Source of the DNA: Chlorokybus atmophyticus
Taxonomy: Eukaryota > Plantae > Mesostigma and Chlorokybus algae
Assembly (NCBI GenBank): GCA_009103225.1
Contig: RHPI01001327.1
Location: 124,001 to 188,000 of the forward strand
DNA: 64,000 nucleotides
Reading direction: 5' to 3'
Below, piece by piece: positions 1 through 64,000 of this stretch (position 1 is its first letter; each line of letters starts with the position of its first letter). Below the pieces are notes generated by a model that ran no database searches, was not told the DNA's origin, and worked only from the letters and a program-made list of their open reading frames with translations. Made by a program: the position numbers and the translations under genes.

Positions 1-299
1 GCAGTTACCTTGGCCTCGTGCTTAGGCATAATGCCAGCAGCACTTAACACACGCTTGCATCTAAATAACCAGTCACGCACAGCAACACCACGATCCTTGC
101 CTTTCCCCTCATGAGCGCCTAATAAGAACTCAAGGCGTGGCATCATCTTGTAAGCGCGTGCAGCTGACATCTTAGCCAGCTGCTGCTCATGCTGTTCCTT
201 CATGGATGTGTTGGCAGCCAACATGGCCTGCACCTGGATCTGGAGCTCAACTACTTGAGCTGCTAGCAGGTTGGCAGCATTTGCATCAGCCAAATTCAT
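1..299 (-). mobile_element. 5' part of a Ty3/gypsy-like gag ORF running off the window edge
   Basis: Open frame from ATG at 299 to position 1 (MNLADANAANLLAAQVVELQ...KMMPRLEFLLGAHEGKGKDRGVAVRDWLFRCKRVL...), resembling a retrotransposon Gag N-terminus. It lies about 280 bp downstream of a PBS and LTR on the same strand. Confidence 0.6.
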
Positions 300-582
300 T
301 GTAAAACTTTCAGTTGTGCACAAGCACGTAATGAGTGTGAATGCAACTGTCACACCCTCTCAACACCGCTCAAAGTGTATGCAACAATGCACAACGTGAA
401 TGCCAGAGGCAGCGTTGGTTATAGCCCATACCTGATATGCAAGTGTGCCCGCAGCTGGAACAATCAACTAGCATGCAATCTCAGCCACACTGCTATAAAG
501 CATCTGCAAGCAAAGAATGCAATGCATGTGCCAGCAACATATGTGCAAGCTGATGCACAAGCATGTAAGGCTTGGAAAAATA

Positions 583-1177
583 TCACCGATACCAATGTCA
601 CGTTGACCTCTTGGTACCTGCTGAGAGGGTTACAAACTTCTGCACAAGCATCTGAACTTTACTACACACCATGCGACCAGCAACAACCCACAAGGGAGTT
701 GATTGGGAGAGCACCCTCCAATAGCTTTAGTCAGGCACCCCACACACAAGTAGCTGTGCAAGGCCAGTAATTGATTGCCACCACAAAGTGGTAGTCACGC
801 GTTTATACTACCTGCTTCTCTCCAATCTGGCATAAAGGATGTGAGGTGGCGAGGCCAACAAGACCTCGCCACCTATGCGCTGAGCTGTTAGTACAGGCTG
901 ACTGTGTCCACCCTTAGACACTTCAACATAGGCAGCACTCTTGCTGCCGTGGCGACTATGTGCTTAACACTGACCAGTCCAGTACTTACTAGTAAACAAT
1001 GACATGGGTAGCTGCTATGTTCGTATGCATTAAGTACATAACCACTGACTTCGTGAGCACATATGCCAGGTGCTACACACACCATGACTATATGGAATCC
1101 TCACTTGGTCCTTCTTACCACATAAATTGGGAACCGAGAGTGTCATAAGTGTTCTGTCCTGTCCTTTGAATGTGACA
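583..1177 (-). mobile_element. Putative 5' LTR (596-1177) with tRNA-iMet-type PBS (583-594)
   Basis: The minus strand reads ...GTGACA-T-TGGTATCGGTGA. The segment has TG...CA ends with imperfect inverted termini (TGTCACGTT / AATGTGACA) and precedes the gag-like ORF. Confidence 0.55.
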
Positions 1178-1782
1178 CCAACCTTGCATTATCATCAATT
1201 TGTGTATAACTAACATGTCATACCCATGTGCACTCATCTAGTTTGTGACATTGCTCGAATGATGGTATTCAATATAATAGCTTAAATATGTTGTGGAATC
1301 TAATTGTACATCCGTATTGTACGAATGTGGGTTACTCAACCATAAGCATCGCAAGAATGAACTGTCATGTTAAATTTAACTTGCGTGCAAGTTAATATGT
1401 AATCTTTCATACCACATCGTAAGGATTGCTTCTGCAAACAAAGGTATGAGGAGGGGGTGTGATGTTTGAGGTTAACAATACTAATGGTATATCACTCGAA
1501 TTTAATGCAGTGCACATGTGACAATATCGAATGTAATACACGTAGAAATTAGCCTTGTATTACCACTTCTACCACAATAGGACAATTAGCGATCAAGCAT
1601 TTGACCACATTTAATTTCACCACGCCATACACACCATTAGCAGCGTCGCGTTATAGCTCTCAACAATTGCGATACTTCTTTATGAGAGCTTGACAGCAAG
1701 GTGCATGGGCTGTGCTGTGTCAGCTTATTGTTAACATACCAATGGGCAAGAATGCCGGTGTTCTTTGAGTTGAAACCATTTA

Positions 1783-2451
1783 TGTAACGGGAAGGGACCG
1801 CGGAATTCGTGTGTGAGGATTCCTGCCTTGCACACGAATTCCGCGGTCGTTGTTTCTCGATCCAGTAACGTTGTAAATGGTCATAAGTGCCGTCATCGAT
1901 GGGTCGCAACTTGCCTAATGGCAGTCGCGCCGGCATTTAGTCGGCGCGGCAGGACGCGACCTGCCTGTCGCGATGCGACCTGTGGGGCCGGCAGCGCTAT
2001 GCGCGCGTTGACCGGTATGGGCCTAATTGGCCGGTCTTTGGGCGGTGGGGCCGGTGACCGACCCTAATCAAACCCCTAAGATAATTCCCCAGCTGATGGG
2101 AGCCAGCTGCCGAGGACGTCAGCGTTCTTAAGTGGGGGGGAATGTAACGGGAATGTACATTAAATCACCACAAAACGACCGTTAAAGCACCATGTCTTTT
2201 GTGGTCCAGTGGGCTGTGACATTATGTACCTTCGCGCGTTGACCGGTATGGGCAGAATTTAGCCGGTCCTTGCCGTTGGGGACGGTGGCCGACCCTAGCA
2301 AACCCCTCGGATAATTCGGCAGCTGATGGGAGCCAGCTGCCGAGGACGTCAGCATTCTTAAGTGGGGGGGAATGTAACGGGAAGGTACATTATATCACCA
2401 CAAATCGACCATAAAAGCACCAAGTCTTTTGTGGTCGAGTGGGCTGTGACA
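1783..2451 (+). mobile_element. Non-autonomous TRIM-like mini retroelement with two 79-bp mini-LTRs and no PBS
   Basis: Starts TGTAACGGGAAGG and ends GCTGTGACA, with 5-bp TSD ATTTA (1778-1782, 2452-2456). PPT TAAGTGGGGGGGAA at 2129-2142 and 2359-2372 each precedes a mini-LTR (2143-2221, 2373-2451). The internal sequence matches about 60773-61190. Confidence 0.85.
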
Positions 2452-2731
2452 ATTTAGCTCGCATAGATGTTCCTGTTCACGTATGAATTCGACTTCAAGC
2501 GTCTCCTTATAGCCTTTACGATCGCAATACTCCGTACAAAAGCTTGATATTAAACCCTTGTAAACAAGTTTGCATGTAGCAGTGTGCGCTATGTGAATAA
2601 ATTATGCGCTAAAAACACACTTCAAATTTCAATAACATTATACCGCCAATAGGGCTGGCAAAAGTCATTCTCTGTTCTGTACTTCAATTAGTAAGATGAG
2701 ACTCGATGAGGACTCATTCTTTGCAAGCAAG

Positions 2732-3546
2732 TGTAGTGCTTATGGGGTATGCTCTTATGTAGGTCTGCTCATGAGCTCATAGAGCCTTGAGTATGATGAA
2801 CTACACAAGGCATTGATGAGGGTTGGCACAAAACTAGTCAATGCCTGAGGCAATAAGGACAAACCTACGATGCCATAGTAAGTGACAGCTCAAAGAAAGA
2901 AAGCCAAGTTAGCAAACCACAGGATTCCTGCTGTATTAGTGCGATTCGCCACAAATGTGACAGTCGCATGGCTAAGTGATGCCTGTGGGCAATCTGCAAG
3001 TAGTGCTGTGCTAGGAGCGCCTAAGTTTGCGGTTCCAAGGCACGGTTGTTACTCTTACGGGCACCTGATGGAGTTGGATATTTCCGAGGTTGATGTCCTG
3101 TGCTGGACAAGGTCACCTTGTGCTGATACGATAGCACACAGTGACAGGGCCTTGGGCCTTGGATATCCTGTGTGCTATGTCGGGTGAGCAGCAAGTGGTA
3201 TAAAGGCTGAGTAGCAACCTTGAGTAGGGATCAAAGTGTGTTCACCACTTGAGGGCCACTTGTGCGTGGGGTGCCTAGCTAGTAGCTGTTAAGGGGCTCT
3301 CCCCCTCATCCTTGTGGGGTGTGGTGTTGTGGGTGTGAGTATGGGTGTGTTGGGCGTGGGTGTGCCTGGGGCTAGAGCTGTGTGCGAGGTTGGTGGTCGC
3401 CCTCTCCTCCCTTGGTGCGCTGCTACAACTTTGTTGCAACGTGGTGCTGGTAGCCTATTAGGTCCGGGAGTCCCATTGCAAGTTCTTAATGCTTGTGCAT
3501 AAGTTTGCCAAGCCCCAACCATCAAGTAAATAGTGGTATCGTTACA
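2732..3546 (+). mobile_element. Probable old LTR remnant
   Basis: Begins TGTAG after a decayed GAGGAC..PPT-like stretch and ends GTGGTATCGTTACA. Non-coding, and no partner LTR is present in the window. Confidence 0.3.
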
Positions 3547-4769
3547 AACATCGTGTATTGATCGAAAACAGCTTCACCCGATGACTTTATTTATCCACAA
3601 CATGTGTTGCGGTTGAATTCATGAGCGTAACTAGTGTCATGTCCACTTTAAACTTGCATATTTTTAAGCAACCGATTATGGGACTATGCGCAGCGATCTA
3701 CAACAAGAAGATCCTCAGTTCCATGCTATCTTATGTGCACGTGCACCTCATTCCGCATCAAATTTGCATAAACACGAAGTACAGGGTTAGTACAAGCCAG
3801 TATAACACACGTTGTGTTCATTCAAGCGGGACCTTGTTGCATGTATGTGTGAGTTGATTGTAGGCATGTCAAAGAACGACGAAGATGAAGAAGGAGAAGA
3901 AACTGTCTACTTGCCAAGCTGCGTGGTCATTTGTTTCAGACATGAGGGTTAACCCTGATGTCTTGCCAATGATGATGTGACCCACACAACATTGTGTGGA
4001 GTCACATAAAAACACTTGTACAACATCATTACACTCAAGGTTAAGACATAAAAGATTTTGAGTCCCATGCCCGTTTTTAAACAGCGTTGAGTCCATGTTT
4101 ATAACGTTGCCATGCCATCGTGACATCTGATTGCAGCCAGTATGTGCCTTACAGGCGCTTCAATTCATACCAGCACAAACCCCATCGCCAAATTGGCATT
4201 GCGCAGCATGCCCGTTTCTTGCAATTGCTAACGAGTGACACTTGTGTCTCTGGTGAGTTGCCTTGCAATTTGCAAAGCCACGCACATCACACCCGCCTTC
4301 CCACCCGGCACCCTCACGTTTTGCTTCTGCTCGCGCACCTCGCTTTTGGGTTCTTACCTTGCGCCTGTGCCTGTGCGCTCAGGTTGGTTGGTTGGTTGGT
4401 TGCATGTAGCTTGCTGCTTGCCATTGCATCCTACTGCCATGCCCCACCAAGAGCACATAGTGCATATAGTGCACATAATTGTAAAGCCCCTGATAATTGA
4501 AGTGTTGCTCTTGACTATCTTTATGACTGGTTTGCTTGCTGCTTATGGTGTTGTTTGTTGTGCATTTGAATTGCTTCTTTCCCTACAACTTATACTTTGC
4601 AAGCTGTTATTGCCTCTGATTGCTCCTGCCTTGATGCTATTGTGTTTGGCTTGTGTGTATAGGCAGAGGCCGCAGGAGCATGCATATTGCGTATTGGGTG
4701 TGTGTAGAGTTTATTGCAACTTTTTATTGTTAGCACACGGCTTGACATTCGGGGACTTGAAATGGTCCT

Positions 4770-6312
4770 TCCACGCACCCCGCGGGCCATACAGTCTACC
4801 CTCGTTAAGCGACTTCGCTCCAAGAGAATAATCCCGCTTATATCATAGAATGTGAGATTACCAATAGTTTTACAAACAAATGTTGGTGCTTAAGAGAATA
4901 CGACTAACCGCGAGGAGCATACTTTGTTGTCCTCAATTTTTGGTATTTTTGAGTGTGCTTGTTCCTAACATCGAGGGAGGAGACGTGACGAGTGTGGCAT
5001 AAGGCGTGATGAGCGTGACTAGGCGTGATGGATAAGATGTGACGCGCAACCAGCGTAATGGGCGTAACGGCGCGACGGACGTGACGTAATTCGCGTGACG
5101 TAATGGGCGTACTGGGCGTGATGAAACCGCGTTTATAGCATCTATGCTCTTGACATCGAAGAGCACATTATGCTCTTAAACGCCAAGAGATTTACCCCAC
5201 CAAGAGCATAGCGGAGGATAAACAGAATGCTCTTAACTGTTAAAGGGGGTAGACTGTCCATGGTCTGTCCCCCGCGGGCCAAGACTGCCTGGTCTGCGGG
5301 GGACGGACCCGTCATGGTCCCTGTCAATGCTGTAAATCCCCGCGGCCCGTCAACGCCTGCCGCGACGACGTGCTGTCCCGCGGTCCTGCGGCCCTACACG
5401 TATACTAGGTGCACCGTACATGGTGCCGCACGCACCATGTACGGTACGGTACAAACCAGAAACCCTGCAGCAAATATGAGTAGGTAGCAACAACCTACGT
5501 ATTACTTAAAGGCCACTGTACGGTACAACATTTTGTTTCAATGTCTGATTGTACAAATTGTATACATTGACAAGCCGCACCGACTGTCGGCTATATGCCG
5601 ACAAGTGGACAGCCGCAAATGGTCGGCGGTTAAATGGCAGCCGGGCTGGCAATTAAGCTGTAAGGGGCTGTCTATGCAATCAACATACTCCATATTACCG
5701 TACATGTATATGCATAACTTGGTGGATGTGCACCATTAACATTGCAAGCATTTATCTAGGGATACATGAACAGTTGTACATTTGTATACGTTAATGTACT
5801 TTACACTTGATACATCACGTTTTTGTGCATGTTAACGCGCGCACAAATGGATGGGTTGATCCTTTTTTTAATGGTGACAATAAATATTCAAATGGTTACA
5901 TCAACGCTTTATTGCACAAATATACATATAAACCACGTTAATTATTGTAATATACAGCCTCATGTGACCGCAGAATGATTGACAGCCGCGATTACATTAC
6001 AGCCTGATGGTTATGAAGACATCTGTCGGTCCATGTCCGCTGGATAGACCAGTGATGATGGTTTAAGTACATCTTCATGATTAAAGTCCCTGGTCCGCTG
6101 GCCGGCTCGTACCTGGTCCTGACGCAACCGGCCGGACCAAATATGGTTCGACCCCAAAAGCACATGGGACCGTTCTCGTGAGGTTTGACCATGCATGGTC
6201 CGACTGTCAATGACAGCCGGACCATATATGGTCCGGCGATTTCACTTAGCAGGGCAAATCCAGGTCCGAAGGCACGGATCATTTATGGTCCTTTAACGTC
6301 AATCGGTGTGCG
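4770..6312. repeat. Cluster of fold-back/MITE-like inverted repeats and short motif arrays
   Basis: Hairpins at 5262-5309 (20-bp stem, 3 G.U), 5413-5445 (14-bp perfect) and 5585-5603. A 20-bp palindrome CCGGACCATATATGGTCCGG lies near 6220-6239. Arrays of GCGTGA, ATGCTCTT/AAGAGCAT and GGTCC/GGACC are present, and 4775-4830 is a degenerate inversion of about 5200-5281. Confidence 0.55.
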
Positions 6313-6649
6313 TGGGTTTGCGCCAGCCCATTTCTCTTGTTGCTGCTGCTGTTGTTAACATTGCTCTTAAAAACTACCACTGTCTTGCGTGTTTGGGCTT
6401 GTATGCTGCTGACTGCCTGCCGTGCTGTTTGGCTGCAACTATGCACACGTCAGTGTTCTGTGCCTGTATAGTAATGCTTACTAGGCTCATGTATCTTGTA
6501 AGCCCAGAAAACCGCGCGAATCATATGTCGCGTTGAAGTTGCAAATGTTGTCGCATTGCTACACCCAATCTTTGTAGTGTATGGTTCAACAAGATGTGTA
6601 GTAGGTAACATGTGCTGCGTTGTGTGTTGACAGTTCTGATCTTGGGAAT

Positions 6650-6711
6650 GGTCTGTTTGCTGCTGACGCGTGCTTGCGTGCGCGCATGCACGCGTCAGCA
6701 GCAAACAGACC
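6650..6711. ncRNA. Long near-perfect hairpin (candidate small-RNA precursor)
   Basis: 24-bp perfect inverted repeat GGTCTGTTTGCTGCTGACGCGTGC (6650-6673) / 6688-6711, then a T.T mismatch, 4 more pairs and a 4-nt loop. Confidence 0.4.
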
Positions 6712-7246
6712 GCGTGATAGCAATGCAAGCAGCAATGACATTGTATCACTCCTTGTTACTGGTGGCAACAACGTGTGGTCCACCACACTGGTTATGAATT
6801 ACATAGCAGTTTATATGACCATATAAGCTAGCAGGCAGCTGCAATGATGGAACGCAGTTGATGTATCAGGTTAGACGCCTCCGGCATGTTGATCGGCTAA
6901 TCAGATTCAGGCCGTCTCTTCTTGCTAAAGTACGGTCGCCGTGAGGAACCTTTAACTCGTCCTGGGCGCTGCAATGCAGAACTTGTTAAGCCCATCGACC
7001 TTGATTACTGATTCACACGGCCAAGCAAGCACAAACACAGGCCATTTCGCAACTTGCACACTGACTTGACAAGCATACAGGTGAGTGCGTGAGCGTCGAG
7101 CATAATGCATATGCGGACACCAATCCACTTGCATGCAGGCTGTATGCATTGAAACTTCTGTACACACCATGGCAATGCACAAACATGCTCTGCTTCATGA
7201 TACTGGTCGCAGTCCTTTTGCTCCCCATTCTCCCGCGCAATTGCAG

Positions 7247-9619
7247 TCACGCTCTCAGAGAGACAGGGAGAGATGCAACAACACGTACCCCATGCGAAGA
7301 TGATGGCACTTGCTCAGCTTCTGAACTTGTACGAGCGACTTCCGCGTTCCGATTCTCTCCAAACGGAGGTGATGCCGGATATGACATATCGCGTTCGCCG
7401 TTGCTTTCATCGTCGTCGTCATCGTCATCGTCATCTCCATTATCTGTAGTGGTTACCTTTGGGGTAGAGAGCTCCTCCTCCACAGCGGCTGGACGCGTGG
7501 GTTTGCGTGGCGTGTTACCAGTAAGTGCTGGGCCTTGCGGGCTCATCATCTCATTGAGTGATGCTGGAAGATTGAGCCATGAACCAAACCCGGATGAGTC
7601 GGAGTAGCTCTCGTCACTGGCATAGCTGCAGGAACACGCACACAAGCCACAGACAGGGCGTCAATCAGGAACCAACATCACCATCGCATCAATGAGCTTT
7701 AGAGGTATGCGAACCAACGAGACGCTTCTTACCTGTTGTAGGCACTGTCTGAGGGTTCAGACAGCGCCAGTGCTTTGCCCCTGGCAGGCGGTGCCGTCTT
7801 TCGCGGCCTCTGCACAGGTGGAGCAGCCAACTTTGCAGACGATGCAACCCACGATTCGGTGCGCTTTGTGTCCTTGTCGGTGGCGATGCCAGCCACCTAC
7901 AAGCCAACATGTGAGCCATAGCGACAGGTGCACACATGCATTCGCAGAGAGGGCCATATGGTGCAGCAAAGCATCCTTGCTACACACCTGAGCTGCTGCA
8001 GGCTGTGCTGCAGCTGATGTTGTGTACAGTGCGGCTGGTTTCTCTTGCATGGCTCGCCTGCGTTTCAGAAGCACAAAAGCTCCAAAAATAATGACGGGAA
8101 TGACAAAGAATGCAAATGCGCCACCGCCAATCGCAATGCCCACGATCTGTCCCGCGGACAAACCATTGTCGGATGCCGCCGGTGCAGGGGCAGGTGGCAC
8201 GAAACCTGGTGAACGTAAACACGTGAGTATGTAGTGACATGTTAGTCCTCAGGTAAGCTGAATGCAATTGACTCACCGGATATTATGGTCGGAGGTCCGA
8301 TTAAGTCAATCGACACAGGTTCACCTGCAAGTGCAAGAAGGTCACTTGTGAACTAGCCGTGTGCTGTTCGCAACAAACAAATACTGACGAGAGAAGATAC
8401 CAGTGGTGGTGATTGCAGTGGTATCAGAAAAGCCACTGTTTATGCGATTGATGAGACTCCATGCTTCTTCAGGTGTTGTGAACATGCGCAACAGAATGGC
8501 TACTCGCTCCTGGATATCTTGAAACAGCCGCCGCCCCTTGAGACGCGAGGCCACAGGCAGCAGCTGCGTCACGCTAAGTATAGCTACTGATTCCAACCTG
8601 GTGGGTAGCGACTCAGTTCGTCAATCAAGGTTTTATCAAGGCAATAACACAGAGGCACTTGCGAAAACAATACTCACGGTATCTGCAAAATGCCTGCCAT
8701 AAACTCTACGAATGCGGACTGCTTCAAGCTGTCAAACGGGAGGAGGCTGCCAGCAGGTCCACTTAGTCGCACGCTTACTTGCAACACTGTTGCATTATCT
8801 GCAAGAAGTTGGAGACAAATTAAGATGCGTGTCGCACACGACAGTTCATATGCATGACGGGTATGGTGTCTCAAATGCTTACCAGGCGGGTTGACAAACG
8901 GTGCAGGTGCAGGTGCAACATAGCTAGGTGTGGGAGCAGTGAGGTCTTGTGCTGGTGCTGGCGACAGTGTCAGTGTGGGAGCTGGGGTGGCTGGTGGTGA
9001 TGGCGGAGGTGGTGGTGAGGGTGGTGCTGGCGACGGGGGTGGTGCAGGCGACGGGGGTGGTGCAGGCGACGGAGGTGGTACTGGGGGAGGGGGCGGGGAA
9101 GGCGGGCTCGGGCTTGGTGGTGGGCTTGGGCTTGGAGGCGGTGGTCGTGGACTCGGGGGAGGAGGCGGGCTTGGTGGTGGAGGTGGAGGTGAAGGTGCAG
9201 GCCGACAGCCACCAATGCCATAGTATTCACATACGCACTGCGTGCAAATGTTTAGTTAGCACTTGGGAATTTGCCGCAATGCAGATGTGCATTGCACTTA
9301 CGAATGGGCACAAAGGTGTTGGATTGCCTTCGCCTTTCTCAGTGTGGCAGTTGCGGCAGCCGGTGTTGCCAATGCAACCGAGGCCGCCCCCATTAGCAAT
9401 ACACGAGTAGTCGGAATAAACAAAGTCCACACCCAGCGCCAAATTTGGCTGGCCCTGCTTTGTGCATGCGTCTGCTGGACACACGTCCAGTGTATTTTGA
9501 AGGAGCGCTCTACTACTATGAACACTGTTGTTGTGTCGGTTTTCTTCTGCTGCTCCCACAACCGTGTACGTAGCAAGCAAGCACAAAAAAAGCAACTGCG
9601 CCAGGCACCGCCGCCTCAT
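7247..9619 (-). CDS. Type I membrane protein: signal peptide, Cys-rich GGLGC module, Ser-Pro-rich stalk, SEA-like segment, one TM helix, low-complexity tail
   Basis: ATG 9619 (MRRRCLAQLLFLCLLAT), CIANGGGLGCIGNTGCRNC, SPPPP/SPAPP repeats (~8890-9220), TM GQIVGIAIGGGAFAFFVIPVIIFGAFVLL followed by KRRR. About 7 exons join in frame at GT-AG sites. The 3' end is uncertain. Confidence 0.75.
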
Positions 9620-10252
9620 CCTAGCAGCCAAACGCAACAGCGTGTGAGCATCAAAACACTGCTCACTTCAGCCTTGTTTGTCATGCAAAAGCTCCATGCA
9701 TGTTGCTTACAAGAGGTTGTAGGAGCCGCTTGCAAGAGACATGCATGCCATCACTCGCATTGCAAGCAACTGCAGGTCGCCGAGCAATGGCCGAGCCGGG
9801 AACCAGCACCACGTCCTTGAAGCATTACCTCACTGGCTGCACGTGCGCCATTGCTCTCCTGGCTGGTTAGCACCATGCCATGCCAGCCACCCAATGCCGG
9901 GGGCGCCACGGCACACCGGAGCACTACTATCAGCCTCCAATCCGGACGACTAACAGCCCAAGTTCCCCAACAAGCTAGCTAGCAAATGTCATTCCCACAA
10001 CGTCTCACGCCTGCATTCACATTCGGACAACCTCCTCACGCATTGCCCATGCTGCCTCCCTAACCAGCCTCTGCGCACTGCTTGCCTGCCGGCTCACTTC
10101 GCCCCAGCCCCGTCAAATGACGCAACCACTCTCACACGACAGAACTAGGTCAACCCACAATGCAACCCTGCCGACGCCGACAATGTCGTCCACGCCGCCT
10201 CTGCCACCGCCGACCTCCAGCATATCTCACACGTGGCTGCAATGCAGGTCCT

Positions 10253-10748
10253 AAACCCTAAGCCTCAGCCGGGTCCCGCAAGAGATCCCGCCATCTACTT
10301 TTTCGATCGATGGCTCAAAAGTTTCCGCCTCCAAATGGCGCAGCGTTTAGGGTGTTCACTGATCAGGGCCTAACGGTTTTCACGTTTGGGGGTTTCGTGT
10401 CACACGTGAGCCGCGACGTGACGCAGCGTGCGGTCATGCGAGTAGTGCCCGTTGGCGCTAAAAGACACGCCTGTAACCAAGTATATGCACCATCCTACGA
10501 CCAAGAGAGCTGATCAGACCCCCTGGAGCCGATCTGGCCGTCGGTGGCCCGCTTCATCGCTCGGGACGCGGCTTTGCTAGCCTGGCGCAGGGCCTAGCAA
10601 AAAGTGAAGTTGCGAAACTGGTGGCGCGCGTATTGACAGCTTCCAGGTTTGAGAGTCTGGCAAAAAGTCCTAGGTCGAGTTATGGTATTCCGACAAGAAG
10701 TATGTTTTAGAACGAAGGCTGGCTTCGGGACCTTTAGGGTTAGGGTTT
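10253..10748. promoter_or_regulatory. Divergent promoter with telo-boxes facing each gene
   Basis: AAACCCTAA at 10253-10261 and TTAGGGTTAGGGTTT at 10734-10748, 50 bp before the recA ATG. Confidence 0.5.
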
Positions 10749-10798
10749 CCCGCGCTGTCGCAGCAGCCGTGAGGGAAGCCGGCGGCGGCGGCGGCGGT

Positions 10799-13046
10799 AT
10801 GAGGGGTGTTGCGGCCGGGCGGAGGCTGTTGCAGCTAGTGGGGGAGGGCGTAGCAGGGGAGGTGGGATGCAGCGGTAGGAGAGGGGTGATTGCGTCCCAG
10901 CAAGCAGGCAGAGACTGTGTGTCGCAGTTGCAGCAGGCAGGAGCGAGCACCAGGAGCTTTGCCAGGAGAGCTGCGGCTTCACCTGAGGATGAGCGGGCGG
11001 CGGCTTTGGCTGCGGCGCTTGCGCAGATTGAGAAGGTTGGTAGCCTAAGTCAGCTTAAGCAACGCATGCTGGCATTCATGGTTACACACATGCCTGAGTA
11101 GTATTTTCCAACGTTTTTCTGTTTTCAACCACTGCACTCAAACCTGCTGTAATGAGCAATGCTCGTGCTGGTACATGGCGCAGTTCATGTGACGACATCA
11201 CGACACCAAGGGTCTATGTCTGCACACATCGGTTGCGGTGCTGGCAGCTGGCCGTGACTGTGTATATAGCTACCGCCCTTGCAGCTTCCACTTGAGTCCC
11301 TATGTCATTCGATTACGTTAGTTGTTTCGCTAGGGTCCAACTGCACATGCATGCATAGCCGCGCAAGTGATTGATTGTTGCTGTCACGCTGTAGTAAGCT
11401 CGCAGCTACACAGGTTGTTTACGTGTTCATCAGCATCTGCATTGTACGTAGCCATAACGTTGTTGGCACAGGCCTATGGCAAAGGCACAGTTATGCGCCT
11501 TGGTGAACACAAGGCCTTCGAGCCAGTGCCGGCCATCTCCACTGGTTCCATAGCTCTTGACGCAGCTCTTGGCATAGGGGGCTTGCCGCGCGTAAGTACA
11601 CTTTGCAGTACTCTGGTTGCTTTCGTTAACTGTTTTCTCAAGGTCGAGTGTGTCTCACGCCGTGCTGCATGCTGTAGGGTAGAGTTACTGAGATTTATGG
11701 GCCCGAGGCATCAGGGAAGACAACCATTGCACTGCATGCAGTTGCGGAAGCGCAAAAGCAAGGAGGTGCAGCTCGTTATTGTTTTCAGTGTGTCAGGCAG
11801 CATGAGGTTGATTGCAATGGCTAAATTGTCGATCAACAACTAGGCACTTGCTTGTTTGTGGACGTGGAGCATGCACTGGATCAGAACTACGCCCGCGCTT
11901 TGGGAGTGAACACTGATGAGCTGCTTGTCTCACAACCTGACAGTGGAGAGCAGGTAACTTGTGCCGCGTCCAACATGAGAAGTGTAAATTGTGCTTACGT
12001 TCACGCTATGCGCAGGCGCTTGATGTGGTGGACAAGATCTTACGCAGCAACAGCGTGGACGCTGTGGTCGTTGACAGCGTACGTTGCACCATCTTGTGTG
12101 CACAAGAAAGCCAATGCTCTATTGCCGTTGTCTCAACCATGGTGGCGTTGGTAGGTGGCAGCTCTCGTGCCACGAGCAGAGCTTGAAGGCGAGATGGGAG
12201 ATGCACACATGGCGCTGCAAGCACGCCTCATGAGTCAGGCACTTCGCAAGCTGACACACTCCATATCCACATCTCAGGCAGCATGCATATTTCTAAATCA
12301 GGTTTGCACTTCGTCACGCTGGTCTGGCTACTGGTGTTTGCGCCCTGCCTAAGAGCATGTTTCGATGCCTTTTCTTGCCAGATCAGGTCCAAGCTATCAA
12401 CCTTTTCCGGTTTTGGAGGGCCGACTGAAGTGACCGCGGGTGGTAACGCACTGAAATTCTATGCAACTGTCCGGCTTGACATTCGCAGGATAGCTTCGCT
12501 CAAAACCAATGACAAGGTTTGCTACTCGTGTTGGACACCGACTGTGTGGTATGCATACAGCATGCATGATGGTTCTTGAAATTGCAACGCTGGTCAGGTC
12601 ACTGGGAACACCGTTAGGGTCAAAGTCGCAAAGAACAAGCTGGCACCTCCCTTTCGGCAAGTGCAGTTTGACATTGAGTTTGGACGAGGCATATCACAAG
12701 ATGGAGAGCTGCTCGACATAGCTCTACAAGAAGGTATCATCACTAAGTCCGGAGCATGGTATGCACACGAAGGGACCAATTTTGCCCAAGGCCGAGAGAA
12801 AGGCAAGCAGTACCTGCAGGTAAGCATGCCTGTCCTCAGACAAGCATTTTGTTGTAAAGTATTACTGGCATTCCCGGATTCTCAGGTACTTGGTTTGGTA
12901 ACCTTGGTACGCATATGCAGGCTACATCTGACTTCAGGAGTACATTGATGACAGCTGTGAAGGAAAGGTTGAGGTCATCAGCGTTGAATTCCCCACCTGA
13001 GTCGATGTTTGATGAAGATGAGGAACCGCCCAGCGCAGTGGGTTGA
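10799..13046 (+). CDS. recA: Organellar (probably mitochondrial) RecA, 9 exons, 415 aa
   Basis: Exons 10799-11035, 11472-11591, 11678-11765, 11844-11953, 12016-12078, 12155-12301, 12382-12516, 12598-12819 and 12921-13046 join in frame. Motifs: [20 protein letters not shown], Walker [37 protein letters not shown]. Arg-rich presequence with an RSF-A-like cleavage motif. Confidence 0.95.
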
Positions 13047-13680
13047 GTCTGGGGTAGATGTTCATGTTTGGTGGTTATCGTTGTAAATACGCGGGTTTCA
13101 AGTATTGGCTCTTGGGCTGCTTCTGCTGCTGCAGCTTCTGCTGCTGGTATAGAGTTTTGCGGCTCGGCTTGTGGTTGCATTCATTCAGCTTTGGTCAGTC
13201 ATCACGTGTTTGCTCAGTCAACGTGTCAGTGTGGAGAAGAACCCGTCGTACTCACCAGAGTGATATGGCAGTAGTCTGTTGCCCTCTGGCAGGACACCCC
13301 CACTCATGCCGTGTCATATGCTTATGCTAGAAATGTACAAGTGCGGGTGTCATGCCTATTTACACACGCCATTGCCACACGCACACAGGGTATAGTGATA
13401 GTGGTAGAAGTAGTGAGGTTGGCTTCAAGTCTTTGCGAAATGATACCCGCTGGTGACATGATGTCTCTGTATTGTTGCGGTATGCAGTATGCTGTGCGCA
13501 TTGCACTTTGTAATTGTGTACACTCACACTCTAAAGCACTATGCCGTCACAGCCATGCTGCGTCGCCGAAGAACAGCCACATGCACAGTCATGCATGCAC
13601 AGCAGCATGACACGCGCTTACTGTACATTATACCATGGACTTCACATTACCACAGCATTTCTTTAGGGGTGGTTATGTGT

Positions 13681-13772
13681 GAAAGACACCAGTGCCAGCT
13701 CCGTCACGCACTGGCCAGGCTGTCTGTCTTGTATACGGCCAGTGCGTGACGGAGTTGGCGCTGTTATCTTTC
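13681..13772. ncRNA. Pre-miRNA-like hairpin, 36-bp stem and 20-nt loop
   Basis: Arms 13681-13716 and 13737-13772 are 32/36 reverse-complementary (2 G.U and 2 mismatches on +). It lies between the recA and Em 3' ends. Confidence 0.5.
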
Positions 13773-14874
13773 TACTCCAACGCCAGTGGTGCATCCACCA
13801 TCGCCTCCAGTGCAGTGAAACGGGCAGCTATAGAGCATGTAGTCACCGTTTTTCTCTATTTGACAGCAGGTTTGCACTGGAATACCTGGCAATGTACTTC
13901 ACAATTGGTATACTAAGTTGACGTCACATCGTAAAGTCACACAGTACAGGCCATGTACAAGATAGACAGCAAGCACATCATAATTTCCATCACATCAACA
14001 GGCAGTGTTGAGCTGTCAGCACTGCCAGCATGCCTAACACATGCAGTCACACTCCACACTACACTAACCTCTCTCATACACTAACTGACTGATGTACTGC
14101 AGCAGATGGAGTGTGACAGACATCATCGGAGTTTGTGACCTGTTGGTTGCAACATGGGTGACAGCTTTTTTTTTTTTTTTCGAGAACAGTAACAAGGATA
14201 TTGTTGTAGCAGCATTGTAGTCTTGCTGAGTAAATGGTATTCAATGCGCAGTATGCTATGCATTGATAGTACACCATATATTCTTCAAGGTTTGGAAGTC
14301 AGTTACCGGTGCGCTATGCACAGCCATGAACTGGAGAGGTTGAGCGACATCCATTGTAAAGGGATGTTGCTGCAACATATTGACTCAACGAACTAACTTC
14401 AGCATGCAATTCAATGTTGGTCTGGACGCACATATTACATTTATATATATTCGCTTGCAAGTATATCAAAATGGGCAGCTCATCCATTCAGAGCAATATC
14501 CACAGAGATCACACTTTCCACCCCATGAGAATGCCAGTATGTTGCATCAGCACATGTTGTGGCATAGCGCTGTTGTATAACACAACTGGCACGCTGCATA
14601 TATAACATTGCAAGCACACAGCAGACACGATGCATTGTGCAGCAAGTACGATGATGTATGTCAGTTAAGCATGATGCAACGTCCTATGAACAGGCACAAT
14701 GGCAGTTGCTGCGTGTGGTTGTGACACCGTTGACAGACCAATGTCACGGCTGAGTGTACAGCTTGTTGAAATTACAAGTGTATCATAAGGTCAATGTCTA
14801 CATGCTACTTTGAAGCTGTACACAGAGGAGAAGCACACTACCTACGCCTGTACACATGCACTTTCACCGCCGTT

Positions 14875-15129
14875 CTACTGGTCGGTGGGCATGATCTTGT
14901 CCTTCGCCGCCTTGGTGGCATCCGCCTCCTCGTCCATTCCCTTGGCCCTCTGGCTCATCTCCCTGACGGTCTGTCCACCCTTGCTGCCCATCTCCTGGTA
15001 ACCCTCGTGGCCCAGCTGCGCGGCACGGGCCTGGCCGCCCTTGGAGCCGCCGGCGCGGATGCGCTCCATGGGGTCGGAGGAGTTGGCGTCGCCGACGCGG
15101 GGCTCGTACTGCTCCTGGTGGTCAGACAT
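14875..15129 (-). CDS. Em-like / LEA group 1 (LEA_5) small hydrophilic stress protein, 84 aa
   Basis: MSDHQEQYEP...GGSKGGQARAAQLGHEGYQEMGSKGGQTVRE matches the Em 20-mer repeat. The CDS has no intron; a probable 5'-UTR intron and a TATA-like motif near 15430 lie upstream. Confidence 0.85.
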   Translation of the reverse strand: MSDHQEQYEPRVGDANSSDPMERIRAGGSKGGQARAAQLGHEGYQEMGSKGGQTVREMSQRAKGMDEEADATKAAKDKIMPTDQ

Positions 15130-15698
15130 GCTTGCTGATGGGAGAGATTGGTAGCCTGAAGCTGTTTTGCTTGGCTGCACAATGGACGATGTGGTGTTAG
15201 TATTGCTGTAAGCCAGGCTGCACTGCCAACATTGGTGAGTATCTGGTTCAACACTCACACACAGAAGAAGCAGATAATCTGCAAGCGAGCATCAACATAG
15301 CGAGAAGAAGCCAAGACAACCAGGGCATGGGCATGGACCTACAGGTCGCTTACCTTGCTTGCTTTACACGCTGCTCGTCACACGGGCACTCTTAAACTGT
15401 TGCTGCTCACTACTTGTGTGAGGCTAGATTATATACCCAGGGGCAATGTGCCAGCTGGCCAGGCCATAATCAACGGATATCTGATCTCCTTGCCATGTTA
15501 GATCTCTCTAGAACTAACATCCACATTGCTCCATCTGTGTCTGTGTGGTGTTGCTTGCCAAAGACTTTGCTGTGCTGCATGCGTGCAGTGCACAATGGCG
15601 CAGTCTCAGCGCTACACGTCAGCTGTATGCGTCGTCAAGGATTTTGCATGCACGCGCGAAATGCGTCAGACAAGGGCAGGGGTGTGGATGAGCACTGC

Positions 15699-16045
15699 GC
15701 CACGTCCTCCGGCGCGGCATGCGTGACGACGTTTGATCCCTCTTGACCTCTGACATGGGCGGCGGACGCAGACATGCATCCAGGCCCTCAGTGCTGATGT
15801 GGACGGCACGGAATCCGACGCACGCGCGGAATTGACGGAGGGCGCGCGCGGAAGGAACAAGCATAGGAAGGGGATTAGGGAGGGAGAAGAAGGAAGGAAG
15901 GAAGGAAGGAAGAGACTGCCGCAGACCCAAGTTGAAACTGGGTCGCGAGATCACGATCGGTAAACTGAAATAGCTTATCGCTCACGTGATGTGTGCCCTA
16001 ACCCTAAAAGCCACACCTAACCCTAACGCCCGTTGCCCACGTGGC
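15699..16045. promoter_or_regulatory. ABRE/G-box motifs and telo-box-like repeats in the Em/anoctamin divergent promoter
   Basis: ACGTGGC on - at 15699-15705, CCACGTGGC at 16037-16045, CCCTAACCCTAA at 15996-16007 and CCTAACCCTAA at 16016-16026. A (GAAG)n tract lies near 15886-15911. Confidence 0.4.
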
Positions 16046-16829
16046 ACCTGGCTGCTGCGGCGCCGGCGGCGGCGGCGGCGGTGCGAGGGAGCTGGCTGTG
16101 TGAGGGAGCTCTATGCTAGCGGAGTAACGTGAACGTGATACGCCTGTGTGCACCGTACATTGCGCAATGCTATGATATGAATGAAAGCAACTCATGAACG
16201 GCCGCTGGCGCAGGCCTGGTCGTTGCTATGGCCAGGCAATGGCGGTGAGACTATCAGTGTTATCAAACCACTTGGAAGATACTTATAGTTCTCTTCGGTG
16301 TGATAAAACATGGTGTGCTTGTTCGTTGAGTGGTAGGGTTGCACTAGTATTGTGACTAGAGCATTGTTTGTCGGATGTGCGGGACGCAGCTTGACAACCG
16401 CTTAAGCCAGCATGGAGTCGTCCATGAGGCCAGGCAGCAGCACGTATGGCAGCAGCAGCAGGCGGTTCCAGAGCTTCTCGCGGAGCACCACTCGCGGGAT
16501 GTCCTTCTCGCGCAGAAACGCTCTCCTCCTTCAAGGTACAAAGATACAGCATGACAGAAACACACGTGCGTAGATAATGTACAGCGTGATGTGATGATAG
16601 AGCCGTTTGTAAGCGTCTAGGCCTCACGCCTTGGTGTCCGGGAAGGTCAATTGTGCCCACGCATGCACGCGCGTATGGTGTGACAACTTGCTATACATAT
16701 GCATGCATGCATCGTGTGATGCATTGAACATGTAGGTGTAACATAGGTAGACACACATCAGTCCTGTCTATGCTAGACATGTGCATGTGCTGTAACCAGA
16801 GGTGGTACTGATGCCACTGTAACATAAAG

Positions 16830-19800
16830 AACCAACCGCGATGGTAACACAGATTCGGGCACGCCGGAAGAGGATTGTGAGGAGTTGATTGCCACCAAGT
16901 CCACGCACTTTACTGCCGATGAGCTGCAGCGGCTGCTCCATGCATACCGCCGCGCAACAGGCGGCAATCGCCTTCAGGTGAGGAAAAGAGCTATGTTCTC
17001 CAGTAAATCATATACGCGCACCCACCCACAAGCACACGCGCACGCGCACGCGAATGCACGCACGCTCTTGCGCATGTACACACACTAGCAGGTGCGCACA
17101 CTTATGCACAGACTGCACAGAGACGCGCACACACGTATACCTGCGCACGCGCGCGCACATATGTGCCACACAAAGACACACACATAATCATGGGTCTGCT
17201 TTGGCAGATGGGTCAGTTCGTTGAGATGGTGCAAGCGGAGATGGGCTGGACCAACGCGCTCCTGCGGCGACAGCTCTGGAAGGCTTTCGACGTACAGGGT
17301 ACGCACATGCTTTGACGCTGTCCCCCATAATCACAGTGTTGAATGATGCATCGACACGCAAATGCGCGAGCAGGTGTGGGCGAAATCGGCTTCAAAGACT
17401 TCGCCAAGGGTTATTCTACGCTCGTGCGCGGAACCGTGCCAGGTGAGATGGTAACTCACACCCACAAGGACACATGTGAGTGAGTGTGTGTGAGCACGTG
17501 CGCGCACACACGCACGCATGCACACGGGCGTAACCAGCCAAACAACAACAATAAACTGACGAGTGTGACTTCAGAGTTGGTTGCGTTCGCTTGGCGTATG
17601 TACCACCTCTCCGGCGACGACGACCTCCTCCAGCCCGCCAACCTCTACATCATCCTCAAGCTCGCCATGTCCGCTCAACACTCCACCCCCTCCACCTCCA
17701 CCCCCTCCACCACCACCTTCCCCTCCCCCTCTCGCCCCTCCTCCCCAACACTCTTCACCTCCTCGAAGCCATCATCCAAGCAGCCGTCCGCGACGGAGAG
17801 AGCGGCACGCAGCGTCGTGGAGAGTGCGTTGGGGGGGTCGAGAGCGCCGTTGACAAGAAGCGAGTTTAAGAGATTGGTGTTGAGGGAAAGGAGATTTGTG
17901 GACTGTATACTGCCGGCGTTCGAGTGGATACCGCAGGTAGGGTGGGGAGGTGTGTATGCGTGTGTGCATGTCTGTGTGGACTTTCTGGGTTTGACATTGA
18001 ATGGGGAGTATGTGTGCCTGCGCGTCAGAGTTTACAAGTGCGTGCACGTTGCCTGCGCGCGCGTGCGCGTGGGTTTGTATCTGCGTGGTTGTATGTGTAC
18101 TTGCCCCCGTACATGTACACGTGTGTGCCACCAGAGTGTGTAATTTCACACTACTACCACACTACCACACTCACGCTGTAATATGCAGGACCCGGTGCAC
18201 CGTGCTGCTGAGGCGGGTGAGTCCGCCGAAGTCGAGCACCTTATCCTCCGCGAGGGTTTAGACATCGACGGCGCCGACGCGTCCGCCTGGCCGACAACTC
18301 CTTTGCACCTGGCCGCCCAGTACGGACACGCCCACATTGCCGCACTCCTCGTGAGACTGGGAGCGAGAGTGAGACTACTGTCGGCACCCATGCCGGTACC
18401 GATGTCGGCGCTGTCGATCGCGGTGGTGAATGATAGACCGGCCGTCGCGCAGCTACTGCTGGAAGCAGGTAAGAGGGATTGACACGGAGGTGACATCGTG
18501 AGGGTGTGTCGATGCGCATACATACGTAGCCACGTGCACACACCCCACACAAACACTCAGACGAACATCTGCATGCCGTATGTGCGTACGCGCGTCCGTG
18601 CACGCATTTGCACGCGCACGCACGCAAGGTGTCGCTTCTAGTAAGTTCAACGATGTTGTTCCTCCCCAGGTGTTGACCCGCTAGCTCGCGAGGGCCCCTC
18701 CCAGTCGACTCCCCTCCACCTTGCGTGCCACTCTCAAGCGTGTCTCTCTCTGCTTCTGAATGCGATGCCCACGGGCGTGCGGGCCGTGGACGTCCGCGAT
18801 GGCAATGGAGACACGCCCATACACCAGTGCGGGAGGGTGGAGGAGGGGTGGGTGGGATTGGAGATGATGGAAAGGGCGGGGAAGGTGAGGGGGGTGGGGT
18901 GTGGGTGTGTGGTGAGTGGGGGGATGTGACACGTATATGCGTGTGACAGCTTGAGGCGGAGGATGTGGATGTGCCGAATGACAAGGGGCAGGCGCCGATG
19001 CATGTGGCGGCGGAAAACCGAGCATTTCGGGCCGTAAGAAAGGTGGGGTGGGGGGGGTGGGCGGTGGGTGGGGGGGGCGCACGTGTGTGTACATGTGTAG
19101 TTGTGCACGTGCAAGAGCCTACTGCGCGCGCAAGCGTATGTGTGCGTGTGTAACAGACATTGTATTTGTCCAGCTGTTGGATCTTAGAGCAGACCCCAAC
19201 ACCGTCGACTACGGCGGCCGCACCCCACTCCACGTCGCCTGTAGCATCCCCCACAACGACTCCATCGTCGAACTCCTCCTCACCACCCTCACCTCCCCCC
19301 CCTCCTCCGTCCACCTCCGCGACTGCGACGGCCGCACGCCCCTTCTCACCTGCATCCCCACCCACTCCACCAAGGTCCTCCGGCTCCTCATCGATAAGGG
19401 AGCCGACCCGCGTGCGGCCGAGGCGGGCACGGGAACCACGCCGTTGCATGCGGCGGTGAAGGAAGAGTGGGTGGAAGGGGTGGAGGTGTTGCTCAACGTG
19501 GAGCCGAAGGTGGAGGTGGAGGCGGATGGGAGGGGGTATACGGCGTTGGACTATGCGAGACATCCGAAGGTGGGGAGGGGGGGTGTTGAAGTGTTGGGTG
19601 GATGATTGGTGTTGAATTAACGTGTATGTGGGTGGTGCAGATTATTGAGTCGCTACGTGTGCACATAGCCCAGTTGTATCCGACGTGGAGTCCTGCTCAT
19701 CCGGTGGCGTTCATCCTCGGCCTCGTGTTCTACCAGGGGGAGTAAGTGCAAAGGAGACAACGATTGCATCACCCTGTACTGCATGCATCACGCACGCACA

Positions 19801-20726
19801 TGCATGCATGTATGCACGCAAGCAACTTCTTGTTTCTGGTAGGTGGGAAGTGACTGATGAAGGCACGTCCCTTGAGAAGCACGTCCTTCGCAAGCCCAAG
19901 GTCTCTCGCTCTCTGGCCGCCAAACGCGCCGCCAACATGTGCACCACACAAGAAGGCCTGTTGGTAAGCATCAGCAACCCCTTCGGCACAACACACCCAC
20001 ATACCAACATGTGATGTCTTTCCCAGACTCAACTAGAAGAGGCGGGTTTCATCGTCTCCACCGAGTCAGTTCGCATTCGTGCTCCCCTCATGTTGGGTGG
20101 CCGTCTCCGCGAGTACGTCCTCGCTCGCGTGGGCGCGCCTCTGTACCGACTCCAACAAGAAGCCACGCGGGTGCGTTTGCAAGTGAGACGGGCCGACACG
20201 GACAAGTACGACGCGTATTACGTGGCGCATGATAGTGATACGGCCTTTGAGGAGTTCACGCCGGCGGAAAGACATACACTCGCACTGTCGATACTCATGT
20301 CGGTGACAAGAGGGAAGTATGGAAGTGAACAAGCTGTAGCGCCACCGGGATTCCCACCTGAACAAGTAAGCAGCGCTACATCAACATGTAAGCAACAACA
20401 ACAACAACAACAACTACATCAGCAGCAACAACGTTGCTACTATGTATCACACCATCACTACGATTGCTGTGTGTATGATTCAAGTGGTATTGTTGGGATT
20501 GTATCTGACTCTCTTCTCCTTTAGGGTTCTGCGGGTGTGAGGGTTGAGGTGTACCGGCGTTTGGGTGTGATCGAGAAGGCGGTGGCACTGCATCAGCCGG
20601 CAAAGCGAGCTGCCGTGGCGGCGGTGTGGCGGGGAAACCTCGCGCACCACCTGGCAAACCTACAAGTGAGTGTGATGGGGAGAAGTGTTGGTTGCCCCGT
20701 GCGCGCGCGTACGCACGCGCGCGCGC

Positions 20727-20762
<36 letters not shown>

Positions 20763-23700
20763 CCATCCCTGCGCATGCGTGCGTGCGTGTGGGCGTGTCT
20801 CAATGCTATTGTTGCAATCACAGGCCGACCAGTCCAAGGCCTTAGAGGCCGTCCTGCTCTATTTCGGCCACCGTGTCGCCTTCTACTTCGGTTTCTTGTC
20901 CTTCTCCTCCTCCTGGCTCCTCTCACCCTCCATCGCGGGCGCGGTGGCCTTCGGTCTCGAGTTCATCCCGGAACCGTATGCCTCGGTGGTGCGCAAGCGG
21001 TCGACGAACGCCACGGGAAACGACACGAGATATGATCATCCCATGATGATGGTACTGGGGCTGTTTATTGCGGTGTGGGTGGTGATTGCGGCGCAGGCGT
21101 GGGGGAAACAAGAAGGAGCACTTGCAGTGAGGTACGTTAATAACGTCATCATCGACATTATGCTGATGATGATGTTGACATGGTGCGTGCGTGCGTGTGC
21201 GTGTGTGCGTACGTGGTCCGCGTGTACATGAGCGTGTGCATTGGCTTACACATGTGTGTGCGCGATGCCTTGTGTTGGTCAGGTGGGGTGTGGATGACTA
21301 CGTCTGCGAGGATCCAGCCCCGAACCCACGCAGCACGGCGCACTTGAGCTTGTCTTTTATGAACGGGACGTGGACGAACGTGCCGCGTCTTAGCGCCGCC
21401 GATATCCGCCGCCAGCGTCGCAACATGTTGTTGATATCGCTGCCGGTATTCGTTATCCTGCTCCTATGCACTGCAGCCCTGCTTGCCCTGCAGTTATATC
21501 TGCGCCACCTCGCGCGACATTCCCATGCTGTAAAGCAGGCCAACATGGAGTTGGCGGCGATATACGGCATAACGGGGCTGAACGGCGCGCTGATATACCT
21601 CTTGGATCGACTCGCCGGAGACATATTGAGGCACACAGTTGATATCGAGAACCACCCCACCTTGCAAGGGAGAGATATCGCCCTCTGGCCTCGGGCTCTC
21701 CTGCTCTCCGCGGCGATAAACTACCACTCGCTGTTCTATTTCGCGTACTACGTGCGCGATATCGCTCTCGTGGCCCAGCAGCTTGCCGGCATCGTTGTGG
21801 TGTCGGCCGTTTTCCGGGTCATCGATAGATATCTGCTGCCGTATATATCGATTCTGCAAAGGCAACAGAGCGAGAGACAAGATGCCAAACGGAATGAGTT
21901 GAGCAATGGTGAGGGGGACAAGCAGCTGATGGTATTGCCGAGAATCAAGGTATATGTACACTTCTGGTCAACATATGAGTACGGCATGTGTGCGTGCATG
22001 TGTTTGGGTGTACGTGTGCCAGGGTGCGTGCGCGCGCGTGCACGCACACACCTACACACACGTTCTCAAGCTCGCATGCGTGCGTGTGAGGGGTTGTGTG
22101 CTTGTATCGCTTTGTTTGCGCGTTGTGTGTTGTCAGCATGTATACGCAGTTAAGGACTGCTGTCTGTACAACACAACAACAGAGCAACAAGGTGGCGGAC
22201 GTGTCGGCACTGCGCCCAGCATCCCCTTTACGCCTACTGCGTGCCACAAAGACCCCTCCACCATTAGGTACTCACTCTTCGCATGTCCACAACATCATCA
22301 TACTCAACTACCATCATCGCAGACGAGCGTGTTGCCATGGAGGCAGGAGCCGCCTCCAGATCGCCGTCCTTCTCTACCCTGCGTGGAGACGATGGCGATG
22401 GTATCAACCTCATGCGCGAGGAGACGTTCGGTCCATCGCGCGGGGAGGTGCTCGCAAACGAGCCGTGCGTGGCACTTGAGCAGACACACACGTTCATCAT
22501 GTTCGGCTTTGTTGCGCTGTTCGGGGCCGCATTTCCGCTGGCGGCACTCGTACTCTTCGTTCAGTCATACTGCGAGGTGAGCGATGGTAGCGTGACCGGA
22601 CAGTCACGCACGCACGCACACACATACACATGCATACACCCCCCCATGCGTGTGCGCGCGCGGGCGCATGTGCGACACACAGGCACACGTACACATGCAC
22701 GTGCGTGTACACACATGTACACTAATGTCTGTATACGCGCGCACACATTCACAAGCACATCCGCACCCAAACACATTCCATGTCTAGGTTCGTTTGGGTG
22801 CATGGCGTTTCTGCGAGGTGTCCCGTCGTCCCTTTCCCCTCCGTTGTTCCGGTCTCGGTCCCTCCTGGCGTTGGTGTCTGCGCACTCTTGCCGCCGCGGG
22901 AGTCCTCAACCACGCGTTTCTGATCGGGGTCTCTTCCCGCACCGTCGGCGGGACCTTCTTGATCAATATCACGTTGTTGCAGAGAGTTGCGTTGGCGTTT
23001 GGGGTGGCGGCGGTGGTGTTGAGTGGGTTTTGGGTGTATTCGGGATTGAACCGGGTACAGGACCCGCTGTGGGCACGCATGCGAAGAGGGGAGCCGTTAA
23101 GGTGGGGGGCCACATACCCACATATATGTGGACACACATGTATGAACATGACTACTAACAACAACCTGTACCGACGCACTCATTGCAGGTATGTTAGAGA
23201 TGCGTATCGTGTGGGTGTGGCGGTGAGGGAACGAAGATATCGTCTTCTACGCATGGCAACATCAACTTCATCGGCGTCATCAGCACACGATGCGGCTGCT
23301 GTTGCTGAAGGCATCGACTCGCGCGCAGCACACAGATACCAACTTGTGAGTTGACCAGTGACTTGTTGTTGTGGTGGTGTGGGTTGTATGATGTTGTGGT
23401 GGTGTCCACCACAGGTTGTGAGGTACGCGGACTCGTTGCCCGTGGAGGACAAGAGGCGTTTGTTGTACGACGCGACCACGACGGTGCCGGCATTGATCGA
23501 GCAGATATCGCTGCGGGTGCGGTGCGGCCTTTGGGGAGATGTGTCCAACAACAACAACAACAGCACCAACACCAACAGGGAGCATGCCACTGCCGATGCC
23601 ATGCTCGCTGCGCTCGTCCCTGTCACGGACATCCGCGACTGCTATCTACTCGGCAAACGAATACGGGAATGCGTGTGGGAACTGTTTGAACAACGGGGTG

Positions 23701-24849
23701 GAGGAGAAGGCGCCAACAACAACAACAACAACGATGGCAAACTTGACAATGTTGAGAGCACTGTTAGGGAATACGCCTGCATTGAAATGAACTGCACCAT
23801 GCCGCAGGCAAGGAAAGATGTTTGTCACACTCACACATAATGTGTACATTCGTGCGTGCGCGTGTGTGCATGTGTACGTGTGTGCATGTGTACGTGGTTG
23901 CGTGTACATGTGCGTGCATGTGTGCGCGCGCGTGTGTGTAAATAGGTGTGCAAAGCGTACCTCAACATCTTGTGTTGGCAGGCGGAGCGCTACCTCAAGC
24001 TGGTCCGTTACATCGACGACCGCGGCGGCAACCCCTGGCACCACATCCGCCACTTGATGCACACGTACCCTCAAGGTCTCCCCGAGGTGTTGGACCTCCT
24101 CCACCGCGACTTCTCCTCCTCCGACCCGGGCGAGCCCCCGCCGCACCTGCTCGGCCAGGTCGTGGAGCCGATCGGAGCGGCCAAGGCGGCGTATGCGAGG
24201 GCGGATGTCGTGAGGGAGAAGATGACAGAGGCGTGGGAGGGGGATAGGAGAGCGACGCTGGAGGAACTCGTATGGAAGGTAGGAGGGAGGCGTGTGTATG
24301 TGACTATGTGTGTCTACGCGTGTGTTGCTTGGGCACTTGTGCTTGTCACGCAGCAACTGTGACTACGCCAGTAGTGGGTTGGGGTTGCTTGTATGTATGT
24401 GTCTGAGTGCTCACACTCACACGCGCATGCAGGTGAGCGAGGAGATGGGTGTGTGGCCAGCCCAGCTCCATCGCTACTTGTTGATCAAGGTACGTCCACA
24501 CATCACCCATGCTACACCCTATCCCTCACCACTCACGATGCCAACGATCACTGCACACCAAACTGTTCTTTCCTGCCCACCCCCGCAGCGTTACTGCGAC
24601 TCCCTTGACGACCGCAAGCGCAAGGACGTCCTCCTCTTCGCTCGCTCGGGTACGTTGGAGCTCGCCGCCCGCGTGCGCGGCCTGCAAGTTGCGGGGGAGT
24701 GGAAGGACTACGGGGAGCCCGAGTTCGCTGCGCGGTTGCAACTGCCTGTCAACACCGCGTACGAGAGTGTTAGTAATGGGGATGGGATTGGTGATTATGG
24801 TGTGGATAGGTATGCTGCGGCGGAACAGAGCGCGAGGGAACAAACTTGA
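16830..24849 (+). CDS. Fusion: CBL/NCS-like EF-hand domain, ankyrin repeats, anoctamin (TMEM16) domain and an uncharacterised C-terminal region; ~20 exons
   Basis: EF region: STHFTADELQRLL, KAFDVQGVGEIGFKDF, AFAWRMYHL. Ankyrin repeats: TTPLHLAAQYGH, STPLHLAC, APMHVAA, RTPLHVAC, TTPLHAAV. Anoctamin motifs: LYFGHRVAFYF, WG...EDPAP, ENHPT, INYHSLFYFAY, FGFVALFGAAFPLA, RRPF..SGLG..W. Consecutive exons join in frame. The start is unresolved because of an in-frame TAA at 16825-16827. Confidence 0.85.
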
Positions 24850-25003
24850 GAGCTTTGTTCTTGGTGAGATTGCGCGCATCTGCCGCTGTATAGAGTGCAC
24901 AGTGGCCTGATATACATACAGGTATCACTACTGTTGATGGGCGTCCCAGAACCAGTGGTGCATGCAGGGATGCCTTACCAAACACCAATCCCATGGCTGC
25001 CCA

Positions 25004-25347
25004 ATGGGGGAGGCAACGGTATATAACAATCACCTAAGTAACCGGTGCAACCCGCCGATGACGTGCGACATGTGTATGAATATAAGACTTTCTGTGGTTG
25101 TCGTGCATAACATAAGCAAGAGCATGACAAGTCATTGCTTAGCTGTGCAGGGTTAATCTTACAATCATCGCTCCTGGTGCTACCCTTTCCATGGGGAGGC
25201 ATTGATCAATATCACCTGATTAACATCTATTCAAGCTCTATGCAATGGGTGTAACCCGCCGATGACATGCAACATGTGCATGAACATTGGAGTTTCTGTG
25301 ACTGTCGTGCATAACAGCAAGGGCACGACAAGTCATCGCTCAGCTAT
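25004..25347 (+). repeat. Diverged tandem duplication of a ~190-200-bp unit
   Basis: ATGGGG(G)AGGCA at ~25004 and ~25191; AACCCGCCGATGAC...GTCGTGCATAACA...GACAAGTCAT at ~25050-25147 and ~25253-25347. Confidence 0.7.
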
Positions 25348-26082
25348 GATGTATGAGGTATGCATGGACAAGTCAGCACACGAGAGTCAGGGTATAAATT
25401 GAGTGGCAAACAATCAACGAGCTTAGTTGACTCTGTGGTGTGGCAAATGTTACGAGCAAGCGCACGGGTTGTGCCTTGCCAACTGTACTCTACGAAGAGG
25501 CGTGTCTGTCTCACTCCAGACAACACCACCACCGGCACCTAACCGTCAGCGCCACCAACTGCGAGTGCACAGCTGCACGCGCCGTCGCCAGAACCCGAAG
25601 GTCCCGGCAGTATGCGCCCACCGACCAGCACCGCAAGGTCCCTGCGCCATGCAGTGCTGACGTTGGCACTGCATGGGAAGGGTTACAGCGCCCGCAGCAC
25701 GCGCAGTGCCAGAGCAGTGAAGAGCGAGGAGAGGGAGAGAGCGGGGGAGGGAGTCTGCGTCCTGCTTGCTGCTGTGGTTGCTACGCTGCCTGCCATCACC
25801 AACTGCTAACCACGCCCGTGTGGGCAGGTGAATACAATCCTGCATGCTTGCTGTATGACTAACGGGGTAGGCTAGCGTAGGCGTAGGATAGAAAGTACCA
25901 GCCCGGTGGTGAATAAAGTGTGGTTGATCATGAGTTTAAGCGTGATGCATGTCATTGACATGTGTGAGCGCACCATGCATGTTGGCATACCAGCACACCC
26001 CTTTTGTACACCTACTTGTACAGCGCTGCGGATGCGCTACACATAAGTCACATGCGTACACGACATCATCAGACAAGACCAG

Positions 26083-27277
26083 TCAGCCACACACTATGCA
26101 GCGCTTGGCGTCGGTTCCATCAGCGACGCACGGCTCTCCCTTCATCGCGCATTCGCCAGAAGCCGCGCTAGCGTACTCGCATGCCGTCATAGGCTGGAAA
26201 AGAGATACCACATCAGCAACATGCGATTATAGAGAGATCAAAAGTGAAGACATGCAGCCACACGTGTGCGCCTGCACTCGCCTCGAGCATGCAGGCTTGT
26301 TGTTCGGGCGTCATCAAGGAGCTTGCAACCTGTTGCTGCTGCATCGCGGGTGATATCTGAAGCTGCAGATGCTGCTGCTGTAACGACATCGATGCTGGTG
26401 GCGTGACGAAGGTGCACGCCTCCACGCGCTGGCGGACGTCGGCAACAACGGCGCGAAGCCTCACAACCTCCTGCTCCAAGGCAACCTGGACACATCTGTC
26501 TCAGTCGTACTTCACACACACGAGCGTACGCATGCACTCACGCATGCTCTTCTGCTCTGTCTCACCTGTCGGCTGAGTCGTTGCATGAGGAGTCCGTTGA
26601 GTCGCTTGAGGCTGGCGACCTCCTCCTCAAGCTCCATGAAGTGGGCCTTCTTGCGCATCCGGTACTTCCTCACAGCCTCCCTGTTGCCACCACCAGCAGC
26701 ACCACCACCACCACCATGAGGCCTCTTGCTCTGCAAATGGTAAGAGGGGGTTTGCTACACACGGACTTTGCATAAGACATACGCACACGCGCACGCACGC
26801 ACGCACGCATGGTTACTTACTGATGTGGGGCGGCTGCTGTGCGCGTGTTCATCCGCGTCTTCGTCAGAGCTGAAGTCGTGAGGATGATCATGTTGATGCT
26901 GATGATGCTGGGAGAGCGTTGTGTCTCGGGTATCCTTAGTGTGCGTATCGGAGGACGTCAGGACGGATCCCACGTTGATGCTGAGGTCGATGCCACGCCC
27001 TGGCAACGTGCTTGCGCTGCTGTTGGGGGGGAAAGAGAGACAGACTGAATGTGTGCGTGTGCGTGCGCGCGCGCGCTCAAGTGCGGCTCGTGGTACATGG
27101 CTTGGAGCACTTGAGGAGGACGCAACACACACACTTACACATTCAATACCAGTGACGATGACGCGTTTGTCTGATGCACACGCACGTACGTCGAGTGTGT
27201 AAGAGAGCTCCTGCTTACCTTTGCATGCGCAGCACGTCTTTGAGCTGACCGGCATCCAACACGGCATTCAATGGCAT
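26083..27277 (-). CDS. bZIP transcription factor resembling plant group F (bZIP19/23-like), with a His-rich segment before the basic region
   Basis: GNREAVRKYRMRKKAHFMELEEEVASLKRLNGLLMQRLSRQ|VALEQEVVRLRAVVADVRQRVE, upstream QHHQHQHDHPHD...EHAH, and a Cys-rich C-terminus. Five exons join in frame, including one GC-AG intron (26281-26194). The gene may extend further 5'. Confidence 0.8.
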
Positions 27278-27842
27278 GGCAGCGTGCCCACCCCACCCAA
27301 GTTCTGCCACTGTCACTCTCGTCGTCTCGTTGCCTTGCCAATTGAACAGCGCGCGCCACACCCACATACACACACTGACCTCGCCGCCGCGCCTTCCTCC
27401 TGAGCACACACACGCAGACTTTTCTACACTGTGTGCCACAACAGAGAGAGAATGCCACCTCCCTCCCTCCCTCCGTCTCTCCACGCAGGAAATGCAAATG
27501 CAGAGCAGCGGCAACTTCTCTCCTGCTTCGCACACTCACACAGCCTCGCTAGGCTCAAGGCTCACAAACGAACGCCCTTGCTCAAGAAACATCAGAAACA
27601 AAGACAGAGAGAGACTGCCCAACCTGTCACATGGTACCCTGCAAATGTCGACATCCAACGTGACGACATGGCGGCTGCGGCGCCCATCATTATCGTTAAA
27701 ACCACTTCCACGACGCTCGCGTCACGGCTTTGGCAGATCAGCACATTGTAATGATGACACACGAGTCGTAACATTATGCGGCACGACTCATCCAAGGAGT
27801 ACCGGTACTGAGAACCTATCTGGGGCGGTGGTCAGATAAAGG

Positions 27843-28374
27843 TTATTGACGGAATGCCCAACGGCGATCAGCCCTCGACTGAATACTATGAAGGTACACC
27901 TCTGCACAGTGAATAGGTGTACCTTTACCGATGACGGTGAATTGCGTTTGAGACCAGATGGGCGTAATTTGCTGAGGATTTCGCCTCAATATACCGTCAA
28001 TGGCTTCGCTTGTATTATAAATTAAAAAATTTATTGTGTTAATGATACCGTCATTAGGCCACTGGATGTTAATTCTGAGTTCTGCGTCAGCCGGTCAATT
28101 GGACCAGTCGGTCGGTCGGCAGGGATATAACAATGGCAAGTCTTAGAATTTACAATGGATGCATCAGTAAACGGCAACGCAGACACTGTCGGTGGTCGGT
28201 GCATGGCAGCTTTGATACTGTTCAGCTTGGCTTTTCTGCATGGTCGGCGTACGAAGATGCGGGTCGGGGCCGGAGGCAAGGGTCGGTCGCTGGCCGAGAA
28301 AGAATAATGCTATCATTATTTCTGACGATTCTCGGTCGATTTTTGGGTCGGTCGGCCGACGCAGAACCCAGAAT
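27843..28374. mobile_element. MITE-like inverted-repeat region
   Basis: 11-bp IR at 27891-27901/27915-27925, ATTGACGG/CCGTCAAT pair, 22-bp IR (20/22) at 28072-28093/28353-28374, and GTCGG repeats. No TSD found. Confidence 0.45.
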
Positions 28375-28750
28375 CGAATTACACTGGTAATACCGAGCCC
28401 ACGTTATGGCGCAAAGGCACCTTTGCTCTAGTACGGAAGCTCCCCTCTGTTTGCTGCGGATCAGGACTTGCCTCAAGTTCCCGCGCGCATCCAACGGCAC
28501 ATCGGTAGGTAGACCCAGGCGCAGCAAGCCTGACAAAGCATGGTTCATTCAGCCTAGTACGAACATTGCCATAGATGTGCACTGCTCTGCATGCGCCGAT
28601 CGTGCTGAGCTCAATGTGTCATCCATGCAAATGCCGCGTAGGCCACTGCTCCTACCATAGTGACTAGGTGGAGTGGGGGAGTCAGAGGGAGTTGAGACTG
28701 TATATGTGTACATGTACACGTCATTGCTGCCGCTGCTCTTGTGCGGCTAG

Positions 28751-28993
28751 GCGTCTTCTTTACCAGTGATCACTTGCGAGCTCTCGTGGTCGACTTGCAT
28801 CCAACGTATGGCAACTACACGCTTGCGCGATGGGAGGAAGAGTACGACATCGTGAACACCATAAGCTTGGCTCATGTAGGCGAGTTTGTTGGCATGGGCA
28901 TCAGCAAGCCGGCTGCCAGGGACATTATCGCAGCAGCGCCTCATGCAACGCAATGGAGTGTATTGCGCTTTCGTGCACCTCTACTTGATACCA
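28751..28993 (+). pseudogene. Isolated exon-like segment encoding a SAM-like domain
   Basis: Bounded by CTAG and GTAAGT. YTLARWEEEYDIVNTISLAHVGEFVGMGISKPAARDIIAAA resembles the SAM helical pattern. No flanking exons were resolved. Confidence 0.35.
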
Positions 28994-30614
28994 GTAAGTC
29001 ACTATATGCTGACAAAGAACGTTCGGGCTGAACAAAGTATGCAAGGGATGTAGAGTTGCACATGCGATGGGCAAGACTGAGGAAAGGTGACCACTTGGAT
29101 GACCGCCTACCGAGCGAAATTAATAACTATTATGATCAATGTAAAATGCACATGCAATACTGATGAACTGTGTGATTGACCAGCTACCCGTTAACAACTT
29201 GACAAGAGGTAGTCTCGTTGTTTGCATTAAAAATTAAGGAGCTCAATAATGCACTTGTCATCATGCTCACTTGCCCTTGTACTGCTTATCGCGGTTGCAC
29301 ATAGCACGATATTAGCTTTTAACTTTACATGTGGTATGCAGGGTGGTACAAGTCGTCCACACTCTAAGTCTTGAGATTGATATTACCTTCATGGTTTATA
29401 CACAGCTCGAGCGCGAGGGCCCCGGTAACAACCGTCTCACAATATGAAAGGGCGTTGGGTCTTTACATCGATGAGGTTAGGTGTGGCTTTGCAAAGTTCC
29501 GGCGATGACATTAAGACCGCTTCTGAAGGATCTTTGCTGTGCCTCCGTTTATTACGATAATAGACAACGGGTACTCTAAGTTGTAGCATCAGCCTATGTA
29601 TGAAGCACATGACTCCAATTCCGGCCATTATGCAGGTGTTCAACAATGAGCGAGGGGACATTGTCCAGAACACACATAGCCGGCTTCTTCGAGACATCAT
29701 CTGTATTGCTCATGCGCATGATATGGGGTAAAGAGGTGCGCCACAACATGCATGGCATTAATATTCCTACAGTTTCAAGCAAGGAACTTATATGTAACAT
29801 AATATTGTTGTTTGGTTTCAAGACCTTGACAATCTTTCAATGGACCTCCTTTGGTCTTGGAGTACAAAAAGGCTCTTGACGAAGAAGGTGTGAAAACAGA
29901 ATAAGAGCTTGGCAGAGTGGCCGTCATGTACATAATTAACTATGGCATGACGTCATGCTGCGCTGCATATGTTCTTGTGCAGCATTGTGCAAGTGGTGCA
30001 AGGTGCATTGCGCAAGTGTGTAACGACACAAATGACCGTGCAATTTCCCGTTGGCGTCTGTAGCAATAGCCACATTGTCATAGTGCTGTGCAAATATGAT
30101 GGCACTACCATGCGCATTTGTCGCTCGAAGGCACTGCAATTTGCAATTGATATAAATGGTCAATACCAATTGAACACCACGTCATAAAGGGTTAAGGTGC
30201 GTGTTTATAAATAAAAAGACAATGTACGACGCAATTGATTGCCATTTTTGCTTATGTACCGACATATCTGCTGTGTAAATGACATGGCATATGAATTCGT
30301 CTGCTGCATTGCTCGAGTGGAAGCCATGAACGCTAGCTAGCGCGAGCACAAAAGATGAAGATTTCTCTTAGCCAGGTGCGATGTTGTGCTCCAATGGTAT
30401 GTTGACTTGTTGCTCTACAACGTTGTCTACGCTCAATACTAGTAACACTGCATGATGCATTTGCACAGGTGCTTGACAGGCAATTGCGCACATGCACATG
30501 CGCGCGAGCGTGTGTGTGCGTACGTAACAGTGTGTGCGTACATAACAGTCGAGGAGCAGTAACCCCTTCCAGTTGAAGAACAAGACAAAATGCATGGAGC
30601 TGTTGCGCCCGCAC

Positions 30615-31205
30615 GGGCGGGGGGCAGGANTGAGGACGTATCGTATCGCACAAGAAGGCACACCCACTTCATGCAGCTCGAGAAAGAGGAGGTCGCCAGC
30701 CTTAAGCGACTTAGCGGCCTCCTCATGCAGCGTCCCAACCGACAGGTGAGGTGCATGTGCATGCACGTGACTATGTGTTTAACTTTGCTGTGACAAGTTT
30801 GTCCAGGTTGCATGGGAGCAGAATGTCTTGAGGCTGCACGTTGTTATGGCCAGCTGCGCGTGGAGCCTGCGCTTTTGTCACTTCAGCAATGTTTTTCAAC
30901 GCGATGACATGTTCACAGCAGCATCCACAGCTCAAAAGATTGCCCGCAGCTGAAGATGCAGCAGGAGCAGCAGCAACAGCAACAGCAACAGCAGGCAAAC
31001 TTTGACACCTGCACAACAAGCCTGCCAAGCAAGTGTGGTAGCAGTCAACGTGTGTGTGCACGCGCGCGGGCTGGCATGTGTGTAGTAGTCAATATGTTCG
31101 TGGGTGAGGTGTGCACTCACTGGTGATGTGCCCTACTATCACAAATTCTGATGTGGTGTCTTCCCAGCCTATGAGAGCGTGCAAGTAAGAGGCTTCCGCT
31201 GATGG
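30615..31205 (+). pseudogene. Inverted, frameshifted duplicate of the bZIP gene
   Basis: CAAGAAGGCACACCCACTTCATGCAGCTCGAG...GAGGTCGCCAGCCTTAAGCGACT...CGACAG|GT parallels the intact copy with a +2 insertion. Homologous later acceptors (GTCCAG|GTTGC, CCAG|CCTATG) are retained, with premature stops. Confidence 0.8.
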
Positions 31206-31624
31206 CAATAACAACAACCGTGGTTGTTGTTATTGGATAGCGTGCGGCTGAATGCTTGTTCTTGTAAACTGAGACGTGTGCGAGTTATGTACATGTTTAA
31301 TACCCGCTACAACTGGTGCAGTGTGTGAAGCAAGGATACCTCTGATGTGTACGTAAAGCAGAGTACACGGCAATTTGTGCGGTGCTTGTAATAACACCAC
31401 ACCAGAGAGTCAACCAAGCTCATTGACAGTTTGCCACTCAACCAATACTTGGCTCTCTTGCGTTAATTTGCAGTCATTAGTGCACATCACCACAAACCAT
31501 AAGCCGAGCACTGACATATGCTGTTGTGCACAACACTTGCAGAATATATAACATACTGAATCTATGCGAACAAGAACCTACACTACACGCATTATACATG
31601 TACACAATGCACACAGTTTGTTCA

Positions 31625-33391
31625 TCAGTTGACCCACGTTGTATCATGCATGAGGCTCTTCTCCATGCAGCTCGCATCAGTCACGCCGCGAGCAGGCCGG
31701 ATATTCCCACCCGGCCCACCGATATCGCGCCCGCGGCCGCTAGCAAACCTCCGCAAGAAGTCGTCCAGCTGGTCGCCGATGTCACCGTCACCAGGCCTGC
31801 CGCCACCATTATCGCCGAACCCGCCCTCCAAAGGCTCGATGCGTATCGGCGGCGTCTCGATGTAAGGCATGCCGGGGATGCTGTCTCTGCTGTATCTATC
31901 GTCGTTGAACCGATGTCTCCGCCGCGCAGACCCACCTGTTGATGAGATGTGTGAGGGGTCACTCAACATCTATCTCTGCGTGCGTGTACACATATGTATG
32001 TGCGTGTGTGCACACATGTAAGCAAAACTTTACATTCAATGAAAGAAATAAATCTACCTCTCAGGGCGTCCAGGCTGTCCCCGAGCATGTCTCTGCTCTC
32101 ACGCGCCAGCACGTTGCTGGCATGGTTGGCAGCTGGCGGGAACACCAGTGCCGAATCCGCGCGCAGGTCCATCGACGCCTCCACGGCTCGGCTGTCCCGA
32201 AGATGACCTACAGACTGATATGAGGCCCTTTGCTGGCTCTCGTCCACGTGTCGATGGGGTTGGCGCCGGTCGGGAGTGTTGTTGCGAGCGTGGACGGGAT
32301 GTTGTTGGTGCTGGTGATGATGTTGTTGGTGTTGTTGTGGTGGGGTGTTGCTGCGTTGTGGTTGTGGGGGAGGAAGGCTGTAGCCTGGTCCCTGGTGCAT
32401 GTGTGTGCTATGCCTGGGGTTGTCCTGCTGCACATGCTCCTCCTGTTGTAATGTCGCCTGCAAATCAAAGGCTCTTGCACTCTCTCGCATTGCTCCAGTC
32501 AAGCACAGCAGCACATACGAACTTTGTTTGCCTGCACTTGCAGTGGGCGTGCACATGTGCCCAGACACATGTGCACGCCCACATGTAAACGCAAACTTAC
32601 GCACACACGCGCAAGTAGGTGCGGGCGACCACACTCACTTGCACACGCACATGCACACGCGTGCAGGCGTGCTCACAAGTCCGTATATGCGCACGCACAC
32701 ATACTCACTCACCCACACGCGCACACCCACACACATACACACCTGGTCGCGTGCCAGTCGTGCATCATCCCTCCTCACGTCCTCTCGTTCCCTCACTTCC
32801 GCCTGCTCCTTTGCCCTCCTCCTCTCCTCCACCTGCATCGCCAGCTCCCTCCTCCACGCCTCACGCGGAGACACACCAGCAGCAGCAGCAGCAAAAGACT
32901 CCTCCAACACGCCGCCGCCTCCACCCCTCCCGTCATACACATCACTGCTGCCATGGTGGTGGTCGTTATGGTTGTTGGGGTTGGGGTTGGGGTTGTGGGT
33001 GGTGTCGGGTCCCCCCTTGGCGTGTGCGTGGAGCTGGTTGAGGTCCGTCACGATGTGGCCGGCGGTGTCGCGGAGGGGAGCGCCGCCGCCGCCTCTACCA
33101 AAGGGCTCGTACCTCGCCGCCTGCATGTTGGGATACATGTTGCGTCGCATTGTGGGTCATGTACGCTCAGCCCAACGTGTGTGAGAGATGTGCTGGACAC
33201 AACGTACCTGGGCTGCTTGTCTGCGGTCGAGTTCTTCTAGCAAAGCGCGCTCATGAGCCTTACGCCGCTGCTTCTCCTGTATCTGCTCTTGCAAATCCCT
33301 GCATGATGATGATGATGATGAGTGGGAGAAGGACGTGTGGTGGGGTGGGGTGGNNNNNNNNNNNNNNNNNNNNNNNNNNNNNNNNNNNNNN

Positions 33392-33443
<52 letters not shown>

Positions 33444-34953
33444 CTGCAACACGCACCGCGCGTAGTTCTGTTTCCTCCTTGCAGTCTCGCCTTCTCCCTG
33501 TTGCTGCTGCTGCTGCCGCTGCCGCTGCTGCTGCTGCTGTTGTTGTTGTTGCGGCGAAGATTGCTGTGCTTGCTGTTGCTGTCTGTACTGCAATTGATTA
33601 TACCGTTCACTCGACTCATAACGAATATCAGCACTCCTTCTCCTGCCACCCGCCACAACACGCATCTCCCGCCTTTGTTGTTGTTGCTGTTGGTACCGCT
33701 GGCTCGAGTCGTCATACCCACCATCATAGTGGTTATGCGAGTACGCCGGCCTCACAGTAGGTTGATAGTACCCGCTCGGTGGCTCTCTGAGCCAAACAGG
33801 AGGAGACTGATGATGACCATGTTGTTGATGTTGTGATGGCGTGTCCACATTGAAATCCAACTCCTCATCCGACTGCACCCCCTTGTCCACCCGCCGCTGC
33901 GGTGAGTGGTAATGTTTGCCGCTGGGACTCGCTCCCTCGCTTGCCGCGTAGGGAGGGTGGTGTTGGGAGGTCGGGGTGGACTCGTGGTGGCGGGTGGAAC
34001 GGCGCTGCTTTTGTTCATGGATCTGACGCTCTGTGGGGATGAGTATGTATGAGACGGGAGAGAAGGAGGGAATGCGTGCGTGTGCGTGTGCGTGTGTATG
34101 CAATTGTTACTGATGCTACATCCATGTGTCTTTCCTTACCGAGTTCGCGTGCGTACTGATTCCTCTTTTCCACGTCCACTTCATCTTGTCCATACAGCTT
34201 GTTGAATATGCTGCCAAAGGCCCTTGGTGCCGGCTTCGCCTACGCCACAGACAACACACATGTCACCCACTCACTCTCTCACCCTCGCACTGTATGTCAC
34301 GCACCGGTTTGTCGCCGCGGTACGCGATGGCAACGTAGTTCACGATGGGCTGCTCCTTGGCACTGTTGTTGTTATCAGTGGTGGTGGAGGTGCTGTTGTT
34401 GTGGTCGTTGTGGGTGTTGTCTTTGTTGCTGTCTGTGGTTGTGGTGTGGGGTTGGCGCCTTCTGCCACCGTGTGATTGGGCGTCCTGGCATACACGAATA
34501 GGATTACGACAAAACAGACATGTGGGTTTTTGCAGGGGGCGGGGGGGGGGGAGGTGGGCGTTGTGTGTACGCCTGCGTGCACGTGCGCATGTGCGTGGTG
34601 TGTGTGGGTGTTTTGGGTGGAAGGTGGGTAGGAGCATGCGTGCGTGTGTATAGTTAGTGTGTGAGTGCGAGCGTGTGTGTGAGTTTGTGGGATACAGAGA
34701 GGAAGAACGCAATGGACAGTGACCCATCGCCTCCTTGTTGATGCGGAGAGAAGCTTTAGTAGCGAGGAACGTGTAACAGAACACGTGATGCAGCACGCAA
34801 CACACCCACCCCCACCCACATGGTTACACCCACATCCCCACACGCCCCCCCACCCACCAGGTAGCGTCGGTACTCCTCCTGTCTCTCCGCCCTCAACCGC
34901 CGCTTCGCCGTCTCGCTCGCCTCACCAAGCGCCCAACCACCGTCCGCCGCCAT
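31625..34953 (-). CDS. CSPP1/CCDC66-like centrosome/cilium coiled-coil protein
   Basis: YEPFGRGGGGAPLRDTAGHIVTDL matches the CSPP1 GGGGAPLRD motif. Also RRLRAERQEEYRRYL, DLQEQIQEKQRRK and WRRELAMQVEERRR. About 9 exons, spanning an assembly gap. Confidence 0.7.
33354..33441. repeat. Assembly gap (38 N) abutting an (AC)25 microsatellite
   Basis: N run at 33354-33391 followed by AC repeats at 33392-33441, inside an intron. Confidence 0.95.
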
Positions 34954-35000
34954 ACGCCCCAGGACACCCCCCACCCCCACCCCCACCCTCACCCTCACCA

Positions 35001-35168
35001 CCAGGCCACGCCAGGCCAGACCAGGCCTGACGCCAGGCCGGGCAAACTAACGCAAGCCCATAACGTTACAGTACGCAAACACGCACTTTTGCGCCGAGAC
35101 AGTTATCTCGACTAACGTTAGGAGCGTTAGACCAGACCTCACCAGGCCAGGCCAAGCCAGGCCGGGCC
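35001..35168. promoter_or_regulatory. Compact bidirectional promoter with CCAGGCC arrays
   Basis: Only ~240 bp separate the divergent ATGs. CCAGGCC occurs at 35001, 35011, 35021 and 35033, with variants at 35132-35163 and TAACG motifs in between. Confidence 0.5.
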
Positions 35169-35191
35169 GCGGCGGCGGCGGCGGCGGCGAG

Positions 35192-37946
35192 ATGAGGTCA
35201 GCGGCGCGATGGTTGCTGGTGGCGGTGGTGGTGTTGTTCGTCGCTGTTGTTGCGGGGGATACAGCGCACCCGCAGTACCCCGCTGGAGACGTGGGCTTGG
35301 TCGCTGTGCCGCAACCTGGTGCTGCTGTCGCGGCGGTGGCGGAGTGTCCTGCAGGATGCAACGGAAGGGGAAAGTGAGTGACAGTTTGTGGTTTGCCTTC
35401 TATTCCACGCGTGTGGTGTTGCTCTGCAGTAAAATTGCAATTGCAACATGCGAGCATGTCTTGAGACAGCAAAGCATCAACAAACAACGGGTTGTCTTAC
35501 GTCTCTGCTTTTGCTTCTTCTTAACAACGCGGGCAGCACAAGTAAATGGGGTCTTGGATAGAACTCTTCTAGAGTCTCTCCTCCCCAGTGCTGTGTGCAT
35601 GCACACTGGACAGCACAGGCGTACGAACACGCATGTAACAGCCTGTTCACTTGTCACAAGAGACAACACACGAACATGCACACTTACGCCATGATACACA
35701 CGCAAACGCATAGGCACACACACAAGTATGCGAACGCGCCCATGCGTACGCCTGCATACGCACACATATGTGCATACGTGCGTAGTTTACAAACATCTGG
35801 CGCTCCACCGCAGGTGCGTGCGCGGTGTGTGCGTATGCGACGCCTCCTTCTCCGGCACCAACTGCTCCCTCCATCAAGACCACTTCACTCCCTCATCACC
35901 CACATCTCCCGTCGACAGCATCCCGCCGGCCTACCCTTCTCTGCACGCCGCCATCACAACCAACACAAGAACAAACCACCACCACCAACAACAACAGCAA
36001 CAACAACAACGCGCCCTCCGCGTGTGTTTCGTGACGGGCGAACTCGTCGGCCCCGTGTCCAACGGCGGCATCGGCACCGCCTTCACGACACTCGCCATCG
36101 CCCTCGCACACGCAGGCCACAACGTGTGTGTAACACTGCATCACCATTGCATACCTCACGCTGTTCTCACTCACCCTCTTTACTCTCTCTCTCTCTCTCG
36201 CAGGTGAGTGTCGTCTTCACGCGCGGTGCCTACAGTGAGAAAGAGTCCTTCGCCTACTGGCAGTCTTACTACCAATCCGCGCACGGGATCCGTCTCACGG
36301 CGCTGCCCGTCCGGACGCGGCGACACGTCGCGCGACACATACACGAGAGTTATGAGGCGTTCAGGGCCATTGAGGCTGCGAAGCCGGCCTTTGACGTGGT
36401 GCACTTTCACGACTATGAGGTAGGAATGTGAGAGTGCGTGCGTGCGCGCGCGTGTGTGTGTGTGTATGGTGGGTGGGTTAGGTAGGTATGGGGGTGGGTC
36501 CCTGTGCGTGTGCAAGCCTGTCCTTGTGCTTCTGTGTGTGCATGTCTGTGCGTGTGCTTGTGTGAGCGCACGCGTATATATGTGTTTGTGCGTGCGCACG
36601 TGCGCACCGGTGCGTGCAGGTGTGCATGTGTTTGCGCTCCCCTGCGCACATGCACGCGCAGACATGTGTGCCGCTGCGTGTGCCGCTGCGTGTGCCGCTG
36701 CGTCGTGCGTCTTCCACTCACAACACACATGCCCAGGGTGCAGGTTACTACTCCGTCCTCGCGCGTTCTCAGGGCCGTCACCTGCCCACCACGTCGCTGG
36801 TGGTCGGCGCGCACGGGCCGTCGCTCTGGGCCAAGGTGGACGGCAACGGGGAGGGCGTGACGGAGATACGGGACCTCGAGATCAACTTCATGGAACGGAG
36901 GGCGGCGGAGGGGGCGGATTACCTGATTGCGCCGAGTAACTATATACTCAAGGTGTGTGTGGGGTACAAGAGTCGTATACTCGCTCGCCCGTGAGACACA
37001 CAATCTAGGACACGCACGCAAGCACGCATAGGCATATGCACACGCACACGCATGCGCGCATGTGCATGCGCATGCACGTGCACAGATGCACATTCATACA
37101 CGCATACACACCCGCGCGCACCCACCCACCCACCCACATGTGCACACGCAGGCACACGCATACGCACACTGCATGCGTGCACGTCGTTCGCTGATAGTCC
37201 CCCACCCCCCCTACAATCATAACTGATGTACGGCAACGCATACGCGCTCGCAGCCTTCTGCGCTGTAACAACACACTCTCTCACTCTCTTACAGTGGATG
37301 GCCACCAACGGTTGGAAGTTCCGCCCCGACCGCGCCTTCGTTCAGCCCAACCTGCTCCCGCTGGCCGACCGTGCCGCCGCGCTCTCCAACAACAACAACA
37401 ACGTCGTGCACGTGGCTGAGGGGATGGTGCCCATCGCCCCCATGAGTGAGAGCAACGACCGACGTGGTGTTGATGGCGTGAGAGAGAGAAGGACCGTGCG
37501 GGAGCTCGTGTTCTTTGCCAGACTTGAGGTGAGGTGTTGATTTGAGAGAGTGTCTGTGTGTTGCTATGTGCTTTATTTAGTGAATGCGTCGAGCCAACAC
37601 ATTCTTCTTCCTGTCGTTGTTGTCGCAGACGCGCAAAGGCATCATCCTCTTCTGCGACGCAGTGAGTACTGATGCACATTGTGGGCATCGTCACCATCAT
37701 GATCATCGTTGTTGATGTTGTTGAACAAATAACACATGAACGCGCACGCGCACGCGCACGCGCACAAACCCGCACACACACAGGTCGATCGTCTTCTAGC
37801 AGAAGCGCAGCGCGATGCCACCTCCGTCACCCTCCCGTCCAAGGTGACGTTCATGGGCCGTCCCGCCATGGTGTCGGGCGCGTTCGGAGACGCTTACGTG
37901 CGACGGCGGGCGAGGGAATGGAACGTGCCGTGGCAGGTGGGTTTGT

Positions 37947-37987
<41 letters not shown>

Positions 37988-40129
37988 TTGATGCTGCTTG
38001 TTCTGGTATGCAGGTTGTGACTAACTTAGGGGCGGCTGAAGCCAAGGCGTATTTGAGGGAGGTGAGTCTTGTTGCTAACGCTCAATCAAACCAACACACA
38101 AGCGAATGAAGGAGGGAATAACAATGTTGATGTGGTTGTGCATGTGTGTGTAGGGTGACAGGCTTGCGGTGATGCCTTCCCTGGTGGAGAACTCTCCATA
38201 CACGGTGTACGAGTGCGCGGAGCTGGGCGTGCCTTTCCTTGCGTCCAATGTTGGTGGTGCGCCGGACTTGGTCCGTGCTTCAGACCATCCACACGCACTC
38301 TTCACACCCACAGTAGAGGTATAGTTGTACTTACATGCGTGCAAGCCCAGACACGCACGCAACCATGCACAATCATACACAAGCCCACGCACACATGTAC
38401 ACATATGCACGTACGCGCGCGCATATGTACGCATCTCACACGCGCAGGCGTTGACTGGCAAGTTGAGGGAAGCCTTGACCGAGGGCGTGGTTCCGGCCCG
38501 ACCATCTGTGGACGCAACATTAAACGAGCAGACTTGGCTCGATTGGCACGTGTGGGCAGTCGATCAGAGAGACGACGAACAAGAGGTCAAAGAGGGTGAG
38601 AAGGACACAACCCAACACAAGAGACCGTTCGTCACGGCCGTGCTTGTGCACTTCAACCGGCCCGCTTTATGCAAACTGGTGCGTATGACACTGCTGTGTT
38701 GGTGTGTTGGTATGTTGTCGTTTAGGTCGGTGTCAAAGTGTGTTGTTTTGTGGGTTTGTCACTAGGCGATAGAGTCTCTTGCGGCTCAAGACTACCCCGC
38801 AGACAGCTGGGAGCTTCTGTTGATAGACGACGGCAGCACCAACGAGGACGCCAAGGAGTTCTTAGACTCCATCGAGCCGGACTTCACTGCCCGGGGATGG
38901 TGAGGAGACCAACCAAGGGGTTGAATGCGTTTGTTGTGGAAAAACAGCTTGTGCTTGTGCATGTGGATATGTTGGTTCCTAGTTACAATTTTCTCCGCCA
39001 TGTACAGCCTGTCGCGCTGTAAGGAGTCGTATGTATGTGACACGACAAGAGTTATACATGCGGATGTTTGCAGGAGGATACTGCGAGAGCCAAACAGATA
39101 TCTTGGTGCTGCACGGAACACTGCAGCTCGGCACGCAAAGGGTGGGTGACACAACACAACTCATGCGTGCGTGCGTGTGTTGGTAGCGTGTCATAGTGGA
39201 TTTGTTGCAGGGGAGTTCATCCTGTTCATGGACGATGATAACTACGCCAAGCTGCACGAGATATCTGCGTTCGTGATGGCGATGACGCGCAGCGGCGCGG
39301 ACGTGCTCACGTCTTTTGTGGACTTCTTCTGGTCGACCGGCCGACCGACCGACAACAACGACAGGCCCACGTACATGTTCCTTGGTGGAAGGTGAGGGAG
39401 AGTTGACCAATTACACAACAGAACGGGAGAACTCGACGTCACTGCTTGTGTTGCTGTTGATTTGCAGTGCGGATGTTGGGGCTTTCAAGAACTGCTATGG
39501 CGATGCCAACTCTTTCATGCGAAAATCATCGTTTTTCAAGATTGGTGGCTACACTGAGGTTTGTTTGTCGGTGTCACGCATGGCCTTGAACCAATGCAGC
39601 TGGATGAGTTACTCACAGTCTCACCGCTTCACACAGGATTATGGTGTTGGGTTTGAAGACTGGGAGTTCTACGCAAATGCGTCATTGCAGGGTTACAAGG
39701 TAATGATGCTGGGCACCTTCAACAATGTACAATCAATCGCTGACAACAGCTGTGGTACGTAGGTTGACATCGTTCCTGAGGCGCTGTACCATTATCGTTT
39801 CACGCCCGGCAGCATGCAAAAGACCACAAACTTCCAACAAAACCGCCGCAGATCTTTGCGGCCGTATCTCAAGATGTTGCCAGACGCCGTACATAATGTG
39901 AGCAAGACACCACATGCACTGATAACCACTTCGCGCACATCGGTGAAGCATAGACAGCTAATCTCTAATGCAACAGGTGATTTTGGGTGCTGTGTTTCCA
40001 CGCAAATCGGACGGCTCAATCGGCGCACCTGTTGGGCTCGCCGCTCAGGGCGCCAGCAAGTTTCATGGCGCAGCCAGTGCTGATGGCGAGTTGGTAAAAG
40101 CACAGGCTAGTCCCCTACCCAGAAGATGA
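35192..40129 (+). CDS. Secretory-pathway glycosyltransferase: signal peptide, EGF-like module, GT4 (GT-B) and GT2 (GT-A) domains; ~16 exons
   Basis: MRSAARWLLVAVVVLFVAVVAG; CPAGCNGRG|RCVRGVCVCDASFSGTNC. GT4: RVCFVTGELVGPVSNGGIGTAFTTLA, VVHFHDYE, FFARLETRKG, PSLVENSPYTVYEC. GT2: LLLIDDGST, NRYLGAARN, FILFMDDDN, GFEDWEF. Confidence 0.9.
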
Positions 40130-40278
40130 CACGCGAGTAACAGTGGACAGATAGATTACGCTCTGCACAGTTTTATATAATATACATACAATAAACACAA
40201 CTACCTCAACCGCTAACCAACAACGAGAAATCCCACCCCGTGTGCGCTGAGAGTGCGCTGCTATGCTATGTGTGTGCG

Positions 40279-41876
40279 CTATTGTACGATGCTGTGATTG
40301 GCGAGCAGTGGCTGTGCCACTTGCTTGGGTGGGGCTGGTGGCGCAGGCAGTTGTGGTAGACTCTCCGCACTGCCACCAGAGCAAGGTTAGCATTAATCAC
40401 ACCAAGCATGGGTGGACGACACATAACACAGATAGATACCAATTGCACAATGGCTGCCGACATCATGCACAACAAGGCTACGTACTTTGTTTTTCGAAAC
40501 TCTGTCAACACTGGATAGATGTTCTCAAAAGCCTCGTAGATCTCCTCCCGCACCTGTTTGCCAGAGACAGAATGTGCAACGCTGTAAATATGGTTCTCTG
40601 GTAAAACAAACAATGCATGTTGTACGCAACCTGTACAAGAAGCATACCTTCGCTCCGGTTAACACAATCTTTCCAGAAACGAAGATCAACAACACAATCT
40701 TGGGTTGCTTCATGCGGTAGATCAACCCAGGAAACAACTCAGGTTCATACTGCGCATACCCATGTAACCACATAAGCATTGCAACACATGAGGCACAAAC
40801 GTGTTGCACAACTCAATCTCTACGGACGCCAAATCATATCACATAGTGAGTGCGTCTACTCACACTCGAGAAGTGGCCGTGCGCATACGCCAACCCCTCC
40901 AGTCGGATGGGAAATTTCACATCACATGACCCAACAATGTTCTGTATCTTGAAATCCTGTGAAAAGTGCATGTACTCATCAGCGCAGTAATAGCGATGCA
41001 GTAGAATGCTGCAGTCTCAGGCGAGATGCCATATGCTGCTTTGTACGATGATTACCTTGAAAAGAGCAGGGAAGCCCAGCTTCTGAATAATGCGTGCATA
41101 CTGCAAACACAAGAAGTTAAGACCAACACTGAGAGGCCAGAATCGACATTGCATGCTCGACATGACATACTCGTGTGGCCAGCACACACACATATGCAAT
41201 TACCTTGCGTGCAGCTAGCTTTGACAGCGTTTCACTCTTGGCACCAGTGCAGACCTGGTTGCACAATTGTCGTAAGCCTATGGCAACTTATACTTGTAGC
41301 AATGGCAAGTGCCGCTTGAAAGAAATGCAACAAGCAGAAGTGCAATGCTGCGGTTATCCACAGTTTGCAGCAACTAGCTCACCATCTTTCCTGAAGCAAA
41401 AATGAGGGCGGTGGTTTTGGGATCGCGGATGCGCATAATCACAGCAGCGAATCGCTGATGTTTGCGCATGCCTCACAGTCAGATGTGAGCATGGTAAGGC
41501 AAAGTAACTAGGGCTGCACACAACCAGTAGCTGCAAGGCCACACCTTCGGGTTGTACTCAGCGTTGCGTGCGTGCAGTGCAATGGTTTTGAGATCCAACC
41601 TACAGTCCATATTGACAGTAGACACAATGTTCCTGTGTCAACACCCAATTGTCAGCATTATGCCAGAGACAAGCTTAAGGTAAAGTCACGTGCACCAATC
41701 TCAGTGTGAGGTTGTCTGATTAGCAAACGCAGGCCATGCGACTGCACAATGAGAGGATCGTTCCAGAATGCTGTGACGTACTGCAGCGTGGGAACGATCC
41801 CAGATGGATGCTTGTCGAGATCCACGGGCTCGCTGGTGGGAAGCGCAGCAGCAGAAGTCGACGCTCCTCCTGCCAT
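40279..41876 (-). CDS. TBP: TATA-binding protein
   Basis: [15 protein letters not shown]|NIVSTVN...NAEYNPK|[24 protein letters not shown]...[34 protein letters not shown]...[13 protein letters not shown]. The last exon and stop position are approximate. Confidence 0.97.
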
Positions 41877-42470
41877 CGCCACCACCGACGCCGTAGCCAC
41901 CACCGACGCCCGGAGCCGTCGCCGCTTGCCACACCAAATACCACCCTGAACTCCGCAGCAATTCCACCCGATCGTTCCCCAAACGTCCCAGAACAAGGTC
42001 ACCAAGAACAGATCAGGCTCTATCCACACTTGCTATCACCACCAACACTGCCGCCGGTTCCGCCGCCGCCGCCGCTGCCGCCAACACTGCCGCCCCTTTT
42101 TGTTGCCAGCGTTTAGGGTTTGTGCTGATCTGGGTCGACAAGGCATAGAATATGAACCGGTGATAGCGAAACGGGATCGGAATGAGTGAGTCACACTTTG
42201 GAGAGTGTGACGCAATGCCATGTTGCCGGTGGTGCCGGTGTGGACCTTGGCGTGGTTGACCGCCGCGGTGAGGTAGGTGGGGAGGCTGGAGGGGACGCTG
42301 TATGTCGAAGGTTGTTGCGATTTTTTGGCCTTGATTGAGTGCTAGAACGTATGTAAAAGGTGCGGCTTGGTGGGCAAAGGCGAGGTGTTTGGGGGTTGTT
42401 CTTTGAATGGAATGAGCACGGCGTGTGCTGCTATGGTTGGGTCGTTGAGGAGGAGGCGGCGACCGTGGTG

Positions 42471-45400
42471 ATGGCGCAGCCATACTGGCAGTATAACCAG
42501 CAGCAGCAGGACCCGTTACAGGCGTTGGCAGCCTTGAGCCTTGCCGGTGTGGGTGGCGGCACTGCTGCTGCGGCAGGCAGCAGCAATATGAGCAGCGTTG
42601 CTGCCTCACCGCTCGCTAGCTTGCACAGCATTCCTCCCCGTGCTCCTCCTACAGCACTGCCGCCGCTTTCTCCCGGCTCACTGGTCAGCGCCTTCGGCAT
42701 TGGTAGCAGCAGCAGCAACCTCATTTCGCCAAGCACAAGCACCACCAGCAGCCCCCCGGCATGGACAGCGTTTCCGCCGGCCGTCGCCACCGTCGAAGAC
42801 GACGACGACCCCTTCGCCGCCCTCGCCACACGCCGCACAGCCAGTGCACCTTCACCACTTGCCACTACCACAGCAGCGCAAGCACAGGCACAACCACCAG
42901 CAACGGCATCAGCGTCTGCCATTGAGACCCTAGCTCCTGATCTAGGCAGGCACTTGGATGATTTCTTTGCCAACAAGAAAGCACCTCCTCCTCCTCCACC
43001 CCGACGGGAATCGTCTTCACAACAATCACATCAACAGCAGCAGCAACACCAGCAGCAGGCACAGCAGCAAGCTCATGCACGAAGGCTTCCTTCAGGAGGA
43101 GTCTCGGGAGGCTCTACAGCGCCTCCATGCTTTGAACTCAGGCCCCCACCCATTCGCTTGGACTCATCCTCCATCACGGTGTTGGCTGAAGCTGCTGGGT
43201 CGCTTTGGTCTGCGGGGCAGGGTGGTTACCTGCGTGTCTGGCAGTCCCCAGGTACTATTAATTATACCACTGGAAACTCAACAGCAACATACATACACAT
43301 GCATGCGCTCATCCAACCGATACTACCAATACTTCTTGCTGTTTGGTTACCAATGCGTTGATTGACTGTCATTTTGCTGTACCATAAGCGTATTTCTGCG
43401 ACACTATACTGGCAAGGCCGACGCACTCATGCATGTGCGTCTTGCATGAGAAGTTACACCCGCCCCCCCTCCTTCTCTCCGCTCTGTCAGGAGGCGGGCG
43501 CAGTCCAAGCAAAAAGTTGTGTCCTGTGTGAGATTATTGTTGTCAAGCTTCTCATTAGCAGTGTCGCTGGGGCAAGACTAGAAACAACTAGAAAACGCTA
43601 TGTACGCAATGCCTTTGTCTGATGGTTTCCAATAGCAAACAGACAGGCACTGTACATTCTACCAAGTGTCACATGTTGTCGAGCAGTGTTTGCTGCAGCC
43701 GGTAGTGCGTCGAGTGAGCATGTATGTTGCTTTGCCTCAGTTGCTTTGTTGTGTAAGCCTGTGGCATGCGTGATACTTATATACACTCATATCCGCGGTT
43801 GCTCAAGGACTGTGATCACCGTATTGGCATGTGTTTAGGCGATTGCAGCTTGTTGCGAGCCACTTGTTGGTTGCTCATGGCATACGTTGGGTTGCAGGAA
43901 GCATTTTCCAAGGGGGAGGTGCTGGCGAGGAGGACACTGCAGCATGCGCACTACTCCCTGTAGCAGCTGGACGGGCGCTATGCATGAGCAGTTATCCAGC
44001 ATCCGCACTCATGCTGACTGGGCATGCTGATGGCTTTGTGCGAGCTTGGTCTGCGCAGGTGAATTGATCTGCATGAGGGTGATTTGTCATGGTTGTCAAT
44101 GTTAAGTTTTGTCCGCCACCACTGTATTGACATGTGGCACATATGCGCATGGAAATTGGCTCATGTGTTAATGATGCACCGTTGGCCATCGAGCATTGAA
44201 ACGGCATATCGTACTTATGGCAGATCATAACCAGCGCACACTTAGGTTGAAATCCAATTGAAAGTCATTTGTAATCGACATTCAATTGTGCGTCTGAGAT
44301 ATCGCGACATAGCTGTTGTTTGTGTTGCAGCGCTTGACTTACATGTTTGTTGTGCTTGCAGCTTCCCAAAAGCTTGGACAGTGCTACTCCGGCTAGTCCT
44401 ACCAGTGTTGCTCGCAACATCCTTAGGGAATGCGAGCTGCTGGCATGGCCAGCTCATCGTACACCCGTTACTGCGCTCGCTCTCACTCCATATGGTGTGT
44501 CAGCTAGCAAAGATGAGCAACTCAAGATGGCTGTTTGTGGTCATTGATGTGTATCATATGTCGCATGTGTGCAGGCGACCTGTGGACAGGCACAGACACT
44601 GGCAGCATCCGTGTGTGGTCAAGGAATAGCTTAGCACAGGCACTGAAAACAGGGCGACCCCTGACAGCTTGTGGAGCAGAGTTGGTTCACAGAACAGCAG
44701 GTACATGCCACCAACTGGTTGTCAGGCACAAAGCTAGTACCTCAAGATGCAATCAGGTAATGGAGCAACCTGTGCAATTTTTGACATGCAAATCATTGCT
44801 GATTGCAGGCCAAGGCAAGCCCTCTGCTGAAGTGCGGCAGCTTGTATATGTTCCCGGAACTACTCGTCTTTGGAGCCTGACTGCACAGGTCTCCTCCACG
44901 CACACGCATGCATAAGCATCGACAACACATGGCCGTTACTGCAATTAAACTTTGCTGTGTTGTTACAGTCTGTTTGCATCTGGAACACAAGGACGTGCGA
45001 GTTGGTGCAGTGCATTGGTCAAGAGCAGTTGCTGGGCTACACAGGGATGTCAGGGGCAGATGATTTTGGAGATGCGCCAATTCTGCAGAAGTCGACCTTT
45101 TGGGGGCGTGCCCGAAGCTCACTAGCTGCAACCGCACAGGTTGGGCACAAGACAAGTTGTATGCATTCTTATTCGCATCGTCACAAAAGATGTATCGCAA
45201 GCACAGATGCGCCAATGGTGCCATCTGACCACTGCACTTGGGGCGCAGTCTGTGGCCTTGCCTCTGATGCGCATATATATGGCTTATGTAGGCTGCAGCC
45301 GGGCAATGGAGCACCTTGAGTACAGGTGTGGCTGTAAGCGGAACTAGCTCACAACAGTGGGGTAGTGGTTTGTTCGGTGCTGGAGACAAGGGAGGTATAT

Positions 45401-48400
45401 GCGCTATTGCTGCAGCCCCTGATGGTACTGTGTGGGGAGGGTGTGTTGATGGTCGTGTCATTCATTGGGAGGGTGAAGGTCTATTGATCGCAGCAGCAAA
45501 GGTGAGACCTTTGCTGTAGCACGTGTGCTGGATCATGTCATGGCAAGTGCAATATGGCAACACAAGTTCGCGTGTTTTATGTTTTCTGATCGCAGTCCTG
45601 TCGCTTGAAAGGTTTTTGCTTATGTGCGCAGCCTTTGTGGAAGGGTGCCGTCAAGTCCATCTGTGCTGTTGGTCTGCGAGTATGGGCTGGCAGTGCTACA
45701 GGCTCAATAAGGGTACTGGATGGAAGCAATGGCGGCGATCTGGGTGCATGGAAAGCGCATGATGCCGCTGTTGCCAGCATGACCAGCTGTGGAGATTATG
45801 TCTTCAGCTTGTGAGTTTCTTTGTGGTTGTTTAATGGTTGCTGAGGTCCTGTTTGTGCTGTGTTCGACATCATCTGTACTCTTCCACATGGCGTCCTGAA
45901 AGTTTTGTCATGACAGGGCTTCCACTGGACACATTCGAGGCTGGGATGCACGCTCGCCTTGTGATGCTGATGCTCAGATACGTTTTGCGCTTGAGCAGAA
46001 TGCGGCTGCTTACACCGTTCCCCAAACTGTGCGCCTCTTAGCCGGCACTTGGAATGTCAATGAGCAGGTGCGTATCCACAGTTGCTTCATAGCTTGTACT
46101 AACTTGTTGACACACATTGTAACACTGGATACTGAAAGTATATCAATGCAAACCGTGGTCGTACAGTGGCAGCAGTTGTGGGTATCATGCTTTGGTTGTG
46201 CCATGGCAGTTGTAGTTGAGTTTGCAATCACTGACTGAAGGGTTACTGTTCGTCTCAGAAACCTGCTGTTGACTCGCTGCGGAGGTGGCTGGGTGGTGCC
46301 TCTGCAGGTGGTGCACAGGGAGCGGATGTTGTCTGCGTTGGGCTGCAGGTAAGCTCACCTTTGCAGATTTGAGTGCACTCGTAATTGTCCGCTGCGGCTT
46401 TTCATACCATTCATGTGGGTGGTATTATCAGGAAACAGAGATGAGCGCTGGTAGCATATTTTTGGCCACTGCCAAAGAGACAGTTGGCGTTGGATTGGAT
46501 GGTAGTGGGGGCATTGCTGGTATGTGGCTTCAGGCGATCACGCTGGCCTTAGGCGGCGAAGCAGTATTTGTAAAAGTGGCCGCACGCCAATTGGCCGGCA
46601 TCCTCATTGGTGTTTGGTGAGTGCCTTGCTGTGAGAATGGCAACCAGTGGTCATTGAGTGGTACGTCCTCATTGTGCTCTATGTATGTGCAGGGTGCGGC
46701 GGGACATCTTGCGCTACGTGAGTGAAGCGGATACGGCTACCGCTGCAGTTGCTTGTGGCCTTATGGGCCGTACACTTGGAAATAAGGTGAAGTACCTGGC
46801 GCACAATGTAACGTTTCATACATCCACAATCCTCGTTTTCTCTGTTGTACATTTTGTTGTGAGGTTTTATGTGTCCACTTGTCATGAAACCGACTTGAGT
46901 AATTGCAGGGGGGAGTTGCAGTTCGGCTCGTGCTTCACCGACGCAATGTCTGCTTGATCAATAGCCACTTTGCTGCGCACACCGAAGCTGTCTCCCGGCG
47001 CAACGCAGACTACGAGCACATCATCACCAAGCTTGCATTCCCCGCTCGCTCGGTGTATGCTGCTGGCTCTGGTGGCATGCACCGCTCAGGGTCTGGGTAA
47101 GGATGCATTGCTACTTGCTTTGTTCCCATCAACAATGACACACGCATACCACATTGCCTTGACATTTGGGCTGTTTCCTTGTGTCATGGTCAAGTGTTGC
47201 AGCTGTTGGTGTGATTACGCGCATCACATCAACAGCTGCAACACTGCGCAGTGCTGACCTTGATCGAGTTGGGAGCGGGAACTCACTTAGCAATGGGAGT
47301 GCTGGGAGCGGCTTCACCCGCAGTCCCAGCTTCAGTTCTACTGGACCTAGCAGCCCTCATTCCTCCAACTCCCCGCCCCCTCTTTCACCTCCTTCACAGG
47401 TCTGTTGTTCATCGGTGTTGCTCAAGTTTGGGAACCATTGCATGCGTCACATCTGCTTCCAAAATGTCCTTATGCGTGCATTGTCAAAGTGATTGTCTCC
47501 ACTTCTTCCAAAACAAAGCAGGAACAGAAGGGTTCAGGAGCCACCGCTGTTCCCCTGTCGGGATTGAGTGAGTGTGACACTGTCGTTTGGGTCGGGGACA
47601 TGAACTATCGAGTGCAGGTGAGTTACGCAGAAGCACTGGCAGCAATAGCTCGAGAAGACCTAGCGCTCCTCCTTCGGCATGATCAGGTGAGTTGGCAGCA
47701 AGCCACAAGCTGAGAGCCCGCCAGTTGTGCGTGTTGTTGTCTACTTTCTCAGCGGTATGCCAGGGAATGCAGAAACGTATCATAGTGTACTCTTCCAACT
47801 GTGGGCATATGCGCAGCTACATGAGGAAAAAATCGCCAAACGGGTATTCCAAGGATTTGTCGAGCCGCCCATTACCTTCCCACCAACATACAAGTTTGAC
47901 AAGCACAACCCGGACCGCCTTGGTGCGTTTTGCACAGTCAGCTGTGGTTGTACACGCAATGCCAAGCGCTTTGACTGATGCGCAACCTGTATTGCACACA
48001 GCATATGACAGCAGTGAAAAGCAACGCGTGCCAGCATGGTGCGATCGTGTGTTGATTAGGGAAGACATATCAACTGCTGCTAGAGTAGACGTTGAGCGGT
48101 AAGTGGCAGTTTGTGTGTTTAACGTCAGTCCCTTTAGCAGACGCTTTTCTTGTTGCACATTCCCAGCTTGTGGTGCCATGGCTCTTCACAGTCGTTTGTA
48201 TCATGGGTTGTGCACGTGGCTTGAGGGAGTTGTTAGTGGTGTGCGTGCATTATGGCACGTGCGCTCACTGTGCATTTTGCGTGTGTTCAACAGGTACGAT
48301 TCTTGCATGTCAGTGCTGGACAGTGATCACAAGCCTGTTGCAGCACTCCTGCGGCTTGCTTTGCAGGTAAGCAGTTCACAGTTACACTGCCTTCCTGAAA

Positions 48401-49092
48401 TCAGTGGGGCATTCTTTTACTGTGTCTTACTTCGCTTGTGCGCAGGCCATTGACCAAGCCAGTCTTCGGAAACAGTATCAATTTGCGCGTGCGACTGCAT
48501 ATCAAGCCGTCAGCCGCAATCCGCAACATATGCTTGCGCAAGCCACAGCATTGAGTGACAACGCGCTGTCTCTCACCCCGGCTGCATCCAGCAAAAAGCT
48601 GCGGCTGTCCAACAAGAGCAACAAGCCGGTCGTCTTTTCCATCTGTGTTGACCCTGAATTGGTTGTGGTAGCGGGCCAACAAGTCAAGCTGATAGGTAAG
48701 CCAGATTGTAACAACACACGCAAGAACCGCATGCTTGTGTGCTCACCACAAGCGTTGGAAGTTGAATGCCACTTCTTAGGCTGCATGAGGGTACGTGCAC
48801 TTGTATGACCAATAATGTGCTTGTGTGCACAGGGCCCCTCAGCAGTGCGCTTCCGCGCTGGATGACCATCTTTCCTTCTACCGGTGTCGTGTTACCGCGT
48901 GCTGCCGGCACATTGACCATCACCATGTCTCTTGACAACATGCGGTCCATGAAAGAAGTGGGCGATGACAGCAGCGCATGGCATGATGAGCTGCCCCGCA
49001 ATGGGTTGTCCATGGCGTTGCTAGTGACTGTACATTCAGATTGGTTTGATCAGAGCACCACTCACAGAGTGAGCCTCTCGTGTGATATTTAA
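42471..49092 (+). CDS. Plant-type WD40-containing inositol polyphosphate 5-phosphatase (5PTase12-15/FRA3-like)
   Basis: Low-complexity N-terminus and WD40-like exons (LWTGTDTGSIRVW, VWGGCVDG, VWAGSATGSIRVLD). Catalytic motifs GTWNV, GLQE, NKGGVAVR, NSHFAAH, VWVGDMNYR, PPTYKFD, PAWCDRVL, SDHKPV. The 3' end is approximate. Confidence 0.92.
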
Positions 49093-50014
49093 GCAGCCAG
49101 TAGTCACATTAGGTCTAGCTTGCCTGATCAAGTATTTTAAAGGCAATGAGAATGCCGTGGAGTCGATGCACTATTGTTTCACACTGAATGCGCACTTTGT
49201 TGTGTTGGGACTGAGACCAACAGTTAGCGGACTGAGAACATTGCCTTCACAGTGAGCATGTGTAGTCATGTGGGTGGTGTGCTGTGAGTGAAATGTGGGG
49301 GCGGGACAATATGTGCTGGTGTTGAGTGTGCATATCACAGTGAACATGACACACGGCAACCGCATTTCTCATTGACCTTTTGTTTTTATGTGTCAGATCG
49401 AACAGGGCTGGGCTAGGTCATTGCTTGTGGCCGTCATAGTCCTACTCTACTGTCTTTCTCGTCTACCTTGTGTAAATTTTGTAGAGTTGAACACAGTCAC
49501 GCGCATGGGCAGTGCTCACTCAGCAGCATGTTATCTGCATTTGCGGTAGCATTGCGAGGCCATGTACTTGGCGCAAGCACCAGCAGCAATGAAGACAACC
49601 ACAGCATCAGCAATGGCAGCAGCACCATCATCAGCACAAGCAGCAGCACCAACAGCAAACACCACACTGACCAAAAACAACGTATATACCAAGGCTCCAA
49701 CTCTTCCACTCATCAACCCACAAGGAAGAACCCACACTCATTTACTCTAGGTGCGTGTAATGATGAGCCCATGTCAGGACGCTCTTCAACACCCTCCGCA
49801 GTTGAGGAATACCTCTGCCCATGAAACATCACCCTTATTGAGGGTTTGTAACTGCAAGCACATATCGACATGAGCACAAGCATTGGAGCATGGTATCCAA
49901 TGCCAACGTACATGACACAGGTCTATACCTGAAAGCGCTGGTCTGCCCAGTTTCTCAGAGGCAGGAATGGTTGCATTGGTGGTGCAGGCTACGCGTATGC
50001 TGTACAGCCGGTCG

Positions 50015-52313
50015 CTACAATCGTTCCTTGCACGATTGCTCGGCTACAAGTGCTTGCATGTTAACCGTGGACCTATTGAACTTCATGTGACTTTTGACCA
50101 GATCGCCTGTTGTCAATGCCGCCATCAAAGACAGCTCACCCGCCAAGACAGCACCTAGAAGCACGAGTGTAAGGTCTTGCAAGATATAACGTGACTGACC
50201 GGCACAAGAACACGCGCGCGCGGTCACTGTACCTGCCACAACCCGAGCCAACTTCTGTGCATTGGCACCCGGGTTCTCGCGATCTGCCCCTCGCACCCCT
50301 AACAGCTCCAGTGCTGCACCCTGTGATGCCAAGATAGTTCCTCCTCCTACAGTGCCAACCTGTTGCGCATGCCACGCAATGGTGAGGAGAGATGTTTGCA
50401 TGCCAAGTCAAGGCACAACTAGGATCACAAGCTCACCTCAATGGAGGGCATGGTGACAGATGCATGCAAGTCCCTGCCGCCGTTGGTAGGCTCCAGAAGT
50501 GTCATGCAGTTACTGCTCTCCACATTTTGAGCAGGATCCTGGCCAGTTGCCAAGAAGACGGCTGTGACGATGTTGCTTGCATGTGCGTTGAAGCCACCAA
50601 TGCTACCGGCCATTGCGGATCCCATCAAGTTCTTCACTCTGTTCAGTTCAGCGAGGTCCTGAACTGTGGTCTTCAACACCGAGCGAACAACTTCGCCAGA
50701 GATGACAGCTTCACAAATGACAGACTTGCCACGGCCTTCAATCCAGTTGATGGCTGTTGGCTTCTTGTCCGCACAAAAATTGCCGGAAATAGCAGCCACC
50801 TCCATATCCGGAAACACCCGGCCCAAGTACTGAAGCACGCTGTTGACCCCTTTTGACACCATGTTCATTCCCATGGCATCACCAGTGAAAGCTTCCAGCC
50901 GTAGGTAAACAGTCCGTCCTGCTACCGTTGCTTTAACACCAGTCAATCTGGCAAACCTGCCAGACAGAACTGTGTTTGAGAATGTCATGCATGCATCCAT
51001 CTACATGCAAACAATGCAAGTACAGCTGGTACCTGCTGGTGGAGTCAAACTCAGCTGCAATGGCTGCTCTATTGTCCAAACTCTCAACATACGCTTTCAA
51101 GGCACAAGCCCTGGCCGCTGAATTAAAGCGCACTGCCGGCGCCCTGGTCATGCCATCCCTTGTCAAGAGAGACCTTGCGCCGCCACTGGCATTTATTGCT
51201 TTGCAACCTCTGTTTGTGCTGGCGACAAGGCATCCTTCTGTTGTCGCCATTGGGACCATGAATTCTTCACCATCCAACCTGAGAGGCCCAGCAACACCAA
51301 CTGGCACCTGCACATGGCCAATCACCTGCAAAGAGGGAGCAATGGACGTCAACAAGTGAAGCATAACCATAAAGCAAAGCATAAAGTGCATCGTGCATGC
51401 AGACCAGCATGCACATCGCACGCGAACTGCTGCAGCCTTACTTACCATTTCACAGCAAGCACCCAAAGCGGTGCGGTAGTCAAAGCCACTTATTGGCATT
51501 CCTTCTAGACTCCTGCCTGTGCTGAGCTCGACTGCTCGACGACGAACGCGCACAGCTCGTGTGCAATCATCAAGCTCCTTCTCCAGCAAGTGTGAGGGCA
51601 CATGCCCATCATATACAGCAAATGCAAGCGCCTCGTCGGACTGCTCACGCAAAGGCCGTCCGTCAAGCTGAAGTGGCTTACGAGCGGGTGGCAAGGGCAC
51701 TGTGTGCTTCTGCAAGTGCGGCTCCTGAAAGCATGACACACTCTAGTCAAGCTCCAATTATGTAAACGTGTATGTATGCGCGCATGTGTGCATGTGTGTG
51801 TGCGTGCGCGCATGTATGTGTGTGTGCGCACGCGCAAAATTCAAAGGCAGACAAACGGTTGGCTCGTACAAACACCGTCAGCTGTTCAACCGGCTGTACT
51901 GGTTGAGCGATTAGCATGCACGCAACTGAACTGACCTCATGGTGGCTCTGCTCGTCGACGTCCTCGCCATCGGCATGCTTAGAGATGATGTTCTGTACGT
52001 ATGCTATGCCGAAAAATCCTATCAGATAAATGAATGACCCAAGCTCAGCTATAATGGCTAGCAACTCCATCCAGGTGAGAATGTGCAGCGGTGCAGAGGT
52101 GCGGATCTTCTCTCGCCAGCGCTTCAGCAGATAGTAGGAAGCCACGACGAACAGCACAATGAATGTTTTATTTGTAAACCAAAGCGGGAGAGGCAGCACA
52201 TCCCCAGCCATGATCCTCTCTCGCTTCGGACCCCCCGCCGTCCCAGCAGGTGCAGGAGCTGCGGGCGACAGCGGCGGCGGCGACACGCCCTTGCCTGGCC
52301 TGCACACCGCCAT
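50015..52313 (-). CDS. HMGR: HMG-CoA reductase, class I, plant type with two TM helices
   Basis: [11 protein letters not shown]...[18 protein letters not shown]...[79 protein letters not shown]. An alternative ATG lies at 52331. Confidence 0.96.
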
Positions 52314-54565
52314 TGGTGCCAACACTCCCATGCACAAAATGCTTCCTCCTCACGACCACCCGTGCATAGGCCTTCTTGCGCCCTCTCCTGCGCACCCTTT
52401 GTTGCACGCCGACGACGACACTGCTGCCACCACCGCCGCCCACCACAGCAACAACCCTAACTATACCACTGCTGCTGGGCTGTCAAGCCAGTTAAGATCT
52501 ACGCCAGCCCATTGCGCGTAGCTTAAACACCTTGATATCGTTGTAGATTAACAGAGATATCTCTATGCTTGAGCTCGTAGCTACCGCTAGGACCCGGATA
52601 TCGGCGTCTTACGCGGTTTAACAGCCCAGCCCGTGGCCGCATTCACAGCTGCGGTTGCAATGGGCAGCTCATGAGTTTCCTGCCGTTGTGGCGCGAAGCA
52701 ATCCGGTGCCAATTTGCGTTTTGCGCGCGCGCCAGCCGGAGGAACGGCTTTCCAGTGGAAAAATTCCACTGCCACTTCGCGACGGTTGGAAGCTTGCTGC
52801 CTGGCCGGTTGCTCAGCGTCACCGGTCCAGGTGTAAAGAGCTCTAGCATGCCGGTCATTACGCCCTCGAGGCCGAAAGGAGGCTGGAAGAAGTAGGTGCG
52901 TGGCCGGTTGAACGGCAACACAAGATGCATCATCGGTTCATGGGCCCTGAATCATGATTCATGGGTTGGGCAATCGTGGGGGATGATGTTGAGCCGGTGA
53001 AAGGGGTCCAAACAAGCCAGCCTGTTGCTCGGGTGGTCAATGACCACTGCTCATGCCAGGTTTTGGCGTCGTCAGCGGCCATGAAGCCTTCCTAGGGTAC
53101 AGGTCCCCAATTAGGCGCATTTTTCGCTGATGTTGCATTATGCAATACTCACCAACATTGATCTGGTACCAGGATAAGTGTATTACCGGTACACGGTCCA
53201 AAAGTTGAGCATGTACTTAATGCGTGTATGTATGCGTATGTGTATCCATGTACGCCCGTATGCTACAACCATCAGCTAGATGTGAGTCATATGAGTAAAA
53301 TACACCATGAACTCGTGCGGCACTTGTGAGCAAACGCTGCTGCCCATGCTTGCATGAGTACGTCAAATAAGACTGTTAATTGCGTCATGTAACAATACGC
53401 TTGAAAGAAAAACACTCTCTCGGCATTTTATTAACATATATATACATATATATATTTTATGTAAGCTTTGCAGGCGCTAGTAAGCTCTTGCATCGCAAAA
53501 CTTGCAGAAAAGCACATCACGTCACGATCACCACCTCAGTGTGATGTTAACCACTCTGTGCAAGTCCATGCACTAATGCAATAGCCCCGTAGCCCCGACT
53601 ACAACAAGTAGCACAGAAGGAAGCATGTGGCATGTCCTTATGAGCTTCCACAGCCAAGAGGTTCACACAAAAACCTCCGCTTCCTCCGCGCAAGGCGGGT
53701 CACCCAGAATTGCAATACCATCATCACCACAGTGTGGAACACCTGTTAGAAGGGGCTTGCTGCTAGAGGCTTATCTTATGCGTGAGCATGCAGTATGCCC
53801 TGGAGGATGCAACCACACATGCACACAGGTGCAAGACTATTGTGCACATATGCCTTGCACATCCTCAACATGTAAGAGGCATACACACATACACTAGCAG
53901 TGTGTAAAGCTACATCATGCACATGCACTTGCATGCATGCAAAGCAACACACAAGGCAGAACCAGCTAGGCAGGGGTTGTCCACCACAACAGGTAGAGGG
54001 AGGCGCCTCTTCTTCAGTGCAGGCGTCAACCACAGGATAAACACCCCAAGCCTTAAGTAGAACACCCAGAAACGCCCCCACACAGGAGGGTAAGGAAGGC
54101 CCCTTAAACAGCTAAGCCAAGCACCCATACGCACAACAAGTAAGCCACAAGCTGGGTTCAAACTAAACCCCCAACACCGTATGGGGTGACCATGTTGGCC
54201 TAGCCTGTTATACTTCTCCCGGTTGCCTTCCCACTTGGCCACAGGTGAGCTGCAAAGCCATCAACGCCTTTTCGCCCACACTGTGCTGCCACATTAGATG
54301 CTCTTGGCCATACAGGTCTCTAAGAGGTACTAGCATATGCCACTGGCATATGCCAACATGGTGTGACACATGTCACTTCAACCATGCTTATCAACTTACT
54401 AATGTATCACACACAATACACCGGGATGACACACGTCTCATCAACCCCACATGTCTCATCAGCAACCAGCTGATGGCATGTATACTGACCAACTCTGTGC
54501 AAGCTGCTTATCAGTGCCTTGTACAGTTCATCTTGCCCAAGGCTCATGAGCACAAGGACTGAATG

Positions 54566-55091
54566 TGTAACAGCACCACCGTCGCCGGTGATGCCCCTTC
54601 AATCCTCTACCCCAACACCCACACCGCCTATGATAAGCCTTTCAACGGCGTGGCCGCCACTGAGCAGAGAACTGAAAGTCCCCACATCAGATTGATGTGA
54701 CCTTTTATATCAAGAGTATATCAACTATATAACTCTTGATAATTAACTCACAACTAGACATCGACCCTACAGATAGGGTAGAAAGGAAATCTAGCGTGAG
54801 CCAATCATAGCTCAGACAAGGTACCTATCGATAAGGTACCTATCCAAAGATACCTATCGTAAGGTACCTAACGAGATAGTGATCACATTATATCAAATGT
54901 GACACTAAATAGGCTTGAATAAGCGGTTCTACACCCATTGGGACTTATTTAAGCTATGATAAAGCATCATAGCCTTTAATAAGCGAGGAACCGTAGAAAA
55001 GAGGTATAAATAAGCATATTTAAATACTTATTCATACAAAATGTGTTATTCAGGTAGCAATAATACCCCTATTATTATTGCTCCCGGTACA
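54566..55091 (-). repeat. 3' LTR (526 bp) of the gag-pol unit
   Basis: On -, TGTACCGGGA...GCTGTTACA follows the PPT. It is the reverse complement of 60219-60744 with about 6 substitutions counted by eye, and contains a 4x AGGTACCTATC-like array. Confidence 0.95.
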
Positions 55092-55238
55092 TTCCCCCCC
55101 ACTTAGGTTTTCAACGTCCTCGTTGAACTCAAGTTGATCAGGCTTGATTTCGAGTAATTGCAACAAGTGAGATAGCAGGAAATGACAGAGTGGTAATGAA
55201 ACTGCACTGCCAGTCTGTCATAAAACCAAGCCCACAGT

Positions 55239-55421
55239 TTATGGGACAGGACATGAATCCCAATAAGCTCGAAGCAACTCGCGGCAGTGCGCAAGATGCC
55301 TGTCGGGCTCCCAACTGTTATGTTCCGGGCCATACCCTTTCCATTTCACCAAATAGCGAGTTGCGCGTCCTCGACCATTTAGCTTATGGTTCAATATAGC
55401 TTCCACCTCGTATTCGAGCTC
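55239..55421 (-). pseudogene. Chromodomain, out of frame with pol
   Basis: [13 protein letters not shown]...[33 protein letters not shown], separated from pol ...PVEV by 14 nt (GACAGC GACAGC GC). Confidence 0.9.
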
Positions 55422-58400
55422 GCGCTGTCGCTGTCCACCTCAACTGGCGGTGGTGGAGGCTGTGTTCTACCGTCTGAGCGGTAAGGTTTCAACAAGCTTA
55501 CATGAAACACGTTGTGTATACGCACACTTGGGGGCAATTGCAGTCGATAAGCGTGCGTACCAACTCTATCAGTGATAGAGAAAGGACCTAACCATCGGGG
55601 CAGCAACTTGCGAGCACCCGTACCTTTGATGGTTAAGTTTTTTGCATTAAGCAAAACTTTATCGCCGACATCGAAAGTGGCCTTTTTTCGATGTGTATCA
55701 GCATAAGCTTTTTGCCTGTCCTGTGCTTCTGACAGACACAGCTTGGCTCGAGCCAAATTTTCTTGCATATTAGTGGCAAATTCCTTTGCCGCTGGCACAG
55801 TCAGGGCAATGCGAGGTACACGCAATGACGCTGGTGTGTTTGGGCGAATCCCATAATTCAAGAAAAATGGGGTTTCCTTTACACTTTCTTGCCACGCGTT
55901 GTTCACAGCGAACTCTGCCATTGGCAAGTACCTGTCCCAATCAGCATGATTAGGAGCCACATAGTGGCGAAGCATTTCTTCCAGTATTTGATTTGCTCGC
56001 TCAGTTTGACCGTCCGTTTGCGGGTGGAAAGCAGTCGACATGCTTTGTTTTACCCCCAACAATTCACAGACTTCTCGCCAAAACTTGGAGACAAAACGAG
56101 GATCACGATCTGTGACAAGTTCACGCGGTATACCGTGAACGCGAAAGACCGTGGACACAAATAAGTGTGCCAAGTCCCGTGCACTTACAGTTGTGCAACA
56201 CGGGGCAAAATGCACCATTTTAGTCAAACGGTCGACAAAAACCACAATAGCAGTGTATTTAGCTGCTGTTTCAGGTAGGTCAGTAATCAAATCCATACTG
56301 ACACTATCCCACTTTTGTTCTGGAATTGCCAATGGTTTAAGCAATCCCGCTTGTTTTTGTCGTAGTGGCTTATTACGTTGACACACGTCACATGTGCGAA
56401 CATATTGATCCACGTCAGCTGACATTGACGGCCACCAGTATAACTGTTGCGCAGATTTGAGTGTTTTGTGTTTCCCCAAATGCCCAGCATACGGCGGGTC
56501 ATGCACTGAATGTAAGCATTGCTTACGCAAGTCGCCCGAGTTGGGAATTGCCAACTGCTCCCCTTTATACCACAGATTGCTAACAGCAGTAAGCTGTTGC
56601 AAGTTGGTTTGACTGCTAAACCAATCATCTGAGTTATAACCTGTGGACACTTCTTTTATGAAAGGAACTTTAGGCTGTTGTACATTACGCGTACTACGAG
56701 AGCGCGTAAGTGCCAAAAGAGCAGGGCTGCGACTTAGTGGATCCGCCACATTGGTGCGACCCGGACGGTATTGCCAAGTGAAAGTGAAACGAGAAATGAA
56801 TTTATTCCACCTAGCTTGCCGCCTCGACAGATTTTGTTGCGTATGAAAGAATGTGAGCGGGTTGTGATCAGTAATCACTAAAAACTCCACCCCTTCCAAG
56901 TAGCAACGCCATGTGCGCAGCGCGTGCACCACCCCGAGCAATTCTTGCTCAGTGGTTGTGTAATTACGTTCAGCAGGAATGAACTTTCTGCTTTCATATG
57001 CACATGGTCTGTCATCTTGTAGAAGGACTGCCCCACACCCAATGGTGGAAGCATCACTGATCACCACAAAAGGCTTGGTGTGGTCGGGGAAGGCTAACAC
57101 AGGGGCTTGTGTTAATGCATCTTTAATGCGAGTAAAAGCAACCTCGTGTGTCCCCGTCCACACAAATTTAACATCTTTTCTTAGTAAAGATGTTAAAGAA
57201 ATTGCCATGCCAGAATATGCTCGCATGAACTTGCGGAAATAATTGGCTAGCCCCAAGAAAGCACGTAACTGATGTACATCCTTGGGTGGCGGCCAATCCT
57301 TTACCGCACACACCTTTTGAGGATCTGGTTTCAATCCTTCTTTGTTAATCACATGCCCTAAAAAGGGTAGTTCATCCTTTGCAAAGTTGCATTTGGACAG
57401 GTTGGCATAGAATTTGTGTTCGAGTAACTTAGCTAGAACCAATTCCACATGCCTGTGGTGGTCCTCCCGGGTTTTGCTGAACACAATAATGTCGTCTAGA
57501 TATACCAGTACAAACTTGTACAATTCATCAGCAAATACCGCGTTTATTGCTGTCTGAAATGTAGCCGGTGCATTTGTTAACCCAAATGGTAACACTTTAT
57601 ACTCAAAGTGTCCTAATGGGGTGCGAAATGCAGTTTTTTGTATATCCGACGGGTGGATTCTGATTTGATGATAACTACTGGTCAAATTCAGCGTGCTGAA
57701 CACTGTTGCACCTGACAGCTTATCAAACAAATCATCAATTTGAGGCAAAGGGTATCTGTTTTTCACAGTGACCTTGTTCAACGCACGGTAATCAATACAC
57801 ATGCGTAGCTTGCCATTCTTTTTGGGCACGAACAAAATTGGTGCACCAAAAGGAGATATGCTCTTTGTTATTAAACCTTTGTTCAATAACTCTTTGAGCT
57901 GTTTTTCCATCTCCGCGTGTTCTAAAGGACTTAGCCTGTATATAGGCCGCCAAGGTGGCTTTGCCCCCTCCTCTAACGGAATGGTATGATGTATGTTTCG
58001 ATCGGGAGGCAACTCTGGGAGTTCATCCTGAAATACATCTGCGTATTGTTCCGTAAGTGACTGCACCACAGGGTCACTGATAGCCTGTTCAGCAGGTGTT
58101 TCCACCTGTCGTAAGTGCAGTAAGTATACTTCCTCACGTTTACGCATGCAACGTTTCAATTGCATAGCAGAGAGGAGCGGAACATTATCGCGTGGTATAC
58201 GTGCGAGTACAGATGCTGTTAAAGTCATCCTACGTTTCCCTTTACGAAGGGTGCACGTATTGGCTCGAGAGTCTAATTGTAAACCTGCTTCAGTGTGCCA
58301 TTGTTCCCCTAAAACAACATCCACCCCGGGGATACCAATATCCACCACGATGAAGGCTGGTCGGGTTATATGGCCATTAATAACAAAACGCCCTTTTACC

Positions 58401-58975
58401 TCTCCCATTGCATTGAGAGTGGAACCAGCAGCACGTACATATGACGTGACTGGTGTGAAAGGAATGTTATTACGTTTCACCCAAGCATGTTCAACAAAGT
58501 TATGGTTTGCACCAGTATCAATCAATGCTGTACATGGTGTACCCATAAGTTGACTCTCAAATCTCCATTTGAGTGGCACTGAGTGACCATCAAATGTAGC
58601 TAATATCGGAGTGCCGTGATTGGTAGCAGACTTGATAAAGATCACTTGCAATGGTGAAGCTCCTGTATCTTTGCGTGAGAGTTGCATGATTACTTCTCCC
58701 CCTTTCAACAATCGCGACCACGGGCCATGATATCGAGGGATAACTACACATGCAGTGACAGCATGTTGTAATTGCAACTCGTGTAAGTGCTTAACAGCAG
58801 TTACTAATTCAGAGAATGGAACATTGATTAAAACACAACCGTTTGCATTTCTCAACACAGGTGGTGTGCTCATATCAGTCCATACATCTGATACATCGCA
58901 AAGAGAGGAAACTTTATCAAGAAGTACAGAGTTTTTAAAGTTGTTCTGCTCGACTGAGCTACCAACCACGGACAA
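55391..58975 (-). CDS. pol: Ty3/gypsy Pol (PR-RT-RH-IN) with an extra ~140-aa N-terminal segment
   Basis: PR LIDTGA; [13 protein letters not shown] and YLDD; RH SDAS...EL..V...TDH; IN HHCC (H...GH...CDVC), [17 protein letters not shown]; GPY/F-like region. The first RT Asp reads Asn. Confidence 0.95.
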
Positions 58976-58978
58976 TTC

Positions 58979-60154
58979 CTATTTCTTTTCTCTCTGCTGC
59001 TTGGCCTTCTGTGCATTCTGTTTTGCATAGCACGTAGCCTCCCCATGACCTGTCTTCTTGCAGAAACTGCAAGTGATGATGGATTTGGCCGCATTGTAGG
59101 GGCCAGCAGGGTGAGATGGTTTCGCCTTTTTCACAAAAGGTTTGTTGCCAGTGGCCGGGCGCTTTGCAGCTGAAACCGGGGCTGCCTCTTTTGCCGTGGT
59201 TTGCATGTTGGCGTGAGAGCGTTTTACACTGTCCACAGCAGCAACCATCTGCATCAGCATTGGTAAATCCGTCGAGGCCCACTCTTGCAAACTCGCGGGG
59301 TTGACGGCCACATGCTGCACGAGATCTGTGTCCAAGCCACGTCTGAACATATCCAGCTGATCAGCATCACTGATAGGTAGTTTGCCAGCATTGATCTTGC
59401 TGACAAACGACTGAAAATCCTGGATATACTGCTGAACCGGACGCCGATTCTGACGCAGGTTGTGCAACTGGTTGCGAGCAACCTGGGCGAGATCTGCGCC
59501 ACCATAGTGCTGCTCCATGAAAAAGCATAACTGATTTACTTCCCGCCCGAGGTTTGTATCCCGTTGCTTACGGCGGTACCACTCTGCCAGAGCATCTTTT
59601 GGGATCAGCAACTCAGCTACACGCAATCTCCCCTCCTCAGAAATGTGAAGGGAGTTGACATAGTGTCGCAACTTTACAAGCCAGTCGAAGATGGCCGCTT
59701 GCTTGTTGGGAACAAACTCGGCAGGACGAGCAAGTGCTTGAACATGTGGACCACCGTCAGCACGCTGCAGACGCTCGATCATATTCAGAACACGTTTGCC
59801 TTCACCCATCTGCCCCTCCCAATCTCGCCCCATAAAGGTGGTGAGCTTTGAAACTTTTTCTGCCAATAGGAAGAGAAAGTTCACGAATGAGACAATTGCC
59901 TCACGAGGGTCCTGATCATAGGTGCTAAGGAAATGCTCCATCAAGTCCTGCTGTGTCATGCGAATAGAAAACTCAGGGAATATAGAAGGTGATCTATCAT
60001 CCACTGAAGCTTCCGCAGCTTTAGCAGCTTGAGACTCATCAGGTGCATCATCCGGATTCGGAATATCTTCCATGGATGGAAATTCCTCCTCACGGGAAAG
60101 TTGCTCTTTTTCTGAGCTCTCCCCTTTTGAGGTGGGCACCGAGTTTTCTTCCAT
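58979..60154 (-). CDS. gag: Gag with CCHC zinc knuckle, 391 aa
   Basis: ATG 60154 (MEENSVPT...), retrotransposon gag-like LRQNRRPVQQYIQDF, CSFCKKTGHGEATC. Ends at TAG in frame with pol. Confidence 0.9.
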   Translation of the reverse strand: MEENSVPTSKGESSEKEQLSREEEFPSMEDIPNPDDAPDESQAAKAAEASVDDRSPSIFPEFSIRMTQQDLMEHFLSTYDQDPREAIVSFVNFLFLLAEKVSKLTTFMGRDWEGQMGEGKRVLNMIERLQRADGGPHVQALARPAEFVPNKQAAIFDWLVKLRHYVNSLHISEEGRLRVAELLIPKDALAEWYRRKQRDTNLGREVNQLCFFMEQHYGGADLAQVARNQLHNLRQNRRPVQQYIQDFQSFVSKINAGKLPISDADQLDMFRRGLDTDLVQHVAVNPASLQEWASTDLPMLMQMVAAVDSVKRSHANMQTTAKEAAPVSAAKRPATGNKPFVKKAKPSHPAGPYNAAKSIITCSFCKKTGHGEATCYAKQNAQKAKQQREKK

Positions 60155-60218
60155 TTGCCTCACACGTGGAGAGGCCGCCTCTTTGATAGGTGGCTTCAAC
60201 GTGGAGGTAGCGAAGGAA

Positions 60219-60757
60219 TGTAACGGGAGCAATGATAATAGGGGTATTATTGCTACCTGAATAACACATTTTGTATGAATAAGTATTTAAATATGCTTAT
60301 TTATACTTCTTTTCTACGGTTCCTCGCTTATTAAAGGCTATGATGCTTTATCATAGCTTAAATAAGTCCCAATGGGTGTAGAACCGCTTATTCAAGCCTA
60401 TTTAGTGTCACATTTGATATAATGTGATCACTATCTCGTTAGGTACCTTACGATAGGTATCTTTGGATAGGTACCTTATCGATAGGTACCTTGTCTGAGC
60501 TATGATTGGCTCACGCTAAATTTCCTTTCTACCCTATCTGTAGGGTCGATGTCTAGTTGTGAGTTAATTATCGAGAGTTATATAGTTGATATACTCTTGA
60601 TATAAAAGGTCACATCAATCTGATGTGGGGACTTTCAGTTCTCTGCTCAGTGGCGGCCACGCCGTTGAAAGGCTTGTCATAGGCGGTGTGGGTGTTGGGG
60701 TAGAGGATTGAAGGGGCATCACCGGCGACGGTGGTGCTGTTACATTGGTATCGGAGC
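60219..60757 (+). repeat. Long LTR (526 bp, + orientation) followed by tRNA-iMet PBS
   Basis: TGTAACGGGA...GCTGTTACA-T-TGGTATCGGAGC, with TATAAAAG at 60601. Confidence 0.95.
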
Positions 60758-61112
60758 TTGAGACCCGGGTTCGATTCCTGCCTCGCATACGAATTCCGCG
60801 GTCGTTGTTTCTCGATCCAATAATCGTAAATGGTCACTTTATGAGTGCCATCATCGATTGGTCACGACTTGCCTAATGGCAGTCGCGCCGAGCTGACCAG
60901 TTCAGTCGGCGCGGCAGAGCGCGACCTGCCTATCGCGGCGACGCGACCTGTGGGGCCGGCAGCGGCGCGCTATGCGCGCGCTGACCGGTATGGGCCTATA
61001 TTGGCCGGTCCTTGGCTGTGGGGCCGGTGACCGACCCTAACAAACCCCTTGGGTAATTCCCCAGCTGACCGCGCAGCTGCCGAGGACGTCAGCGTTCTTA
61101 AGTGGGGGGGAA

Positions 61113-61190
61113 TGTAACGGGAAGGTACATTAATTACCACAAATCGACCATAAAAGCACCAAGTCTTTTGTGGTCGAGTGGGCTGTGACA
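61113..61190 (+). repeat. 78-bp mini-LTR with internal hairpin
   Basis: Follows the PPT and is near-identical to 2373-2451. Stem CGACCATAAAAG/CTTTTGTGGTCG. Confidence 0.9.
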
Positions 61191-62689
61191 GAATGTATAA
61201 GCGAACCACTTAGGTACTGCATACACCTAAGCAGTTGAACTCTCATACAATCATGCTGTCAACATAGCAGCCTGAGAGTGAGCATGCCTTGCCTCAGGCG
61301 TGACACATCACTAACAACACATACGAGACATCGTATCATATGTCGTTAATTTATTGATTCCCAAACTCTCCATTCTTGCAAACAGCATGCATATGAAAGC
61401 ATGGTACACCCGGCGTGATCACCATGTTTATTATATATATTAAGGACCTCATATACCTTACATTATTATCAAAATTGTAGGGTTCAAAGTGTGGCACCCA
61501 TTAACCTTTTAACTCCTTCAAGTTTTAGACCTTGATATTGTTCTTTACGGCTCGAGTTGTGCGCGCGCGAGGGCGTGTGTGCATGTGTACGAGCTCACAT
61601 GCATGCATGCGTGTGTCGCTGTGGATTCGTGCATGTGTGTGCATGCGTGAGTTCGTGTGCGTGCTTTTAAACGGGGGTGTGCGCGTGCATGCATTGACCC
61701 ATGCACACATTGTCGCATGCACGCACGACTCGACTCGACATTACATTCATCAGATGCATGTAAATGCGTGTTGATGTGCGTGTGTGCACATGTATGTAGA
61801 GAAAAAGGCGCATCACTTCTACTAATCTTTTTGAAGCTTTCAATGTGGCACATCTGCACTTCTTACCGCTAGCTTGTATTATTTCGCATCTCCACCTGCT
61901 GTCGCAAGGGCGCGCATGCTTAATTGCTTGCAAGCACGAAGAGCAAATGATGTGCGTGCATGCGTGCATTGCAGCTTACCACGTGATATGTACATGTAAG
62001 TGAGCACGTGGGTGCATGCGTGAGTGTGCTTTCAATAGCAATACGTGTGCGAACATGTGAGTATGTGTACACTGAGGTTATGTATATGCTTGCGCAACCG
62101 ATGCAAAGGCCTTTGCATTGCAATGTTGACAAACAAACGAAACGATGTTGTTTGTGCAAGACGGAATGATGTGAATTGCAAGTTTTGAATGCCAAGGACA
62201 ACATTGTAAAGTGCAATTGTCATGATATGTAACGAAAAAATAATTCTTCAATATTATATATCAATGTATAATAATTGTGAGTATTATACATTGCACAAAC
62301 AAGATGAGATTATGACTACGACATGACAATAATGGATGCGTGCGTGGCTTGCATTACGTGTCACAAATAGGTAAATTGCAATTGTATTATAACATGCAAC
62401 ATATGAACGAATACGCGTCATGGAACGGAATTCAATCGTGGTGTACACACATGCACAGTTGCAGTAAGTGTACTTCGATACGAATCATGGATACACGCTT
62501 TTTCGCACTAACTTGCTGAATATGGTTGTCTTATGATACCAACAAAGCCACTACTTGGTGTGATGATTAAAGAAGCATCATTGGCCACCTATCGGCTATG
62601 GTCGTTGAAATCGTCGGAGTTTTCAACTTGGAAACACACTGAAGCTCGCTCGTGTGCTTGCATGCTTATGCGGTTCAAGCGCAGAATGC

Positions 62690-63064
62690 TTACATGCAGA
62701 ATAAGCCACTGCTGCTCTCAACGCCAGCAGCAGCAGCAGTAACAGGGAGAGCGGCGGCGGCGGCGGCGGCGGAGGACGGGGTGCACACACATACGGACAC
62801 ACGCACATGGAGGTGGAGGCGAAGCAGGCAGAGGTTCTGGAGAGCTTCTGCCTGCTGGCCAAGGGCGCCCGTGGCAGGGCTTGCACACAGGTTGGCAGTT
62901 GTTGTTGTTGTTGTTGTTGTCGGTTGTTTTTTTAAGGTGGAGTCTATGACTTGCAGTTGGTAATTTGCAGCTGAGGTCGCTAGAAGTTGTCGCTGTCGCT
63001 GTTGTTGCAGTGGTTTGCTAAGCTGCAACAAGAGCGGCAACGCCAACTTTGTTATACGTGTCAA
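62690..63064 (-). other. Possible exon of an unresolved gene or pseudogene (Gln/Thr/Ala low complexity)
   Basis: ORF with QQQRQRQ, TTTTTTTT and AAAAAAA runs followed by a GTGCGT intron-like repeat. No recognisable domain. Confidence 0.2.
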
Positions 63065-64000
63065 GCATTTGTTAAACAGCGTTGCATGAGAAAAAAGGGA
63101 GGGGGCTTTGGAACGTGGCCATTTTTACAAGCCTAGTCAAGATATGTATCCTTTACACGTCAGGTTATTCTCTGCGTTACATGTATATATAATAAAATTG
63201 AACATTAACTGCGCACTTTCCGCTTATCTATGCTGCAGCTCATCACAGAGGCGACGTCACATCCAGGACTCTTTGCATTTGGCGAACTGCTTGACGCGCC
63301 GTCAATATCAGAGGTAAATGCAATGCATGAGATCTCTCGCTAAGGAGTTTACTAATTGATGCGTCACTTTGTTCCATCATGTCGCTCTCATGCTTCATGC
63401 ATTCATGAATGTACGTTTAGCGCATGCAAATCTCACACGGTGTTTTGAAACATTGTCTTAAGCATAGGGCATGGCATGATGTTGTCATAATCCGCATTGC
63501 TTTGTTATCCACTTGATCAACTTTGCCATGCATTGATTGTAATAAGCACATTGCAAGCAGTCCGGAGGCTTGCTGCTAAATTTTAAGTGAAACATTACAA
63601 CTGATACAGTATAACCTACTTGCTGCATAGGTTTGTCAGCATGTTGCAACCGAAGCTATTGTGAAGTCTTTACGCAAAGCATTTGTCATAGCATTACAGC
63701 AAGTGGCACTGTGTCTGTGAAGACACTTATAATGAGATATGTCATGAAACAATGAACGTGTGATTGAGGCAGCTATGTGATTGTTCCGCAGCTCGAAGGC
63801 ACCGAACACGCGCCGCATTTGCAGCTGTTGCGCCTTTTTGCACATGGCACCTGGGGCAATTACAAAGGTACTGGGTCATTTAACAACTACCACAATCTCA
63901 AAGCTGCTGCATTGTCGCGTTGCATGCAATTGTCTATGACACAACACATCTGTGTATGTGTATTTTCAGCTCTATCAAGTGAATTGCCGCCGCTTTTGCC

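Follow-up and report, generated by a model that had tools for sequence, protein, structure and literature searches.

A gene of the green alga Chlorokybus atmophyticus that joins an EF-hand-like module, ankyrin repeats and a TMEM16 domain in one reading frame

Gene structure and transcript support

The window analysed here, a stretch of 64,000 nucleotides of Chlorokybus atmophyticus contig RHPI01001327.1, contains a 22-exon gene on the + strand (Table 1). The model runs from 16853 to 24849 and comprises 1,707 codons plus a stop codon (24847-24849), with zero internal stops. Its parts are, in order, an NCS/KChIP/calaxin-like EF module, ~10 ankyrin repeats, a TMEM16 cytosolic N-domain, the membrane domain and a ~340-residue helical tail. 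Our results show one expressed multi-exon gene, encoding a protein of about 1,710-1,750 residues. The initial annotation had placed EF-hand, ankyrin and anoctamin domains in a single frame between 16830 and 24849. Both the frame and these limits fit the present model, in which a candidate acceptor lies at 16830 and the stop codon ends at 24849.

Table 1. Location, exons and evidence of the features of the gene in the window
Feature	Position	Strand	Exons	Evidence
Candidate first coding exon	16375..16535	+		Sequence and phase arithmetic; zero homology matches, zero X1 coverage
NCS/KChIP/calaxin-like four-EF-hand module, exons 1-4	16853..17936	+	16853-16977, 17208-17298, 17374-17442, 17575-17936	Homology, PDB profile, Foldseek, part RNA
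Ankyrin-repeat block, 328 residues, about 10 repeats, exons 5-8	18189..19569	+	18189-18468, 18670-18884, 18950-19042, 19174-19569	Pfam, RNA, homology
Linker and TMEM16 cytosolic N-terminal region, exons 9-12	19641..20665	+	19641-19741, 19843-19963, 20027-20365, 20525-20665	RNA junctions (every junction from RNA contigs), order as in relatives
TMEM16/anoctamin membrane domain, exons 13-17	20824..23101	+	20824-21131, 21283-21949, 22183-22267, 22323-22576, 22788-23101	Pfam PF04547, RNA to 22267
Optional 93-nt in-frame GT..AG intron inside exon 14	21446..21538	+		One low-depth contig
All-helical C-terminal domain, about 340 residues, exons 18-22	23189..24849	+	23189-23345, 23415-23807 or -23819, 23982-24278, 24433-24489, 24589-24849	Homology, AF2

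Two options for the candidate first exon share a donor after 16535. Either an ATG at 16375 in frame 0 is joined to the acceptor at 16830, or an ATG at 16412 in frame 1 is joined to the acceptor at 16853. Relatives carry 16-30 or more residues ahead of the point where their match to the window gene begins.

Spliced contigs came from run X1, which we presume, as a guess, to be RNA; they are short, and the whole gene is covered by none of them singly. The GT..AG intron at 17936|18189 is missing from X1 contigs, so that the final EF-like exon is joined to the first exon of the ankyrin block, and a contig over 17759-17932 is spliced to 18185, from exon 4 to the ankyrin exon. Further GT..AG introns absent from the X1 contigs are 18884|18950, 19569|19641, 19741|19843, 19963|20027, 20365|20525, 20665|20824, 21131|21283 and 21949|22183. 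Ankyrin exons 6, 7 and 8 are covered by a 414-nt X1 contig. Another contig, of 698 nt, connects the final ankyrin exon (exon 8) with exons 9-12, passing two small exons before it reaches those of the anoctamin N-terminal region. The RNA-supported chain from 17575 to 22267 amounts to 1,004 stop-free codons; RNA joints extend to 22267, and a loose contig end carries on at 22323.

Homology and splice consensus are the sole basis for exons 1-3, for junction 18468|18670 and for everything beyond 22576, and X1 coverage of the region of exons 1-3 (16300-17499) is nil. Since exons 1-3 and the 3' third lie outside the RNA support, an isoform without the N-lobe may exist. Contigs of run X3 matched the gene only at 18-30-nt repeats and were uninformative, and none of run X2 could be placed.

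The optional intron within exon 14 is skipped by one contig (depth 2, side 28) and read through at depth 6-7. Its removal would cost 31 residues, including a hydrophobic helix, and the segment is kept in relatives. Splicing at 22576|22818 was rejected because ten conserved TM8 residues would be deleted. An acceptor at 22787/22788 brings back the motif VRLGAWRF, which reads EVRLDIWKF in relatives, and junction 22576|22788 was set by homology. The open frame, the spliced RNA and the conserved motifs led us to reject a pseudogene.

Domains of the protein and their calcium sites

The EF domain was recognised via the family profile and the fold, not via Pfam. Pieces of exons 1-4 gave zero Pfam EF-hand matches at E up to 1, and those found in orthologues were all under the curated cut-off. 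The EF exons are collinear with residues 17-270 of full-length relatives and align over the entire N-terminal domain of the algal relatives with about 41-59% identity (alignments A1 and A2). Searched against the PDB, the family profile matched calaxin (2.5e-16), KChIP4 (3e-15), NCS-1 (6.6e-11), calcineurin B (1.6e-9), recoverin (3e-7) and CBL4 (4e-7); CIB was not in the 60 best matches. Hence, the two proteins to which the domain was originally likened, CBL and recoverin, are significant matches, with calaxin and KChIP the best. An AF2 model, computed on the EF module of the Pycnococcus orthologue and not on the window protein, had a pLDDT of 78. Its best Foldseek matches were calaxin, NCS-1, neurocalcin, recoverin and KChIP1, with 180-190 residues and a TM of 0.54-0.70 for calaxin, NCS-1 and neurocalcin. 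Profile and orthologue model both assign the N-terminus to the NCS/KChIP/calaxin group, with a predicted compact globule of four helix-loop-helix units.

Exon 4 contains a Ser/Pro/Thr-rich insert, and a low-complexity insert occurs at the same place of the EF module in the window copy and the Mesostigma copy. The N-termini of the orthologues read MWAK, MASP, MASN and MADL; none has the myristoylation signal MG, and EF1 is without CPxG.

Using the 12-residue pattern D-x-[DNS]-x-[DNSG]-G-x-[ILV]-x-x-x-E, we found no canonical calcium loop in the window EF module. EF1, EF3 and EF4 lack the pattern and are degenerate across the whole family. The only plausible EF loop is that of EF2, DVQGVGEIGFKD, which is split by intron 2 and has Q instead of D/N at position 3, V instead of D/N/H at position 5 and D instead of E at position 12. 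A near-canonical EF2 loop is kept by most family members (for instance, DFDGHGDINFVE and DTNGNGEVTFLE).

In the interval 18144-19602, all four pieces on the + strand had Pfam matches (Ank, Ank_2, Ank_3, Ank_4 and Ank_5). Scores were 42.2 and 67.8 bits for Ank_2 (E 1.2e-10 and 1.3e-18; cut-off 27.3 bits) and 39.3 and 61.3 bits for Ank (cut-off 21.1). The block is 40-57% identical to that of relatives, and its length shows that the earlier count of at least 6 repeats was an underestimate. The linker region that follows had no Pfam match.

The PF04547 profile was matched in four pieces that keep the profile order (4-76, 74-301, 328-361 and 362-432 of 460). Two pieces (52.0 and 54.5 bits) are above the 28-bit cut-off and two (23.5 and 27.1 bits) slightly below. 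By this profile match, the gene can be assigned to the TMEM16/anoctamin family. A simple hydropathy scan of the window model gave only five strong peaks; the family architecture is a dimer with ten membrane helices. Orthologues match Pfam Anoctamin with E 1e-46 to 1e-86, and the membrane domain is conserved at full length in all members. The closest structure of the Pycnococcus orthologue in the PDB was that of the ER lipid scramblase TMEM16K/ANO10 (5oc9, E 2.3e-26), with TMEM16F, TMEM16A and nhTMEM16 at 1e-20 to 1e-24. These four proteins have the same membrane domain, with alignable TM6, TM7 and TM8 motifs, but lack the EF module, the ankyrin repeats and the 340-residue helical tail.

Calcium ligands were mapped via TMEM16F and TMEM16K alignments (alignment A4 and a family table), with N620 and E624 (TM6), E667 and E670 (TM7), and E699 and D703 (TM8) of mTMEM16F as reference. 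The window protein reads R,R / E,H / E,G. Unlike the four solved proteins, it has R, R, H and G in four of these six places, and two of the five acidic ligands are left. A D stands one residue before the TM6 glutamate position. In contrast, the Pycnococcus site reads N, E, E, E, E, D, and all or nearly all TM6-8 ligands are kept in about six of the 16 family members. Some relatives (Pycnococcus and close kin) keep both the EF2 loop and the TM site. At the sequence level, our results show that the canonical calcium ligands of the window copy are mostly replaced, in the EF2 loop as well as in the TM6-8 site. Ligand loss is no proof of calcium independence, and other sites could be present. The initial annotation had credited the protein with its own cytosolic sensor; an EF domain of the NCS type is indeed there, but its role as a sensor is doubtful in this copy.

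The C-terminal domain is conserved and has three RYLxxxRYxDxL-type repeats, and its exon pieces tile alignment A5 (eight relatives). AF2 predicted its structure with a pLDDT of 89 and a pTM of 0.85. A PDB sequence search with this domain gave no match, Foldseek returned nothing under E 0.2, and an ESM Atlas shape search gave a TM of 0.26 or less. The best Z in a wide VIA-align search was 5.9, to helix-turn-helix modules, which is in the noise range of helical proteins. A confident predicted structure with no recognisable relative makes this domain a question in its own right.

Distribution among green algae

The EF-ankyrin-TMEM16-tail design was found in about 20 protein clusters from genomes and transcriptomes; seven or more genera of green algae are represented, as are many environmental sequences. 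Carriers include Pycnococcus (P. provasolii XRB04755.1, 'anoctamin-8'), Cymbomonas (CYMTET_16981), Pyramimonas (MMETSP1169), Chloropicon (C. primus, 'anoctamin'), a pedinophyte (Pedinophyceae sp. YPF-701, CAG9463280.1) and Mesostigma (M. viride Mv08385-RA.1). The match of relatives (1,523-1,914 residues) to 16846-24726 is collinear and extends from close to their N-terminus to at most ~20 residues from their C-terminus, and some of the full-length ones are transcriptome ORFs tagged 'type:complete'. Over the entire protein, the orthologues share domain order, length range and segment order with the window protein.

Family members have E-values of 1e-85 or lower, and the next anoctamins follow at 1e-27. 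When a single exon was searched exhaustively with HMMER, there were only 18 matches, the best five of them from this algal family. In line with the initial annotation, none of the ordinary-length anoctamins recovered carries the EF module. Judged from these comparisons, our results show a discrete TMEM16 clade, confined to early-branching green algae as far as the searches reach. Early-branching green algae, including the earliest streptophytes, hold a TMEM16 type for which our searches gave no match in land plants or core chlorophytes. All the relatives are green algae, in agreement with the assignment of the window to Chlorokybus.

The suggestion that the protein is possibly undescribed stands only in part. 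Literature searches on anoctamin/TMEM16 with ankyrin, EF-hand, algae, Mesostigma or Chlorokybus gave no relevant paper, and the window protein is absent from a collection of 15 billion proteins, where the best match is 35% identical. However, it belongs to a conserved algal clade whose sequences are already in NCBI, UniProt and EukProt, labelled 'anoctamin', 'Anoctamin-8', 'EF-hand domain-containing protein' or 'ankyrin repeat protein'. With at least seven genera carrying it, the architecture is to some extent already common in algae.

Possible roles of the fused modules

Work on TMEM16 proteins has treated them as lipid scramblases and as chloride channels gated by calcium. KChIP is an auxiliary channel subunit that clamps a cytosolic channel helix. 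We consider it fairly probable that the algal protein is a scramblase or channel of the TMEM16 type into which auxiliary modules are built, akin to the animal complexes of CIB, ankyrin and ANO1 or TMC. Like other TMEM16 proteins, the membrane core would be a dimer that scrambles lipids and/or forms a non-selective channel. By analogy with KChIP on Kv4 and with CIB2/CALM-1 on TMC-1 and ANO1, the fused EF module may clamp a cytosolic helix in the core, serving as a built-in auxiliary subunit; the ankyrin repeats may link the assembly to the cytoskeleton or to a partner. In Chlorokybus, gating would then proceed via EF/ankyrin contacts and not via calcium bound directly to the classical sites. 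Calcium is probably still involved in those relatives whose EF2 loop and TM site are intact.

Regulation of TMEM16 by cytosolic partners has only recently become visible. Mechanosensation by C. elegans ANOH-1 and human ANO1 requires a CIB-type EF-hand protein (CALM-1/CIB2) and UNC-44/ankyrin, and ANO1 binds CIB2 by co-IP (PMC11830769). TMC-1 likewise forms a mechanosensory complex with CALM-1 and ankyrin (PMC7343241). The animal complexes have the same three ingredients as the algal protein, namely a membrane protein of the TMEM16 superfamily, a small four-EF-hand protein from the KChIP/CIB/NCS group and ankyrin repeats (PMC11830769; PMC7343241), but as three separate proteins instead of one chain, and the likeness lies in module co-occurrence only. 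Against the clamp analogy, the sequence of the EF module is less close to CIB than to calaxin, KChIP and NCS-1. Its best sequence and fold matches, KChIP of the KChIP-Kv4 complex and the ciliary dynein calcium sensor calaxin, each stand alone as a protein and have two or three functional EF loops. In contrast, the algal module is fused, with at most one usable-looking loop in the family and none convincing in the window copy.

An alternative explanation, which we regard as unlikely, is a calcium-gated channel or scramblase with the EF module as a second, cytosolic calcium sensor besides the membrane site. This would be consistent with the place of the EF module within the NCS calcium-sensor group, with the near-canonical EF2 loop of most members and with the TM6-8 ligands kept by some of them. 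Yet, the non-canonical EF2 loop of the window copy, the family-wide degeneration of the other three EF-hands and the altered TM site argue against it. Such a pair of sensors may fit the relatives better than the window copy.

Possibly, the analogy with the animal complexes goes further, and the algal protein is a natural single-chain ('Rosetta stone') version of a complex of a CIB/KChIP-type EF-hand protein, ankyrin and TMEM16/TMC. The partnership would then be older than animals, and force or a tethered partner, instead of calcium at the membrane site, would control gating. We deem this unlikely; if true, it would explain why the membrane calcium site was free to decay in much of the family.

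A tethering role between ER and plasma membrane has been reported for ANO8. A protein of this kind, mainly a structural tether or scaffold with little or no transport, in which the ankyrin and C-terminal domains do the work, is quite unlikely. In its favour, the calcium site is degenerate in many members, the conserved cytosolic domains are large (about 1,100 of 1,700 residues), and the NCBI automatic name of the Pycnococcus protein is 'Anoctamin-8'. However, an automatic name is no evidence of orthology, the membrane domain is conserved throughout the family, and the closest solved relative, TMEM16K, is a scramblase.

Finally, it is very improbable that read-through or chimeric assembly joined neighbouring EF/ankyrin and anoctamin genes: X1 is a guessed RNA run with short contigs, none spanning the whole gene, but introns are missing from these contigs exactly at GT..AG borders, one contig links ankyrin exon 8 to exons 9-12 with the frame open, and an identical fusion occurs in about 20 independent clusters. 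On these grounds we rejected this two-gene model.

This algal clade, in which an EF module of the same broad group as the animal CIB-type protein and an ankyrin array are fused to the TMEM16 core, offers a simple system for the action of such modules on that core. For comparison, the family also includes natural variants, some with intact calcium sites and some without. Both the window copy and the Mesostigma copy have lost more of the calcium ligands, and in both the last TM8 position is G.

Gene model and transcript

Our results show that the region holds one gene, an intron-rich eukaryotic gene on the + strand, in which an EF-hand module, ankyrin repeats and an anoctamin domain follow each other. 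The Pfam scan recognized the ankyrin and anoctamin pieces, the latter matching profile positions 4-76, 74-301, 328-361 and 362-432 of 460 in order, while none of the Pfam EF-hand models matched in the small exon pieces upstream of the ankyrin exons. The 22-exon model (16853-24849) comprises 1,707 codons plus a stop; its acceptors are all AG and its donors GT, save one possible GC at 23808. Green-algal TMEM16 proteins with the same domain order (the family, hereafter also the relatives) set the junction at 22576|22788, thereby restoring the TM8 motif, and guided the placement of the last five exons. Searches were run with single exons or database orthologues, and the joined protein was used for codon and stop counts only.

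Only one public sequencing run (X1) contains the region, with 44% of the sampled words present, which is about the exon share. Its contigs skip the introns, with the joints falling exactly on GT..AG borders, and are therefore derived from spliced RNA. Splicing between the last EF-like and the first ankyrin exon (17936|18189) is seen in one contig, ankyrin exons 6-7-8 are spanned by one contig, and a contig of 698 nt leads from ankyrin exon 8 via two small exons into the anoctamin N-terminal exons. Other contigs extend the chain to 22267, and a loose end resumes at 22323. The RNA-supported chain from 17575 to 22267 amounts to 1,004 stop-free codons. X1 coverage is absent at 16300-17499 (exons 1-3) and at the 18468|18670 junction; the contigs were compared over 6,000 bases, and exons past that range rest on homology and splice consensus. 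The initial annotation had joined the exons in a single frame from EF-hand through ankyrin to anoctamin, and this is borne out by the spliced contigs, the open frame and full-length relatives in the same order.

Coordinates of features in and around the gene (window positions unless an orthologue is named; P0019 is the Pycnococcus provasolii orthologue XRB04755.1)
Feature	Positions	Strand	Basis
Candidate first coding exon, two ATG-started versions	both ending at donor after 16535	+	ATG and donor positions
Ankyrin repeats	18144-18479, 18645-18926, 18947-19150, 18982-19602	+	Pfam scan, stop-free pieces
Two small exons, unpredicted before RNA	19641-19741, 19843-19963	+	698-nt X1 contig
Anoctamin N-terminal exons	20027-20365, 20525-...	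+	698-nt X1 contig
Anoctamin PF04547	20548-21228, 21179-22150, 22268-23155, 22788-23351	+	Pfam scan, stop-free pieces
All-helical C-terminal domain, ~340 residues	23189-24849; P0019:1362-1707	+	conserved after membrane domain

Several splicing details deserve mention. At 23808 (+), the junction of a candidate GC-AG intron (CAG|GCAAGG) agrees best with the orthologues (..MPQ|AERY..); with the alternative, a GT donor 12 nt further on, the protein would gain four residues. One low-depth contig splices out a 93-nt in-frame GT..AG segment of the largest anoctamin exon (21446-21538, +). The product would lack a hydrophobic helix, and the splice form is probably minor or aberrant; deeper coverage keeps the segment and the relatives carry it. 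The stretch 20366-20524 (+) is open in the frame of the upstream exon and encodes a poly-Gln run, but the RNA contig lacks it as an intron; it illustrates how introns of this gene can resemble coding sequence. CA/TG (ACACAC-type) simple repeats abound in many introns (17000-17200, 18490-18640, 19036-19090, 20386-20433, 20697-20800 and 22590-22780), several of which were passed over as repetitive in the read comparison.

Relatives and distribution

When the largest anoctamin exon was searched exhaustively with HMMER, only 18 proteins reached E <=0.001. The best match reached 35% identity, and hence the window's own protein is absent from the searched collection. The top matches (1,658-1,914 residues), from Mesostigma viride, a pedinophyte, Pycnococcus provasolii and environmental assemblies, combine weak N-terminal EF-hand matches with many ankyrin repeats and an anoctamin domain. 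In tblastn, relatives matched the window collinearly over 16846-24726, from their residue 17-33 to at most ~20 residues short of their C-terminus. Thirteen clusters emerged when the EF module was used in a word search; each measures 1,523-1,914 residues and contains ankyrin and anoctamin domains. Among them are Cymbomonas (in UniRef an 'EF-hand domain-containing protein') and, from MMETSP transcriptomes, Pyramimonas and others. Chloropicon primus ('anoctamin') came in through the membrane-domain search, together with environmental clusters of 65 and 42 members, and the ESM Atlas gave one matching cluster of 53 members. E-values in the membrane-domain search jumped from <=1e-85 for the family to 1e-27 for ordinary anoctamins, and the family therefore forms a discrete clade. 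Within the length windows and shared words that bounded the searches, no member turned up in land plants, core chlorophytes or non-green organisms, so that absence from these groups is only moderately supported.

The older Pycnococcus model GHP07043.1 ('Anoctamin-8', 1,053 residues), without the EF-hand and ankyrin part, is a truncated annotation of the gene that the newer model XRB04755.1 describes with 1,707 residues. Such annotations may conceal the architecture in other genomes. We found no paper on an algal anoctamin that carries either ankyrin repeats or an EF-hand domain, nor one pairing 'anoctamin' with Mesostigma or Chlorokybus. The earlier suggestion of a possibly undescribed protein thus needs qualification: as far as searched, the architecture is undescribed in the literature, but it is already visible in databases under generic names.

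Calcium sites and possible function

Exons 1-4 align with the N-terminal domain of the relatives over its entire length, and conservation of this domain is strong (e.g., ELGW..LLRKQLF.AFD and GYSTMLRGTVPELL.FAWR). Against solved structures, a profile of six relatives matched calaxin (E 2.5e-16) and KChIP4 (3e-15), and also calsenilin, KChIP1/2, NCS-1, hippocalcin, calcineurin B, recoverin and CBL4. Folded with AlphaFold, the domain from Pycnococcus (pLDDT 78) structurally matches 180-190 residues of calaxin, frequenin/NCS-1, neurocalcin, recoverin and KChIP1. The label 'CBL/recoverin-like EF domain' therefore holds for the fold and for the family group. The canonical calcium-loop pattern is missing from EF1, EF3 and EF4 of every family member. 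The EF2 loop is near-canonical in most members (DFDGHGDINFVE, DLDGHGDINFTE, DTNGNGEVTFLE) and reads DVQGVGEIGFKD in the window's protein. In both streptophyte copies (window and Mesostigma), the EF module has a low-complexity insert at one shared site.

The six classical calcium positions of the membrane domain were mapped through HMMER alignments of the Pycnococcus domain with TMEM16F and TMEM16K, and then across the family. Pycnococcus and close relatives retain N, E / E, E / E, D; ~10 of the 16 members are without one or more acidic ligands. Mesostigma has D, L / E, R / E, G and the window's protein R, R (with D one residue earlier) / E, H / E, G, the final glycine being common to both. Most of the canonical calcium ligands are lost in the window's copy. 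Hence, of the proposed Ca2+-gated channel or scramblase with its own cytosolic sensor, the EF fold group and the domain order stand, but neither the EF2 loop nor the membrane site of this copy is canonical. Relatives whose sites are intact may suit the sensor model better than this copy does.

In animals, the mechanosensory currents of C. elegans ANOH-1 and human ANO1 require CALM-1/CIB2, a CIB-type EF-hand protein, and UNC-44/ankyrin; CIB2 co-precipitates with ANO1, and CIB proteins are homologous to KChIPs (PMC11830769). The same CALM-1/CIB2 and ankyrin pair also serves TMC-1 (PMC7343241). These complexes offer a close functional precedent, but they consist of separate proteins, whereas the algal modules form one chain. 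In our preferred reading, the TMEM16 core would probably function as a scramblase, a channel or both. The EF module fused to it would serve as an auxiliary clamp built into the protein, and the ankyrin repeats would provide a tether or scaffold. With such roles, control in Chlorokybus would come from these contacts, not from calcium at the classical sites. By analogy, the window's protein could correspond, as a single chain, to the CIB-ankyrin-ANO1/TMC complexes of animals, although we consider this rather improbable.

The C-terminal tail

The AlphaFold model (AF2) of the tail is confident (pLDDT 89, pTM 0.85). Sequence searches with the tail gave no Pfam or PDB match, Foldseek nothing below E 0.2, and the ESM Atlas shape search no match. 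Its only structural matches, to helix-turn-helix modules, had VIA scores of Z <=5.9 (best 5.9), within the noise for helical proteins. Three RYLxxxRYxDxL-type repeats lie in the tail, which is tiled exactly by the last five exons of the model.
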